From an uncultured delta proteobacterium (GTDB lineage Bacteria > Myxococcota > Myxococcia > Myxococcales > Anaeromyxobacteraceae), in contig CAWFDF010000009.1 of NCBI GenBank assembly GCA_963814585.1, positions 160,001-224,000 of the forward strand: a DNA stretch of 64,000 bases. The letters run 5' to 3'. Shown in pieces: positions 1-64,000 of the stretch. The position numbers and the translations under genes were made by a program. The notes beneath the pieces are model-generated. The model made no database searches. It was not told the origin of the DNA and saw only the letters and a list, made by a program, of their open reading frames with translations. Every line of letters begins with the position of its first letter. Within the stretch, counting starts at the first letter, position 1.

Positions 1-6
1 CAGCCC

Positions 7-22
7 CGGCACGCCGCGTGCT
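7..22 (+). promoter_or_regulatory. sigma54 (-24/-12) promoter of glnA
   Basis: CGGCAC-GCCGC-GTGCT: GG at 8-9 and GC at 20-21 with the canonical 10-nt spacing, directly upstream of glnA, a classical sigma54/NtrC target. Confidence 0.75.
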
Positions 23-61
23 AACGATCCCACCCGCAACCCCCTCTCTCACGTCGGAGAA

Positions 62-1495
<1,434 letters not shown>

Positions 1496-1522
1496 CGCAC
1501 CCGCCGCGCCGCGGCACCCCGG

Positions 1523-1548
1523 GGGCGGTCACCGCGAGGTGGCCGCCC
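1523..1548 (+). terminator. GC-rich stem-loop downstream of glnA
   Basis: GGGCGGTCACC-GCGA-GGTGGCCGCCC: 11-bp stem with a GNRA tetraloop; no U-tract. Confidence 0.5.
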
Positions 1549-1577
1549 TCGCCGTTTCCCGGTAGCTTCGCGCCGCC

Positions 1578-2783
1578 TTGAGCTTCCTCGCCCACCGCTT
1601 CCGCGCCGCCACCGGCGGCCTGCCGCCGCTCTTCTGGACGCTGTGGGCCGGCATGCTGGTCAACCGGCTGGCCTCCTTCGTCATCACCTTCCTGGCCCTC
1701 TACCTGGTCCAGGACCGCGGCTTCTCCGCCAACCGGGCCGGCCACGTGGTGGCGATCTACGGCCTCGGGCTGCTGCTGGCCGGCCCGCTGGGCGGCGCGC
1801 TGGCCGACCGGATCGGCCGCCGCCAGACCATGCTGCTCGGCCTCTCGGTGGGCGGCTGCTGCGTGGCCGTGCTCGGCTTCCTGCGCGACCCCGCCTGGCT
1901 CACCTCGGTGGCCTTCCTGGCCGCGCTCACCGGCGACACCTACCGCCCGGCGGCGCAGGCGGCGGTGGCCGACATCGTGCCGCCGGCCGACCGGGCCCGC
2001 GCCTACGGGCTCATCTACTGGGCGGTCAACCTGGGCTGGGCCATCAGCCTCTCGGTGGCCGGCTTCGTGGCCGAGCGCTCCATGCTGGCGCTCTTCCTCG
2101 CCGACGCCGCCACCTCGCTGGCCTTCGCGCTCATCGTGCTGGCCCGGGTGCCCGAGACCCGGCCCACCCACCACGCCGTGGCGCCGGCCCTCCACGGCAT
2201 GCTGCGGGTCTTCCGCGACCGGCCGTTCATGGTCTTCCTCGGCCTGCACCTGGCCGTGCTGCTGGTCTTCACGCAGTTCCAGCTGGCGGCGCCGCTCGAC
2301 TACGCCGCCCACGGCGTCGGGCCGCGGTCCTTCTCGCTGATCATGGCGCTCAACGGCGTCGGCGTGGTGGTGCTCCAGCCGCTGCTCTCGCCCCGGCTCC
2401 ACCGCCACGACGGCGCCCGGGTGCTGGCGCTCTCCTCGCTCCTCATCGGCCTCGGCTTCGGCCTCAACGCCTTCGCCGGCTCGATCCCCGCCTACCTGGC
2501 CGGCGCCGCGCTCTACACGGTGGGTGAGGTGCTGGGCTTCCCGGTGGCCTCGGCCATCGTCGCCGACCTGGCCCCGCCCGAGCTGCGCGGCCGCTACCAG
2601 GGGGCCTTCCACATGGCCTGGGGGCTGGCCTTCACGCTCTCGCCGCTGCTGGGCGGCGAGGTGCTGCACCGCCACGGCGGGCGGGTGCTCTGGGTGGGCT
2701 GCCTCCTGGCCGGGGCGGTGGCGGCGGCGCTGCACCTGGCGGCCGGGCCGGCGCGGCGGCGGCGGCTGGCCCGGGCGCCCTGA
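1578..2783 (+). CDS. MFS transporter (drug/H+ antiporter-like)
   Basis: Motif A GGALADRIGRR, about 12 hydrophobic segments, APPELRGRYQG repeat motif. Confidence 0.92.
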   Translation: MSFLAHRFRAATGGLPPLFWTLWAGMLVNRLASFVITFLALYLVQDRGFSANRAGHVVAIYGLGLLLAGPLGGALADRIGRRQTMLLGLSVGGCCVAVLGFLRDPAWLTSVAFLAALTGDTYRPAAQAAVADIVPPADRARAYGLIYWAVNLGWAISLSVAGFVAERSMLALFLADAATSLAFALIVLARVPETRPTHHAVAPALHGMLRVFRDRPFMVFLGLHLAVLLVFTQFQLAAPLDYAAHGVGPRSFSLIMALNGVGVVVLQPLLSPRLHRHDGARVLALSSLLIGLGFGLNAFAGSIPAYLAGAALYTVGEVLGFPVASAIVADLAPPELRGRYQGAFHMAWGLAFTLSPLLGGEVLHRHGGRVLWVGCLLAGAVAAALHLAAGPARRRRLARAP

Positions 2784-2831
2784 TCCGGGCGGGCCGGGGC
2801 CGCACCACCCGCGTGCTATCATCGGCCGGCG

Positions 2832-4181
2832 ATGAGCCGCCCCATCATCCTCCTCGTCGACGACAACGCCGAGCTGGTCAACCTGCTGGCCCGCCTCGTC
2901 GAGGCGGAGGGGTGGGAGGCGGTCACGGCGCTGAAGGGGCGGACCGGCCTGGAGCAGATCGCCGGGACCCCGCCGCCCGCGGTGGCGGTGGTGGACGTGC
3001 TCCTGCCCGACATGATGGGCTACGAGCTGGGGGCGGTGCTCAAGAAGGAGGGCATCCCCTACGTCTTCATGACCGGGGTGCTGAAGGGCGGCCGGGCCGC
3101 CGCCGAGGCCCGGCAACGGCACGGCGCCGCCGGCTACTTCGAGAAGCCCTTCCCCGGCAAGAAGCTGATGGACGCCATCCGGGCCCTGCTGCCCCCCGAG
3201 CCGCCCAGCCACGGCTCCACGGTGCCGCCGCCCGAGACCACCCAGGACTTCGACGTGGACATCGCCGTCGAGACCGACGAGCCGGTCGACGCCATGGAGC
3301 TGACCGGCAAGGTGACGTTCACGGAAGGTGGCAAGGTCTCGGCGGTGCTGCACGGCGACCTGGTCACCGCCGCGCCGCTGGGCGCCCCGGCCCAGCCGCC
3401 GCCCCCCTCGCCGGCCCCCACCCCGCCGCCGGCCGCCGCCTCCCATGCGGCGGCGGAGCGGGCCCGCCGCGCCACCGCGCTCCCCTCGCCGGAGGGGAGG
3501 CTCGACGAGAACCTGCCCGACCTGATCACCGCCTTCCACCTGGCCCAGCAGACCGGCGAGCTGACGGTGCAGCGCGGCAAGGTGAAGAAGACCATCTACT
3601 TCGAGTCCGGGGCGCCCTGCTTCGCCATCTCCAACCTGGTCAGCGACCGCTTCGGCCCGTTCCTGGTCCGGGTCGGCAAGATCACGCAGGGGCAGCTCGA
3701 CGTGGTGCGCGCCGCCGCCGACAAGACCGGGCGACGCACCGGCGACATCCTGGTGGAGATGGGGCTGCTCAAGGAGACCGAGAAGCTCTACTACGTGGCC
3801 CAGCAGGTGAAGGCCATCGTCTACTCGCTGTTCGGCTGGGAGGACGGCGAGTACCGGCTCCACCTCACCGACCGCGCCGCCAGCCAGGCCATCAAGGTCG
3901 GCCTGCAGCCGGCCCAGCTCATCACCCGGGGCGTGAAGAAGCTCTACAAGCCGGAGCGGCTCTACCGGCTGCTCTCGCCGGAGGACCGGCTCATCCCCAC
4001 GCCCCAGCCGGCCTTCGGGCTGCACGAGGTCGAGCTGGAGCGGTGGGAGGCGGAGCTGCTGCCGCGCGTCGACGGGACGCGCACCGTCGCCGAGCTGGCG
4101 GCGCTGGCCCGGCGGCCGGACCACGTGGTCTACGGCTTCCTGCAGGGGATGGTGGCGCTCAAGATCCTCGAGCGCCGCTGA
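2832..4181 (+). CDS. Response regulator: receiver + Pro/Ala linker + DUF4388-like domain
   Basis: ILLVDD...VVDVLLPD...FEKPF receiver; C-terminal TGELTV..KTIYFESG / LFGWEDGEY pattern typical of myxobacterial DUF4388. Confidence 0.8.
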   Translation: MSRPIILLVDDNAELVNLLARLVEAEGWEAVTALKGRTGLEQIAGTPPPAVAVVDVLLPDMMGYELGAVLKKEGIPYVFMTGVLKGGRAAAEARQRHGAAGYFEKPFPGKKLMDAIRALLPPEPPSHGSTVPPPETTQDFDVDIAVETDEPVDAMELTGKVTFTEGGKVSAVLHGDLVTAAPLGAPAQPPPPSPAPTPPPAAASHAAAERARRATALPSPEGRLDENLPDLITAFHLAQQTGELTVQRGKVKKTIYFESGAPCFAISNLVSDRFGPFLVRVGKITQGQLDVVRAAADKTGRRTGDILVEMGLLKETEKLYYVAQQVKAIVYSLFGWEDGEYRLHLTDRAASQAIKVGLQPAQLITRGVKKLYKPERLYRLLSPEDRLIPTPQPAFGLHEVELERWEAELLPRVDGTRTVAELAALARRPDHVVYGFLQGMVALKILERR

Positions 4182-4229
4182 CGGCGTGGGCCATGCCGGT
4201 GGCGCCGGCGGAGCGAGCGGCGGCGCCGG

Positions 4230-5339
4230 TCACCCGTGGGTGGGATCGGGCCCGCCCCCGCGCGCCACCTCCCCACCGCCGATCCGATCGGCCAGCGCCA
4301 GGTGCCCGGGCGTGCGCAGCGCGGCCCGCGCCGCCCGCGGATCCGGCGGCGGCCCGGCCCAGCGCCGCAGCGCCGCCACCCGCCTCGAAGCCTCGGCCAG
4401 CCGCGCCGCCGGCAGCCGCCCGGCCTCGACGGCGCCGCGGACGAGATCGATGGCCCGGTGCTGCACCGCCGCGGTGTGGCAGACGAGCAGCTGGTCGACG
4501 CCGGCCGCCAGCGCGCCCGGGGCCGCCTCCTCCAGCGGGACGGACGCGGTGATCCCCTTCATCTCCAGGTCGTCGGAGACGCAGGCGCCGTCGAAGCCGC
4601 AGGCCTGGCGCAGCAGCCGCAGCACCGCCGGCGAGAGGGTGGCCGGCCGGACCGGGTCGAGCGACTCGAAGACCACGTGGGCGGTCATCACCGCCGCCAC
4701 GCCGGCCCGCGCCAGGGCCGTGAAGGGCGGCAGCTCCACCGCCTCGAGGCGCGCCAGCGGGTGGGACAGCCGCGGCAGGACCAGGTGGGAGTCCTGGCTG
4801 GTGTCGCCGTGGCCGGGGAAGTGCTTGGCGCAGGCCGCCACCCCGGCCGACTGGAGGCCGCGGGCCAGCGCCGCGCCGAGGCGCCCCACCCGCTCCGGGT
4901 CGCCCGACAGGCTGCGGTCGCCGATGACCGGGTTGGCCGGGTTGGTGTCGACGTCCACCACCGGCGCGTAATCCTGGTCGACGCCGACGGCGCGCAGCTC
5001 GCGGCCCAGCAGCGCCCCGGCCTCGAAGGCCAGCCGCTCGTCGCCGGCCTCGCCGAGCCGGCGCATGGGGGGCAGCTCGGTGAAGCCGTGGGCCGCCCGC
5101 AGCCGCGCCACCCGCCCGCCCTCCTGATCGATGGAGACCAGCAGGGGCCTGCCGGCGGCGCGCTTCAGGGCGCCGGTCAGCTCGGCCACCTGCTCGGCGT
5201 CGACCAGGTTGCGCGAGAAGAGGATGACGCCGCCGACGCCGCGCCGGATCAGCTCCAGCACCTCCGGCGACGGCGTGACGCCGTGGAAGCCGACGCAGAG
5301 CAGCCCGGCCACCTCGCGGTCGAGGTCGGAGCGGCTCAT
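4230..5339 (-). CDS. nagZ: Beta-N-acetylhexosaminidase (GH3)
   Basis: [35 protein letters not shown] at 5339 overlaps the upstream stop (ATGA). Confidence 0.93.
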
Positions 5340-7516
5340 GAGAGCAGCGCCGCCTCGGCCAGGAAGAGCGCCACCGCCGCCGCCAGCAGGATCGACCAGA
5401 GCGGCAGCCCCGGCCCGCCCCCGGCGGCGTGGCCCGGGCCGTCGACCCGCGCCGTGGCCTGGCCGCCCAGCCAGGCGGTGAGGGTGGCCGGGTCGAGCCG
5501 CCGGGTGTCCGACTCCCGGGCGTCGAGCACGGCGGCGAACGCCAGCGCCCCGTCCACCCGGGTGGCGCCGCGCTCCTCCACCTGGACCTGCCAGACCCCG
5601 GGCTGGCGGGGCGTGAAGGTCAGGTCGCTGCCGCCGTCGGCGGCCGGCGCCGAGGTCGCCCCCAGGTCCCGCGCCGGCCGCGCCGCGCCGTCCGGCCCCA
5701 CCAGCGCCGCCAGCCGCCGCCCCGGCTCGAGGTGGAGGGTGCGCGGCGAGCCGACCACGGTGGGCGTCTCGCGCCGGTCGTCGAGCGCCCCGGAGAGCCA
5801 GCCGGCGAACCGCTGCATGGCGGGGAGGAAGCTGGTGCGGAGCGGCCAGTCGGTCCACTCGCGGTCGACGGTGGAGGTGTAGAGCAGCACCCGCCCCTTG
5901 CCGCGCCGGGCCTCGACCAGCGCCGGGGCGCCGTCGTCGAAGGCGGCCAGCACCGCGGGTGGCTCGCCGCGCCCGGCCGGCCGGGTCAGCATGTAGCGCT
6001 GGAAGCGGGCCCCCTCCAGCCCCTCGCGCGCCTCGCCGGTGAAGACCGCCAGCGCTGGATGGGCCTCGTCGATGCGGGCCAGCCGCGCCCCGCCCCGCTC
6101 GGCGCCCTGGCCCGTGGCGCTCCCGGCGCTGCGCCCGGCCTCCGGGGCGGCCGCCGTCTTCACCAGGTGGAGCTGCAGCGGCAGCAGCGCGGCCAGCTCG
6201 CGGTTCACGGCGTCGGGATCGACCTGGTCGCCCATGGAGACGAAGAGCCCGCCCCCGCCGAGCACGAAGGCCTCCAGGTCGGCGCCCCGCTTCCCCACCG
6301 AGCGCACGTTGAGCAGCAGCACCACGTCGAAGGCGCGCAGGTCGGCGGTGGGGAGGGCCTCGGCGTCGATGAGGGTGGGCCGGACCGGCGAGGCCGGCGA
6401 GCCGAGCGCGGCCTCCACGAACCAGGCCTCGTCGCGCAGCTTCACCGGCGAGGGGGCCCCGTCCACCACCAGCGCCCTCACCTCGCGCGGCACCCGCAGC
6501 GCCAGCGCCCGCTCGTCGTCGAGCGGGAGGGCGTCGGCGACCAGCGCCGCGGCGAGCACGGCCGGGCCCCCGGCGGTGAAGTCGTGAGAGAAGGCCTTGC
6601 GGACGGTGGCACCCGGCGGCAGGTCGAGGAAGGCGCGCACCGCCGGGCGCGGGTCACCGGCGGCGCGCAGCGTCAGCGAGACCTCGCCGGCCCGCTCGCT
6701 CCCGGCGTTGAGCACGGTCGCCGTCACCCGGTAGCCGCGCGGACCGACCGCGGCGTCGGGCTCGGCGGCGAGCCCGGTGACGGCGAGGTTGGGCAGGGGC
6801 GCGCCGCGGGCCGCGTCCACCACCTCCACCTCGGGGCGCACCGGCGCGCCGGCCGGGCCGGGCAGCTGGGGCGGTGGGGCGTCGAGCCGCCAGGCGGTGG
6901 CGGTGAGGTCGGTCACCACCACGATGCGCCGGGCCAGCCGCTCCTGGCCGCGCCCCTCGGCCAGCCCCTGCGCCGCCGCGGCCAGGCAGGTGGTGAGATC
7001 GGCGTGGAGCGCGGTGGGCCGGGCGTCGGCGAGCAGCTGGCGGGCCGCGGCCCGGTCGAACGACGGGACCGCGGCCCGGGGCGGGCTCCCGTCGCAGAGC
7101 AGCGCCGCCACCGGCTCCTCGGCGCCGAGCCGGGCGAGCGCCGCGATGGCCTCGCGCCGGCCGCGCTCGAAGAGGCTCTCGCCGCCCAGCCGCCAGGTCA
7201 TCGAGGCGGAGCCGTCGAGCAGGATCACCGTGGCCGCCGGCCCCGCCGTGACCGCCGCCGCCGCCCCGGCCCGCTCGGCGCGCGGCCGCGCCAGCGCCAG
7301 GGCCACCGCCGCCAGCACCAGGGTGCGGGCCAGGAAGAGCAGCAGCCGGCGCAGCTTGAGCCGCCGCTCGGTCTGGCGGCGGGCCAGGAGCACGAACTCG
7401 AAGGCCGGGAAGGCCAGCGGGCGGGGGCGGCGGCGGAAGAAGAGGTGGATGAGCAGCGGCAGCGAGGCGGCGGCCAGCCCCCACAGCAGCGCAGGATCCA
7501 GGAAGGAGAGGCTCAC
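5336..7516 (-). CDS. BatA N-terminal + vWA domain membrane protein
   Basis: [21 protein letters not shown] (BatA), [13 protein letters not shown] motif, C-terminal TM helix; GTG overlaps the DUF58 stop. Confidence 0.85.
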
Positions 7517-8415
7517 GCGGCGTGCCGCTCCCGCCGGGCCAGGAACGGCAGCAGCACCTCGTCGAGGGGGCGGTCGGTCCGGCACAGCGTGTAGTCGAGG
7601 TCGGCCTCGGCCGCCTCCCGCTTCAGCGCCGCGAGCCACGCCGCCATGAGCTGCAGGTAGCCCTTCCTCACCTCGCGCCCGGTGGCCTCGACCGAGCGCC
7701 CGTCCTCCATGGAGAGGAAGAGGGTCGGATCCTCGAAGGGGAACTCCAGCTCGGCCGGGTCGAGCAGGTGGAACACGGTCACCTCGTGGCCGCGGCGCGA
7801 GAGCTGGGCGAGGCGCTTGAGGAGCCGCTGGTCCTCGTCGAAGAGGTCGGAGAGCACCACCACCGCCGAGCGGCGCGGGGCGTGCTCCACCACCCAGTCG
7901 ACGGCGGCGTCGAGCCGGGTGGGCCCGCCGGGCACGGCCGCCGAGAGGGCGTCGACGATGGGCTGCAGGTGGCCGGCCGAGGCCTGCGGCGGGATGGCCG
8001 TGACCACCTCGCCGGCGCAGAGCACCAGCCCGGCGGCGTCGGCCTGGCGCACCAGCAGCCAGGCCAGCGAGGCGGCCAGCGAGGCGGCGTACTCCAGCTT
8101 GGTGAGCCGCTCCGGCCGCCCCTTCCAGCCCATCGAGCCGGAGGTGTCGACCACCAGGTGGCAGCGCAGGTTGGTCTCCTGCTCGAACTGCTTCACGTAG
8201 TACTTGTCGAACTTGCCGTAGGCCTTCCAGTCGATGCGGCGCACGTCGTCGCCGGGGGCGTACTCCTTGTGCTCGGCGAACTCGACCGACTGGCCGTGGT
8301 GCGGCGAGCGGTGCAGGCCGGAGAGGATGCCCTCGGTGATGCTCCGCACCCGCAGCCTGAGCGTCCCGAGCCGGGCCAGCACCTCCGGGTCGAGCAGGGG
8401 ACGCGGCGGCGCCAT
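7513..8415 (-). CDS. DUF58 (vWA-like) protein
   Basis: [32 protein letters not shown]. Confidence 0.93.
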
Positions 8416-8418
8416 GCG

Positions 8419-9422
<1,004 letters not shown>

Positions 9423-9426
<4 letters not shown>

Positions 9427-11063
9427 GGCGTGGCGGGTCTCCCCTGCGGCCGCAGTATCTCCGCGAAGCGCCGCTCGCGCGAGGCGGAAGCGGCGTCGCC
9501 GAGCGCCTCCTCGGCCAGGGCCAGCCCGGCGTGGATCTCCGGGTCGAACGGATCCTGCCGGTTGGCCAGCACCAGCTGCTCCCGGGCCCCGGCCCAGTCC
9601 TGGCGCTCCAGCCGGAGCCTGGCCAGCCGGACCCGCAGCGAGGGGTGGTCGGGGTTCCAGCCCAGCGCCTCGCCCAGCACCTTCTCGGCCTCGGCCTGCC
9701 GCCCGGTCTGGATGGCCACCACCGCGAACTGGCTGGCCAGCACCGCCACCCGCCCCCCGCCGCGGTCGAGGGCCTTGCGGTACTCCAGCCGCGCCGCCAC
9801 CGGGCGGCCCCGCTCGCGCATCAGCTCGCCGAGCCGGGCGAACTCGCGCGCCTTCGGGTCCTCCAGCTCGGCCCACTCGGCCCAGGGCCCGCCCAGCTTG
9901 GGGTCGTCGATGAACCTGAGCTGGTGCATGGCCTGGGCGCCGCCCCGGGGCAGCGGGCGGGTGGCGAGGTGCTTCCTCCAGGCCGCCAGGAAGGCGGGCC
10001 AGGGCATGCCGAGCGCGCCGGCCACGGCGGCGTCGGCCGGCGCGCCGCCCGCCAGCAGCTGCAGCGTCCGCGCCAGGGCCGGCGTCCCGCCCTGCTTCAC
10101 CATCAGCTCCACCGCCAGCGCCACCTCGGCGAAGGCCAGCGCCGCCTGCTCCTGGGTGGGCAGCTTGGCCATGGAGGGGTGCATCTGCTCGAAGGTGACC
10201 AGCGTGCCCCGCTCCACCGCCCGCCGGACCAGCGCCGCCGAGAAGGGCGTGAAGTCCTGCCCGCCCTCGCCGCGCCAGCGGGTCTCCAGCCACTTGGCCA
10301 GCCCCTCGTGGAGCCAGATGGGCGTGGCCGGCCCGGCGGCGCGCATCACCGCGTAGTGGACGTACTCGTGGGCGGCGGTGTCGAGCCAGTCGTAGCCGGT
10401 GAAGAGCGCCTTGGGCGACACCAGCATGAGCTTGCCGTACTTGCACAGGGCGATGGTCCCGGAGCCGCGGATCTCGGCGTCGGTGAGCGTGGAGAGGCGG
10501 GCCAGGTCGGAGACCGAACCGAGGATCTCCACCCGCACCTTCTCGGCCGGCGCCACGCCGAGGTCGGCGGCCAGCGCGGCCCGCTGCGCCTCCAGCGTCT
10601 CGAGCAGGTAGGGCACCAGGATCTCGTCCTTGCCCTTCGGGAAGGCCACCACGAAGTGCTCGCCCTCCACCTCGGCCTGGCCGCGCTGCAGCTCGACGGC
10701 GGCGCGCGCCAGCCGCAGCACGCCGGTGGGATCGGCCCCGGGGGTGGCCGCCTCGAGCAGCAGGACCGCCTCCTGGTAGCGGTGCTGGTAGAAGCGGAGC
10801 TGGCCGAGCGCCAGCCGGGCCAGCGGATCGTTGCCGTGGGCGGCGGCGGCCTCGATGACCGGCGCGGCCCCAGCCACGTCCTCGTCCTGGAGGCTGCGGA
10901 TGGCCGACGCCAGGTCGGCGGGCGGGGCGGCGGGGCCGGACTGGATCGCGGCGGGGCCGGGCTGCGTGGTGGCGTGGCCGGACGGCGTCGTGGCGCCGCC
11001 GGGCTGCGTCGAGATCGGGCCCGACGGGGCGGCCAGCAGGAGGGCGAGCAGGGTGGGGATCAC
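9423..11063 (-). CDS. Secreted TPR protein with MA-clan zinc metallopeptidase domain
   Basis: Signal-peptide-like N-terminus, HEYVH zinc motif followed by PIWLHEGLA, flanking TPR-like helices. Confidence 0.78.
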
Positions 11064-14000
11064 TTGACCAGCTCCTCGTAGTAGCGCTGCACCTCGCCAC
11101 GGTACCGCTCCGGCGCCCCCTGCTTCATGGCCTCGAGGAGGTCGCGGCGGAACTCCTCGGGCAGCCGGTGGGCCTCGGCGCCGGGGATGGCCACCTTCTC
11201 GGGGGTGGGCTCGTAGCCTTCGCCCTCGCGCTGGCCGGCGCCGCCGGTCTCGCCGAAGGGGAACGGGAAGCCGCCGCTCCCGCCCTGGCCGTGCCTGGCC
11301 GCCTGCTCCAGCCCCTTCTTGAACTGGCCGAGCCGCTCCAGGGCCGCCTCCTGCTCGCCGCGGCCGCGCTGCGGGTTGCGCCCGCGCAGCTCGGCGGCGG
11401 CCGAGCCCATGTGGCCGCGGCTCTCGCCCAGCAGCCCCTGCGCCTGGGGCGGGAAGATGGGCGCCTTCTCGGCGAGCTGCGCGAGCTTCTGCTGCAGCTC
11501 GCCGGCCTGGCGCTCCAGCCCCTGCTGCTTCCCGGCCAGCTCGGAGAGCCGCTGCCGGTCACCCGGCGTCATGGCCTGCTGCGGGTCGGGGGTGAGCTTC
11601 CGGAGCCGCTCGCGGATGCGGGCGATGCGCGGCGCCGCCTCCTTGACCTGCTGCTGCGCCGCCCGCAGCTCGCCCTGCGTCTTGCCGGTGGAGCCGGGGA
11701 ACCGCTCGGCCAGCGCGGCGTCCTCCTCCAGCGTGGCCCCGAGCCGCTGGGTGGGGACGGCCGCCCGCTGGACCTGCTCGCCGGCGGCGTCGAGGTCGCG
11801 CAGCGCCAGCGCCCGCTGCAGGTCGGCCAGCGCCTCGCGCGCGGCGTCGAGGTCCGCCTCGCCGCGGGCCGGCACGCCCGGCCGGGCCTGGTCGAGCGCC
11901 TGGCGGGCCTCGCGGGCCAGCTGCTCCAGCGCCGGCGCGCCCTGCCGGGCCTCCTCCAGCCTGGGCCCGAGCCGCTGCCGCACCTCGTTCCTCACCCGCT
12001 CGGTCTGCGCCGCGGTCTCCTGCTGCTGCCGCTCCACCTGCTCGAGCTGCTCCTTGAAGGCCAGCATCTCCTGCATCAGGGCCTGCTGCCGCTCGTCGGG
12101 CCGGCCGGCGGTCCGCTCCAGGCCCGAGGCCAGCTGGTCGAGCTGCTGGGAGAGCTGCTCGAGCGACTTCATGGCGGCGGCCACGTCGCCGCGGCGGATG
12201 GCCTGCTCGATGGCGTCGAGCGGCGAGGACAGGTCCTTCTGCTTCATGAGCTCGGCCATGGCCTCGGCGTTGAGGTGCTGGTCGTTGAAGCCGCGCGCCG
12301 TCTCGGCCATCCGCGCCTGCAGCTCCTGCATGCGGGCCCGGAGCCGCGAGAGCTGGGCCAGCGCCTCCTGCCGGGCGGCGTCGCCGGGCGCGTCGCGCAG
12401 CCGCTCCAGCACCGCCCGCAGCTCGCGCTGGCGGGTGGCGAGCTCGCGGGCCAGCCGCACCAGCTCGCCGGCGCGGGTCTTGTCGAAGAGCTGCTCCAGG
12501 TAGAGGACGTCCTTCTCCAGCTCGGCGGTGAGCAGGCCGTCGGCCCAGGCCACCTGCCCGGCCACGGCGGCCAGCGGCTGGCTGGCGGCCACCGCCCGGA
12601 GCGCGCCCTGGCGGACGGCGCTGGCCCGCTGCTCGGCGGTGCGCAGCGAGGCCGCCACGTTGGCGAGCGCCTGGGCCACCTCCCGCGGCGCCACCGGGTC
12701 GCGCCGGAGCTCGGCGGCGGTGGCGGCCAGCGCCTGGTGGATGGCGCGGGCCTTCACGTCGAGCTCGGCGGCCAGCGGCAGCCGCGCCGGGGTGGCCACC
12801 GGGCCCCCGTCCTGCAGCTCGAGCCGGTCGGCGAGGTGGCCGACCAGCCGCTCCCAGGCGGCGCGGGCCTTCTCCATGGCGGCGCGCCGGTGCTCGGCCT
12901 CGCTGTAGATCTTGATGGCCTGGGTGGCCGAGGCGCCCTTCTTCGGCCCCGAGACCGCGTCGTTGTCCTCCACCTCGAGCCAGTAGAGGAGCCGCTCGCC
13001 CTCGCCGAGCCGCTCCGGGGCCAGCGCCAGGTCGAAGCCGCCGGCGTCGCGGCGCAGGCCGGTGAGGGCCCGCAGCGGCCGCCTGGCCTCGTCGCCGCCG
13101 GGGCGGCGCAGCACCAGCGTGAGCGCGGCCAGGCCGTGGTCGTCCTCGGCCGACCACTCGACGTGGACCAGGGCGTCGGGCGCCACCTCCAGCTCGGCCT
13201 CGGGGGCCACCAGGCGGACGGTGGGGAAGGCGTCGGGCTCGACCACCAGCGGGATGGGCGGCCCCTCGGCCACGGTCGCGCCGCGGGCGGTGGCGAAGCG
13301 GAAGCGGTAGCTGCCGCCCTCGTCCACCACCATCGAGCCGGCCAGGTCGCGCCCGCCGCCGACCGCCAGCGCCACCCGGCCCGCTGCCGCGCCGTCGGCC
13401 TTGAGCAGCACCAGCTCGGCGGCCTCGACCGGGCGATCGGCGCGGGTCCGCAGCACCACCTCGGTGCCGCGCGGCGCTCGGATCTCGCCGCCGGTGCCGG
13501 AGAGGAGCTGCGGCGGCCGGCGGGTGTGGGCGGGGAAGCGGTAGGCCAGCTCGATGTCGCCGGTGATGGGCTCGAGCGAGGGAGCGGCCACGCCGGCCGG
13601 ATCGCCGGCGACCAGCCGCCGGGCGTGGCGCCAGGTGGTCCCGCCGCCGACGAGCAGGGTCGCGACGGCGAGCACGGCGACGCCGGCCGCCAGCCAGGCG
13701 GCGCGGCGGGCGCGGCGGTCGGGAAGCGCGGCGGCGAGGTCGAGGCCCCTGGCGGCGGCCTCGGTCCGGGCCAGGTGGGCGTCGAGCAGCTCCAGCGAGG
13801 CGGCGCCGGAGAGCGCCAGCCCGGGGCGGGCGCGCCCGAGCTCCACCGAGGAGATCAGGTCGGAGCGGAGGGCCGGGTCGGCGGCGGCGACCAGCCGGGC
13901 CACCGCCTCGTCGGCGGCGCTCCCCCGTCGGGCCCGCCAGAGGAGCCGGGTGGCCTGGACGAGCGCGGCCAGCCCTGCGGCCAGCGCCAGCCAGCGGACC

Positions 14001-14161
14001 GGGGCGGCGCGGAGGCCGGCCGCCAGCAGCCCGATCCCCCCCAGGAGGGCGAGGAGCACCACGGCCAGGCCGATGCCCGCCCCCTCGGCGAGCGCCAGCC
14101 GGCGGGCCCGGCGGCGGGCCCGGGCCAGGAGCCCAGCGATATCGTCAGGATGACGGGTCAA
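11060..14161 (-). CDS. DUF4175-like large coiled-coil membrane protein
   Basis: Three N-terminal TM segments, AEDDHGL / [12 protein letters not shown] motifs, long Q/E/A coiled coil, C-terminal YYEELVK; TTG at 14161 preceded by AGGAG. Confidence 0.75.
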
Positions 14162-14172
14162 GCGGCTCCTGG

Positions 14173-14282
14173 AACTGCTCCGGGTCGGGCCATCGGACGG
14201 GCGGTCCAAACTACTCTGGGTCGGGAATCGAACTACTCCGGGTCGGGAATCGGGGCGGGGGGTTGAACTACTCTGGGTCAGG
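14173..14282. repeat. Four direct copies of a 17-22 bp motif AACT(A/G)CTC(C/T)GGGTC(G/A)GG
   Basis: Copies start at 14173, 14209, 14231 and 14266; copies 2 and 3 form a 22-bp tandem pair with one mismatch. Confidence 0.9.
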
Positions 14283-14385
14283 AGAAAACGGCGGCTCTAC
14301 GGGTAGATGGACATCGTAAGGCCTCGGCGGCGGCGGGGCCACCCTCCCTCCCGGAGGGGGTGTGGTAAGAGTGCGGTGCCGCTGT

Positions 14386-14413
14386 GAATTTCGGCCCCCC
14401 TTGCCCGTCTGGA
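14386..14413 (+). promoter_or_regulatory. ECF-type promoter, probably autoregulatory and leaderless
   Basis: GAATTT-N16-TCTGGA resembles the sigmaE consensus GAACTT-N16-TCTGA; ends 4 nt before the TTG start; no RBS. Confidence 0.55.
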
Positions 14414-14417
14414 CCCA

Positions 14418-15029
14418 TTGGAAGTGGACGATCTCGCGCTGGTGGAAGCAGCCAGAGCCGGCGACGCCAGCGCCTTCGAGGCGCTGGTGGTCCGCTTCCA
14501 GAGGAAGGTCTACGCCGTGGCGCTCGGCATCGTGAAGGATCCGGACCAGGCCTGGGACGTCTCCCAGGAGGCCTTCGTGCGCGTCCACGGCCACCTCGCC
14601 GACTTCAAGGGCGAGTCGAGCTTCCAGACCTGGGTGCTGCGGATCGCCAGCCACCTCTCCATCGACTCGCTCCGGCGCGAGCGCAAGAACCGGCGGGAGC
14701 AGCTGGAGGACGTGCGCGAGGAGCTGCTCGGCGAGGCCGGCGAGGGCATCCTCTCGACGCCGCTCGGCACCGACCCGTCGGCCACCTTGCTGCGGCGGGA
14801 GCTGGCGGGCCACCTGCAGGCGGCGCTCGACGGGCTGCCGGAGATCCACCGGACCATCCTGGTGCTGCGCGAGGTGGAGGGGCTCTCCTACGAGGAGCTG
14901 GCGGAGCGGCTCGGGGTGCAGAAGGGCACGGTGATGAGCCGGCTCTTCCACGCCAGGAAGAAGATGCAGGCCGCGCTCGGGGAGTACGCCGGCGGGCCGG
15001 CGCGTGAGAAGCTGGAGGACGAGGGGTAG
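14418..15029 (+). CDS. ECF sigma-70 family RNA polymerase sigma factor
   Basis: Region 2 (DVSQEAF..FKGESSFQTWVLRI) and region 4 (LREVEGLSYEELA..GTVMSRLFHAR). Confidence 0.95.
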   Translation: MEVDDLALVEAARAGDASAFEALVVRFQRKVYAVALGIVKDPDQAWDVSQEAFVRVHGHLADFKGESSFQTWVLRIASHLSIDSLRRERKNRREQLEDVREELLGEAGEGILSTPLGTDPSATLLRRELAGHLQAALDGLPEIHRTILVLREVEGLSYEELAERLGVQKGTVMSRLFHARKKMQAALGEYAGGPAREKLEDEG

Positions 15030-15044
15030 GTCCCTCGAGAGGCC

Positions 15045-15515
15045 ATGGCCGACTGCACCACCCACCGACCGATGATCGGCTCCCGCGAGGGGGAGCTCTC
15101 GCCCGCCGAGGCCGACGCGCTCACCGCGCACCTGGCCGGCTGCGAGGGCTGCCGCCGCTGGGCGGCCTCGCTGGCCGCCACCGAGGGGCTGGTCTCCGAG
15201 GCGCTGCTTGCCGCCGCGGCGCGCCGCGACTTCACCCCGTTCGCCGCGCAGGTGATGGCGCGCATCGAGCGGCGCCGACTCGGCCCGCTGGCCCGCCTGG
15301 CGCGGGCGGTCCGCCTCCACCCCTGGTTCGCGGCGGCCGGCACGCTGGCCCCGGTGGCCGCCGCCCTGCTGGTGGCGCTCTACCTGCAGCGCGGCGCCGG
15401 GAACGACCTGGCCGCCGCCTCCCTCGAGGTGGACTCCGAGGGAGGGGCCACCACCATCATCCAGTCGAGCGACGGGCCGCTGGTCCTCATCGACGACGAC
15501 GACGAGGAAACATGA
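15045..15515 (+). CDS. Anti-sigma factor (zf-HC2, single TM)
   Basis: HLAGCEGC ZAS motif, one TM segment, directly downstream of the ECF sigma. Confidence 0.85.
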   Translation: MADCTTHRPMIGSREGELSPAEADALTAHLAGCEGCRRWAASLAATEGLVSEALLAAAARRDFTPFAAQVMARIERRRLGPLARLARAVRLHPWFAAAGTLAPVAAALLVALYLQRGAGNDLAAASLEVDSEGGATTIIQSSDGPLVLIDDDDEET

Positions 15516-15985
15516 TCCGCTTCGCCGCGGCCGCGCTGACGCTGCTCCTCGCCTCCCCGCTGGCCGCCGCCGCGGCCGACCCCGCGCCGGCCGCCGGCGC
15601 CACGGCCACCGCCCCCATCCCGGTCCGGGTGCGGGTCATCAAGGGCTCGCGCCAGGGCCCCGCGTCGCTCGACCCGAAGCTGGCGCCGCTCAAGCAGCAG
15701 CTCTCCAAGCTGGCTTACCAGCGCTGGGAGCAGGTGAGCGAGCGGAGCTTCGAGCTCGCCGTGGGGAAGACCGAGTTCGCCGACCTGCCCGGCGGCGAGC
15801 ACGTCGGGCTGACCGTGCAGGAGACCAGGGGGAAGTCCGTGACCATCGAGGTGGCGCTGGCGCAGCGCAACACGCAGTCGCGCCTCACCATCGAGCGGGG
15901 GCAGCGGATCCTCCACCAGGTGACCGGCGAGAAGAAGGGCGTGGCCTACTTCGTCACCGTGCAGGCCTGGCCCACCGGGCCGTAG
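15512..15985 (+). CDS. Hypothetical secreted protein
   Basis: Signal-peptide-like N-terminus, ATGA overlap with the anti-sigma gene, host-like codon usage. Confidence 0.7.
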   Translation: MIRFAAAALTLLLASPLAAAAADPAPAAGATATAPIPVRVRVIKGSRQGPASLDPKLAPLKQQLSKLAYQRWEQVSERSFELAVGKTEFADLPGGEHVGLTVQETRGKSVTIEVALAQRNTQSRLTIERGQRILHQVTGEKKGVAYFVTVQAWPTGP

Positions 15986-16029
15986 CGCTCTCCCCGGCCC
16001 AGCCCACACCACCAGCACCCGGAGTCACC

Positions 16030-16539
16030 ATGAGCCCCGCGACGCTTCCCGCCACCCTCCTCCTCGCCACCTTGCTCGGCGCGCCGACGACCGCGCCGGC
16101 GCCCACCGCCCCCCCCGCGGCGACCCCGTCCGCCGAGCCGCCCACCTGCACCGGCACGCTCTCCGGCGCCGTGACGGCCAGCTTCACCTGCACGGTCACC
16201 GCCCGCATCGAGGGGACGGTGGCGACCGTGACCATCGCCGCGGACGGGCCGGTCGCCGGCCTGCGCGCCCTGAAGCCGGCCACGGTGTCGCTGCCCATGC
16301 CGGTGCCGCCCGGCACCTACGCCGGCGCGGCGCTCCGGAGCGCCAGCTCCAGCGTGGAGACCGCCTCGGGCGCCAGCTTCGCCGCCGGCGCCGGGAAGGG
16401 CGCGGTGACGCTCGACGTGGTCCAGGCCGAGCGCTACCGGCAGGCTCCCAACAACCTGGTGATGAGCGGCTCGCTCCAGGCCCGGCTGGTCCCGCCCCAG
16501 GGTGGCCAGGGCGAGGTGCTCGTCGAGGTGCGCTTCTGA
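16030..16539 (+). CDS. Hypothetical secreted beta-rich protein
   Basis: GGAG RBS, hydrophobic leader, Pro/Thr linker, two Cys. Confidence 0.65.
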   Translation: MSPATLPATLLLATLLGAPTTAPAPTAPPAATPSAEPPTCTGTLSGAVTASFTCTVTARIEGTVATVTIAADGPVAGLRALKPATVSLPMPVPPGTYAGAALRSASSSVETASGASFAAGAGKGAVTLDVVQAERYRQAPNNLVMSGSLQARLVPPQGGQGEVLVEVRF

Positions 16540-16560
16540 TGTGGTTTGACCCGTCAAGCA

Positions 16561-16602
16561 AAGAGCTGGCCCTTCACGGGGCCGGCTCTCTTCTCTTCTT
16601 CG
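16561..16602 (+). terminator. Rho-independent terminator between convergent genes
   Basis: AGAGCTGGCCC-TTCACG-GGGCCGGCTCT followed by a CTTCTCTTCTT pyrimidine tract. Confidence 0.7.
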
Positions 16603-16650
16603 GGGGACCAGGTCGGCGGGCGACTTCGAGGTAGGGAGCGACGGCGGAGG

Positions 16651-17301
16651 CTAGGGCAGCAGGGTGTAGAGCAGCCGGTAGCGCCGGCCCCCGACCGTCC
16701 CCGGCGCCTCCACCACCCGGCCGCGCAGCCTCGCCTGGGCGCAGGCCAGCAGCCCGTCACTGGCCTGCCCGCGCGCCTCCACCGGCGCGTCGACGATGCG
16801 GATGGAGCCGTTCGTGGTCTCCAGCTGGAGCACCAGCACGGTGACGCCGACGTCGTCCTGGGGCTGGGCGTCCTGCACCGCCGTGACCGACGAGGTGCCG
16901 TGGCGCGCCTGGGCGTCCTCCTCGAAGCAGGCGCTCAGGTCCGGGTGCAGCTCGTTGAGCTCCTGTCCCAGGGCCACGCCCACCTTCCCGAGCGACGCGG
17001 CGCGCGGCGAGATGGCGACCGCCTCCCAGGAGCCCCTGGGTGGGGGCGCGGGCCCCGGGTCCACGTCGAAGCTCGACGGCATCCCCACGCCGGCCAGGCC
17101 GGCCGGAGGGAGGTTGGAGGGAGGCCCGGCCGCGGCCAGGTCCTGTGGCGTCAGCGGCCCGGCGGGCCTGGCCGCGTCGGGGGAGGGGGCCCTGCGAGCC
17201 GACGCTGGCTCGCTGGTGAGCCTGTCCACCAGGAGGAGGCCGGCCACCAGGAAGAGGGCGACGGCCGCGGCCCCCGCGGCGACCAGGCGTCCGGTGGTCA
17301 C
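16651..17301 (-). CDS. Hypothetical membrane-anchored protein (third gene of the MCO operon)
   Basis: GTG at 17301 overlaps the upstream stop, N-terminal TM helix, LSACF...LLACA Cys pair. Confidence 0.6.
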   Translation of the reverse strand: MTTGRLVAAGAAAVALFLVAGLLLVDRLTSEPASARRAPSPDAARPAGPLTPQDLAAAGPPSNLPPAGLAGVGMPSSFDVDPGPAPPPRGSWEAVAISPRAASLGKVGVALGQELNELHPDLSACFEEDAQARHGTSSVTAVQDAQPQDDVGVTVLVLQLETTNGSIRIVDAPVEARGQASDGLLACAQARLRGRVVEAPGTVGGRRYRLLYTLLP

Positions 17302-18035
17302 CTCACCTCCTTCTCGTGCTCCCCGCCGCTCCCGGGCTCCGGGCGCTTCTCCTTCTCGTGCTCCCCGCCGCTCCCGGGCTCCAGGCGCTCCTCCTGCTCG
17401 TCCTCCTTCACACCCTGGACCGCCGGTGACTTCGCGGGCGGTCCCAGCGCCCGGTCGGCCTCGAGCCAGGCGGCCTCGAGCGCGCGGTTGGCCTCGGCCA
17501 GTGGCCGCACCGCCCCCTGCGCCTTGTCCACGCACTCGCGGAGCTGGCCGCGCGCGGCCGCCAGGATGCCCTGATCGGCGCCGGCCGGGGCCCGCAGCGC
17601 CGACTCGAAGGTGAGCGCCTGGTACCCGCAGCCACGGGTCGGATCGACCGGCCAGGGGCGGGCGACCACCTGGTAGTCCCACTGCCAGGCACCCAGCAGC
17701 CTCTGGCGCAGCCTGGTGAAGGCGTCGCCGCCACCGGGGCCGGCCCTGGCGGCGGCCTCCTCCAGCCGCTCCAGGTACCGGTTGGACCGCACCCTCGCCT
17801 GCAGGGTCCCGGCCCGGGCCCGCTCCACGACGATGGCCTCGGTGGCGGCGCGGGCGGATCTCCAGAGCGCCACGTCGGCGGCCGATCCGGGCGGCGGCGG
17901 GTACTCGCCGGCCGACCCGTCCTCGACGGCCGGCGCGCTGGCCTTCGGAGGCGGCTCGCCGCCGCTGGCCACCGCTCCGGAGGGCGGCGCCAGGGCGGCG
18001 AGCGCGACGAGCAGGGCCGTGGTCGAGCGGATCAT
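17298..18035 (-). CDS. Hypothetical secreted helical protein with C-terminal 14-aa repeat
   Basis: Signal peptide, GGAGAGG RBS, EPGSGGEHEKE twice (42-bp period at 17309 and 17351). Confidence 0.65.
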   Translation of the reverse strand: MIRSTTALLVALAALAPPSGAVASGGEPPPKASAPAVEDGSAGEYPPPPGSAADVALWRSARAATEAIVVERARAGTLQARVRSNRYLERLEEAAARAGPGGGDAFTRLRQRLLGAWQWDYQVVARPWPVDPTRGCGYQALTFESALRAPAGADQGILAAARGQLRECVDKAQGAVRPLAEANRALEAAWLEADRALGPPAKSPAVQGVKEDEQEERLEPGSGGEHEKEKRPEPGSGGEHEKEVR

Positions 18036-18077
18036 GGCGTACAGCCTACCTCTCCCGATCCGCCCGCCGGACGTCCC

Positions 18078-21042
18078 TTACGGAACCACCAGGCTGGTGC
18101 GCATCATCTCCGAGTCCTCGTGGGAGTTGATGTGGCAGTGCCACACGTACGGCCCGCTGGTGATGCTCTCGTAGATCCAGGGCGGCCCGCCGCAGCTCCC
18201 GGCCTGGCAGAGGGCCAGGTCCACCGGCCCGCCCGGAGTGCCCGGGGCGTTGGCGGTCCCGGCCGGGAAGGGAGGCTGGCCGTCGTTGAAGCCGGCGTCC
18301 CACCGGGCGATGAGGGTGGTCACCTGGCCCGGCAGGGCGACCGAGGCGTCCTTCCAGCCGCCGTCGAAGCCGAGCGTCGGGTTGGGGATCGGCGCGTTGG
18401 TGAGGAACGGGGTGACGTCCGGCACCACCTGCATCTCCAGCCCGGGCGCCGTGCCCGGCTGGCAGGTGGTCGAGCCGCAGAGCGCCCGCTTGTAGCTCGC
18501 CGACGTTGAACGTCTGGGTCTGCACGACCTGGTGCTTCACCAGGTGCGGGTGCATGGGGTGGGCGTCCACGGTCAGGTTGATGATCCGCCAGATCTCGAT
18601 GGAGCCCTTCCTGGGCGTCTCGGTGACCTTGTACTCGAAGGGCACGCCGTTGATCTGCATGCCCAGCGGCGTGAGGGTGGTCCCGTCCACCTTCTCGTTC
18701 AGGTACATCTGCCGGACCGCCGAGACGCACAGGGCGCCCGGGGGCGAGTTCGGCGCGCACATGGGCAGGGCCTTGAAGTCGACGAAGGCCGCGTCCGGCG
18801 TCACCGGGATGGTGACGCAGCCCTTGGTGGCGGGGACGGTCGGCCAGGTGAGGCCGACGTTGCCGCAGCTGGGGACGCCCAGGTTGAGGCCAGGAGCCAG
18901 GACGTCGAACTTCATCACCACGTTCAACTCGGCGAACGGGCTGCCGGCCACGAACGGGGTGATGCCGGCCGGGAACGGCGCGGCGGCGGAGTTGGTCATG
19001 AAGACGGCGCGCATGGTGCCCGCGGGCGGGGCCTTGCCGGGCAGGACGCCGAAGTTGACCAGCAGCTCGTAGCGCTCGCCCGGGCACATGGTGAGCGTCT
19101 TCTGGTTCTGGAGCGGCACCTGGAGGTATCCCTGGTCGTTGGCCAGGACGGTGAAGGTCACGTTGTTGTTCGGCTTGACGCCCGGCGCCGGCAGGGTGGT
19201 GCTGAGGCCCAGCGTCCAGCAGCGGGAGTCCGAGCCGTTGACGAGCCGGACCCGGTGCCAGCCGGGCTCCACGGTCTTCTTGGGCCAGAGGACGCCGTTC
19301 ACCAGCGCGTGGTCACCGAAGTACTCCGGCACCCAGGTCGGGTGGACCTGCGGGTTGACGCCGTTGGTGACCGGCGTGGCGCCCGGCGGGGCCAGGAGGG
19401 GGACCGGGTTGCCCATGCCGTTGGCGAAGTTGATGGAGCCGTCGTCGTTGAAGGCCCGATCCTGGAGCGCCAGGAAGAGGTCGTACTTGGGAATGCCCAG
19501 CGCGTCGCGGGGCTCGGTGAGCGGATCGAGCCAGGTGTAGTCGCAGGACCCGGCAGGCCCCTGGCAGACGCCACCGATCACGGGGAAGTGCTTGGCGGGA
19601 TCGACCACCGGGAAGAAGCCGGCCGGCCCGGCGATGACGTTGTGGTGCGTCTTGCCGAGGGTGTGGTCGTGGAACCAGATGGTCGCCTCGTCCTGCGAGG
19701 TCATCGGGTAGGTGTAGGTGTCGTTCATCCAGCTCTGCGCCAGCTCGTTCCCGGCCGCCGGGTTGCCGCCCGGGCGGAAGAGGGGGCCGATGTGCGGCCC
19801 CTCGAAGGCCGGGCTGAGGAACCACGGGCTCTGGCTGTAGTAGCCGCCGGTGCGGGCGTTGCCGAACCACTTCTCGGCGAAGCCGTCGGTGGAGGGCGGG
19901 ATCTCACCGCCGTGCAGGTGGGTGACCCAGGAGTTGTCGGGCTGCTGCGGGCTGCCGAAGCGGTTGACGCCCTCGGGCGAGAGCGGGTTCGGCTGCCTGA
20001 ACCCGGGCGGCTCGGTGGCCGGGTCGATGCGGGCCTTCACGCCCATGAAGGTGCGGTCGATGGCGCAGGGCCAGTCGGCGGCCTCGGGGTGCGGGCAGAA
20101 GAGGTGGTTGTTGGGGAACTCGTTGACCCAGCGGACCACCACCGGGCGGCCCTTGGTGGCGCGGATGCTGATCGACGGCCAGGTGGCCAGGTAGTTGTTG
20201 GGCGACCACTCGGTCGCGGGGCCCGCCGGCACGCCGACGAGCTGGGACAGGCCGAGGTTGTTCTTCTGGCCGACGCCCCAGATCGGCGTGTAGAGCGGCG
20301 CGCCGGCGGGGATCAGGCGAGGATTGCCGGGCACCGAGCAGTAGGCCGCCTCGAAGGCCGGATCCAGCTCGGCCGGGCAGGTGCAGCCCGCCGCGACGTT
20401 GCAGATGAGGCCGGTCCACTGCATGCCGTTGGGCACGTCGGGGTAGGCGGTGCCCTTCTGGAGGTTGTACTTGCGCACGTCCGGGAAGAGCCCGGTGCCG
20501 ACCACCGTGCCCGTGGCCGAGGCGAGCGCCTGGAACCCCCAGGCCTCGTGCACGCCGATCTCGTAGTAGTCGGCGCCGGGGAACTTGGTGGTGTCCGGCG
20601 TGTAGTCGGGCGGGTTGAGCACCTCCCACTGGAACCTGGGGGTGGCCGGCGCGCCGGCCAGCGGCACGGAGGCGGCGATGATGGGGTTGAGCACCCGGAA
20701 GGGAACCGTGGGGCCGCAGCTGCGCCAGCCGCCGGCCGACTGGTTGGGGAGTCCGCTGGCTCCCGGCTCGCAGGCGAACGACTGGGCGTTGGTCGCGGCG
20801 TCGCAGGCCGGCACGCCCCACCCGAACGCCACGGGCGACTGGGCATTGGCGGGATCGACCACGCACTGCCCCGGGTACGGGTAGTTGGTCTGCTGCGCGG
20901 CCCCGGTCGGGCCGAACTGGTTCTGCGGCGGGAACGGCAGCTGCGCCAGCGCAGGCGCCGCGGCCAGCAGCAGGCCGGCGGCGAACGCCACCAGGCGCCA
21001 GCCACTGCGCGCACTCGACTTCGACTCACCGTGAACGGCCAT
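18078..21042 (-). CDS. Large multicopper oxidase (CotA/bilirubin oxidase-like), one frameshift near 18495
   Basis: All four Cu motifs: THLHGG, WFHDH, HPMHPHL and, in the shifted frame, WHCHINSHEDSEMM; Sec-type signal peptide. Confidence 0.9.
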
Positions 21043-21536
21043 GTGGGCTCCCCTTCGTCGCCTCGGCACTCACGTGTCCCGTTCCCGGCCCCTCCGGAGA
21101 AGCTGCACGTTGCGTCCGCGACCGGGAAACGGTGCGACACGTTGGCGAAGGCTTGTAGACACCCAAATGGGACTTCTTTTCCCGATCTGTCCCACCTGCG
21201 CGGTGGATGTAAGTCTGAGTCTCATCTCCTCAGGCGGTCGCGCACCATGACCTCGGGACAGCCGGTCTCCTCGGTTCTGGCTAGATTCTCTCCTGGCCGA
21301 GGAGATCACGTGCAGGGACCGACGCAGCGTCGCACCTCGGACCGAGACGAGGTCCCATTGCGAAGAGGACGTTTCCGCCCCAACGGAGGCGACCCACTTC
21401 GGCATCGTCCCGGAATTGTTGGCGGACCCCGTACGCCGGACACGGACTGTCAGTTTCATGAGACCGCGATCGCCTTCCTTGGCTTCGCCGGCCACCCGGC
21501 TATCCTGAGGCCTCGGTGACACCCGGGAGCGACCCC

Positions 21537-23289
21537 ATGAGCGAAGGCCAGCACACCCCCGGCGGCGGGCACGAGGCGATGCCCGAGGGCGAGGAGCAGG
21601 CGCCGCCCGGCACCCGGACCATGTCGATGGTGCGCTGGGGGCTGGTGGCGCTGATGGCGGCCGCCGCGGTGGGGACGTGGACCTACCACGTGTCGACGCG
21701 ATCGTCGGCGGGCTCGGGGCAGGGCCAGAAGTTCGTCTGCCCGATGCACCCGCAGATCGTCACCGGGCACAAGGGCGAGTGCCCGATCTGCGGCATGGAC
21801 CTGGTGCCGGCCGGCACCTCGGCCACGCCCGCGCGCCGGCCCCGCCGCCACCCCGGGCGCCATGCCCACCGGCGGCGAGCACGCCGGCCACGGCCACGCC
21901 GCCACCGCCGCCGCGCCCGAGTTCACCTGCCCCATGCACCCGGAGGTGATCACCACCGACCCTGCGCTCCGCTGCCCGCAGTGCAAGATGAAGCTGGTGC
22001 CGCGCCAGCCCCCCGCCGCCGCGCCCGCAGTCCCCGAGTTCACCTGCCCCATGCACCCGGAGGTGATCACCACCGACCCGGCGCTGCGCTGCCCGCAGTG
22101 CAAGATGAAGCTGGTGCCGCGCCAGCCCCCCGCCGCCGCGCCCGCGGTCCCCGAGTACACCTGCCCCATGCACCCGGAGGTGATCACCACCGACCCCGCG
22201 CTCCGCTGCCCGCAGTGCAAGATGAAGCTGGTGCCGCGCCAGCCCCCCGCCGCCGCGCCGCCCGCCGCCGCCGCCGGCGTCCCCGGGCTGGTGCCGGTGG
22301 AGCTCAGCGCCGACCGGATCCAGCTGATGGGGCTGCGGACCTCGCTGGCCACCCGGGAGGCGCTCGCCACCTCGCTGCGCGCCGCCGGCTTCGTCGCCCC
22401 CAACGAGGCCGGGCTCACCAGCGTCAACATCCGCTACACCGGCTGGGTGGAGAGCCAGCAGGTGGCGCAGACCGGACAGCTGGTGCAGAAGGGCGAGGTC
22501 CTCATCACCGTCTACAGCCCGGACCTGGTCACCTCGCAGACCGTCTTCCTCAACACCATCAAGTGGTCGGACAAGCGGGGCAACGTGCCCGGGGCGCCGG
22601 CGGCCGGCCCGGACCTGGAGCGGGACGCCCGGCAGCGGCTCGAGCTGCTGGGGGTCGCCCCCCAGGACATCGACGCCATCGCCGCCTCCGGCCAGCCCAT
22701 CAAGGCGATGCCGGTGCGGGCCCCGGCGCGCGGCTACGTGGCCCGCAAGGCGGTGGTGAAGGGGCTCTACGTGCAGTCCGGCACCGAGCTGTTCCAGCTG
22801 GCCGACCTCTCCAGCGTCTGGGTGCTGATCGACGTCTCCGAGGGCGACCTGTCGCGGGTGCGGCTGGGGCAGCAGGCCACCTTCGAGACCTCCTCGGCGC
22901 CCGGCCAGCGCTACACCGGCAAGGTCCAGTTCATCTACCCGGCCCTCAACACCGGCAGCCGCACGCTGCAGGCCCGCGTCGAGCTGGCCAACCCGCGCCT
23001 GGAGCTGCGCCCGGGCATGTTCGGCGACGTCACGCTGGAGACCGGCGCCGCCGAGGCGGTGGTGATCCCGGCCGACGCCCTGGTGGACACCGGCGAGCAC
23101 CGCTACGTCTTCGTGGATCGCGGGGCCGGGCGCTTCGAGCCGCGGGCGGTCAGCACCGGCGCCAGCGGCGGCGGCAAGGTGGCCATCCTGGAGGGGCTGG
23201 CCGACGGCGAGCGGGTGGTGACGCGGGCCAGCTTCCTGCTCGACTCGGAGAGCCGGCTGCGGGCCGCCGTGGAAGGGCACGGGAAGTAG
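21537..23289 (+). CDS. cusB: CusB-like RND periplasmic adaptor with four heavy-metal-binding domains, frameshift near 21840
   Basis: CPMHP..CPxCxMxLVP four times; VYSPDL, LRPGMF, FLLDSESRL; directly upstream of cusA. Confidence 0.85.
21916..22260 (+). repeat. Three near-identical 117-bp tandem repeats (39 aa)
   Basis: Units begin at 21916, 22033 and 22150 and encode PE(F/Y)TCPMHPEVITTDPALRCPQCKMKLVPRQPPAAAP. Confidence 0.97.
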
Positions 23290-23292
23290 CCC

Positions 23293-26200
23293 ATGCCCGG
23301 CCGCGACGACGGGACCGGCAGCAACTCGCCGGTCAGCCGCATCATCGAGTTCTGCGCCCGCAACCGGCTGCTGGTGCTGTTCGGGGTGGCGGTGGCCTGC
23401 GCCGGGTCGATCTGGTCGATCCGCCACGTCAAGCTGGACGCCATCCCCGACCTCTCCGACCCGCAGGTGATCGTCTTCACCGAGTGGATGGGCCGCTCGC
23501 CCACGCTGGTGGAGGACCAGGTCACCTACCCCATCGTCTCGGCGCTGGTCTCGGCGCCGCGGGTGGCCGACGTGCGCGGCTACTCGATGTTCGGGATGAG
23601 CTTCGTCTACGTCATCTTCGAGGAGGGGACCGACGTCTACTGGGCGCGCAGCCGCGTGCTCGAGTACCTCTCCTCGCTGCAGGCCCGGCTGCCGCCGGGG
23701 CGTGGCGCCGGCGCTCGGCCCCGACGCCACCGGGGTGGGCTGGGTGTTCCAGTACACGCTGGTGGACCGGAGCGGGCAGCACGACCTCGACGAGCTGCGC
23801 ACCTTCCAGGACTTCACGCTGCGCTACGCGCTGGGGAGCGTGCCGGGGGTGGCCGAGGTGGCCAGCGTGGGCGGCTACCAGAAGCAGTACCAGGTGACGG
23901 TCGACCCGGTCCGGCTGCGGGCCTACGGCGTCACGCTCGACGAGGTGGTCTCGCGCATCCGCGACTCCAACGACGACGTGGGCGGCCGGGTGGTGGAGAT
24001 GTCGGAGCGCGAGTACTACGTGCGCGGCCGCGGCTACGTGCAGCGGCTCTCCGACCTGGAGAAGGTGGCCATCCGCGCCAGCGGCCCCAACGGCGTGCCG
24101 GTGCTGCTGCGCGACGTTGGCCAGGTGCGCTTCGGCCCGGACATCCGGCGCGGCCTGCTGGAGTGGAACGGCGACGGCGAGGCGGTGGGCGGCATCGTGG
24201 TGATGCGCTACGGCGAGAACGCCCTCGACGTCATCGACCGGGTCAAGGCCCGGATCGAGGAGCTCCGGCCCGGCCTGCCGCCGGGGGTCACCGTGGAGGT
24301 GGCCTACGACCGCTCCGGGCTGATCCACCGCTCCATCGGCACGCTGGGGAAGGCGCTGCTCGAGGAGGGGATCGTGGTGGCGCTGGTGATCATCCTCTTC
24401 CTGCTCCACCTGCGCTCGGCGCTGCTGCCCATCCTCTCGATCCCGGTGGCGGTGGCGGTCAGCTTCATCCCCATGTACCTGCTGGACATCCCGGCCACCA
24501 TCATGAGCCTGGGCGGGCATCGCCATCGCCATCGGCGCCACGGTGGACGCCGAGATCGTGATGATCGAGGCCAGCCACAAGAAGCTGGAGCACGCCCCGC
24601 CCGGCGCCGACCGCCACCGGCTGCTGGCCGAGGCGGCCCGCGAGGTGACGCCGGCGCTGTTCTTCTCGCTGCTCATCATCGCGGTGGCCTTCCTGCCGGT
24701 GTTCACGCTGACCGGGCAGGCCGGGCGGCTCTTCACGCCGCTGGCCTGGACCAAGACCTTCGTGATGCTGTCGGCGGCGGTCCTCTCCATCACCTTCGCC
24801 CCGGCGCTGCGCGACCTGCTGATCCGCGGGAAGATCCGGCCGGAGGCGGAGCACCCGGTCTCGCGCTTCATCATCCGGCTCTACAAGCCCTTCGTCTTCG
24901 TGGCGCTGCGCCGCCCCAAGTCCACCGTGGCCATGGGGCTGCTGGCGGTGCTCTCGGCGGTCCCGCTGGCCTGGAAGCTGGGCTCGCGAGTTCATGCCGC
25001 CGCTCAACGAGGGCGACATGCTCTACATGCCGACCACCTTCCCCGGGCATCTCGATCGAGGAGGCCAAGCGGCAGCTGCAGCGCAGGACCGGGTGTTCCG
25101 CAGCATCCCCGAGGTGGAGACGGTGTTCGGCAAGGTGGGGCGCGCCGAGACCGCCACCGACCCGGCGCCGCTCACCATGGTGGAGACCACGGTGCGGCTG
25201 AAGCCGAAGGAGCAGTGGCGCAAGGGCCTGACCTGGGAGGCGCTGGTCGAGGAGATGAACGCCAAGATGCAGTTCCCGGGCTGGACCAACGCCTACACCA
25301 TGCCCATCAAGGCGCGGGTGGACATGCTCTCCACCGGCGTGCGCACGCCGGTGGGCGTCAAGGTGATGGGCACCAGCCTGGCCGAGATCGAGAAGATCGG
25401 CGTCGAGCTGGAGCACCTGCTGCGCCCCATCGCCGGGACCCGCAGCGTCTTCTACGAGCGCAACACCGGCGGCCTCTACCTCGACATCATCCCCGACCGC
25501 GACGCCATGGCCCGCTACGGGCTGACGGTGGGCGACCTCAACCGGGTGGTGGAGGCGGCCATCGGCGGCGCGCCGGTGGGCATCACCGTGGACGGCCGCA
25601 ACCGCTTCTCCATCAACGTCCGCTACCCGCAGGACCTGCGCAGCGACGTGGAGAAGCTGCGCCGGCTGCTGGTCCCGGTGGGCGGCGGCGGGGCGCGCGG
25701 CGGCGGCATGGGCGGCAAGACCGGCGCGCTCGGGCCGGAGCGCTTCCCCGAGGTGCTGCTGGCGCAGGGCATGGGGATGGGCGGCGTGCCGGCGGGCGAC
25801 GGGAATCGGCCACCGGGCGACCCCGGCGGCACCGCCACCGACGCGCCCGGCCTGGGGCTGGTGGGCCCGGCGACCGGCCCGGCCAGCGCCGCCTTCGTGC
25901 CGCTCGGCCAGGTGGCCGAGGTGCGCATCGCCAGCGGACCGCCCATGATCCGCGACGACGGCGGCCTGCTGGTGGGCTTCGTCTACGTGGACATCGACAC
26001 CGCGCAGCGCGACGTGGGCGGCTACGTCAACGAGGCCAAGGAGGTGGTGCGGCGGGCCCAGGAGAGCCGGCAGCTCACCATGCCGACCGGCTACCTGCTC
26101 AAGTGGACCGGCCAGTACGAGCTGATGGAGGAGATGGCGGAGCGGATGCGCATCGTCGTCCCGCTGACGCTGCTGCTGATCGTGCTGCTGCTCTACCTGA

Positions 26201-26916
26201 ACTTCCGCAACTTCACCGAGGTGCTGATCGTCCTGCTCTCGATCCCGTTCGCGCTGACCGGCAGCGTCTGGCTGATGTGGGCGCTCGACTACCACCTCTC
26301 GACGGCGGTCTGGATCGGCATCATCGCGCTGGTGGGGCTGGCGGCCCAGACCGGCGTCGTGATGATCGTGTACATCGACAACGCCTACGAGCGGCGGCGC
26401 GCCGCCGGCAAGATCCGCGACCTCTCCGACATCATCTGGGCGCACATGGAGGGGACGGTGCAGCGGGTGCGGCCCAAGCTGATGACGGTGGCCACCATGC
26501 TGGCCGGCCTGATCCCGCTGCTGTGGGCCACCGGCTCGGGCGCCGACGTGATGAAGCGGATCGCCGCCCCCATGGTGGGCGGCCTGCTCACCAGCGCCTT
26601 CCTGACGCTGGAGATCATCCCGGTCATCTACACCTACTGGCGGCAGGAGCAGGTGCTGTTCGAGCGGCTGGCCGAGCTGGACGCGCCGCTGCTGCGGCGG
26701 CTGAGGCGCCTCTCGGTGGTGCAGAAGGCGGCCTGGGCGGCGCTGGCCTTCACGGGCGCGACGGCGTTCTACGTCACCGCGCCGGCGTGGACGTTCTGGC
26801 TGGCGGCCGCGGCGGCGCTGGCGGTGGCGCTGGGCGGCGCGGCGGCCTACCTGCGGGCGCGGCCGGCGGCGAAGCGGCTGGTGTGGCCGGGCGCGGTGAG
26901 GGTGGCGGCGCGCTGA
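23293..26916 (+). CDS. cusA: CusA/CzcA heavy-metal RND permease, frameshifts near 23700, 24515, 24988 and 25045-25085
   Basis: LDAIPDLSDPQVIV, GPDATGVGWVFQY, MPPLNEGDMLYMPTT, TDPAPLTMVET, RPKLMT, GADVMKRIAAPMVGG. Confidence 0.92.
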
Positions 26917-26988
26917 GCGGCCCGCGGAGCGGCCGGCCAGGCGGAAGGGAGCACGGGCCGCCGGGCCGGGTCCGGGCCTGGTCCTGAC

Positions 26989-28762
26989 CTACCCCCGCAG
27001 CACCTGGCGCTCCACCAGCCGGGCGTAGGCGCCGCCGCGGCCCACCAGCACGGCGTGGCGGCCGGCCTCGACCACCCGGCCGCCGTCGATCACCACCACC
27101 CGGTCGGCGCCGACCACGGTGGAGAGCCGGTGGGCGATGACGATGGAGGTGCGGCCGCGCATGAGCCGGGAGAGGGCCTCCTGCACCAGCGCCTCCGACT
27201 CGGCGTCGAGGGCGCTGGTGGCCTCGTCGAGCAGGAGCAGGCGCGGATCCTTGAGGATGGCGCGGGCGATGGCGACCCGCTGCTTCTGGCCGCCGGAGAG
27301 CTGCTGGCCGCGCTCGCCCACCTTGGTGGCGAGGCCGTCGGGGAAGCCGAGCACGAACTGCAGGGCGTTGGCGTTGGCCAGGGCGTCGCGCACCTCGGCG
27401 TCGGCTGGCGCCGGGGCGGCCGTAGCGGACGTTGTCGGCGATGGTGGTGGAGAAGAGGACCGGCTCCTGCGAGACCACGCCCACCTGGGAGCGGAGCCAG
27501 GAGGGGTCGAGGTCGCGCAGATCGACGCCGTCGAGGGTGAGCCGGCCGGCGGAGGGGTCGTAGAGCCGGACCAGCAGCGAGCCGAGGGTGGACTTGCCGG
27601 CGCCGGAGGGGCCGACCAGCGCCACCACCTCGCCGGGCTCGACGGCGAGGTCGACGCCGTGCAGCACCTGCAGGTCGGGGCGGGCCGGGTAGCTGAAGCG
27701 GACGCCCTCGTAGGCGAGCCGGCCGGCGACGCGCTCGAGGCGGCGGCCGCCGCGCAGCGACATGGCGGGGGCGCGGTCGATGAGCTCGAAGACGCGCTCG
27801 GCGGCGCCGAGGCCGCGCATGGCCTCGGCCCAGAGGTCGGCCAGGGTGCCGAGCCCCATGGCGATGAGCAGGGTGTAGACGAGGAAGGCGGTGAGGGCGC
27901 CGGCGGTCATGTCGCCGGCGGCCACCAGCGAGCCGCCGTAGCCGAGCACCACGGCGATGGCGCCGTAGATGCCGGCGTAGGCCGCGCCCATGAAGACGGC
28001 GCCGGCGCCGGCGCGGGTGCGGGCCAGGCCGAAGGCCTTCTGCACGGCGGCGCCGTAGCGGGCGTCCTCGGCGTCCTCGGCGGCGAAGGCGCGGACGGTG
28101 CGGATGGCGGAGAGCGACTCCTCGGCGACGTGGCCGGCGTCGGCGAGGGCGTCCTGCGAGAGGCGCGACAGGCCGCGGATCTTGCGGCCGTAGAAGACGG
28201 CGCCGAAGGCGACGGCGGGGATCACCGAGAGCATCACGGCGGTGAGCCGGGGCGAGGTGTAGACGAGCAGCGCCAGGGCGCCGACCACCTGCACGGCGTT
28301 GCGCAGCGTCATGGAGAGCTGCGAGGAGAGCAGGCCCTGCAGCGACGCGGTGTCGGAGGCGAGGCGCGACTGCAGGTCGCCGGTGCGCTGGCCGTCGAAG
28401 AAGGCGATCTCCTGGGAGACCAGCGAGTGGAAGAGCTGCTCGCGGACGCGCTTGACGCCGCGCTCGCCGGCCAGGGCGAAGAGCCAGGCGCGGCCGGCCA
28501 CGGCCAGCCCCTGCAGGACGGCCAGGGCGCCCATGAGCAGGGCGGCGTTGCGCACGGTGATGACGTCGCGGCCGGCGGTGGCGCCGTCGACGATGATGCG
28601 GATGCCCTGCGGATAGGCGAGCGCGGCCAGCGAGCCGAGCAGGAGCAGGGCGGTGGCGCCGAGCAGCACCGGCCACTCCTCGCGGAAGAGCGGCCAGATG
28701 CGGCGCAGCGAGGCGCGGGGCTCGACGGCGGGGGCGCGGGAGGGGGCGTCGGGGGAGGACAC
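26989..28762 (-). CDS. ABC exporter, fused TMD+NBD (MsbA/ABCB type), frameshift near 27405
   Basis: [38 protein letters not shown] at 28762 with GGAAGGAGG RBS. Confidence 0.92.
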
Positions 28763-28773
28763 GGGCCTCCTTC

Positions 28774-28959
28774 CTAACGCGGGACGGGGCGGGGCGCTCC
28801 GGGCCGTTCGCGAAGCCGCCGCGCCTCCTCGGCCCGCAGGGCGAAGGTCCGCGCCTGCCACAGCCAGTCCAGCCGCTGCCGGGGCGTGAGGCGCAGCCAG
28901 GCGCGGCGCTGGTCTCGCTCGTGCTCCAGCCAGGCCGCCTCGGCCGAGGGGTCAGCCAT
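28774..28959 (-). CDS. Small protein coupled to the nucleotidyltransferase (putative TA partner)
   Basis: 61 aa, LTPRQRLDWL helix, 8-nt overlap with the upstream NTase gene. Confidence 0.6.
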   Translation of the reverse strand: MADPSAEAAWLEHERDQRRAWLRLTPRQRLDWLWQARTFALRAEEARRLRERPGAPRPVPR

Positions 28960-29458
28960 GCTGCGGCTCCCTGGCGATCGCCTCGAGCACCCGGATGTCC
29001 TCCAGGTCCTTCGGCCGGCCCGCCACGCGCTTGAGCGCGACCAGGTCCTCGATGCTCGCCACCGGAACCCTCACCCCGCCGAGGTCGGCGAAGGTGGCGC
29101 GGGCCCAGGCGTCGCCGAACGGGAACGGCTCCCGCACGAACAGGTCGATCTCGGTGGCGGGGTGCTGCGGGCTCCAGAGCGTGAAGACGGTGAGCCCCTT
29201 CTCGTCGATCCAGCGCTGCCGCTCCGCGGGGTCCGCGAAGAGGGCGCCCTCGACCGGCGCCCGCGGCCGGTAGCCGAGCCCGGCCAGGGCGTCGATGGCC
29301 TTGCGGGCGTTCCCGGGATCGAGCGCCACCACGAGGTCGAGGTCGGCGGTGAAGCGCGGGTGACCGTGCAACACCACCGCCACCCCGCCCACCACCAGGT
29401 AGCGGACGCTGCCGCCCTGCAGCACGCCGAAGATGAGGTCGAAGTCGCCCGCGCTCAC
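28952..29458 (-). CDS. Pol-beta-fold nucleotidyltransferase (DUF6036/AbiEii-like)
   Basis: YLVVGGVAVVLHGHPRFTADLDL and LVALKRVAGRPKDLEDI motifs. Confidence 0.82.
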   Translation of the reverse strand: MSAGDFDLIFGVLQGGSVRYLVVGGVAVVLHGHPRFTADLDLVVALDPGNARKAIDALAGLGYRPRAPVEGALFADPAERQRWIDEKGLTVFTLWSPQHPATEIDLFVREPFPFGDAWARATFADLGGVRVPVASIEDLVALKRVAGRPKDLEDIRVLEAIAREPQHG

Positions 29459-29517
29459 GGCGGCAGCGTAGCAGAGGGACCAGGACCGGGCGATCCTCGG
29501 GCCCCTCCTCGGCCCCC

Positions 29518-29961
29518 TCACCCCCACCAGGCGCGCTGGTAGTCGTCGAGGCCCCGGTCGATGAGGGCGAGGGCCTGCTCGAAGGCGCGCCGGCCGTGGC
29601 GGTAGGGATCGGGGACGTCGAAGCCGCCGTAGGCGCCGAGCCGGTGGACGCGCCCGCGGGCCGCCGGCGCCAGCAGCTCCAGGTGGCGCTGCTGGGCGGT
29701 CTCCATCACCAGGATGAGCCCGGCGGCGGCGAGCAGCTCCGGCGTGACCTGGCGGGACCGGTGGGCGGAGAGGTCGAGCCCGCGATCGGCCAGCAGGGCG
29801 ACCGCCAGGGGATTGGCCGGCCGGCCCGGCGGGGCGGCGAGGCCGGCGGAGGAGACGGCCAGCCCGGGGCGCAGCGCGGCCAGGCGGGCGCGGAGCAGGG
29901 TCTCGGCCATGGGGCTGCGGCAGATGTTGCCGGTGCAGAGGACGAGGACGGGGGAGGTCAT
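29518..29961 (-). CDS. wzb: Low-molecular-weight protein tyrosine phosphatase
   Basis: CTGNICRSPMAE P-loop and DVPDPY; cognate Wzc kinase lies at the other end of the locus. Confidence 0.88.
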   Translation of the reverse strand: MTSPVLVLCTGNICRSPMAETLLRARLAALRPGLAVSSAGLAAPPGRPANPLAVALLADRGLDLSAHRSRQVTPELLAAAGLILVMETAQQRHLELLAPAARGRVHRLGAYGGFDVPDPYRHGRRAFEQALALIDRGLDDYQRAWWG

Positions 29962-29980
29962 GGCGGGCCGGCGGGCCCGG

Positions 29981-30112
29981 GCGGTGCGGGCCGGAGCTCA
30001 CGGCCGCGGCTCCGGCGGACCCGGGCGGTGCGGGCCGGAGCCTCACGACCGCGGCTCCGGGGGACACTTGCGGTGCGGGCCGGAGCGTCACGGCCGCGGC
30101 TCCGGCGGGACC
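29981..30112. repeat. Three 44-45 bp tandem palindromic repeats
   Basis: GCGGTGCGGGCCGGAGC..TCACG(G/A)CCGCGGCTCCGG at 29981, 30025 and 30070; each has CCGGAGC/GCTCCGG arms. Confidence 0.9.
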
Positions 30113-30525
30113 AGCGCGAAGCCGAGCGCCGCCGCGTTCCGGCGCACGCGATCGTCGCAGCTGATCACCTCCAGGCCGCCCAGCTCGGCGTCGAGGACGC
30201 GCAGCGAGGCGAGGTGGATGGCGTCGAGCGAGCGGACGGGCTCGACCGGCAGCTCCTCGCGGGCCCGGCGGAGCACCTCGTCGTCCATGGCGACGACGTC
30301 GCAGGAGCGCTCGAAGGCGGCGAGCAGCCGCTGCGCCTCCCGGGCCGAGCGGGCGTCGAGGCGCCGCTCGCGCCGGGCGCGGGAGATGGCCCGCGCCGCC
30401 TCCACGAACGTGAGGGCCGAGGTGACCAGCCCCTGGCCGGAGAGCGCGGGGCGCAGGGCCTGGTCGCCGTCGAGCAGCACGCGCAGCAGGGCGCTGGTCT
30501 CGACGTAGCGGAGGCGGCTCGTCAC
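30088..30525 (-). CDS. vapC: PIN-domain toxin
   Basis: YVETSALL, SALTFVEA, RSLDAIHLAS, SCDDR. Confidence 0.88.
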   Translation of the reverse strand: MTSRLRYVETSALLRVLLDGDQALRPALSGQGLVTSALTFVEAARAISRARRERRLDARSAREAQRLLAAFERSCDVVAMDDEVLRRAREELPVEPVRSLDAIHLASLRVLDAELGGLEVISCDDRVRRNAAALGFALVPPEPRP

Positions 30526-30818
30526 TCCTCGCGCTCCGAGGCGAGCAGCTCTGCGGAGGTGCCGTGCTCGAGCCGGACCAGCGGCGCCGCGCCCCAGTCC
30601 AGGGAGCCGGGCGCCGCGGCGGGGCGGAGGAGGCCGCGATCGACGAGGCGCCGGTAGCGGAGGTCGGCGGGAGAGGCGAGGCGGTCGCCGGCGCCGGGTG
30701 GCCGCAGCTCGGCCACGACGCGGCCGCGATCGGTGACGAGCACGACGTCGCCGCGCGCCACGTCGCGCAGGTAGCCGCTGAGGTGGGCCTTGAGGTCGCG
30801 GACGCCGGCGGTCTTCAT
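30522..30818 (-). CDS. Phd/YefM-type antitoxin
   Basis: MKTAGVRDLKAHLSGYLRDVARGDVVLVTDRGRVVAEL; 4-nt overlap with vapC. Confidence 0.9.
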   Translation of the reverse strand: MKTAGVRDLKAHLSGYLRDVARGDVVLVTDRGRVVAELRPPGAGDRLASPADLRYRRLVDRGLLRPAAAPGSLDWGAAPLVRLEHGTSAELLASEREE

Positions 30819-30824
30819 GACGTC

Positions 30825-30853
30825 GATGTAGTCACGCGGGACTACATTGTCAA
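30825..30853 (-). promoter_or_regulatory. sigma70 promoter with palindromic operator for phd-vapC
   Basis: TTGACA-N17-TACATC, 6 nt before the ATG; perfect inverted repeat ATGTAGTC-N6-GACTACAT at 30826-30847. Confidence 0.8.
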
Positions 30854-32663
30854 GGCGGGGGGAGGCTGGCGCGCCGGCCCGCGCAGCGGCCCTCCCCCGG
30901 CGGCGCGGAAGCTCCAGCGGAGGCGGTGGGGCGCGGCGCCGGCGACGCGGAGGTAGCCGGCGTGGATGCCGTGGAGGTGGTGGGCGGCGCAGAGGCTGAC
31001 CAGGTTGGCGGGCGCGTCGTCACCGCCGTGCGAGCGGAACTGGACGTGGTGGACGTGGAGCGCGGCGCGGCTGCAGCCTGGGACCTGGCACCAGCCCCGA
31101 TCGCGGTCGAGGACGCGCCGCTGCAGGGTGTTCCGCTCGGCCAGGACGGGCTTCCAGGTGGCGAGGAAGTGCTCGGCGACCGCCTCGAGCGCCTCGTCCG
31201 GGGTGATGAAGCGCCCGGCGGCCGCCCTGGCCGCCCGGAGCGCCAAGTCGAGGAGCACCATGACCCGGGAGGGGAGCCGGAAGGAGACCTGGCCCCGCGC
31301 GCACACCTGCGCCTCCTCCTCGGCCTGGGCCTCGCGGGCCAGGGCGATGCAGGGGAGGCGGGCGGCGCGCTCGAGCCAGGCGTCGAGCGTGCGCTCGGTG
31401 GCGTGGGACGCGACGATGCGGGCCTTCTCGTAGCTGATCCGCCCCTCGCGCATGGCGGTGCGCAGGCCGGGCAGCCAGTAGAGCCGGCGCTCCAGGGCGG
31501 CGCGCTGCTCGACGGCGCGGCCGGACATCCCGAGCCGCTCGGCGCAGTAGTGATCGAAGGTGACGAACTGCATGTCGCGCCAGACGCCGACCTGCAGCAG
31601 GAGCATGGCGAGGTGGCCGAGGAGGTCGTCCCAGCGGGAGCGCAGGTCGCGGAGCCGGCGCAGGTCGGCGTCGAGGCGGGCGAGATCGAGGGCAGGGGCA
31701 GGCGCCACCACGCCGGATCGCGCCAGCGCCGGATCGACCGTCACCGAAGCGACCGATCGACGAGTCGATCGCCGATGAGCGGTCCGCCGCCGGATCGCCT
31801 GCCTGCGAGGCGCACGCCGGGGAAGCCGCGGCCACCTCGCCGCCGGGCACCATCCCCGGCTCCGGGTCGTAGCAGGTGAGGAAGGACCACTGGTGGTGCT
31901 GCTGCTCCAGCCAGGCCTTGAGCTCCTCGAGCGGCTTGCCGACGGGGGCGTGGTCGAGCAGCTGGCCGGGCCGCCCGGCGGGCTCCTCGCCCGCGGCCGG
32001 GTGCGCGCCGAGGTACTCCTGGCAGACCGCCTCGAGCCGCTGCCAGGTGGGGGCCGCCGCGCCGAGCAGCTTGCCGGCGAGCGAGAGGGCCTCGTCGAGC
32101 TTCTCCCGCCCCTCGGGCCGGACGGCCAGGGTGGTCCGCTCCCAGCGCTCCTCGTCCGCCTCGCCGCCGTCGTCGCCCAGCGCCTCCCGCACGCCGGCCG
32201 CGAGCGACCGGACGGTCTCGACCCTGGCGCGCTCCACCCAGGCCGCCTCCGACTCGCCGCGGGCGACGGCGACGATGGTCTCGGCCTTGCGCGGGCTCAC
32301 CGCGCCGGTGCGGACGGCCTGGCGCAGCAGCGGCCGCTCCGCGAGGTGGCGCGACAGCCGCTCGAGCTTCTGGGCGGTGCTGCCGGCGATGCCGAGCCGC
32401 TCGCGCGCGTAGTCGCCGAGGCAGGAGAAGCCGAGGCGCAGGAGCCGGTCGCCGACGGTGAGCGAGGCCAGGCCGTCGCCCACCGCCAGGTCGATGGCGC
32501 CGCGGCCGCGCGCCACCCGGACCAGCAGGCCGTCGAGCAGGAAGGCGGCCTCGTCGCGCAGCACCCCCCCGAGCTCGTGGGGCATGAGCGGCTCGAGCGT
32601 GCGGGCCACGCCGGCGATCGACTCGAGGTCGTCGCCCGGCGGGAGGTGGAGTGCTCGGCTCAT
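30842..32663 (-). CDS. HNH endonuclease with duplicated DUF222-like N-terminal domains, frameshift near 31750-31800
   Basis: RDRGWCQVPGC..HVHHVQFRSHGG..NLVSLCAAHH..IH; two copies of the F..Y..ERLG...G.(V/I)S..KA...W.ERA module. Confidence 0.85.
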
Positions 32664-32692
32664 GCATCGAGCAATTATCACCAAGCGCGGTA

Positions 32693-32709
32693 CCTGAACA
32701 GATGTATCG
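32693..32709 (-). promoter_or_regulatory. Myxococcus-type LexA (SOS) box upstream of the HNH gene
   Basis: Minus strand CGATACATCTGTTCAGG matches CTRHAMRYBYGTTCAGS at 16/17; lies in the -35 region of a TGGTGATAAT extended -10. Confidence 0.72.
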
Positions 32710-32872
32710 TACAGGGGCCCCAAGAGGGGCGGAACCTGCTGGCGCGGCCGGCCCACGGGGCGACACGGATCCAGCAGCTCACCGGCGCACGACGACAGCC
32801 GTCTCAGCACTGCGCGTTCCTCTCGTCCGGCTCGGCTGGGCGAGGTGTTTCGCGGCTGGTAAAATCGAACAG

Positions 32873-33160
32873 ATGGTCCTGGCCCCCACCACCTTGATTC
32901 CGCTGGCTCGCAAGTACCTGTGGTGGAAGTCACCTGAAGAGGCGGTCGCCTCCCCGGAGCGGTTGATCGCCCAGGTCATGGACATCGGCGACTTCGCGGA
33001 CGTCTCGGCGCTGGCAGCACAGGTCGGGGATGAGGTCTTGCGCGACGTGCTGCTGCACGGCGAGGCCGGCCAGGTCAGCGATCGCTCCTGGACCTACTGG
33101 CACTACCGGCTCGGACTCGCCAGGGTCGGCGAGCGGCGCGCCCTCACCATTACTGTCTAG
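32873..33160 (+). CDS. Hypothetical protein, antitoxin-like (KYLWWK...QVMDIGD...SWTYWHYRL)
   Basis: Extended -10 TGGTAAAAT 7 nt before ATG 32873; aromatic-rich pattern recalled from small proteins beside AbiEii-type NTases. Confidence 0.6.
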   Translation: MVLAPTTLIPLARKYLWWKSPEEAVASPERLIAQVMDIGDFADVSALAAQVGDEVLRDVLLHGEAGQVSDRSWTYWHYRLGLARVGERRALTITV

Positions 33161-33165
33161 TCGCC

Positions 33166-33200
33166 TTGACAGTTCGGTCGCATGGGGATAGCGTCCATGC
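33166..33200 (+). promoter_or_regulatory. sigma70 promoter and operator for hicAB
   Basis: TTGACA(33166)-N17-TAGCGT(33189); GCATGG/CCATGC inverted repeat brackets the -10. Confidence 0.75.
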
Positions 33201-33201
33201 C

Positions 33202-33423
33202 ATGAAGGCGCGAGAGATGCTGACCATCCTGCGCCGGCTTGGGGCCACCGAGCGGCCCGGCAGGGGCTCGCACATTCGCTTCACCATCGGCGCCTGCAAC
33301 ACCACGGTGCCGAACCACAAGGGCGAGGACCTGAAGACCGGGACGCTCCACGCCATCGAGGCCAGCCTCGAGCCCTGCCTGGGCAAGGACTGGCTCAAGA
33401 AGATCATCCGGGAGGGGAAGTAG
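33202..33423 (+). CDS. hicA: HicA mRNA interferase toxin
   Basis: GRGSH, TTVPNH..DLKTGTLHAI. Confidence 0.9.
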   Translation: MKAREMLTILRRLGATERPGRGSHIRFTIGACNTTVPNHKGEDLKTGTLHAIEASLEPCLGKDWLKKIIREGK

Positions 33424-33433
33424 GAGGCACACG

Positions 33434-33832
33434 ATGAAGTCCAGGAGCTACACCGTTCGCTACGAGAAGGACCCGTCGGGTTGGTGGATCGTCACGGTGC
33501 CCGAGGTCCAGGGGTGCCTGACGCAGGGCCGCAGCCTGGCCGAGGGTCGGAGGCGAATTCGCGAGGCGCTGGCCCTCTTCGTCGATGAGGCTGCAGCCGC
33601 TCGCGCGGAGCTGGTGGACGACATCCGCCTGCCGGCCCGGACCAGCGCCGTGGTCCGCAAGGCCGCCTCGGCTCGCGGCCAGCTCGACCGGGTCCAGGCC
33701 GAGGCGATGAAGGCCACGGCCACCGCCGCCACCCTGCTCACGCGGAAGTTCGGACTATCAGTGCGCGATGCCGCCGAGCTGCTCGGGGTCTCCTACCAGC
33801 GGATCCAGCAGCTCGCTGGCGCACGGCGATAG
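33434..33832 (+). CDS. hicB: HicB antitoxin with C-terminal HTH
   Basis: VPEVQGCLTQGRSLAE..IREAL; GLSVRDAAELLGVSYQRIQQL; AGGAGG RBS. Confidence 0.9.
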   Translation: MKSRSYTVRYEKDPSGWWIVTVPEVQGCLTQGRSLAEGRRRIREALALFVDEAAAARAELVDDIRLPARTSAVVRKAASARGQLDRVQAEAMKATATAATLLTRKFGLSVRDAAELLGVSYQRIQQLAGARR

Positions 33833-33965
33833 CTGCGTCAGGTTGGTCGAAGGTGCGGGCGCCGGCTGCACTCTCGAACCTGGCAGCGCAGAGGGCGCGG
33901 ACGGGGGAGGTCGTGGGGGCCGCGTCCCTACCTACTGAAGATCGACAGCCGTGGGGCGGGCGGGA

Positions 33966-35200
33966 TCAGCGCCCGGTGAGCACCTTCCACGCCGCGCTGA
34001 TGGGCCGCCACAGGTAGGAGAGCGCCAGCAGCACCGGCCGCCCCTCGACGCCGTACCGCTTCGCCATGTAGCTGCGGGCGGGGAAGAGGCAGCGAGACCC
34101 CGTTGCAGGCGCAGGGCCCTGACCCGGTCCACGAGCGCCGCCCGGCTGGCGGCGAGCGGCGCGCCCAGGCGCGTGGCGAGCATCCACCACGGCGCCAGGG
34201 CCACCTCCGCCCCACGCCCGCGGAGCAGGCCCGGCCTCGCCACGGCCCTTCGCGTCTCCTCGACCAGGAGCGCGGACCTGCCCACGGTGGGCCCGTAGCT
34301 CGCCTGCGCCCGCTCCAGCGAGGCGCCGAGCGCCAGCAGCACGTGGACGTCGGCGACGTGGCGCGGGAGGAGCCACGGCGTGGACTGGTGGCTGCTCGAG
34401 GACGTGGTCGCAGAGGATCCCGAGCTGATCGTCCAGGCCGGGCGTCACCACGCCGCTCACCTTCGAGGTGACGGCGCTCGCTCCAGAGCCGCCCGGCGCG
34501 GCGCCGTCGCTCCCTCCGGGAAGCCGGTGGTGGAGCTCCACCAGACGCCGTGAAGCTCCACGGGCCGACAGGTGGTGATGCCTGGGCCGTCTCGCCCGGC
34601 GCGACGATCGAGCGACCGACCGTCGAAGCCGATGGGGTGCCTCTCGCCGCCGAAGCCCGGCCCCGAGGAGCACCTCCCGCGCGGCCTGGGCCCGCCCCGG
34701 CTCGACGAGGAGGTCCACGTCGGTCTGCTGGCGCACGGCGTGGTAGGCGGGCGCGCCGAGCGCGAAGGCCGCCCCCTTGATGGCGAGCGTGGCCAGGCCC
34801 GCCTCGGCGAGGCAGCGCTGGGCCCGCGCCGCGACGCTGGCGAAGAGGGCGTTCTGGGCGATGGTGTGGGCCGCCTCGGCGGCGAGCCGCTCCAGGACCT
34901 CCCCGGGGACCGAGCCCGAGACGCCGGCGTCGTGGACGGCGGCGTGGACCATGGCGCCGAGGCCAAGCGATTGGGCCTGGGAGATGGATCGCGGCCCAGT
35001 CGAGGCCGCGCCGTGACAGGTCCCGGAGGCGCTCCACGTCCAGGCCACCGTGGAAGAGCGTCCCGAGGAGGAAGGCGCGCTCGGGGCCGCGCAGCGACGA
35101 CCGGCGCGAAGGACTCACCGGCGCACTCGCGGGGCGTGGTGCGCGGCTCGTGGCGCAGGCGGCGCGACGGCGAGCCGCGATGGGAGTCGAGGAGCCGCAT
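33966..35200 (-). pseudogene. Nucleotidyltransferase family (NTP_transf_5-like) gene with several frameshifts
   Basis: LAIKGAAF...RQQTDVDLLV and VELHH fragments spread over three frames; boundaries approximate. Confidence 0.62.
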
Positions 35201-35239
35201 CCGCCACCACGGTACCCGGAACGGCGGCCCGGGCGAAGT

Positions 35240-35545
35240 CGCGCCGGCGACTCCTCGAGCTGGGTCCTTCCGACCGACCCAGGCCCAGGCGACCGGGTCC
35301 CAGGTGCCATCGACCCTTCCCTCCAGGCGATCCAGCGCCTTCGCCACCTGCTCACACTGGCAGGGGCGGACGCGGCCGACGAAGCTCCTGGGGTGGCGGG
35401 TCTTCACGACCGCCTCGTCGTCCACCGAGAGCGCCTCGAAGAGCTTCTCGCCGGGGCGGATCCCGGTGAACCGGAGCTCGACGTCGTCGCCGGGCCCGAC
35501 GCCGGAGAGGGTGAGGAGGTCGCGGCCCAGATCGACTCCCAGCAC
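35240..35545 (-). pseudogene. C-terminal relic of CapD/PglF-type UDP-sugar dehydratase
   Basis: DLGRDLLTLSG...FTGIRPGEKLFEAL...KTRHP matches the family's C-terminal GxRPGEKLxEEL motif; no N-terminal part upstream. Confidence 0.75.
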
Positions 35546-35621
35546 AGGTCAGCGATGAACCTTCCTCGACCAGCGCTCGGGCACTAGAGTGACCGCTGCA
35601 CACACCGCCTTGGGGGCAGGG

Positions 35622-36945
35622 ATGAGCGAGTTGCTGACGAGCATCAAGGGCCGCACCGCCCGCATCGGCGTCATCGGGCAGGGCTACGTCGGCCTGCCGC
35701 TGGCGCTGGTCTTCTGCGAGGCGGGCTTTCCCGTCACCGGCTTCGACCTCGACCCGGTCAAGGTGGCGGCGCTGAACCGAGGCGAGTCGTACATCCAGCA
35801 CATCGGGCCGGAGCGGGTGAAGAAGGCGGTGAGCCGGCGGCCGGTTCACGGCCACCACCGACCTGGACGGGCTGCGCGAGTGCGACGCCGTCATCATCTG
35901 CGTGCCGACCCCGCTCGGCCCGCACCGCGAGCCAGACAACTCCTACATCCACCGGACCGCCGAGGAGATCGCCCGGCGGCTGCGGCCGGGACAGCTGGTC
36001 ATCCTGGAGTCGACCACCTACCCGGGCACCACCGACGGCGAGGTGCTGCCGATCCTGAAGAAGAGCGGCCTGCGCTGCCCCGAGGACTTCCTGCTGGCCT
36101 TCTCGCCGGAGCGCGAGGACCCGGGGCGCAAGGACTTCACGACCCGGTCCATCCCCAAGGTGGTGGGCGGCGTCAACGCCGCGTCCACCGAGGCGGCGGT
36201 GGCGCTCTACACGGCGGGGCTCGACCAGGTGGTGGCGGTGTCGTCGTCGCGGGTGGCCGAGTCCTCCAAGCTGCTGGAGAACATCTTCCGGTCGGTGAAC
36301 ATCGCGCTGGTGAACGAGCTGAAGGTGATCCTGGACAAGATGGGCATCGACGTCTGGGAGGTGATCGCGGCGGCCAGCACGAAGCCGTTCGGCTACATGC
36401 CGTTCTACCCGGGGCCGGGCCTGGGCGGGCACTGCATCCCGCTCGATCCCTTCTACCTCTCCTGGAAGGCGGCCGAGCACGGCGAGTGGGCGCGCTTCAT
36501 CGAGCTGGCGGGGGAGATCAACACGCGCATGCCGCGCTACGTGGTGGACAAGGTGATGCACGCCCTCAACGAGGACGGCAAGGCGCTCAAGGGCTCGCGG
36601 GTGCTGGTGCTCGGCCTGGCCTACAAGGCCAACGTGGACGACGACCGGGAGTCGCCGTCGTACGAGATCCTGGAGCTGCTCCAGGAGCTGGGGGCGCGGA
36701 TCGACTACTGCGATCCGCACTTCCCGGCGACGCGCAAGGGGCGGCACCACGACCTGTCGCTCGAGTCCGTCCCGTGCGACGCCGCGACCTTCGGCCGCTA
36801 CGACGCGGTGGTGGTCTCGACGGCGCACGAGGCGTTCAAGAAGGCGGAGCTCTGGGGTGGCGTGAAGCTGGCGATCGACGCCCGCAACCTGGTGGCGCCG
36901 CTCTTCGCCGGGCGGGCCCTGCCCTGCCGGCTGGTGAAGGCCTAG
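35622..36945 (+). CDS. wbpA: UDP-N-acetylhexosamine 6-dehydrogenase (WbpA/TviB/WecC family), frameshift near 35840
   Basis: GQGYVGLPLA, ESTTYPGTT, FSPEREDPG, GPGLGGHCIPLDPFYLSWKA, DDDRESP. Confidence 0.85.
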
Positions 36946-37965
36946 ATGACCGCGCCGTGGGAGGCGGCCGTCGCCAGGCGGAAGGCGACCTGGCTGGTGA
37001 CCGGGGGGGCGGGGTTCATCGGCTCGCACCTGGTGGAGCACCTGCTGCGGCTGGGGCAGCGGGTGCGGGTGCTGGACAGCTTCGCCACCGGCCACCGCTC
37101 CAACCTGGAGGCGGCCGCCGGGGCGCACCAGGCCAACCTGGAGGTGATCGAGGGTGACATCCGGGATCCGGCGGCCTGCGAAGCCGCCTGCCGGGGCGTG
37201 GAGCTGATCCTCCACCAGGCGGCGCTCGGCTCGGTCCCGCGCTCCATCCTGGACCCGCTGGCGAGCCACGAGGTGAACGTCACGGGCTTTCTGAACGTGC
37301 TGCAGGCGGCGCGCGGGGCCGGGATCAAGCGGGTGGTCTACGCCAGCTCCAGCTCGGTCTACGGGGATCACCCGACGCTGCCCAAGGTGGAGGACCAGGT
37401 GGGGCGGCAGCTCTCGCCCTATGCGGTGACCAAGTACGCCGACGAGCTCTACGCGCACGTCTTCGGCGCGGCCTACGGGCTGGAGCTGCTGGGGCTGCGC
37501 TACTTCAACGTGTTCGGCCCCCGGCAGGACCCCGAGGGGCCCTACGCGGCGGTGATCCCGATCTGGTTCCGGTGCCTGTACCAGGGCGAGCCGGCCTACG
37601 TGAACGGCGACGGGGAGACGAGCCGGGACTTCTGCTACGTGGACAACGTGGTGCAGGCCAACCTGCTGGCGGCGACGACGACGAGGCCCGAGGCGATCGG
37701 ACAGGTCTACAACGTGGCCTTCGGCGAGCAGACGACGCTGGCGCGGCTCTTCCTGCTGATGCGGGGCGAGGTGGCGCGGGTGCGACCCGAGGCCGCCAGG
37801 CTCGAGCTGAGCCACCGGCCGTTCCGCGACGGAGACATCCGCCACTCGCTGGCCGACATCGGGAGGGCGCGGAGGCTGCTCGGCTACGAGCCGACGGTGT
37901 CGGTGGGCGAGGGGATCGCGCGCGCCACCGCGTCGTACGCGCCGGCCCCTACCTCTTCAGCCTGA
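36946..37965 (+). CDS. wbpP: UDP-GlcNAc(A) 4-epimerase (WbpP/TviC type)
   Basis: TGGAGFIGS, QAALGSVPRS, YAVTK, LRYFNVFGPRQDP. Confidence 0.88.
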   Translation: MTAPWEAAVARRKATWLVTGGAGFIGSHLVEHLLRLGQRVRVLDSFATGHRSNLEAAAGAHQANLEVIEGDIRDPAACEAACRGVELILHQAALGSVPRSILDPLASHEVNVTGFLNVLQAARGAGIKRVVYASSSSVYGDHPTLPKVEDQVGRQLSPYAVTKYADELYAHVFGAAYGLELLGLRYFNVFGPRQDPEGPYAAVIPIWFRCLYQGEPAYVNGDGETSRDFCYVDNVVQANLLAATTTRPEAIGQVYNVAFGEQTTLARLFLLMRGEVARVRPEAARLELSHRPFRDGDIRHSLADIGRARRLLGYEPTVSVGEGIARATASYAPAPTSSA

Positions 37966-38008
37966 CCACGTTCCCGGCCTGCTGCTCCGCCGCCGCGCTC
38001 TCGAGGCG
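37942..38008. repeat. 67-bp exact direct repeat, left copy
   Basis: Identical to 39879-39945 (CCGGCCCCTACCTCTTCAGCCTGACC...CTCGAGGCG). Confidence 0.97.
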
Positions 38009-38102
38009 GTCGTCTCCCGGCCACTCGGGGACGAGGCCGAGGCGGGCGCACGCATAAGGGTTCCTACTCCGGCCGGTCGAAGAGGCCATGGTGACGTGCC
38101 CA

Positions 38103-38603
38103 TCAGGCAAACTCGCCGGCACTGACGGGGTACCGCCCTCCGGAGCGTATGAGCTCGTCTACCAGGCCCACCGATTCGGGCCCTGTCAACAGGCCATTCC
38201 GCACGCCGCGAGCGACGAGCGCGAGGGTCCGAACGACCTTGACTCCGCGCTCGCGGCCAACCTGGGCTGCGGTCTGGTCATCGGTGAACGCGACCGCGCC
38301 GTGCGCCTCGGCGAATGCCAGCACGGTAGCCTCACCGACGTCGTGCCTTCCTGACCCAAGGCGCCGGGCGTACTGGCCGAAGAGGAAGAGCTCGTGCAAG
38401 TCGTCGAGCGGCTCGACCCGGAGCCAGGGCAGGTCGATGGCGTCCTGGAGCTCGGGGTATTCCCGAAGTCCCGCTCGAAGCTCATCGACGACGGCGGTCG
38501 TCGTGACACGCTCGTCATTCGCTGCGAGGCGGTCGAGCATTCGCAGCTGCCTCGCCCTGGCGAAGGCGCTCAGCGGCGCGCTGTCGAAGACGAGTACGGC
38601 CAT
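38103..38603 (-). CDS. PIN-fold protein (DUF3368-like)
   Basis: LVFDSAPL, TTAVVDEL, DVGEATVLAFAE, FTDD..A..VGRERG. Confidence 0.78.
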   Translation of the reverse strand: MAVLVFDSAPLSAFARARQLRMLDRLAANDERVTTTAVVDELRAGLREYPELQDAIDLPWLRVEPLDDLHELFLFGQYARRLGSGRHDVGEATVLAFAEAHGAVAFTDDQTAAQVGRERGVKVVRTLALVARGVRNGLLTGPESVGLVDELIRSGGRYPVSAGEFA

Positions 38604-38605
38604 CG

Positions 38606-39722
38606 TCAGTCGAGCTCGAACTGTGCTCGCATCGACTCAAGCGGCACGTGGTCCTCTGGCGGGAGATCCTGTGCCGAGACCGCGCCGTGGAGCAGGTCGA
38701 GCGTGCGGCCGCGACCGAGCTTGTGGCGCCTGAACGCCCGGATGACGGCCTGTGCGTAGCGTGGCGGCACCGCCGGCGCCGACAGCTCCTCCCGGATGGT
38801 GACCCCGCCTTCCAGGTAGTCGGCCCTGGTGGGCGCGTCGGAACGCAGTCGATCGTGGGCGTTCGCGTCGATGAGGTCGAGGTTCCGCAGGTGTCCCAGG
38901 ACCGCGGTCCAGCTCACGCCGAATTCGGACCCGAGCGCGAGGGCTGCAGGGCGCGGCTCTCGCCGGCCGTCGAGCTCGAGCCACCTGGCTGGCACATGCC
39001 TCTCGGGGCATGAGGAAGTGGATCACGAAGGCGTTGATGAGCCGCTCCCGCCCGTCCGGGTCGGGACCGACGATCCACTCGTCGGAGAAGTCGTCGGAGA
39101 AGACATGATGGCCGAGCTCGTGCGCCAGGGTGAAGCGCCGGCGGCCGGACGGCTTGGCGCCATTCACGACGGCGACGCCGCCTGCATCCAGTCGCAGGTA
39201 GGATCCGTCGAGGGACTCGTCCCGGAGGTCGATGCAGAAGGCGTAGCACCCGAGGCGCTCCGCCACGGCGAGGAGGTCCCAGACCGGGCCAGGCGAGAGG
39301 TCCAGGTGGTGCCGCAGGGTGCGCGCGGCCACCTCTGCGCTCTCGACCGAGTCCACGGCTGCCAGCCTGGGCGTGGGAGGTGGCGCGAGAAGGCCCAGTT
39401 CGGTGACCAGCTTCACGTCGTGGGCGAGCCCGTCCAACACGGCGTCGGCCCTCGACTCATCGGTGGTCTCGCGGCGCCTTCGCCTGCTCACCACGGCAGG
39501 GAGCGGGGGCGAGAGGAACCATTCGATGGACCGCTTGAGGACGCTCGCGATCCGGACCAGCTCCAGCGAGTCGAGCTTGCGCTCACCCGACTCCAGCTTG
39601 GTGATGGCCGTACGGTCGAGGTTCACCGCGGCTGCAAGGTCAGCCTGGCTCAGCCGCGCGACCTTTCGAGCCTCGGCGACCCTGGCCCCGAGCTCCTGCC
39701 AGCTCTTGAGTGCCTGTGCCAT
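38606..39722 (-). CDS. XRE HTH + ImmA/IrrE (peptidase M78) fusion, frameshift near 39000
   Basis: LSQADLA...RTAITKLESGERK HTH; RRRFTLAHELGH zinc motif; ERLINAFVIHFLMP. Confidence 0.88.
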
Positions 39723-39758
39723 GGTGCGAAAATAGCACATGGCCTGGGACCGAACGGA

Positions 39759-39775
39759 GGTGAACATGCGTACAG
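39759..39775 (-). promoter_or_regulatory. Myxococcus-type LexA (SOS) box upstream of the ImmA-PIN operon
   Basis: Minus strand CTGTACGCATGTTCACC matches CTRHAMRYBYGTTCAGS at 15/17; overlaps a TAGACT -10 (39774-39779) and its expected start site. Confidence 0.62.
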
Positions 39776-39878
39776 TCTACGCACCTCCCTGACATTCCCC
39801 CGCCTTCGGGTCGGCCCCCCCGCCTCGCGCCCCCGGCCCGAGGATCCCGCCCGCGTCCACCCGGTCGCGCCCGCGTCC

Positions 39879-39945
39879 CCGGCCCCTACCTCTTCAGCCT
39901 GACCACGTTCCCGGCCTGCTGCTCCGCCGCCGCGCTCTCGAGGCG
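39879..39945. repeat. 67-bp exact direct repeat, right copy
   Basis: Identical to 37942-38008; contains the wecA-like stop codon. Confidence 0.97.
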
Positions 39946-41368
39946 ATCGAGCGCCGAGGAGACGTGCTCGCAGAGCAGCTCGACGCCGATCTCCACGTCG
40001 CGGTGGACGGTGAGGCGGCCGTCGGTCCAGGCGAGGTCGAGGTGGTCGTCTCCCGGCCGCTCGGGGATGAGGCCGTAGCGGGCCCGGAGCGCCCCGGACG
40101 GCAGGCCGGCCAGCCCCTCGCTCCAGGGGCCAGCTGTCGGCGCGATCCGCGAGGCGGCCGAGCGTGAGGCCGACGCCGGTGGCGCCGAAGACGCCGGCCG
40201 AGGCCCGGACCACCTCCCAGACCTCCAGCGGCGTGGCCGCCCGCTGCAGCTGCTCCCCGGCCCGGCGGACGGCGCCGCGCATGTCGAGGTTGAGCCTGCG
40301 GTCGAGCAGGGCCGCCTGGGCCTTGGCGAGGTCGATGAACCCGAGGGCGCGCAGGGCCACGAAGGAGAGGGCGGCGACCGCCAGCAGGACCACCGCGGCA
40401 GCGGCGCCGTTGGTGAAGCTGACGGCCAGGGCCGCCGCGCCGAAGAGGGCGGCGCCGAGGTAGATGACCAGCACGGCCTGGCGGTGGCTCAGGCCGCGAT
40501 CCATGAGCCGGTGGTGGATGTGGCCGCGATCGGCCGAGAAGAGCGGCGCGCCGCGGAAGGCGCGGCGGCCCATGGCCAGGAGCGTGTCGGAGATGGGGAT
40601 GCCGAGCGCCAGGATGGGCACCACGATGGCCACGGTGGCGGCGGCCTTGCTGCTGGTCTTGAGCGAGGTGGCGGCGAGGACGAAGCCGAGGAACATGGAC
40701 CCGGTGTCGCCCATGAAGATGGTGGCGGGGTTGAAGTTGTAGAAGAGGAACCCGAGGACGGCGCCGCCCAGCGTGGCGGTGAAGAGGAGCATGAGCGGCT
40801 CGCCGCGGACCGCCGCCAGGGTGAAGATGGTGGCCACGGCGATGAGGGCGACGCCGCCGGCCAGGCCATCGAGCCCGTCGATGAGGTTCATGGCGTTGAT
40901 GACGCCGGCGAACCAGAGCATGGTGAAGGGGAGCGCGAAGACGCCGAGCTGGATGGCCGGGCCGAAGGGCTGGCTGATGTGGTCGATGCGGTAGCCGGCC
41001 CAGTACATGCCGGCGGCGACGGCGAACTGGACCAGGAACTTGGCCCGGGCGCCGCTGCCCTTGAGGTCGTCGAAGACGCCCAGCGCCGCGATGGCCGCCC
41101 CGCCGACGAAGAGGGCGAGCGCCGAGCGCGCATCGGACCAGAGCTGGCGGCCGGTGGCGCTGTTCACGAAGAAGAGGGCGGCGAGCGGGACGAAGAAGGC
41201 GACGACGATGGCGAGCCCACCGAGGCGAGGGATGGCCTTGCCGTGGGTCTTCCGCGACGAGAGCCCGTGATCGAGGAGCCTGAACCGCTGCGCCACCTCC
41301 CGCACGGCGGGCGTGAGGGCGGCGCCGACGAGCGTGGCGGAGACGAAGGCGACGGCGGCGGTTCTCAG
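39886..41368 (-). CDS. wecA: WecA/MraY family undecaprenyl-phosphate HexNAc-1-P transferase with C-terminal extension, frameshift near 40130
   Basis: PRLGG, GVFDD, NAMNLIDGLDGL, NFNPATIFMGDTGS, ADRGHIHHRL; AGGAGG precedes codon 41368 (CTG), so the start is uncertain. Confidence 0.85.
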
Positions 41369-41446
41369 GCGGCTCCCTCCTGCGGGTGACTCGGACCCAC
41401 AGACTACCCGACCGACCGTGCGGGAATCCAATTCGCGGTGCCCACC

Positions 41447-42640
41447 TCAGCGCACAGCCAGCTGCTCAAGGAGCGCGACGAGGGCCCTGGTCCGGTGCCG
41501 CCGGTCGTAGGTGCGCTCGAAGGCTGTCCGGGCGCGCTCGCCGAGCGGGGCTGATCCGCCAGCAGGCGCTTCAGCGCCGCCACGGCGCCGTCCACGTCGC
41601 CGTTCGCCACCACCTCGCCGACGCCCTCGCGCACGACCGTCCGCGCGACCTCGGAGCTCGGCTGGCCCGATGACGAGGCGGGCGGCCCGCCGCCAGCACG
41701 CCGTAGAGCTTGGAGGGCTCGAGCAGGCCGAGCGTGCAGGGGTCCATGGTGACGACGTGGACGTCTCCCGCGGAGAGCGACTCGGCGAGGCGCTCACGCG
41801 GCTGGAACGGGAACAGCCTGACGACGGCAGCTCGCGCGCCGCCGCCTCGACCTCGGCCCGCCTGCCGCCGCCGCCGACGAAGGCGAAGACCAGGTCGGTC
41901 TCGCCGCGCAGGCGGCGCGCGGCCTCGAGCAGCGTGGCGAGGTCGTGGCCGCGCCCCATGTTGCCGGAGTAGAGGACCACCCGCTTCCCGTCGAGCCCGT
42001 GCTCCCGACGGAAGGCGTTGGCCTCGTGGGCCACCGGGCGAACGCCAGCGCCGTCCGCCCAGTTGGGGATGACGTGGACCCGCCCTGCGACGACGCCCTT
42101 GGCCCGAACGCGCTCGGCCATGGCCTCACCCAGGACGACCACGCCGTCGGCGCGCCGCAGGGTGGCCCGTGAGATGCGCTCGAAGGCCCAGGTGACCGGC
42201 GACCGCGGCCCCAGCACGCCGAAGGCCACGGCGAGCTCGGGGTAGACGTCCTGCAGCCAGTAGACGAAGCGCGTGCCCTTCACGACGCGCAGGACGGCGC
42301 CGATGGAGGCGACGAGCGGCGGCGCCGTGGTGGCGAGCACCACGTCGTGCCGCGGGAGGGTGAGCGCGGTGACCAGGGCCGTGGCGAAGAAGGTGGCGTA
42401 GTCGGCGAGGCGGCCCGCGATGGAGCCCTTGCCGAAGGAGGTGCCGCCGGTGCGGACCACCTGCACCCCGCGCCAGGTCTCGCGCGCCGGGAGGCGACGG
42501 CCACCCGGGTAGCCACCGCGGGCCGCCAGCACCGTGACCTGGTGGCCGGCGGCGACGAGGTCCTCGGCGAGATCGGCGGCCAGCTGGGCCACCGCGTCGC
42601 CGTCCGGGCTGAAGAAGTGGTTGAGGAGGAGGACCTTCAT
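41447..42640 (-). CDS. GT4 glycosyltransferase (WcaI/WbuB-like), frameshifts near the 3' end
   Basis: MKVLLLNHFFSPD, WLQDVYPE, IPNWAD, YSGNMGRGH. Confidence 0.85.
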   Translation of the reverse strand: MKVLLLNHFFSPDGDAVAQLAADLAEDLVAAGHQVTVLAARGGYPGGRRLPARETWRGVQVVRTGGTSFGKGSIAGRLADYATFFATALVTALTLPRHDVVLATTAPPLVASIGAVLRVVKGTRFVYWLQDVYPELAVAFGVLGPRSPVTWAFERISRATLRRADGVVVLGEAMAERVRAKGVVAGRVHVIPNWADGAGVRPVAHEANAFRREHGLDGKRVVLYSGNMGRGHDLATLLEAARRLRGETDLVFAFVGGGGRRAEVEAAARELPSSGCSRSSRVSASPSRSPRETSTSSPWTPARSACSSPPSSTACWRRAARLVIGPAELRGRADGRARGRRRGGGERRRGRRRGGAEAPAGGSAPLGERARTAFERTYDRRHRTRALVALLEQLAVR

Positions 42641-44388
42641 CGGCGGGTGAGCAGCCAGTTGCCCATCGCCAGCACGTCCATCCTGGTCTTCAGGTAGCAG
42701 TTGATGGCGTCGGTGGGCGAGGTGACGATCGGCTCGTGCTCGTTGAAGCTGGTGTTGAGCACCATGCCGACGCCGGTCTGCCGCTCGAACTCGGAGATGA
42801 GGGCGTGGTAGCGGGGGTTGGCGTGCGCGCTCACGGTCTGGAGCCGGCCGGTGTCGTCCACGTGGGTGATGGCCGGCACCCGGGCCCTCTGCTCGGCGCG
42901 GACCTTGTAGACCATGGTCATGAAGGGGGACGGCTCGGTGCGCTCGAACCAGGTCCCCACCCTCTCCTCGAGCACGCTGGGCGCGAAGGGGCGGTAGGTC
43001 TCGCGGTGCTTGATGCGGGTGTTGAGGATGTCCTTCATGTCGGACCGACGGGGATCGGCCACGATGGAGCGGTTGCCGAGCGCGCGCGGCCCCCACTCCT
43101 GGGCTCCCTGGAACCAGCCGACCACCTTGCCACCGGCGATGGCGCTGGCCACGCCGGAGAAGAGCTCGGCGTCGTCGACGCGCTTCACCTCGATGCTGGC
43201 GTCCCAGGTGGAGCCGCCCCTGGCACGCTCCACCGCCGCGCCACACGGCAGCGTCATCGAAGGCAGGACCGGTGTAGGCGTGCTCCATGACGTACTGGCG
43301 GGGGCGCCGGAGCACGGCGTGCTCGACCCAGAAGGCGGCGCCCACCGCCGTGCCGTCGTCGCCGGCGCGCCGGCTGGACGAAGACCTCCTTGAACGGCGT
43401 CTTGTCGAAGATCTTGCCGTTGGCGGCCGAGTTGAGCGCGCAGCCGCCCGCCAGCGCCAGCCGGTCGAGGCGGGTCCGGGCGTGCAGGTCGTTGAGGACG
43501 TGAAAGTAGATCTCCTCGAAGACCAGCTGGGCGCTGGCGGCCAGGTCGGCCCAGCGGCCGTAGAAGTCGGGATCTTCCGGGGAGCGCTCGGGGCCAAGCA
43601 GCTCGACCAGCTTCGGGGAGTAGACGCGCCCGAGGTGAGGGCTGCCTTCTGCCCAGGACATCTCGATGCCTTCGGTGGCGTGGAGGAAGTAGCTGGTGTC
43701 GAGCTCGTACCTCCCGCCGCTGGTCGGGCGGATGAGCTTGCGCAGCGGCTCGGCGTAGCGGGGCGTGCCGTACGGCGCCAGCCCCATCATCTTCCACTCC
43801 TCGCCGTACTTGAGGAAGCCGAGGTACTGCGTGACCGCGGTGTAGAAGAGCCCGAGCGAGTGGGGAAAGGCCACCTCGTCGATGGCCACGAGATCCCGGT
43901 CGCGCCCCACGGCGCGCTGCATGGAGACGAAGTCGCCGAAGCCGTCGATGGAGAGGCAGGCCGCCTCCTCGAACGGGGAGACGAAGAAGGCGCTGGCCAG
44001 GTGGGAGCGGTGGTGGCCGACCTGGTGGACTGTGGCCCCCAGGCTGGAGACGCCCAGGGCGCTGGCCAGGTCGGCGCGGGCGCCGCTCACCTTGCCGAGG
44101 TTGGCGAGGCGGCCCGCGACCTTGCCGAGGAGGCCGGGGCTGGCGAGGGCGTGGCGCGCCTTCCGCCAGAAGTGGGCGCGTGGGTCGCGCGAGATGGCGA
44201 CGTGGGCGAGGTCGGCGGGCTTCACGCCGGCCTGGACCAGCGCCTCCCTGCGCCGCCATGACCGGGAAGCCGGCGCAGTGCTTGTGGCGGTTGAGCCGCT
44301 CCTCCTCGATGGCGAAGGCCAGCCGGCCGTCCTTCACGAGCGCCACCGACGAGTCGGCGTGATAGGCGTTGAGTCCCAGGATCGTCAT
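42637..44388 (-). CDS. O-carbamoyltransferase (NodU/CmcH family), frameshifted
   Basis: EEERLNRHKH, HHRSH, IDGFGD, EWKMMGLAPYG, GPRALGNRSI, RETYRPFAPS, LNTSFN. Confidence 0.92.
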   Translation of the reverse strand: MTILGLNAYHADSSVALVKDGRLAFAIEEERLNRHKHCAGFPVMAAQGGAGPGRREARRPRPRRHLARPTRPLLAEGAPRPRQPRPPRQGRGPPRQPRQGERRPRRPGQRPGRLQPGGHSPPGRPPPLPPGQRLLRLPVRGGGLPLHRRLRRLRLHAARRGARPGSRGHRRGGLSPLARALLHRGHAVPRLPQVRRGVEDDGAGAVRHAPLRRAAAQAHPPDQRREVRARHQLLPPRHRRHRDVLGRRQPSPRARLLPEAGRAAWPRALPGRSRLLRPLGRPGRQRPAGLRGDLLSRPQRPARPDPPRPAGAGGRLRAQLGRQRQDLRQDAVQGGLRPAGAPATTARRWAPPSGSSTPCSGAPASTSWSTPTPVLPSMTLPCGAAVERARGGSTWDASIEVKRVDDAELFSGVASAIAGGKVVGWFQGAQEWGPRALGNRSIVADPRRSDMKDILNTRIKHRETYRPFAPSVLEERVGTWFERTEPSPFMTMVYKVRAEQRARVPAITHVDDTGRLQTVSAHANPRYHALISEFERQTGVGMVLNTSFNEHEPIVTSPTDAINCYLKTRMDVLAMGNWLLTRR

Positions 44389-46398
44389 CGGCGCGTCAGA
44401 GTAGTCGATTGCCTGGCCCGGGCCAACGCGCCGGACGGTGGTCGCGAAGAGAACTTACCTCCTCGCATCTCGCTGGTCGCAGTTTCCCCACTCAACTCTG
44501 AAGTGGACGCTATGACCTCAGAACGCGGGTCGGGCAGTCTTGACGGTTGCATGCCCAAACGTCCTATCAGAGAGGAGGCTCGCCTGGTTCGCCCGGTCGC
44601 CCACTTCAAGGTGTCGCGGGTGCCACGGTTCGCGGCATTCTCGCAGCGTCTGGCTTCGCCCAGACGCGAAAGAGCCGACGTCTTGATGCTCAGGCCACGG
44701 CGGTGGGTAGGTGGTCACGAGTGAAATTGCCTCTGCCTGTCCGCTGTCGAGACCTTTCGGACCTATCACCTCCTGGAGCACGGCGAAAAGGCGTGCCTCG
44801 GAGACGTCGCCGTCAGCAAGCACATAGAAGATGGGCGATGGCGCTCTCACTTGCCGCACTTGCAGCCACCTACCAAGGTCCCCCTGTCTTATGTGGTTCT
44901 CGGCGCTGGTGAGCGCTGGGGCAACGACCTCCGCACTTCTGGCCTCCAAGCGGAATACCGTTCGCAGGCATCGCTCCACGCCCAGAGGTCGTGCCCACGA
45001 GTCTTCTCTTCGACGTCGACCACCATTGGACGGAGACGCCCCTGCCCATCCAGGTAGTACTGGGCGAAGGAGGCGTTCCAGCTATTGGGCCTTGTTAGAG
45101 ATTGACTCTGAGACCATTGGCGAGTGCCGTAACCGCCAATGGCGATGAACGCGAGGAGGATGGTCGCGATCTTCGCAACAGGATGGTGTGGACGTGACTG
45201 AACGAGCAGAGCCCGATGACTCGACCGCTAGCCACGCGGCACCGAGAAGCAAGAATGGGATGATGTCAGTTGACCTTCGAAGCCCAGTGTCGGAGCCGTT
45301 CCAGGAGAATCCCGGACGGCAGTCCAGACTGTCCAATGCACGAGGACCGAATCCTAGCGGAATAGCTACGCCGCGCCGAATCCAAAGCACAGATAGACCG
45401 ACGAGACCTCCCACCAAGGCCCAAGGAGAAAGGGCCATCTCGGCAACGCGCATCCATTCCTGCTCGACCGAGAGCTGACACAAGGTAGCTCTTTGGCGTT
45501 GCCCCCCCCATTCGCGCATAATTGAACACAGAGGACGTCGAATCGACACGTGCAAGCACTGTAACCGATGCGCCAGGAAGCAGTGTAACCAATAGGAAGG
45601 CCGCGTAGCGCGCGACCACTGCGAGGCGCGCCCGCGCATCAAGACGCCGCAGAATCGCCAAGGCCAGTATGGTTGCGGCCGGCAGCAATAGGATATTGGT
45701 CCAATGGGCGTAAAGCGCGACCCCTTGGGCCAACAGTGCACCGAAACGTGCCTCGCGAACTTCTCGGGTTGCACCACTTCCGAGGAGGGTGTTCCATCGG
45801 ATGGTCGCGGCTGCCGCCAGGACCAAAGAACAGTACGCCGAGGTTGTGCACACCCCACGGCGAAAACGTCATGCGAGTAGAGGTTTATCGATAGCAATGC
45901 GGCCGGAAGGAGGGCCGAGATGGTCAGTGACGGATCCTCCTTGGTCACACGGCAAGCGAGCGCTGTCACGCCTCCAAGCAGGCACAACGCCACAATCGTC
46001 CAGACGCTCGCCGCGATGCTCAAGAACAGGAAGTCCTGATAGGCATCGCCCTGCGACGCAGAGTGCAGCCACGCTATCGCAAGTGAAACGGTGGTGAACA
46101 AGTGGACTGGCGCAAGGACGACGGGCTTCAGGAGTACGGCGATTGTCGAACGGTTATCACGCTGCAGCGCCTCATGAATGGCCTCGTTGGGGCGGGGGAC
46201 AGGTAGCACGCGGTCGCAGGACCTGAGGTCCCTAACCCACTGCGCGAAGGTTGCCTGGTCGATACGTGGGTCGAGGTTGCGGAAGGATTGAACTCGGCTC
46301 TCCGTGGCCCACACAAGCAGGCTCAGCAGACCGCCGGCCGCCAAGGCTGCGGCGGCAGTCCTTCTGGTCCACTGTCGCCAGCTGAGGCCACTCTTCAC
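44385..46398 (-). CDS. Fragmented multi-pass membrane protein of the polysaccharide locus
   Basis: Hydrophobic fragments in alternating frames (45266-45853, 45082-46398, 44518-44979); function and limits unclear. Confidence 0.35.
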
Positions 46399-46607
46399 TT
46401 CGGTCTTCCTCGAGACCTGCCAAGCTAGGGCCCGCCATCCAGGGAGCGGTCAGTTCGGTATATGGGGCATCTCACTCGCCGTTCGTGTCCGACAGTGAAC
46501 CTGAGATGATTCGGGTCGTCCAATCGAGCGGGCTCCGTGGCCGCTGCTGCATATGGAGTTCGACAGCTTGTGCATATAGCGCTCGCGAGGCGATCACGCA
46601 GGCCCCT

Positions 46608-47451
46608 TCAAAGCGAAACGAGACTCTCAGCGTTTCTCTTCGTCGCGTGGTAGACACCGTCGTTTAGCGCCGCTCTCTCGCACCTGAGCTGGAAGCCCTT
46701 TTGCTCCAAGCTCTTCAGCAGGGCGTCCTTGTCTCCGTCCTGATAGTGGAGTTCGAAGGCGAGCTGCCGCGTCCGACCGAGGAGTTGGGAGCCGCTGGAG
46801 AAGAGCGCGTACTCGCCTCCCTCCACATCGCACTTCAGGAACGCGATCTCGCCCTGCCCGACCTTCTCGAGGATGTCTCCCTCGGAAGCCCTCCTGGTGC
46901 CCACGGGCGAGTCCTGCTGCACCGTATCAACCACCCGGCCTGCGGGCTCCCCAACAAAGGCCGATATCAGCGTACACTGCCCTTCCCATCCATTGAGGCT
47001 CAATTGGGCATTGAGGAGTTTGTTGAACCGGACGTCGGGTTCAACGGCTACTACCTTGACGTTCGGCCCATGCGCCAACGCCAGGATGGTGAAGTTCCCC
47101 ATGTTGGCTCCAAGATCGACGACAGTATCCCCATCCCGAATCGTGAGATCCTCGCCAAAGGTAGACGTCTCGGCACCAGATCTCGCGTATGCCGCCCATC
47201 ACGTGAGGCCCGAACAGCATCGCCGTAGCATTGCCCCGAGTGCAGCGAAATGGACCGGGGCCCATGGCCTCATCTACCACCTGAAGGTTGCCTGACCTGA
47301 GCACCTGCGGCAGGTTCGACACGATGAGCCCCAACCAGCGAAGGCTCACGGCGGGACCGCAGACCCGAGTCAGCCTGGCGAAATCCTGGTAGACGTCCCG
47401 GATCCGGGTGAAGTGAGTCAGGTACCGGCGCGTATCTATCGGCGATGGCAT
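46608..47451 (-). CDS. FkbM family methyltransferase, frameshift near 47150
   Basis: EIWCRDVY, VVDLGANMGNF, VVAVEPD, FLKCDVEGGEY, FELH. Confidence 0.85.
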
Positions 47452-47594
47452 GACGAGAAGGCTGCTTGTGGTCGGGTGGCGGTTATGACCCAGCCTAACT
47501 CCTACCTCCGTGTTCCACTAGAGGGTAGAGTGCGGGTCCCTCGCCGAACGGGATGATTGCAGCGTCGCGGACCAGAGCAGGCAATTCGAGCCGC

Positions 47595-48480
47595 ATGATT
47601 GTATCCATTATTTGCCCTGTTGACCGTCACGCCCTCGAAGAGGCCGCGGCCGGTCTCTGCTGCGGGCTTTGTGGTCGGACGTTCCCCATTCAGAATGGCG
47701 TGATTTGCACACTCGGGCGCCTCGATGACTTCTACGAGGGTGCCTATGAGAGCGAGACGCGGTTCCTGCCGCGGAGCGAGCGGCCGTGGCACGTCTGGCC
47801 ACTCTGGCTCATCAACAGCGGCTACCTGTGGACGGTGCGCCGCTTCGTCCCGCAGGGCGCAACCGTCGTGGAGTTGGGGTGCGCAGCGGGCGTGCGGTAC
47901 TTCGGCCAGCGCTATCGAATGGTCGGCTGCGACCTGTCCTTGTCCTCTCTCGCGAGGTTGCAGGACTATGAGTGCAGAGTCCAGGCGGACGCGAAGGTCT
48001 GCATCCCCCTGCCGTCCAACTCCGTTGATGCGGTCATCAGCTCCTACTTCTGGGAACACATCCCTCCGGAGGCCAAGCCTCTGGTCCTCTCTGAGGCAAA
48101 GCGGATTCTGCGTCCCGGTGGAAAGGTCATCTTCCTGTATGACGTAAAGACTCAGAATCCGCTCATCAAGAAGTACCAGGAACAGGATCCTGACCAGTAC
48201 GATTGGCTTTCATCGCGGGTGACGGGCATCTCGGATACCAGCTTCCCGGCGAGAATCTCTATGCATTCGAGGAGGCGGGCTTTCAGGTGGTTCTGCACCG
48301 CGGCCTTGAAAAGACCTGGCTCCAATCGCCCTCGGCCTATACCAAGCTGGCGCAGTTCGGGCCTCGTGAGGCCAGGTTCTTTGGATGGCTATCGCGACGG
48401 GGCAGCCGCCAATCTATTATTTCTATACTGCGCTGATGCGGCTGATTGATGCTCTCATCTGTCCTTGGCTCCCGATGGAG
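47595..48480 (+). CDS. Class I SAM methyltransferase with N-terminal CxxD/CxxC knuckle, frameshifted
   Basis: ICPVD..CGLCGRTFP, VELGCAAG, FWEHIP, RILRPGG; end approximate. Confidence 0.72.
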
Positions 48481-48591
48481 TGGGCAAGGATCTGTTTGGT
48501 GGTTTGCAGGAAGGCGGACGGGTGACTCTCGACCCGCTCCGCTCCCGGGAGATTCCCCACTCGCCTTCAGGTGCTTCGGCGCCGGCCCTAG

Positions 48592-49277
48592 ATGCGGATG
48601 AGGGGGGGGCCAGTTCCAGCTCCCGCAGGCCTGCTCTACCGAAACTCTGGAAACCCCGACGCGCTGGCCCTCCTTCCTCCTTCGGCGCATCGGGTTCTCG
48701 ACGTTGGGTGTGGCGCGGGAGACAACGCTCGGCTGATGAAGGCAAGTGGAAGGACGGTCACCGGGGTGACGTGGTCCGCAACTGAGGCGGACTCGCGCGC
48801 CCTCATCTCGCCCAGGTGCTGGTCGCCGATCTCGAGGCGGGTGATCTTCCCTTGCCAGAGCGCAGCTTCGATGCACTCCTGCTCTCTCACCGTGATTGAG
48901 CACGTGCGGGAGCCCGCCGCGTTGCTGAATCGGCTCGCGCCCCTGCTGAACCCGGCCGGCATCCTGGTGGTGGCGGTGCCCAACATGGCGCCTGGAGATC
49001 TTCGCGTTCGTTTCGCCCGCGGGGACTGGAGTCGCGAGGACTCGGGCCCACTCGACCGGCACCCATCTCCAGTTCTGGAGCTTCGTGACGGCGCACGGAA
49101 ATTCCGGCCGGCACCCCGTTCGGCTGCGCGTCTCGAAGCGGTGGGGCTGAGCGTCCCCTTGTGGCCGCTGCGTCGCTTGGCTCCGTCCTTTGCCGCTGGT
49201 TGATGTTCGTCGGGCCAGTGGTGGTGTCCGAATCTTTTCACCGGTCAGGTCCTGGTCACGGCTCAGTTGGGCCGTGA
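48592..49277 (+). CDS. Class I SAM methyltransferase, frameshifted
   Basis: RVLDVGCGAG, VIEHVREP, VAVPN, GPLDRH. Confidence 0.72.
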
Positions 49278-50625
49278 GCGAATCTGGGAAGGTTCTGGTT
49301 CGACCGTGCGCTTCCCTCTCCTGTCCTTCTCGCTCGGCGCCCGGCGCTCCGCTCGTCGGCCTGGTCGATCGTCTCATCGGGGCTGGCCTCGCGTAGCTGG
49401 CCCGGCTGACGGGCGTCATCCTCGCGCGGTCGCTGGGTCCGAGCTTCGCGGGGAGTTTGCGGCGCTCGTCTCGTGGATTGGGAATTCCTTGGGACGCTGT
49501 CGGATCTGGGACTTGGGTTAGCGCTCTCCTACTTGCTGGGAAGTCTCCCGACCGAGCGAACGTCTTCGTGAGCCAGGCGGCGGTGACCACCTTCCTGTTG
49601 CGCGGCAGTTGCCCTTGCGGGCGGGGTCGTGGCCTTTCTTCCGTCGTTGCGGGCCTTCGCGGGGTGAGGTCGTGCGCGGTCTGGATTGGGCTGTCGGTGC
49701 TGATGACCGGGAGCCTGGGCGGCATGGTGAGCTCCTTCTTTCTTGGGACGGGCCGGGTCATGTCGTCAATTCGCTCAATCTCGTCTCCCGTGGCTTGGCG
49801 CTCGCGGTCGTCACCTTTGGGCGGGTGGCGCGAGAGCGCCGGAGCCATACGCGTTCGCCTACGCCCTTACCCAGGCCGTCGGCTTCGCCGTGTCGCTCTG
49901 GGCGGGCCTGCACGTTGGGCATCTTCGGTGGCGGTGGTCGAGGGAGGGCTGGGGCCCGATGCTGGTTACGGCGTGAAGACCCAGGTCGCGTCCTTGGCCG
50001 CTCAGAGCAACCTGCGGCTCGATCAGGCTCTGATGTCGCCTCGTCGCGCCGGCCGACCTCGGCCTCTACGTCGTCGCGGTGGCGACGAGGTCGATGGTCG
50101 GGCCCAGTCTACTGCCGGCCTCAACGTCGCGCTGACGCCGGCAGTCATCGGGGCCCTCAGCCCGCGGAGCGGGGCGCTGCGAGCGATGCGGGCGCTGGCG
50201 CTCGGAGTGGTGGTGGCGGTGGGGCGGCGCTCGTCCTGTCGGTTGCGGGCGCGTGGCTCTTGCCGGCACTGTTCGGCTCCCTTTCCAGGGCGCGGTAGGG
50301 AATGGCGAAGGATTCTCCTGCCGCCTCGGTCTTCCAGGGTGCAAACCTCCTGTCGGCCACGGCGTTGCGGGGGATGAACCGTCCCGGTGCACCTGCGGTC
50401 GCCGAGGGGCCGGCGCGCTCGTGACAGTTGGCCTGTTTGTTGCTCTCCTTCCGGGGCTTGGAGGGACGGGCGCCGCGGTTGCTTCGCTGGTGAGCTATGG
50501 GGTCGTGGCGGTGATCGAGACGTCCATGGTTGGAGGTCCGGTTCTCTGCGACTTGCGGATGTCACCACGGAGCTTAAGGGCATCATCCCTACGCTGAAGC
50601 CGCGATGGAGCCGAGCCCCACATGA
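49274..50625 (+). CDS. Wzx-like flippase, heavily frameshifted
   Basis: Fragments ILARSLGPELRGEFA, YGVKTQV..NLRLDQ, LGLYVVA, LLPALFG and many hydrophobic segments. Confidence 0.6.
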
Positions 50626-51620
50626 GCGACCCGAGCGTGTCGGTCTTCCTGACGGCCTACAGCCGCGGACGGAAAATCGGTCGCACCATCGAGTCACTTC
50701 TCGGGCAGGACTTCGGCGACTTCGAGCTGATTATCAGCGACGACGCGTCTCCGGACGACACGGAGGCGGTCTGCCCGGACTGAGCGTCTCGATGGCGCGT
50801 CCGGTATTCCGGAACGACCGCAATCTCGGGATGCCGGGGAACCTGAACGCGGGGCTTCGTCGGTGCCCGCGTCCCTCGTGGCGAACCTTCACGACGGTGA
50901 CGTCTATCGGAAGGATTTCCTCCGCCAGTGGAAGACCGCGTTGGACGGGAACTCGGACGCGGCCTTCGCCTTCTGCCGGCTTTCTCACCTGGAGGGCGGG
51001 ACCGCCTATCGTCCATCCGGACCCCCGAACGGCTCGAGCGCGACGAGCTTCTCCGGTACATGCTCTCGATTAGAGCCGCTTCGGCAGCCCGGTGTGGGGG
51101 ACGGTCATGGGTCGCCGCGCGGTTGACGAGTCGGTCGGCTGGTTCGACGAGCGCTTCTCCTGGTACTCCGACGTTTGGATGTGGATGCGGCTCAATCACT
51201 CGTATCCGGTGATTTACGTTCGGGAGCCGCTCATCTGCCTCTTGCCGCACGAGGCTGACAGGCCGTACTCGACGCTGAACTGGTGGCACGAGCGGATTAT
51301 CATGACCATGTACGAGGACGCCGTGGACCTTCTTCACGCGGGGGACGCCGCTCGATCGCGCGGGAGCGGCGAAGACTGCGACGTATTCGGGATCGGCGGT
51401 GGTATCGCGGCGTTCGGGTAGGCCGTTCGTCGAGGTTTCGGACCGTGCTCGGGAGGGACTTGCGGTCTGTCGGTCGGAGGACAGTTTTCGCCTCCAGGTC
51501 GCGGCTCGACTCGGCGTCCCGGCACTTTGGCTGGCTACGTTCCTGCTTTCCGTCGGGTCGTTCGGCTTGCGGGAGACGTCTGGCGTGGGCGGTGGGACTG
51601 AGCTGTGCGGGGAGTCGTGA
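50622..51620 (+). CDS. GT2 glycosyltransferase, frameshifted
   Basis: PSVSVFLTAY, IESLLGQDFGDFELIISDDASPDDT, NLGMPGNLN, LHDGD, FDERFSWYSD. Confidence 0.8.
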
Positions 51621-51625
51621 GGGAT

Positions 51626-53051
51626 TCACTGCGGGGTCGGCGCAGCCTGCCCCGATCGCCTGTTACCGCACCGCGTTCCCAACTTCAGCAGGACCACGAA
51701 GACGGCGGCTCGGGAGATGAAGCCGACGAATCCGGAGCCCCACTCGCTTTCCATCTTTCCGGGTCCACCGAGGAGCAGATTGAGGTAGAGCAGCATCCGT
51801 ATGGGGCTGTTCGCGGATTCCACGCTCGCCAGCTTCCAGAGCCATCCGAAGAGCAGGCCGGACGCCAGCATCCCGAGGATGACGCCGGGACACCAAAGTT
51901 CCATAGCAATTCGCCGACGGCGGTCTGTCCGACGGAGGTGGTGGCGTCGTCGATGATGGAGGATCGTCCCACGTACGCGTCGAACCACGCGCCTCGGCTC
52001 GTGACGGGCTTGTCGGCCCAGATGGCCGGGGGACGAACGCATAGAGGAGGTAATCCATCGTCTCTCCGTGACGCAGCCCGAAGTCCCTGACCTGCGAGAC
52101 GAGGAAGCCGACGGAGTTGGACGAAGACCCGGTCGACGAAATAATCTGCCGTCCGACTCCAGTCGGCGCTGTCCCGGGATGCCTGGTCCTGCGCCGCAGT
52201 ATGCTCTCAGCGAGTAGCCGCCCTGCCTCTGTTGTGTCGCCGGACCTCCGGGCCGCTGAGACCAGCGGGTACACGATGGCCCCGTACAGGACCGCGAAGG
52301 CCGCGATGAAGACCGCCACGTTTCGCACGGGTCGCCGTGATCGGAGCGCCAGCCAGGCGATCGGGAGCAGGGCGAGCATCGCGACGCCCTTGGAGTTTCC
52401 CAGGAGGCCGGCCACGAACTCGATCGCGCTACCCGCGAGCAGGAGGAGCCACGACCGTTTCGGCAGCGCCGACCCGACTCTTCCCGGATGGCGATCCAAA
52501 AGGGCGGCGAGGACGCCGTAACAGAACGCCGAGGGCGCTCCCATCCAGGAAAGCGAGGCTCGCAGGGCGCGTGAGGATGCCAGCCAGCCACAGCGCCCGT
52601 ATTTGACTTCGGGAAGGTGCATCGGCGGAGGCTGTTCTGGGCGAGGCACCGGGCGGAGGCTCGTGACCCGCAAGGTGGAAGGCCAACAGGCCAAGTATGT
52701 AAATGGCGTAGCCCGAGGCCACGTCATCCGAGGAGACCATGGCGATGGAGAAGTGGAAGAGCTTTGTTCCACTCTGCACGTCGAGGGCCTTTCTCAATCC
52801 GGCGAGTCCGAGGATCATCCACTGCCAGGCGAAGAGGTAGCCGAGCGGTCCCAGGACGAGCGGCGTGAGTCGCATCTCGAGGACGACGACGATCGGGTAC
52901 CTGCCAGACTAGCGCCATGGCTCCGAAAAGCAGCGTGGACCTGGATTGTCCCCGAGCCAGGTTGCTGAGCATCACCGGTCCGACTATCAAGATGCGAACA
53001 AGGAGTGGCGCCCATCGGCTCCTGGACGCCGAACTGGAAGCCTGCCATCAT
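51626..53051 (-). CDS. Putative Wzy-type polymerase (multi-pass membrane protein), frameshifted
   Basis: Hydrophobic fragments, NSKG..L, FVPR, VGELLWNFG..GVILGM pattern; context. Confidence 0.5.
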
Positions 53052-53200
53052 GCTCGGCGGGTGCGGATGAGAGAGCGGCGAGGTGCTGCGACCCGCTGGC
53101 TCGACTCACGCTCTTCACGGCGAGCCGATACCCGGCAAGGCGTGGTCATAGCGCGGGTGAACGCTGCGAAGGCGCCTCCAGTGCGTTATAGGATCTGCGG

Positions 53201-54183
53201 TCATGATTCGTCGAGCAAATTGAACATTTCTCGATGCGGTGGCGGTAGGTGTGGTCTGCGAGCGCCCGGCGGCGCCGGCCGCCCGACCCGACCTTCCATG
53301 CGAACGGGATCCCGCGCGCCCGCGCTGAGGTGATCCAGCAACTCCTCGAAACGTCGAGAACGTGAGCACCTCTTGCCAGGCTCGAAGCAGTCCTGGATGG
53401 CGGGCCTGAATTCTATCAACTGTAGTGCCGCCCGCTCCTGCGATCTCGAAGGCCCGGCAGTTGAGGGCATTTTCCCTCCGCCAGGGGAATGTATTCAGGC
53501 ACGCGAGCGCCTCACCGAAGACCCGGCTCTTTTCTTCCCGGACGACGTACTTTCCGGTGTGCGCTCGGCGATAGCCGGGTTCGACCAGTCGGCGGGCGGG
53601 ATCCGTAGAGGGCGAGAGCAACGCCGTTTTCCATGAGTCGAACACAGATGGCCTGCCTGTAAGCGTATGAGTTTCCGACGACGGCGAGGCTGTCGTTGGC
53701 CTGCTTGCCACTGGCCTGTGCCATGTTGGGTTCATGGCCTCGTGCATCAGGTGTGCATTGCGCCCCGCCATGCGCAGTTTCGCAACAGCTTCGGCGTCCT
53801 TGGCCAACACGACATCCCATCCTGGGTCCAGCATGCCCCACCGGATGCTATTCGCGGGCGGGTCACCCCACCAAAGGATGCGCCTTGGACCACTGTATTC
53901 TTGAGTTCCTCCAGCACCATCGGATGAAGCCCGCGGGTAAGGGAAAGAACGACCTGGGGCCGAAGGCCGCGGCCAGTTCGAGGACTCTTCTGTCCTCCCG
54001 TGTCGGCGTATCCCCCCAGAGGCGCGCCTCGATGGTCCGAAGAGCCATTCTCGGCAACGAGTAGTAGTCGTCATGCCTCACACGGACCGCAGACTGGACT
54101 TCATGCCCCATGGCCTTCAGCGTCAGGGCGACATTCTCCGAGAAGGAGTCTTCGTAGTTGGGGGTTGCCACCAGGATCTTCAT
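53201..54183 (-). CDS. CgeB-like glycosyltransferase (Glyco_trans_1_2), frameshifted
   Basis: MKILVATPNYEDSF, LWWGDPP, HEAMNPTWH, LNCRAFEIAGAGG, FEPG. Confidence 0.68.
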
Positions 54184-54354
54184 GCTGCCGCTCCGCTCCT
54201 TCCTCACCAACCTGCCCGCCAACTATGCCTGAGACCCGCCATGGTTCCTTCTCTGGTGGGCCCATGCAACCCTCATCCGAGATCGCGCTCGCGCCCTATC
54301 TTCGAAAGTGGGCTTCCTCCTTGGCCCTGCGCATGCTGCAGAAGCTGCTATTGC

Positions 54355-55527
54355 CTACGGACCATCGTCTTGAGCGCTCTCGCTATACCCGTCGACCGAC
54401 GCGGCAAGCCCTCTGCTCCTTCCAATTGCCAGAGACTTGCTGCCGAATGCCTCGCGGCGCTGCGAGTCCATTAGGAGCCGAATGGCATCTCGGAGTTCCC
54501 CGATGTTGCCAAAGGGATACTCCACGCCATTCTCACCCGGACGAACGTCATCAGTCGGTCCCACGCTCCCTACGCGATCCGAGACAATTACCGGAAGTCC
54601 GCAGAACACCGCTTCGGAAGTAGCCAGCGGATGTGCATCCTCAGCGGATGGATGAAGGAGAATGTCAGAAGCTACGTAGAACGCTGGCAGGCGATTGACG
54701 CGCACGAATCCGGGGAAGTGAACTCTGCCTGCAAGCTCATGGTTGGCGAGGGCTTGGAGAGTCGCCTGCTCAGCACCCGCCCCAGCAAACACCAGCTGCA
54801 AGTCCGGCGAGCCGCTTCCCACAAGCCCGGCAAGCGCTTCTATGGCGTGCCTTGGTGCCTTCTTGGCCGTCAGTTTGCTCACCACCAGGACAACCAGCGC
54901 ATTCAGGGATATCCCAAGGGAATCTCGAATCTCCTTCCTGAGCTGTCCCCTTCTCTGAATCGCCTCAGTCAGGCTGTCCTCGTCAACCGGTAATGGCGAA
55001 CGGAACAGCTTGCGCCTCGGAGCGCCATAGTGTCGATAGTAGGCCTCGTTGGAGTCGCCGACTGTGAGGCACGCATCCACCAGAGCCAGTGCTGGCGGTA
55101 CCGTGAGCACCTTCCGCAGTCTGTGGCTCCGAGTTCGAGGCGTTCGGAGCGTGCTGTCGGAAACAAGCAAGGAGCACCTGCGCCGCCAAAGGGCCCACAG
55201 GAGCGAACGCCTCGATAGTCCGTGGTAGAAGCCGTAGAATTGCACGGCGTCCGGATCAAACACCTCCAAGCGGGCGCCCAGTTCTATAGCGTCAATCGGT
55301 CCAGCCAGCTTCTTGCCGGCAGCGCCTGGCAAGAACTCGCTTTGGAATCCATCGAGTAGGTTCCTTGACCATTGAATGTGCTGGTTAAATCCCGGGTCGT
55401 AGTATCCGTCGACCCCGGCACGTGACGCAAAGAACACGCGGAGGTCGAGATTCGGCTCCGCAGCGAGCCGCCTGTAGAGTGGACAGAAGGTCTGTATCGG
55501 ATGGGAAACAACAATCGCCAGCTTCAT
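54355..55527 (-). CDS. GT4 glycosyltransferase
   Basis: MKLAIVVSHPIQ, FPGFV, EDAHPLATSEAVFCGLPVIVSDRVGS. Confidence 0.85.
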   Translation of the reverse strand: MKLAIVVSHPIQTFCPLYRRLAAEPNLDLRVFFASRAGVDGYYDPGFNQHIQWSRNLLDGFQSEFLPGAAGKKLAGPIDAIELGARLEVFDPDAVQFYGFYHGLSRRSLLWALWRRRCSLLVSDSTLRTPRTRSHRLRKVLTVPPALALVDACLTVGDSNEAYYRHYGAPRRKLFRSPLPVDEDSLTEAIQRRGQLRKEIRDSLGISLNALVVLVVSKLTAKKAPRHAIEALAGLVGSGSPDLQLVFAGAGAEQATLQALANHELAGRVHFPGFVRVNRLPAFYVASDILLHPSAEDAHPLATSEAVFCGLPVIVSDRVGSVGPTDDVRPGENGVEYPFGNIGELRDAIRLLMDSQRREAFGSKSLAIGRSRGLAASVDGYSESAQDDGP

Positions 55528-55956
55528 TGACTTGTCCCGCTGGGGAGCTTCCTGTTAGTCGGTCTAGCGCGATTGCGGAGGGTGCTGGCCTGGGCAACTC
55601 TCGGACACGTCAGGGGATCGTTCTGCCAATTCAGGCTGCGCGTCTCAGCGTTATAGACCTTTTCCGGTTCCTGGTCTTCGTGGGTCTCTGCTCTTGCTGC
55701 TTGAGATCGCACTTGCCGAGGGGCGCGGCTTCTTCAGCCGGCCTTTCCACCTTCTGGTTTGAATCGCCCGTTCGCCGGTCGGTGTGCTGGAGATGAGTGC
55801 GCGGCCGTGGAGAACCGATTCTGCAGCCTCGAGGGTTCATCGGCGAGTGCCCGTGGCCTGGCTAGGCGAGTAGGGTCGGGCACAGACGCACGCGGACATC
55901 GCGTTTCGCGGCCGAACTGTTGAACTCCTTTCTTCTCGCCACTACCATGCCCGCCA

Positions 55957-57852
55957 ATGTGCGGCATCGTTGGGTGGCTCGTGGGATCGGCAGGCCGCTC
56001 GCCATCTCGACATCGAAGCGTGGAGTCGCGGCCCTGCGCCACCGCGGGCCGGACGGTCAGGCCACGGCCGTCATCTCAGGGCGATCATGCGACCTGCACG
56101 CTCGGTCACACCCGGCTGGCCATCATCGACCTCTCCCCGAGGCGGCGCGCAGCCAATGCGCTCCGACGACGGACGCTTCACGCTCGTCTTCAACGGGGAG
56201 ATCTACAACTTCCGTGCGCTCCGCGCGGAGTTGGAGGCCGCAGGTCACCGGTTCAGATCGAGTTCCGACACCGAAGTGCTGCTCCGCAGCGCTCGTCGCC
56301 TGGGGGCCCGTCGGCCTGCACGCGGCTTCGCGGGATGTTCGCCTTCGCGCTCTTCGACCGGCAGGAGGAGACGCTCCTCCTCGCCAGGGACCGGCTCGGC
56401 ATCAAGCCACTCTACGTTCGCCAGACGAGGAGCGTCTGGTCGCGTTCGCCTCCGAGGTCCGGGCGCTGGTCGCTGCGAAGGCCGTGGAGCCACGGCTCGA
56501 TCCCGAGGCGGTGGCTGGCCTGCTGGCGACCGGCTCGGTCCCCGAACCGCGCACCATCCTCGAAGGCGTGGAGATGCTGAGTCCAGGAAGCTGGCTGCGC
56601 GCCGGGCGCAGCCGGCGTGGAGCGGGCTACCTACTGGGAGCTCCCTGACACCGATTGCCGATCGATTGCGACCGCCAGCGAGGCGATCGAGGCGGTCGGC
56701 GCGGAGCTTCGCGCGGCCGTCGGCATGCAGCTCGTAGCCGACGTCCCGCTCGGGGTCTTCGTGTCCGGCGGGATCGACAGTTCGGTGGTCCTGGCCATGG
56801 CGGCTGAGCGTGCGGCCGGGCCGGTGACCGCCATCACCGTCGAGCTGGAGGACTCGAGGTTCGACGAGAGCCGGTTCGCGAAGGTGGTCGCCGAGCAGTA
56901 CGGGGCCCGCCAGGTCAGAGTCCTCGCTCTCCGCGGCGCGCGCGGCGGCCTCGATAGACGAGGCCGTTTCCGCGCTCGACCAGCCCTCCTCCGACGGCCT
57001 CGAATTCCTACTTCGTGTCCCGCGCGACCCGCGAGGCTGGGATCACCGTCGCGCTGAGCGGACTCGGCGGCGACGAGCTCTTCGCTGGTTATCAACCACT
57101 TCCGTACCTTCCGGACCGTCATGCGCTGGCGCCGGGCTCTCCGGCCCGCTGGCGACGCACCTGCCGGACTGCCGGAAGGGATCCGTTCGCGTCGCGCAGC
57201 CATGGGCCAAGGGCAAGGAGCTCCTGGCCTGCATGGGGAGCGCCGGAGCGACCTACGACACGTTGCGAGCCATGTTCCTCCCCGCCGCAGGTTTCCGCAC
57301 TCATGCCTGGACGACTGGTTTCCGCCAGCGTCCTGGACTCCAGCTTCGCCAATCTCGCCGAGCGGCTCGCCGAGGCCGACCCCGTCAACGCCTACGGTCG
57401 GTTCGAGCTCAGCCCGGTACCTTCGCAACACACTCCTGCGCGACACCGACGTGATGAGCATGGCGAGCGCCCTTGAGGTCCGCGTTCCGCATCATCGACC
57501 ACAAGGTCGTGGAATTGGCGCTGGCCATTCCGGGCCATCTCAAGATCGGCGGAAGAATCAACAAGCCGATCCTCGCCGCCACCGTGCCGTCCCTTCCGGC
57601 AGCGCACGGCGGTCGCCCCAAGCAGGGCTTCGCGCTGCCCTTTGACGCCTGGTTTCGTGGGACGCTGCGGGGCTGGATGGAGGAGCGGCTGCTGGGCGAA
57701 CCCGACCAGGCGACTCGGGCTCGTCGATCCAGATGCGGTCGCCGGCGCCTGGCGCGCCTTCCTGAGGGGCGAGCGGTACGTCTCCCACTCGCGAGTCTGG
57801 ACGCTGGCGGTGCTCGCCGACTGGTGCCAGCGCAACGGGGTAGCGCGCGTGA
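55957..57852 (+). CDS. asnB: Asparagine synthase-like glutamine amidotransferase (WbpS/LtsA type), multiply frameshifted
   Basis: [79 protein letters not shown]. Confidence 0.85.
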
Positions 57853-59034
57853 CGCCCCACGCAGTCCGATTCGAGCGCCGTCCGCGAGCTGACAGTCGTC
57901 ACCCCCGACCTCTTCGAGCAGGGAGGGGCATCGCCGCATCGCGCGCGCGACGGTGCTCGCTGCCACCCTCCACTGCGCCGATCACGCGGCGCTCGTCTGA
58001 CGGTCTTGTCGCTTACCGATGGAGGTGCGGTTCGCGACCAACGCTACCTCCCGGCCGGGAGGCCACGTTTCTCGGCTTCAGCGGCAGCCGTGTTCGGCTC
58101 ATCCGTGAGGTGGTCTGCCCGAGCCTGGTGCCCTACGACCACGCCGGAGTCATCTTCTGCCACGTCAATCTCGCCGTGATCAGGGCTGCTGTTCCCGCGA
58201 CGAAGAAGTCTTCACTGTGGTCGCGCACGGCGTCGACGTCGTGGGAGCAGCTCAGCCTGCCGCGGCGCGTTGCCCTCCGCCGCGCGGCCGAGGTCTGGCC
58301 GGTGAGCGATTACACTGCTCGCGTCGTCCAGCGGCTTCACGGCGTCCCCACAGCCCGCACCAGGGTCATCAAGAACTGCCTCGACTCCTTCTGGTCGCCT
58401 GGCCGTTCGGCTCCGTCTCCAGAGGCGCACTTCGCCCTGGCCGTCTCCCGCCTCGGCAAGGGAGATCGCTACAAGGGATTGGACGTGACCATCAGGGCCT
58501 TCGCGCGGCTGCCGGCTTCACTTGGACCTGTGGAACTTATGGTGGTGGGCGACGGAGAGGACCGGGCACGACTGGAGGCGCTCGCGGCAGCGTCGGGCGC
58601 GAGGGTCCGATTTCTCGGGCCGGTCAGCGACGAGCGGCTCCAGGAGCTCTACGGTTCCTGCGCCTTCTTCGTCCTCCCGTCCTCCAAGGAGGGCTTCGGA
58701 CTCGTTTACCTGGAGGCGATGGCCGCGGGGCGGGCGGTGGTCGCGGCGAGCGCCACGGCCGTGCCGGAGATTGTTTCCGACGGCGTCGACCGGGCGACTG
58801 GTGGGTGCAGCCGACGAACTGGGGCTGGCCGCGGCCATGGCGTCACTCTTCTCGGACCCGGCTCTCGCGGCGCGGTACGGCGAGGCAGGGCGGCAACTGC
58901 TGGAGACCCGCTTTGGCTTCCAGAGATACCGGTCCGAGGTGGGTGACGCCCTGGCCCAGGTCTTCGGAATCGGCCCCTGTCCTGGCGAAGCGTGTCCTCC
59001 TTCAGCCGCCGCCACGAGCGGGCGGACGGCCTGA
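57849..59034 (+). CDS. GT4 glycosyltransferase, frameshifted
   Basis: AHGVD, VSRL..RYKG, KEGFGLVYLEAMAAG. Confidence 0.82.
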
Positions 59035-59036
59035 CC

Positions 59037-60167
59037 GTGCGCGTGCTCCACATCGTCCCCAGCTATTACCCGGCAGTCCGGTACGGTGGCCCTATTGTCA
59101 GCGTCAGGCGGCTCTGCGAGTCACTGGTACAGGCCGGGGTGGAGATTGATGTCGCCACGACCGACGCGGACGGGCCTGGGGACCTCGACGTCCCAACCGA
59201 CCGGTGGACGGACCTGGACGGCGTTCGCGTGCGCTATTTCCACCGTTGGCCGAGGGTCGACTTCGCCTTCTCGCCCCCTCTCGCGAGGTTCCTGGCCAAG
59301 GAGACCAGGAGCTACGACCTCGTGCACGTCGTCGGCACCTTCAGCTTCCCCTCGCTTGCAGCTGCCGCCGCTGCGCGCGGCGCTGGTGTTCCATACGTCG
59401 TCTCGACCCGTGGAAGCATCCAGCCCTGGTCACTCGCCCAGAAGCGTTGGAAGAAGCTTCCCTACTGGACTCTCTTCGAGCGCAGGAACCTGGAGCATGC
59501 TGCTGCCATCCACGCGACGGCCGCAGCGGAGGCCGACGCGATCAGGGCGCTGTTTCCAAACGCCCGGGTCTTCGTTTCGCCAAACGGAGTCGAGACCGTC
59601 GCTCCGCCGAAGGTGGAACGGAACCCTCGCCAGGTTGTCTTTCTCGGCCGGATCCACAAGGTGAAGGGCTTCGACGTCCTCATCCCCGCGCTTGCGCGGG
59701 TGGCCGAGGCGCTACCGGGTGTCCAGGCTATCGTGGCGGGCCCGGACGACGAAGGGGAGTGGCCCAGGGTCGAGAAGCTGCTCGAAGGCGCCCGCCCTCG
59801 ACCGGAGGTCCGCTACGTCGGAGCGGTGACCGGCGACGACAAGTGGCGGCTCCTGGCCTCTTCAGGCGTGTTCGTTCTCCCCTCTCACACGGAGAACTTC
59901 GGGGTCGCGGTGGCCGAGGCGCTCGCCTGCGGCACGCCGGTCGTGGTCAGCCGCAACTGCCCTTGGCGCTTGGTCGAAGAGCATGGCGCCGGCTATTGGG
60001 TGGAGAACACCCCGGAGAACGTGGCGAAGGCGCTACTCGCCATCCTGCGGGACCCTGCCCTGGCCAGCAGGATGGGGGCCGCCGGGATCGAACTCGCGCG
60101 GGCCTATTCCTGGCAGGGCCTTGGGCGGAAGATGGCGGAGTGGTACCGAGAGGTCCTGGGCCCGTGA
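59037..60167 (+). CDS. GT4 glycosyltransferase
   Basis: RVLHIVPSYYPAVRYGGP, FLGRIHKVKG, ENFGVAVAEALACGTPV; intact ORF. Confidence 0.92.
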   Translation: MRVLHIVPSYYPAVRYGGPIVSVRRLCESLVQAGVEIDVATTDADGPGDLDVPTDRWTDLDGVRVRYFHRWPRVDFAFSPPLARFLAKETRSYDLVHVVGTFSFPSLAAAAAARGAGVPYVVSTRGSIQPWSLAQKRWKKLPYWTLFERRNLEHAAAIHATAAAEADAIRALFPNARVFVSPNGVETVAPPKVERNPRQVVFLGRIHKVKGFDVLIPALARVAEALPGVQAIVAGPDDEGEWPRVEKLLEGARPRPEVRYVGAVTGDDKWRLLASSGVFVLPSHTENFGVAVAEALACGTPVVVSRNCPWRLVEEHGAGYWVENTPENVAKALLAILRDPALASRMGAAGIELARAYSWQGLGRKMAEWYREVLGP

Positions 60168-60219
60168 TCCCGAGACGCCTGATGGTGCTGGTCACTCACG
60201 CTGTCCCACAGTGCCATCC

Positions 60220-61076
60220 ATGACCTCGACCACTGGGGTGCAGTTGCTTTCGGTCGTGATCCTCACGAGGGACGAGGAGGCCAACCTCCCGCGGACCTTG
60301 GACAGCCTGAGGGGGATCGGAGCCGAGGTCTTCGTCGTTGACTCTGGAAGCACCGACCGGACGGTCGAGATTGCGCGCGCCGCTGGCTGCTCGGTCTGGA
60401 GCATGCATTCGTGAACCAGGCCGCTCAGGTGAACTGGGCCCTGGACAACCTGCCCTTGGCCACTCCGTGGGTGATGCGCCTGGACGCCGACGAGCGGCTG
60501 ACGGCGGAGCTCGCCAACGAGCTTCAGTCCGTCCTGCCAGTCGCTCCGCCCGAGGTGTGTGGCTACCAGCTGAAGCGGCAGGTCCATTTCTGGGGAACCT
60601 GGATCCGCCACGGCGGCTATTACCCGACCTGGCTTTTCCGCATCTGGAGGCGCGGCACCGCCCGCAGTGAGCAGCGCTGGATGGACGAGCACATGGTCTC
60701 GAGTGGCGGGCGGATCGAGCGCCTCCGGCACGACATCATCGACGAGAACCACAAGGGCCTTGGATTCTGGGTGGAGAAGCACAACCAGTATGCCGACCGC
60801 GAGGTGAAGGACCTGTTGGCCAGGCGCGGCGTACCGGAGACGACGGCGGTGGGCGGCCAGGCAGGGAGGAAGCGCTGGCTCAAGGAGAAGCTCTATGGCC
60901 GCTCTCCTCTGTTCTTCCGCGCGTTCGCCTACTGGTTTTTCCGTTACTTCGTTCTGCTCGGGTTCCTGGACGGCGTCCCCGGCCTGGTCTTCCACTTCAA
61001 CCAGGCGCTCTGGTATCGCCTCCTCGTGGACGCCAAGCTCCATGAAGCGAGGCGAGCCAGGCCCGACCCAGATTGA
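60220..61076 (+). CDS. GT2 glycosyltransferase (WaaE/KdtX-like), frameshift near 60400
   Basis: LSVVILTRDEE, VVDSGSTDRT, RLDADE, KHNQYADRE, GFLDG. Confidence 0.87.
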
Positions 61077-61205
61077 CCACTTCCGAATCGCCGGTTTCTG
61101 TCACGAGCCATTGCGCTGTCGACAAGGCATCGGGGGAGTTTCGATGATCCGCTTTGACAGGCGGCGACCCTGGATATCCAATGCGACTTCCTCACGAAGG
61201 GGAGC

Positions 61206-61860
61206 ATGAGAAGGCGCTCGATGCAGGCTAGCGAGATCTCAGGGTACGAGTGGAAGAGCGGCGCTCTGACGAGCGCTCATGACTACCTGCTCCCGGTCGT
61301 ATTGAGCGAGGTCGCACGAGTCTTCGAGGCCCTCCCCGCCGGTGAGAGGCGGTTGTTCGAGGTCGGATGCGGCAATGGCAGCGTCGCCAGTGTGCTGACG
61401 CAGCACGGATGGGACGTCACCGGGATAGATCGATCGACCGACGGCATCGCTCACGCCAACGCCAACCACCCGAGTCTGAAGCTCCGGCTGGGTTCAGCCT
61501 ACGATGATCTGTCCACGCACTATGGGCGCTTCCCAGTGGTGGTCAGCCTGGAAGTCGCAGAGCATGTCTGACTTCCCGCGCCGATTCGCCGCTTCGATAT
61601 TCAACTTGCTTGGTCCGGGAGGCACCGTGATCTTGTCGACTCCCTACCACGGGTACTGGAAGAACCTGGCGCTGGCACTCACTGGCAAGCTGGATGCGCA
61701 CTTCACGGCCCTCTGGGACCACGGGCACATCAAGTTCTGGTCTATGCGAACGCTCGCTGAGCTGCTTGGCGAGGCGGGGTTCGTCGACATCCGTTTCAGG
61801 CGCGTGGGGCGGATTCCGGTCTTGGCCAAGTCGATGATCGCCATCGGCAGACGACCCTGA
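61206..61860 (+). CDS. Class I SAM methyltransferase, frameshift near 61568
   Basis: FEVGCGNG, SLEVAEHV, STPYHGYWKNL, HGHIKFWS. Confidence 0.85.
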
Positions 61861-62431
61861 AACAGTATTGATCTGACCGATGGGCCGCGTCCGAGACAAC
61901 GGTGTACCTCCCCGGGCTTGGAGCGGTAGCGCTACTGGGGGCACCAGGTACAACTCTCTTGCTAACGGTGATCTTCGGACTGGCCGGGTCGCTGGTGGAG
62001 ATGTCGGAGTGCAGGCGGCCCCGCCCTACCGGCCTTTCCCCGCCGGAGCCGCCTGCGTGCCGCTGGCCGGCGGCCTGGGCATGCCCCTGCCGCTCCGGCT
62101 TGCGCCGGTTGACCTGCTCCACCTGCTCGCGGACCTGCTGCTTCCGGAAGCCGTGCAGCATCTTCTGGGCCTCCACCGGATCCTCGGGCAGCCACGCCGG
62201 CGGCGGTCCCCGGAGCTGCGGCGTCTCGATCATGATCGGCGCCCCGTACTCGTTGCCCGCCAGGAAGGACGGGTACGGCGACAGCCCCAGCTGCCACCCG
62301 TCCGCCCGACCGGGCCCGCGGCCGGAGGCCGGCCCCGGCACGGAGAACTCGGCGAGCCGGTAGACGACCAGCCCCAGGCCCGCCAGCAGCAGGACGATCA
62401 CGGCGACGGCGAGTGCGGTGAGCTTGCCCAC
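61796..62431 (-). CDS. Hypothetical membrane-anchored protein; 3' end uncertain
   Basis: GTG at 62431, 6 nt after TATACT; N-terminal TM helix; host-like codons until about 62020. Confidence 0.5.
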   Translation of the reverse strand: MGKLTALAVAVIVLLLAGLGLVVYRLAEFSVPGPASGRGPGRADGWQLGLSPYPSFLAGNEYGAPIMIETPQLRGPPPAWLPEDPVEAQKMLHGFRKQQVREQVEQVNRRKPERQGHAQAAGQRHAGGSGGERPVGRGRLHSDISTSDPASPKITVSKRVVPGAPSSATAPSPGRYTVVSDAAHRSDQYCFRVVCRWRSSTWPRPESAPRA

Positions 62432-62457
62432 GGACGGAGTATAACGCCGCGCCCCGG

Positions 62458-64000
62458 CTACGCCCCGCCGGCCGCCTTCTCCGCCTTGTCGCCGTCGTAG
62501 TAGCCGTACTGGTAGTAATAGGCATACTGCCCATACTTCTGGTCCTGCAGGTCGAGGTCGTTCAGGACCGCGCCGAAGATGGGCGCGTTGACGTCGCGCA
62601 GCTGCTTGACCGCCTGCCGGGCCGCGTCGCGCGAGGTCTTGCCGGCCTTCAGCACCACCAGCACGCCGTCCACCTGGGTGCCCACCACCACCGCGTCGGC
62701 CACCACGCCCACCGGCGGCGAGTCGATGATGACCCGGTCGTAGCCCGCCGCCATCTCCGCCAGCAGCCGCTGGAAGGCGGCGGTGTGCAGCAGCTCGGCC
62801 GGGTTGGGCGGCACCGGCCCGCAGGGGAGCACGTCGAGCTTCGGCACCTGGGTGGGCTGCGTGAGCTCGGCGAGCGTCCCCTCGCCCAGGATCAGCGACG
62901 ACAGCCCGGCCCGGGTCTCCAGCCCGAAGATCTTGTGCACCCTCGGCTTGCGCATGTCGGCGTCCACCAGCAGCACCCGGCTGCCGCTGCCGGCCATGGT
63001 GATGGCCAGCGAGGTGGCGGTGGTGGTCTTGCCCTCCTGCGGCCCGGAGGAGGTGACCATGATGGTCTTGAGCGGCCGCTCCGGCGACATGAAGAGCAGG
63101 TTGGTGCGCACCGCCCGCAGGCACTCGGCCACCGCGCTCTTGGGCTGGTCGTGGACCACCAGGTCCGGCACCCAGCCGTCCTTGGTCTTCTCGATGGTGG
63201 GGATGATGCCCAGGAAGGTGAGCCCGAGCCGCTCCTCCACCTGCTGCTGGGTGGTGATCGACTGGTCGAGCGCCTCGGCGCCGAAGGCCAGGCCCACCCC
63301 GCCCAGCAGGCCGAGCAGCAGCGCCAGCGCCATGTTCTTGACCAGGTCCGGCCGCACCGGCCGGCCGGCCGGCCGCGCCCGGTCCAGGATCCGCACGTTG
63401 GAGACCTGCAGCATGCCGGAGACGCCGGTGTCCTTGAGCCGCTTCAGCACCAGCTCGTAGAGCCGCTGGTTGTTGTCGTAGCTGCGCTTCAGCTCCAGGT
63501 AGTCGCGCTCGTACTGGTTGAGGCCGAAGGCCTCGGTCTTGGTCTCGTTGAGCAGGACCTGCAGGTTGCTCTCGGTCTTCTGCGTCTCCTGGTACTCCTG
63601 GCGGGCGGCCTTGAGCGCCGTCTTGATCTCGTCGCGCAGCCCCTGCAGGGTCTCGGCCAGCCGCTTGTCGCAGGCCTGCAGCCTGGGGTGGTCCTCGCCG
63701 TACTTGCTGCGCAGGTCGGCGCACTCGGCGCGCGCCTCCAGGTAGCGCAGCTTGATCTGCTGGATGGCCATGGAGGTGGCCACCGGCTGCAGCGCCTCCA
63801 CGTCGGCGCCGGCCTTCTCGAAGCGCTGGGCCACCGCCTGGATGGCGTCGTTGCGGGCCTGCAGCTCGGCGCGCCGCACCCGGGCGCGGGTCAGGGCGTC
63901 GTTGATCTGGTTGAGCCGCTGGGTGACCATCGACTGGCGGTCCTCCCAGGTGGTGGCCACGATGTCGTGCGACTGCTTGAACTCGAAGAGCGCCTTGCCG
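62458..64000 (-). CDS. wzc: Polysaccharide co-polymerase / tyrosine autokinase (5' part outside the window)
   Basis: SSGPQEGKTT Walker A, LLVDADMRKP, IIDSPP, C-terminal Tyr cluster YGQYAYYYQYGYY. Confidence 0.93.
   Translation of the reverse strand, partial: GKALFEFKQSHDIVATTWEDRQSMVTQRLNQINDALTRARVRRAELQARNDAIQAVAQRFEKAGADVEALQPVATSMAIQQIKLRYLEARAECADLRSKYGEDHPRLQACDKRLAETLQGLRDEIKTALKAARQEYQETQKTESNLQVLLNETKTEAFGLNQYERDYLELKRSYDNNQRLYELVLKRLKDTGVSGMLQVSNVRILDRARPAGRPVRPDLVKNMALALLLGLLGGVGLAFGAEALDQSITTQQQVEERLGLTFLGIIPTIEKTKDGWVPDLVVHDQPKSAVAECLRAVRTNLLFMSPERPLKTIMVTSSGPQEGKTTTATSLAITMAGSGSRVLLVDADMRKPRVHKIFGLETRAGLSSLILGEGTLAELTQPTQVPKLDVLPCGPVPPNPAELLHTAAFQRLLAEMAAGYDRVIIDSPPVGVVADAVVVGTQVDGVLVVLKAGKTSRDAARQAVKQLRDVNAPIFGAVLNDLDLQDQKYGQYAYYYQYGYYDGDKAEKAAGGA

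Follow-up and report, generated by a model that had tools for sequence, protein, structure and literature searches.

Behind the end of a polysaccharide gene in an uncultured deltaproteobacterium we found a two-gene cassette that belongs to a larger array, found across the lineage and standing behind a LexA-type box. The cassette, an XRE-peptidase gene followed by a PIN gene, lies in a 64,000-nucleotide stretch of contig CAWFDF010000009.1 (the window), and congeners carry whole arrays of such units, in differing orders and with interspersed gene tails of mixed alleles. We consider it fairly probable that this stack accumulates through host recombination across duplicated tails, without an integrase, and that the XRE-peptidase and the PIN protein form a toxin-antitoxin pair under LexA control. 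The XRE-IrrE + PIN type of pair was already known; the LexA-type box and the congener arrays had both escaped an earlier sequence-only reading of this DNA.

The duplicated gene end

An exact 67-bp direct repeat (37942-38008 and 39879-39945, spacing 1937) flanks a 1.87-kb insert, as that reading had stated. In the 4.34-Mb genome it is one of three exact pairs of at least 40 bp that are 0.5-10 kb apart, isolated and twofold only. The left copy contains the stop (37963-37965) of a wbpP/TviC-like NAD-dependent epimerase gene (36946..37965, + strand; Pfam Epimerase 2e-61, NCBIfam TviC below cut-off). The right copy (39879..39945, − strand), defined by repeat alignment and stop position, consists of the last codons and stop (39886-39888) of a wecA-like gene for a GT4 initiating transferase (39886..41368, − strand), identified by profile searches, which heads the hotspot. 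Both stops had been read correctly. As assembled, wecA is frameshifted near 40115-40134.

Sequence alignment shows the left copy to be part of a decaying 106-bp remnant of the wecA 3′ end (37942..38047, − strand), in which the exact 67-bp block is joined to a diverged 47-bp block (38001-38047 versus 40037-40083, 42/47 identical) by a 99-bp in-frame deletion at the microhomology CCTCGA. All four substitutions of the remnant lie in a 38-bp block, the 67-bp block being free of them (P about 0.015); a Tyr and an Arg kept in wecA orthologues are lost from it. The final codons and stop of wbpP are read from the antisense strand of this remnant. In relatives, native wbpP matches the window no further than CCGG at 37942-37945, so the convergent overlap of wbpP and wecA looks like a secondary fusion, the product of a later deletion, rather than an ancestral empty site. 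The empty site with two convergent overlapping genes, as proposed earlier, was not seen in the five congeners whose flanks were examined (G001, G002, G005, G006 and G012).

Four read runs of one study contained neither an empty-site nor a circle junction among the listed joints, nor any instance of the cassette looping out, and an exact 24-mer of the repeat had no metagenome match. One contig of run X4 covers 39881-40083 and carries 50 additional letters that do not fit. An artefact of error-rich long-read assembly is a very improbable source of the repeat: frameshifts do affect four of the six genes tested, as assembled, and the four runs list no contig spanning both copies, but a mis-join would not create the diverged block and in-frame deletion of the left copy. 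Moreover, a short-read contig (run X2, 37793-37988, four differences) bridges wbpP into the repeat, other short-read contigs from the four runs carry pieces of the cassette nearly unchanged, and congeners have the same architecture.

The XRE-peptidase and PIN pair

Pfam searches (HTH_3, Peptidase_M78 and PIN) bore out the gene content proposed earlier. The first gene (38606..39722, − strand) encodes an XRE helix-turn-helix fused to an IrrE/ImmA (M78) Zn-peptidase, a predicted RmrA-like antitoxin and autorepressor, whose best PADLOC family is RmrA (2.5e-23). It has an HELGH motif and Glu226, and residues H201, E202, H205 and E226 are invariant in seven homologues. The second gene (38103..38603, − strand) encodes a PIN-domain protein, a predicted RNase toxin, recognised by a Pfam match of 22.7 bits, just under the 23.6 cut-off, by PADLOC PDC-S70 and by alignment with homologues, among which the acidic residues D7, E41, E91 and D108/D109 are conserved. 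An AlphaFold model of the homologue from genome G021 (pLDDT 94.6) has PIN-fold structural matches; a sequence search for solved structures gave none at E<0.5. XRE-M78 stands directly upstream of PIN in 12 of 13 loci, the thirteenth being at a contig end, and PIN homologues had no match in plasmids or phages.

Modules of Xre-COG2856 and PIN were predicted in 2009 (Makarova, PMC2701414), and VapBC52 (Rv2515c-Rv2514c) is a characterised example (PMC13273310, PMC6504116). Judging from sequence, the window pair is of this type: the antitoxin comes first and joins an XRE domain to an IrrE peptidase that has HEXXH and a third Glu, and the co-oriented downstream PIN has conserved acidic residues. Unlike VapBC52, it has no Cys in the loop after HEXXH (none between H205 and E226), it lacks the FR motif of VapB52, having an invariant W68-F69 followed by L or V, and it adds an upstream LexA-type box. 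The missing Cys switch and FR motif weaken the case for identity with VapBC52, not the case for working in the VapBC52 fashion. The RosmerTA paper also notes ImmA-type antitoxins paired with PIN-like domains (PMC10440598); the RmrA assignment of the antitoxin fits that system, whereas the partner matches PDC-S70/PIN only and not RmrT.

Taken as a type, the pair is likely to be a protease-gated toxin-antitoxin module. The sequence-only reading, which had proposed a protease-gated toxin or defence pair gained or lost across the repeat, is plausible on both counts and fits known systems, but the looping out was not observed. Since the window PIN is truncated by an in-frame TGA nine residues short of full-length homologues and the XRE gene has one frameshift in this assembly (near 38985-39010), this particular copy may be dead.

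The promoter region

Abutting the XRE start, comparison of multiple loci revealed a conserved imperfect palindrome, GTGCTA-N-TTYCGCAC (39723..39740, − strand), full in 13 of 15 printed loci and variant in two, which is predicted to serve as the gene's own operator and as the extended −10 of a leaderless transcript. Beyond it lies a predicted LexA (SOS) box at 39760-39775, into which a −10-like TAGACT reaches (39774-39779; the whole 39760..39779, − strand). The scanning matrix was trained on the lexA promoters of other genomes, and the box scores 18.1, ranking second of 4,337,449 genome positions; it has two mismatches to the published M. xanthus box, and the genome has lexA and two recA genes. 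Boxes scoring at least 12 occur at 10 of 26 hand-chosen junctions, compared with 0.1% of random 130-nt windows, and as the junctions share ancestry these counts are not independent. A sigma-70 promoter/terminator scan called no full promoter and no terminator, the box-bearing promoter had no recognisable −35, and the promoter-box pattern had no metagenome match. The cassette is predicted to be under LexA control through an operator matching the box of the lineage, and the toxin-antitoxin/defence stack is likely SOS-responsive.

Between the box and the right repeat copy is a G-rich junction element of about 60 bp (39812..39878, − strand), common to array junctions of G001, G007 and G012. A G-quadruplex motif is present in 9 of its 17 copies versus 0.2 per kb genome-wide. 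The element is single copy in the window's genome, which rules it out as a dispersed REP-like repeat. Rfam gave no match in eight sources.

Arrays at the hotspot

In the window, the hotspot extends to a wzb-like gene for a low-molecular-weight tyrosine phosphatase (29518..29961, − strand), its far boundary; in G002, wzb is directly behind wecA. Pfam identifies as further cargo a Phd-PIN pair (30088..30818, − strand), a broken HNH-domain gene (30842..32933, − strand) and a HicAB pair (33166..33832, + strand), which shares 91% identity with one of the units arrayed in G012. From the 5′ end of wzb (ptp), 36 bp survive as a remnant (33888..33922, − strand; 89% to 29935-29970), a second duplicated gene end here. 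A capD 3′ remnant found by sequence search (35324..35534, − strand) is the sole capD-tail trace in this genome, in which no intact capD was found. Next to it, a wbpO-like UDP-sugar dehydrogenase gene (35559..36945, + strand; Pfam; frameshift near 35834-35845) is inverted together with wbpP.

In congeners, the wecA/capD-to-wzb hotspot holds whole arrays, with AbiE, IetAS, HigBA, HicBA and NYN units and the same XRE gene, separated by 5′-truncated capD tails of mixed allelic origin and arranged in differing orders. The cargo comprises AbiEi/AbiEii, IetAS, PDC-S02, HigB, MqsA, NYN, DUF5615, Gp49/HTH, HNH and XRE-M78; unannotated genes, such as a three-gene unit with DUF6941, are also present. There are five capD-tail blocks on the 8.3-kb contig G007:C3, seven within the leading 17.6 kb of G012:C5 (of which one is chance-like and another 38 bp long) and two on G012 C28, where the array begins right behind wecA. 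The G001 array instead repeats a 92-bp terminator/promoter unit. A capD-tail query of 251 genomes of the class, with three candidates scored per genome, gave strong matches within the genus only, plus one weak 59-bp match. Two genomes with two wecA-tail matches (G045 and G088) were set aside, the second copy being a long deleted copy or a paralogue. Among the papers listed by a literature search, none describes such an array, judged by titles and starts of abstracts.

The tails bear traces of how the arrays changed. The 5′ starts of capD remnants vary, often abutting the stop of the preceding cassette; the two longest start nearly alike, at 1277 and 1283, and the others differ by hundreds of bases. 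The same cassettes have different neighbours among G007, G012 and G001, and the XRE gene of G007 is joined to part of an ORF that in G012 comes after wecA. Compared across 15 remnants, a 103-nt tail block is free of indels and stops and splits into two allele groups with 76% identity, both on G007:C3; one group is closer to G012 (90-93%, three of four remnants) than to its neighbours (71-81%). The G007 assembly has 620 contigs with repeated units and may mix strains.

Local tandem duplication within one lineage, followed by microhomology deletions, would make the repeats inert leftovers, and cassettes would seldom be exchanged or looped out. Deletions of this kind are evident at CCTCGA and CCGG, G012 has an exact 405-bp internal duplication, G007 has repeated composite wbpP/capD stubs, and 67 bp is short for an efficient RecA crossover. 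We nevertheless hold this explanation to be quite unlikely, as it is at odds with the two allele groups on one contig, one of them nearer to another genome, and with the same cassettes standing beside different neighbours from genome to genome.

The search for a recombinase

It had been noted that no recombinase or transposase is nearby. A genome-wide profile search upholds this for recombinases, the closest tyrosine-recombinase match being about 115 kb from the cassette and no serine recombinase exceeding the cut-off; for transposases the statement extends to the 16 scanned ORFs. The integron integrase profile (TIGR02249) exceeded its cut-off in none of five genomes, and no recombinase match fell within or close to the array stretches of G000 (the window's genome), G001 and G012 or on the G007 array contigs. 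An IS21-type transposase is present on G007:C492, and one ORF of the G012 array resembles by eye an ISAs1 fragment, with no Pfam match. At locus L043, another toxin-antitoxin stack with the same cassette has three 113-bp repeats, one of them followed by an ORF resembling by eye an integrase N-terminus, again with no Pfam match.

Islands targeting gene ends typically carry replacement tails, and the tails could accordingly be attachment-site scars: integrative elements would have repeatedly entered the 3′ part of wecA or capD, brought a replacement tail and lost their integrases, leaving addictive cargo. The L043 stack and the nearly identical starts of the two longest capD remnants are in favour of this reading, which we regard as unlikely. 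The other starts vary by hundreds of bases, and neither an adjacent integrase nor a fixed crossover point, as expected of an integrative element at a gene 3′ end, is present. The arrays examined bear no integrase trace, and some 25 junctions would each have had to lose an integrase independently. A possible dif-like nature of the cassette ends was dismissed after by-eye comparison with the consensus.

Origin of the arrays and related systems

The best reading, and a likely one, is that host recombination has repeatedly produced insertions with long target duplication; the arrival of the units and the source of the tails are inferred. Each unit would bring along the tail of the gene that preceded it in the donor, wecA here and mostly capD in relatives. 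One junction would be illegitimate and the other homologous; alternatively, a looped-out circle would re-enter by a single crossover. The host gene would remain whole and a spare tail would be left, to be eroded through microhomology deletions. Crossovers between the tails could afterwards remove, add or reorder cassettes, and the perfect 67-bp block beside a decayed one would mark a recent exchange at the window locus. Repression of the cassette by LexA would be relieved on DNA damage or phage infection, and, as in VapBC52, single-stranded DNA would cause the antitoxin to cleave itself, releasing the PIN RNase.

Insertion with long target duplication was reportedly first described by Nobusato in 2000. 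It involves an insert of <20 kb, a duplication of >30 bp and no mobility gene (Furuta 2010, PMC2853133). The cassette here is likewise a small addiction-type module that lacks a mobility gene, and the host sequence duplicated around it exceeds 30 bp and overlaps the end of a gene. The cargo, however, is toxin-antitoxin/defence, whereas Furuta's screen concerned restriction-modification, and here we see iterated multi-unit arrays, eroded tails and SOS-type boxes. A matching empty allele was found in none of the five congeners, the four runs or the metagenome scan, a set that does not include a conspecific genome.

Orphan rhs/cdiA arrays also line up modules behind fragments of a conserved gene, and recombination from one fragment to another has been proposed to rearrange them (Poole 2011, PMC3150448). 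In those arrays the fragment allows a new toxin tip to be loaded onto the parent protein, whereas the tails described here are non-coding remains of a polysaccharide gene and their cargo stands on its own. Unconventional circularizable structures (PMC7843796) offer a further parallel, as they loop out between direct repeats without a recombinase. The repeats here are far shorter, and no circle was seen in the reads.

Integrons are ordered stacks of exchangeable defence and toxin-antitoxin cassettes with an SOS link, and the arrays resemble them in this respect. In contrast to integrons, there is no IntI, and the LexA-type box is on cassette promoters rather than on an integrase gene. By eye, the bases after a conserved GTT do not seem to fit RRRY of the attC core GTTRRRY. 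In Neisseria, the pilE G4 primes RecA-dependent shuffling. By analogy, the arrays might represent an evolved integron-like system without an integrase, with tails as recombination sites, the G-rich element priming RecA-dependent shuffling, and SOS inducing both cassettes and their reordering, a tentative idea that we think improbable.

Implications

It is an open question how defence islands can acquire and rearrange genes when they have no recombinase of their own. Tails that start at variable points and carry mixed alleles, and cassettes whose neighbours change, are base-level traces that yield a testable model of accretion by host recombination, in which duplicated tails likely let ordinary recombination add, drop and reshuffle cassettes. 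The unannotated array cargo, including the DUF6941 unit, offers candidate defence systems. The shared LexA-type promoter suggests that, in this lineage, a stack of toxin-antitoxin and defence genes may be wired to one DNA-damage signal.

Cassette genes and their counterparts

The XRE-ImmA/IrrE and PIN content recognized by the sequence-only reading is borne out by domain searches. The first gene (38606..39722, minus strand) combines HTH_3 with Peptidase_M78 and, in the PADLOC search which that reading had proposed, has RmrA as its top family; its HELGH motif and Glu226 are invariant in the seven homologues compared. The second (38103..38603, minus strand) encodes a PIN protein with a weak Pfam match, a PADLOC match to PDC-S70 and conserved acidic residues. 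Its homologue in G021, a genome outside the genus, yields a confident structure model whose top fold matches are PIN proteins. Relatives of the PIN protein occur in 13 of the 401 genomes of the phylum, the XRE-peptidase lying directly upstream of PIN at 12 of the 13 loci and the remaining locus being at a contig end. Ahead of the XRE start, 13 of 15 loci carry a palindrome resembling an operator, and the other two carry variants of it.

The window PIN gene has an in-frame stop nine residues ahead of the usual end, reflecting either a mutation or a sequence error. The assembly is rich in indels, with frameshifts in four of the six genes tested, wecA and the XRE gene among them; a short-read contig across 38892-39074 differs from the window by a single gap only, compatible with assembly error. 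No intact PIN gene was found among the 12 congeners, two of which (G007 and G012) retain the XRE gene or pieces of it alone.

Pairs of this type go back to a prediction by Makarova 2009 (PMC2701414) and were also remarked on by Ernits 2023 (PMC10440598). The architecture is shared with VapBC52 (PMC13273310; PMC6504116), a tRNA-cutting system that confers protection against a phage and cleaves itself in the presence of ssDNA, but the cassette lacks the Cys switch and FR motif of VapBC52 (PMC13273310). In G014, outside the genus, an XRE-peptidase/PIN pair has a CD-NTase (SMODS) and a SLATT gene in its vicinity (L030:212-4942, contig C454), reminiscent of CapP/CapH control of CBASS.

Origin of the flanking repeat

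As claimed earlier, the cassette is flanked by an exact 67-bp direct repeat (37942-38008 and 39879-39945), identical throughout, with a wbpP-like stop in the left copy and a wecA-like stop in the right. Only three isolated exact repeat pairs of this kind exist in the whole genome, this one included. (wbpP, wbpO, wecA, capD and wzb are used here as family-level names, based in part on Pfam and NCBIfam matches; for the wbpP-like and wecA-like genes the NCBIfam scores lie below curated cut-offs.) Since a second block, 38001-38047, matches 40037-40083 at 42 of 47 positions, the left copy can be recognized as a wecA tail that has lost 99 bp in frame at a CCTCGA microhomology. The four substitutions in this remnant, none of them within the 67-bp block (P about 0.015), all change residues, and two of the altered residues (Tyr, Arg) are still present in close orthologues; we therefore infer decay of the remnant together with recent homogenisation of the 67-bp block.

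According to the earlier claim, removing the cassette restores two convergent, overlapping genes. However, in the G005 wbpP and in three G007 stubs of this gene the sequence matches the window up to CCGG (37942-37945) and then continues into a different downstream region, so the wbpP/wecA overlap is likely a later fusion. The wbpP stop is now supplied by the wecA remnant.

Cassette arrays in congeners

The wecA/capD-to-wzb interval, nearly empty in G002, spans about 10 kb in the window and holds the cassette, inverted wbpO-wbpP, a capD tail, HicAB, an HNH gene, Phd-PIN and a wzb 5' remnant. G012 has at least eight capD tails, beginning just behind wecA, and no intact capD; in G001 capD is intact, and three terminator/promoter repeats of 92 bp are present. 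In G007, a fragmented assembly that may mix strains, 19 tail blocks, some perhaps seen twice, are spread over nine contigs, with five on a single contig. The cargo consists for the most part of TA and defence genes.

Tails mostly end at the stop, and their starts vary, often lying within a few bases of the preceding cassette's stop; internal deletions are present. A 103-nt tail core is in frame and stop-free, and both of its allele groups are present on G007:C3. A G-rich element follows most tails (in the window genome a single copy, 39812-39878). Neighbours differ: IetAS stands behind a different unit at each of three places, and a DUF6941 unit behind two. The latter, a three-gene minus-strand unit (DUF6941 and two unknown ORFs) between capD tails, is common to G012 and G007 (L023:8094-9565 and L017:1415-2889); its G012 copy has no PADLOC match, and it is a candidate defence/TA unit.

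Several further repeats were seen. At L016:859-906 and 2286-2333, after wbpP on G005:C84 and in the G001 array, a perfect 20-bp palindrome (TGTTATCACGCGTGATAACA) following the end of wbpP was noted along with a second type of XRE-M78, PD-Lambda-2_B-like. Near-identical downstream sequence stands behind wecA on one G006 contig and behind capD on another (L026 and L038; C13 and C14), which suggests exchange between wecA and capD ends. On G045:C54 (L076:4947-9801), an intact wecA is preceded by a second copy, about 80% identical and internally deleted, with a glycosyltransferase between the two. The window also has short tandem repeats of ~45 bp between wzb and the Phd-PIN pair (29968-30118) and a 42-bp direct repeat (83%) around most of HicAB (32766-32807 and 33800-33841).

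Predicted LexA boxes

A LexA box is predicted at 39760-39775 by a matrix trained on lexA-upstream boxes (36 distinct ones, taken from 27 genomes of the family with the window's own excluded). Its score of 18.1 ranks second of 4,337,449 genome positions, above the recA site (14.6) and the lexA sites (14.1 and 12.0), and it departs from the M. xanthus consensus at two positions (PMC9705874). Predicted boxes scoring >=12 lie within 130 nt at 10 of 26 array junctions, compared with 0.1% of random windows; the junctions were hand-picked, with three short matches in G012 and any remnant lying at the end of a contig left aside. A pattern built from these array promoters has seven matches in 92 genomes, all in the G000 (window genome), G001 and G007 arrays, and none when reversed, a search circular for the arrays themselves and informative only for absence elsewhere. 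No comparable box precedes the cassette at the loci outside the genus (G021, G014, L043). A second LexA-like site (32694-32709, score 13.2, rank 17) lies where the HNH gene region begins.

Discussion

Neither the cassette nor the single duplication is of a new kind. For integrase-free arrays of several units, punctuated by polysaccharide-gene tails and carrying LexA-type promoters, our literature search turned up no description; the supplements of PMC2853133 and PMC10440598 may list tandem cases or the PIN family.

The earlier claim that no recombinase is nearby stands insofar as no recombinase match lies near the arrays and no integron integrase exceeded the cut-off in the five genomes scanned, but IS traces exist. 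A less probable reading is that the tails are scars of integrative elements that targeted wecA/capD 3' ends and later lost their integrases. In favour of such an origin, the stack of TA genes at L043, outside the genus, includes an XRE-PIN pair and has 113-bp repeats (2270-2382, 5654-5766, 9836-9948), one of which is followed by what looks like an integrase fragment. This stack is of a second kind, in which the repeat, without an Rfam match, punctuates AbiE-type pairs and XRE-PIN.

The more probable reading, which fits the data, is that insertion with long target duplication (PMC2853133) took place repeatedly. By such insertion, units would come in carrying the tail of the gene formerly preceding them, the host gene staying whole, and the tails would erode after arrival. 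Neither a circle nor an empty allele was seen in short-read contigs of four runs or in a metagenome scan with a repeat 24-mer. Crossover between tails may depend on RecA, which we can only infer because RecA-independent deletion between short repeats is documented (PMC5426353). Through such crossover units would be lost or reordered, similar to the reordering by recombination proposed for rhs/cdi orphans (PMC3150448) and to the process shown for circularizable structures (PMC7843796).
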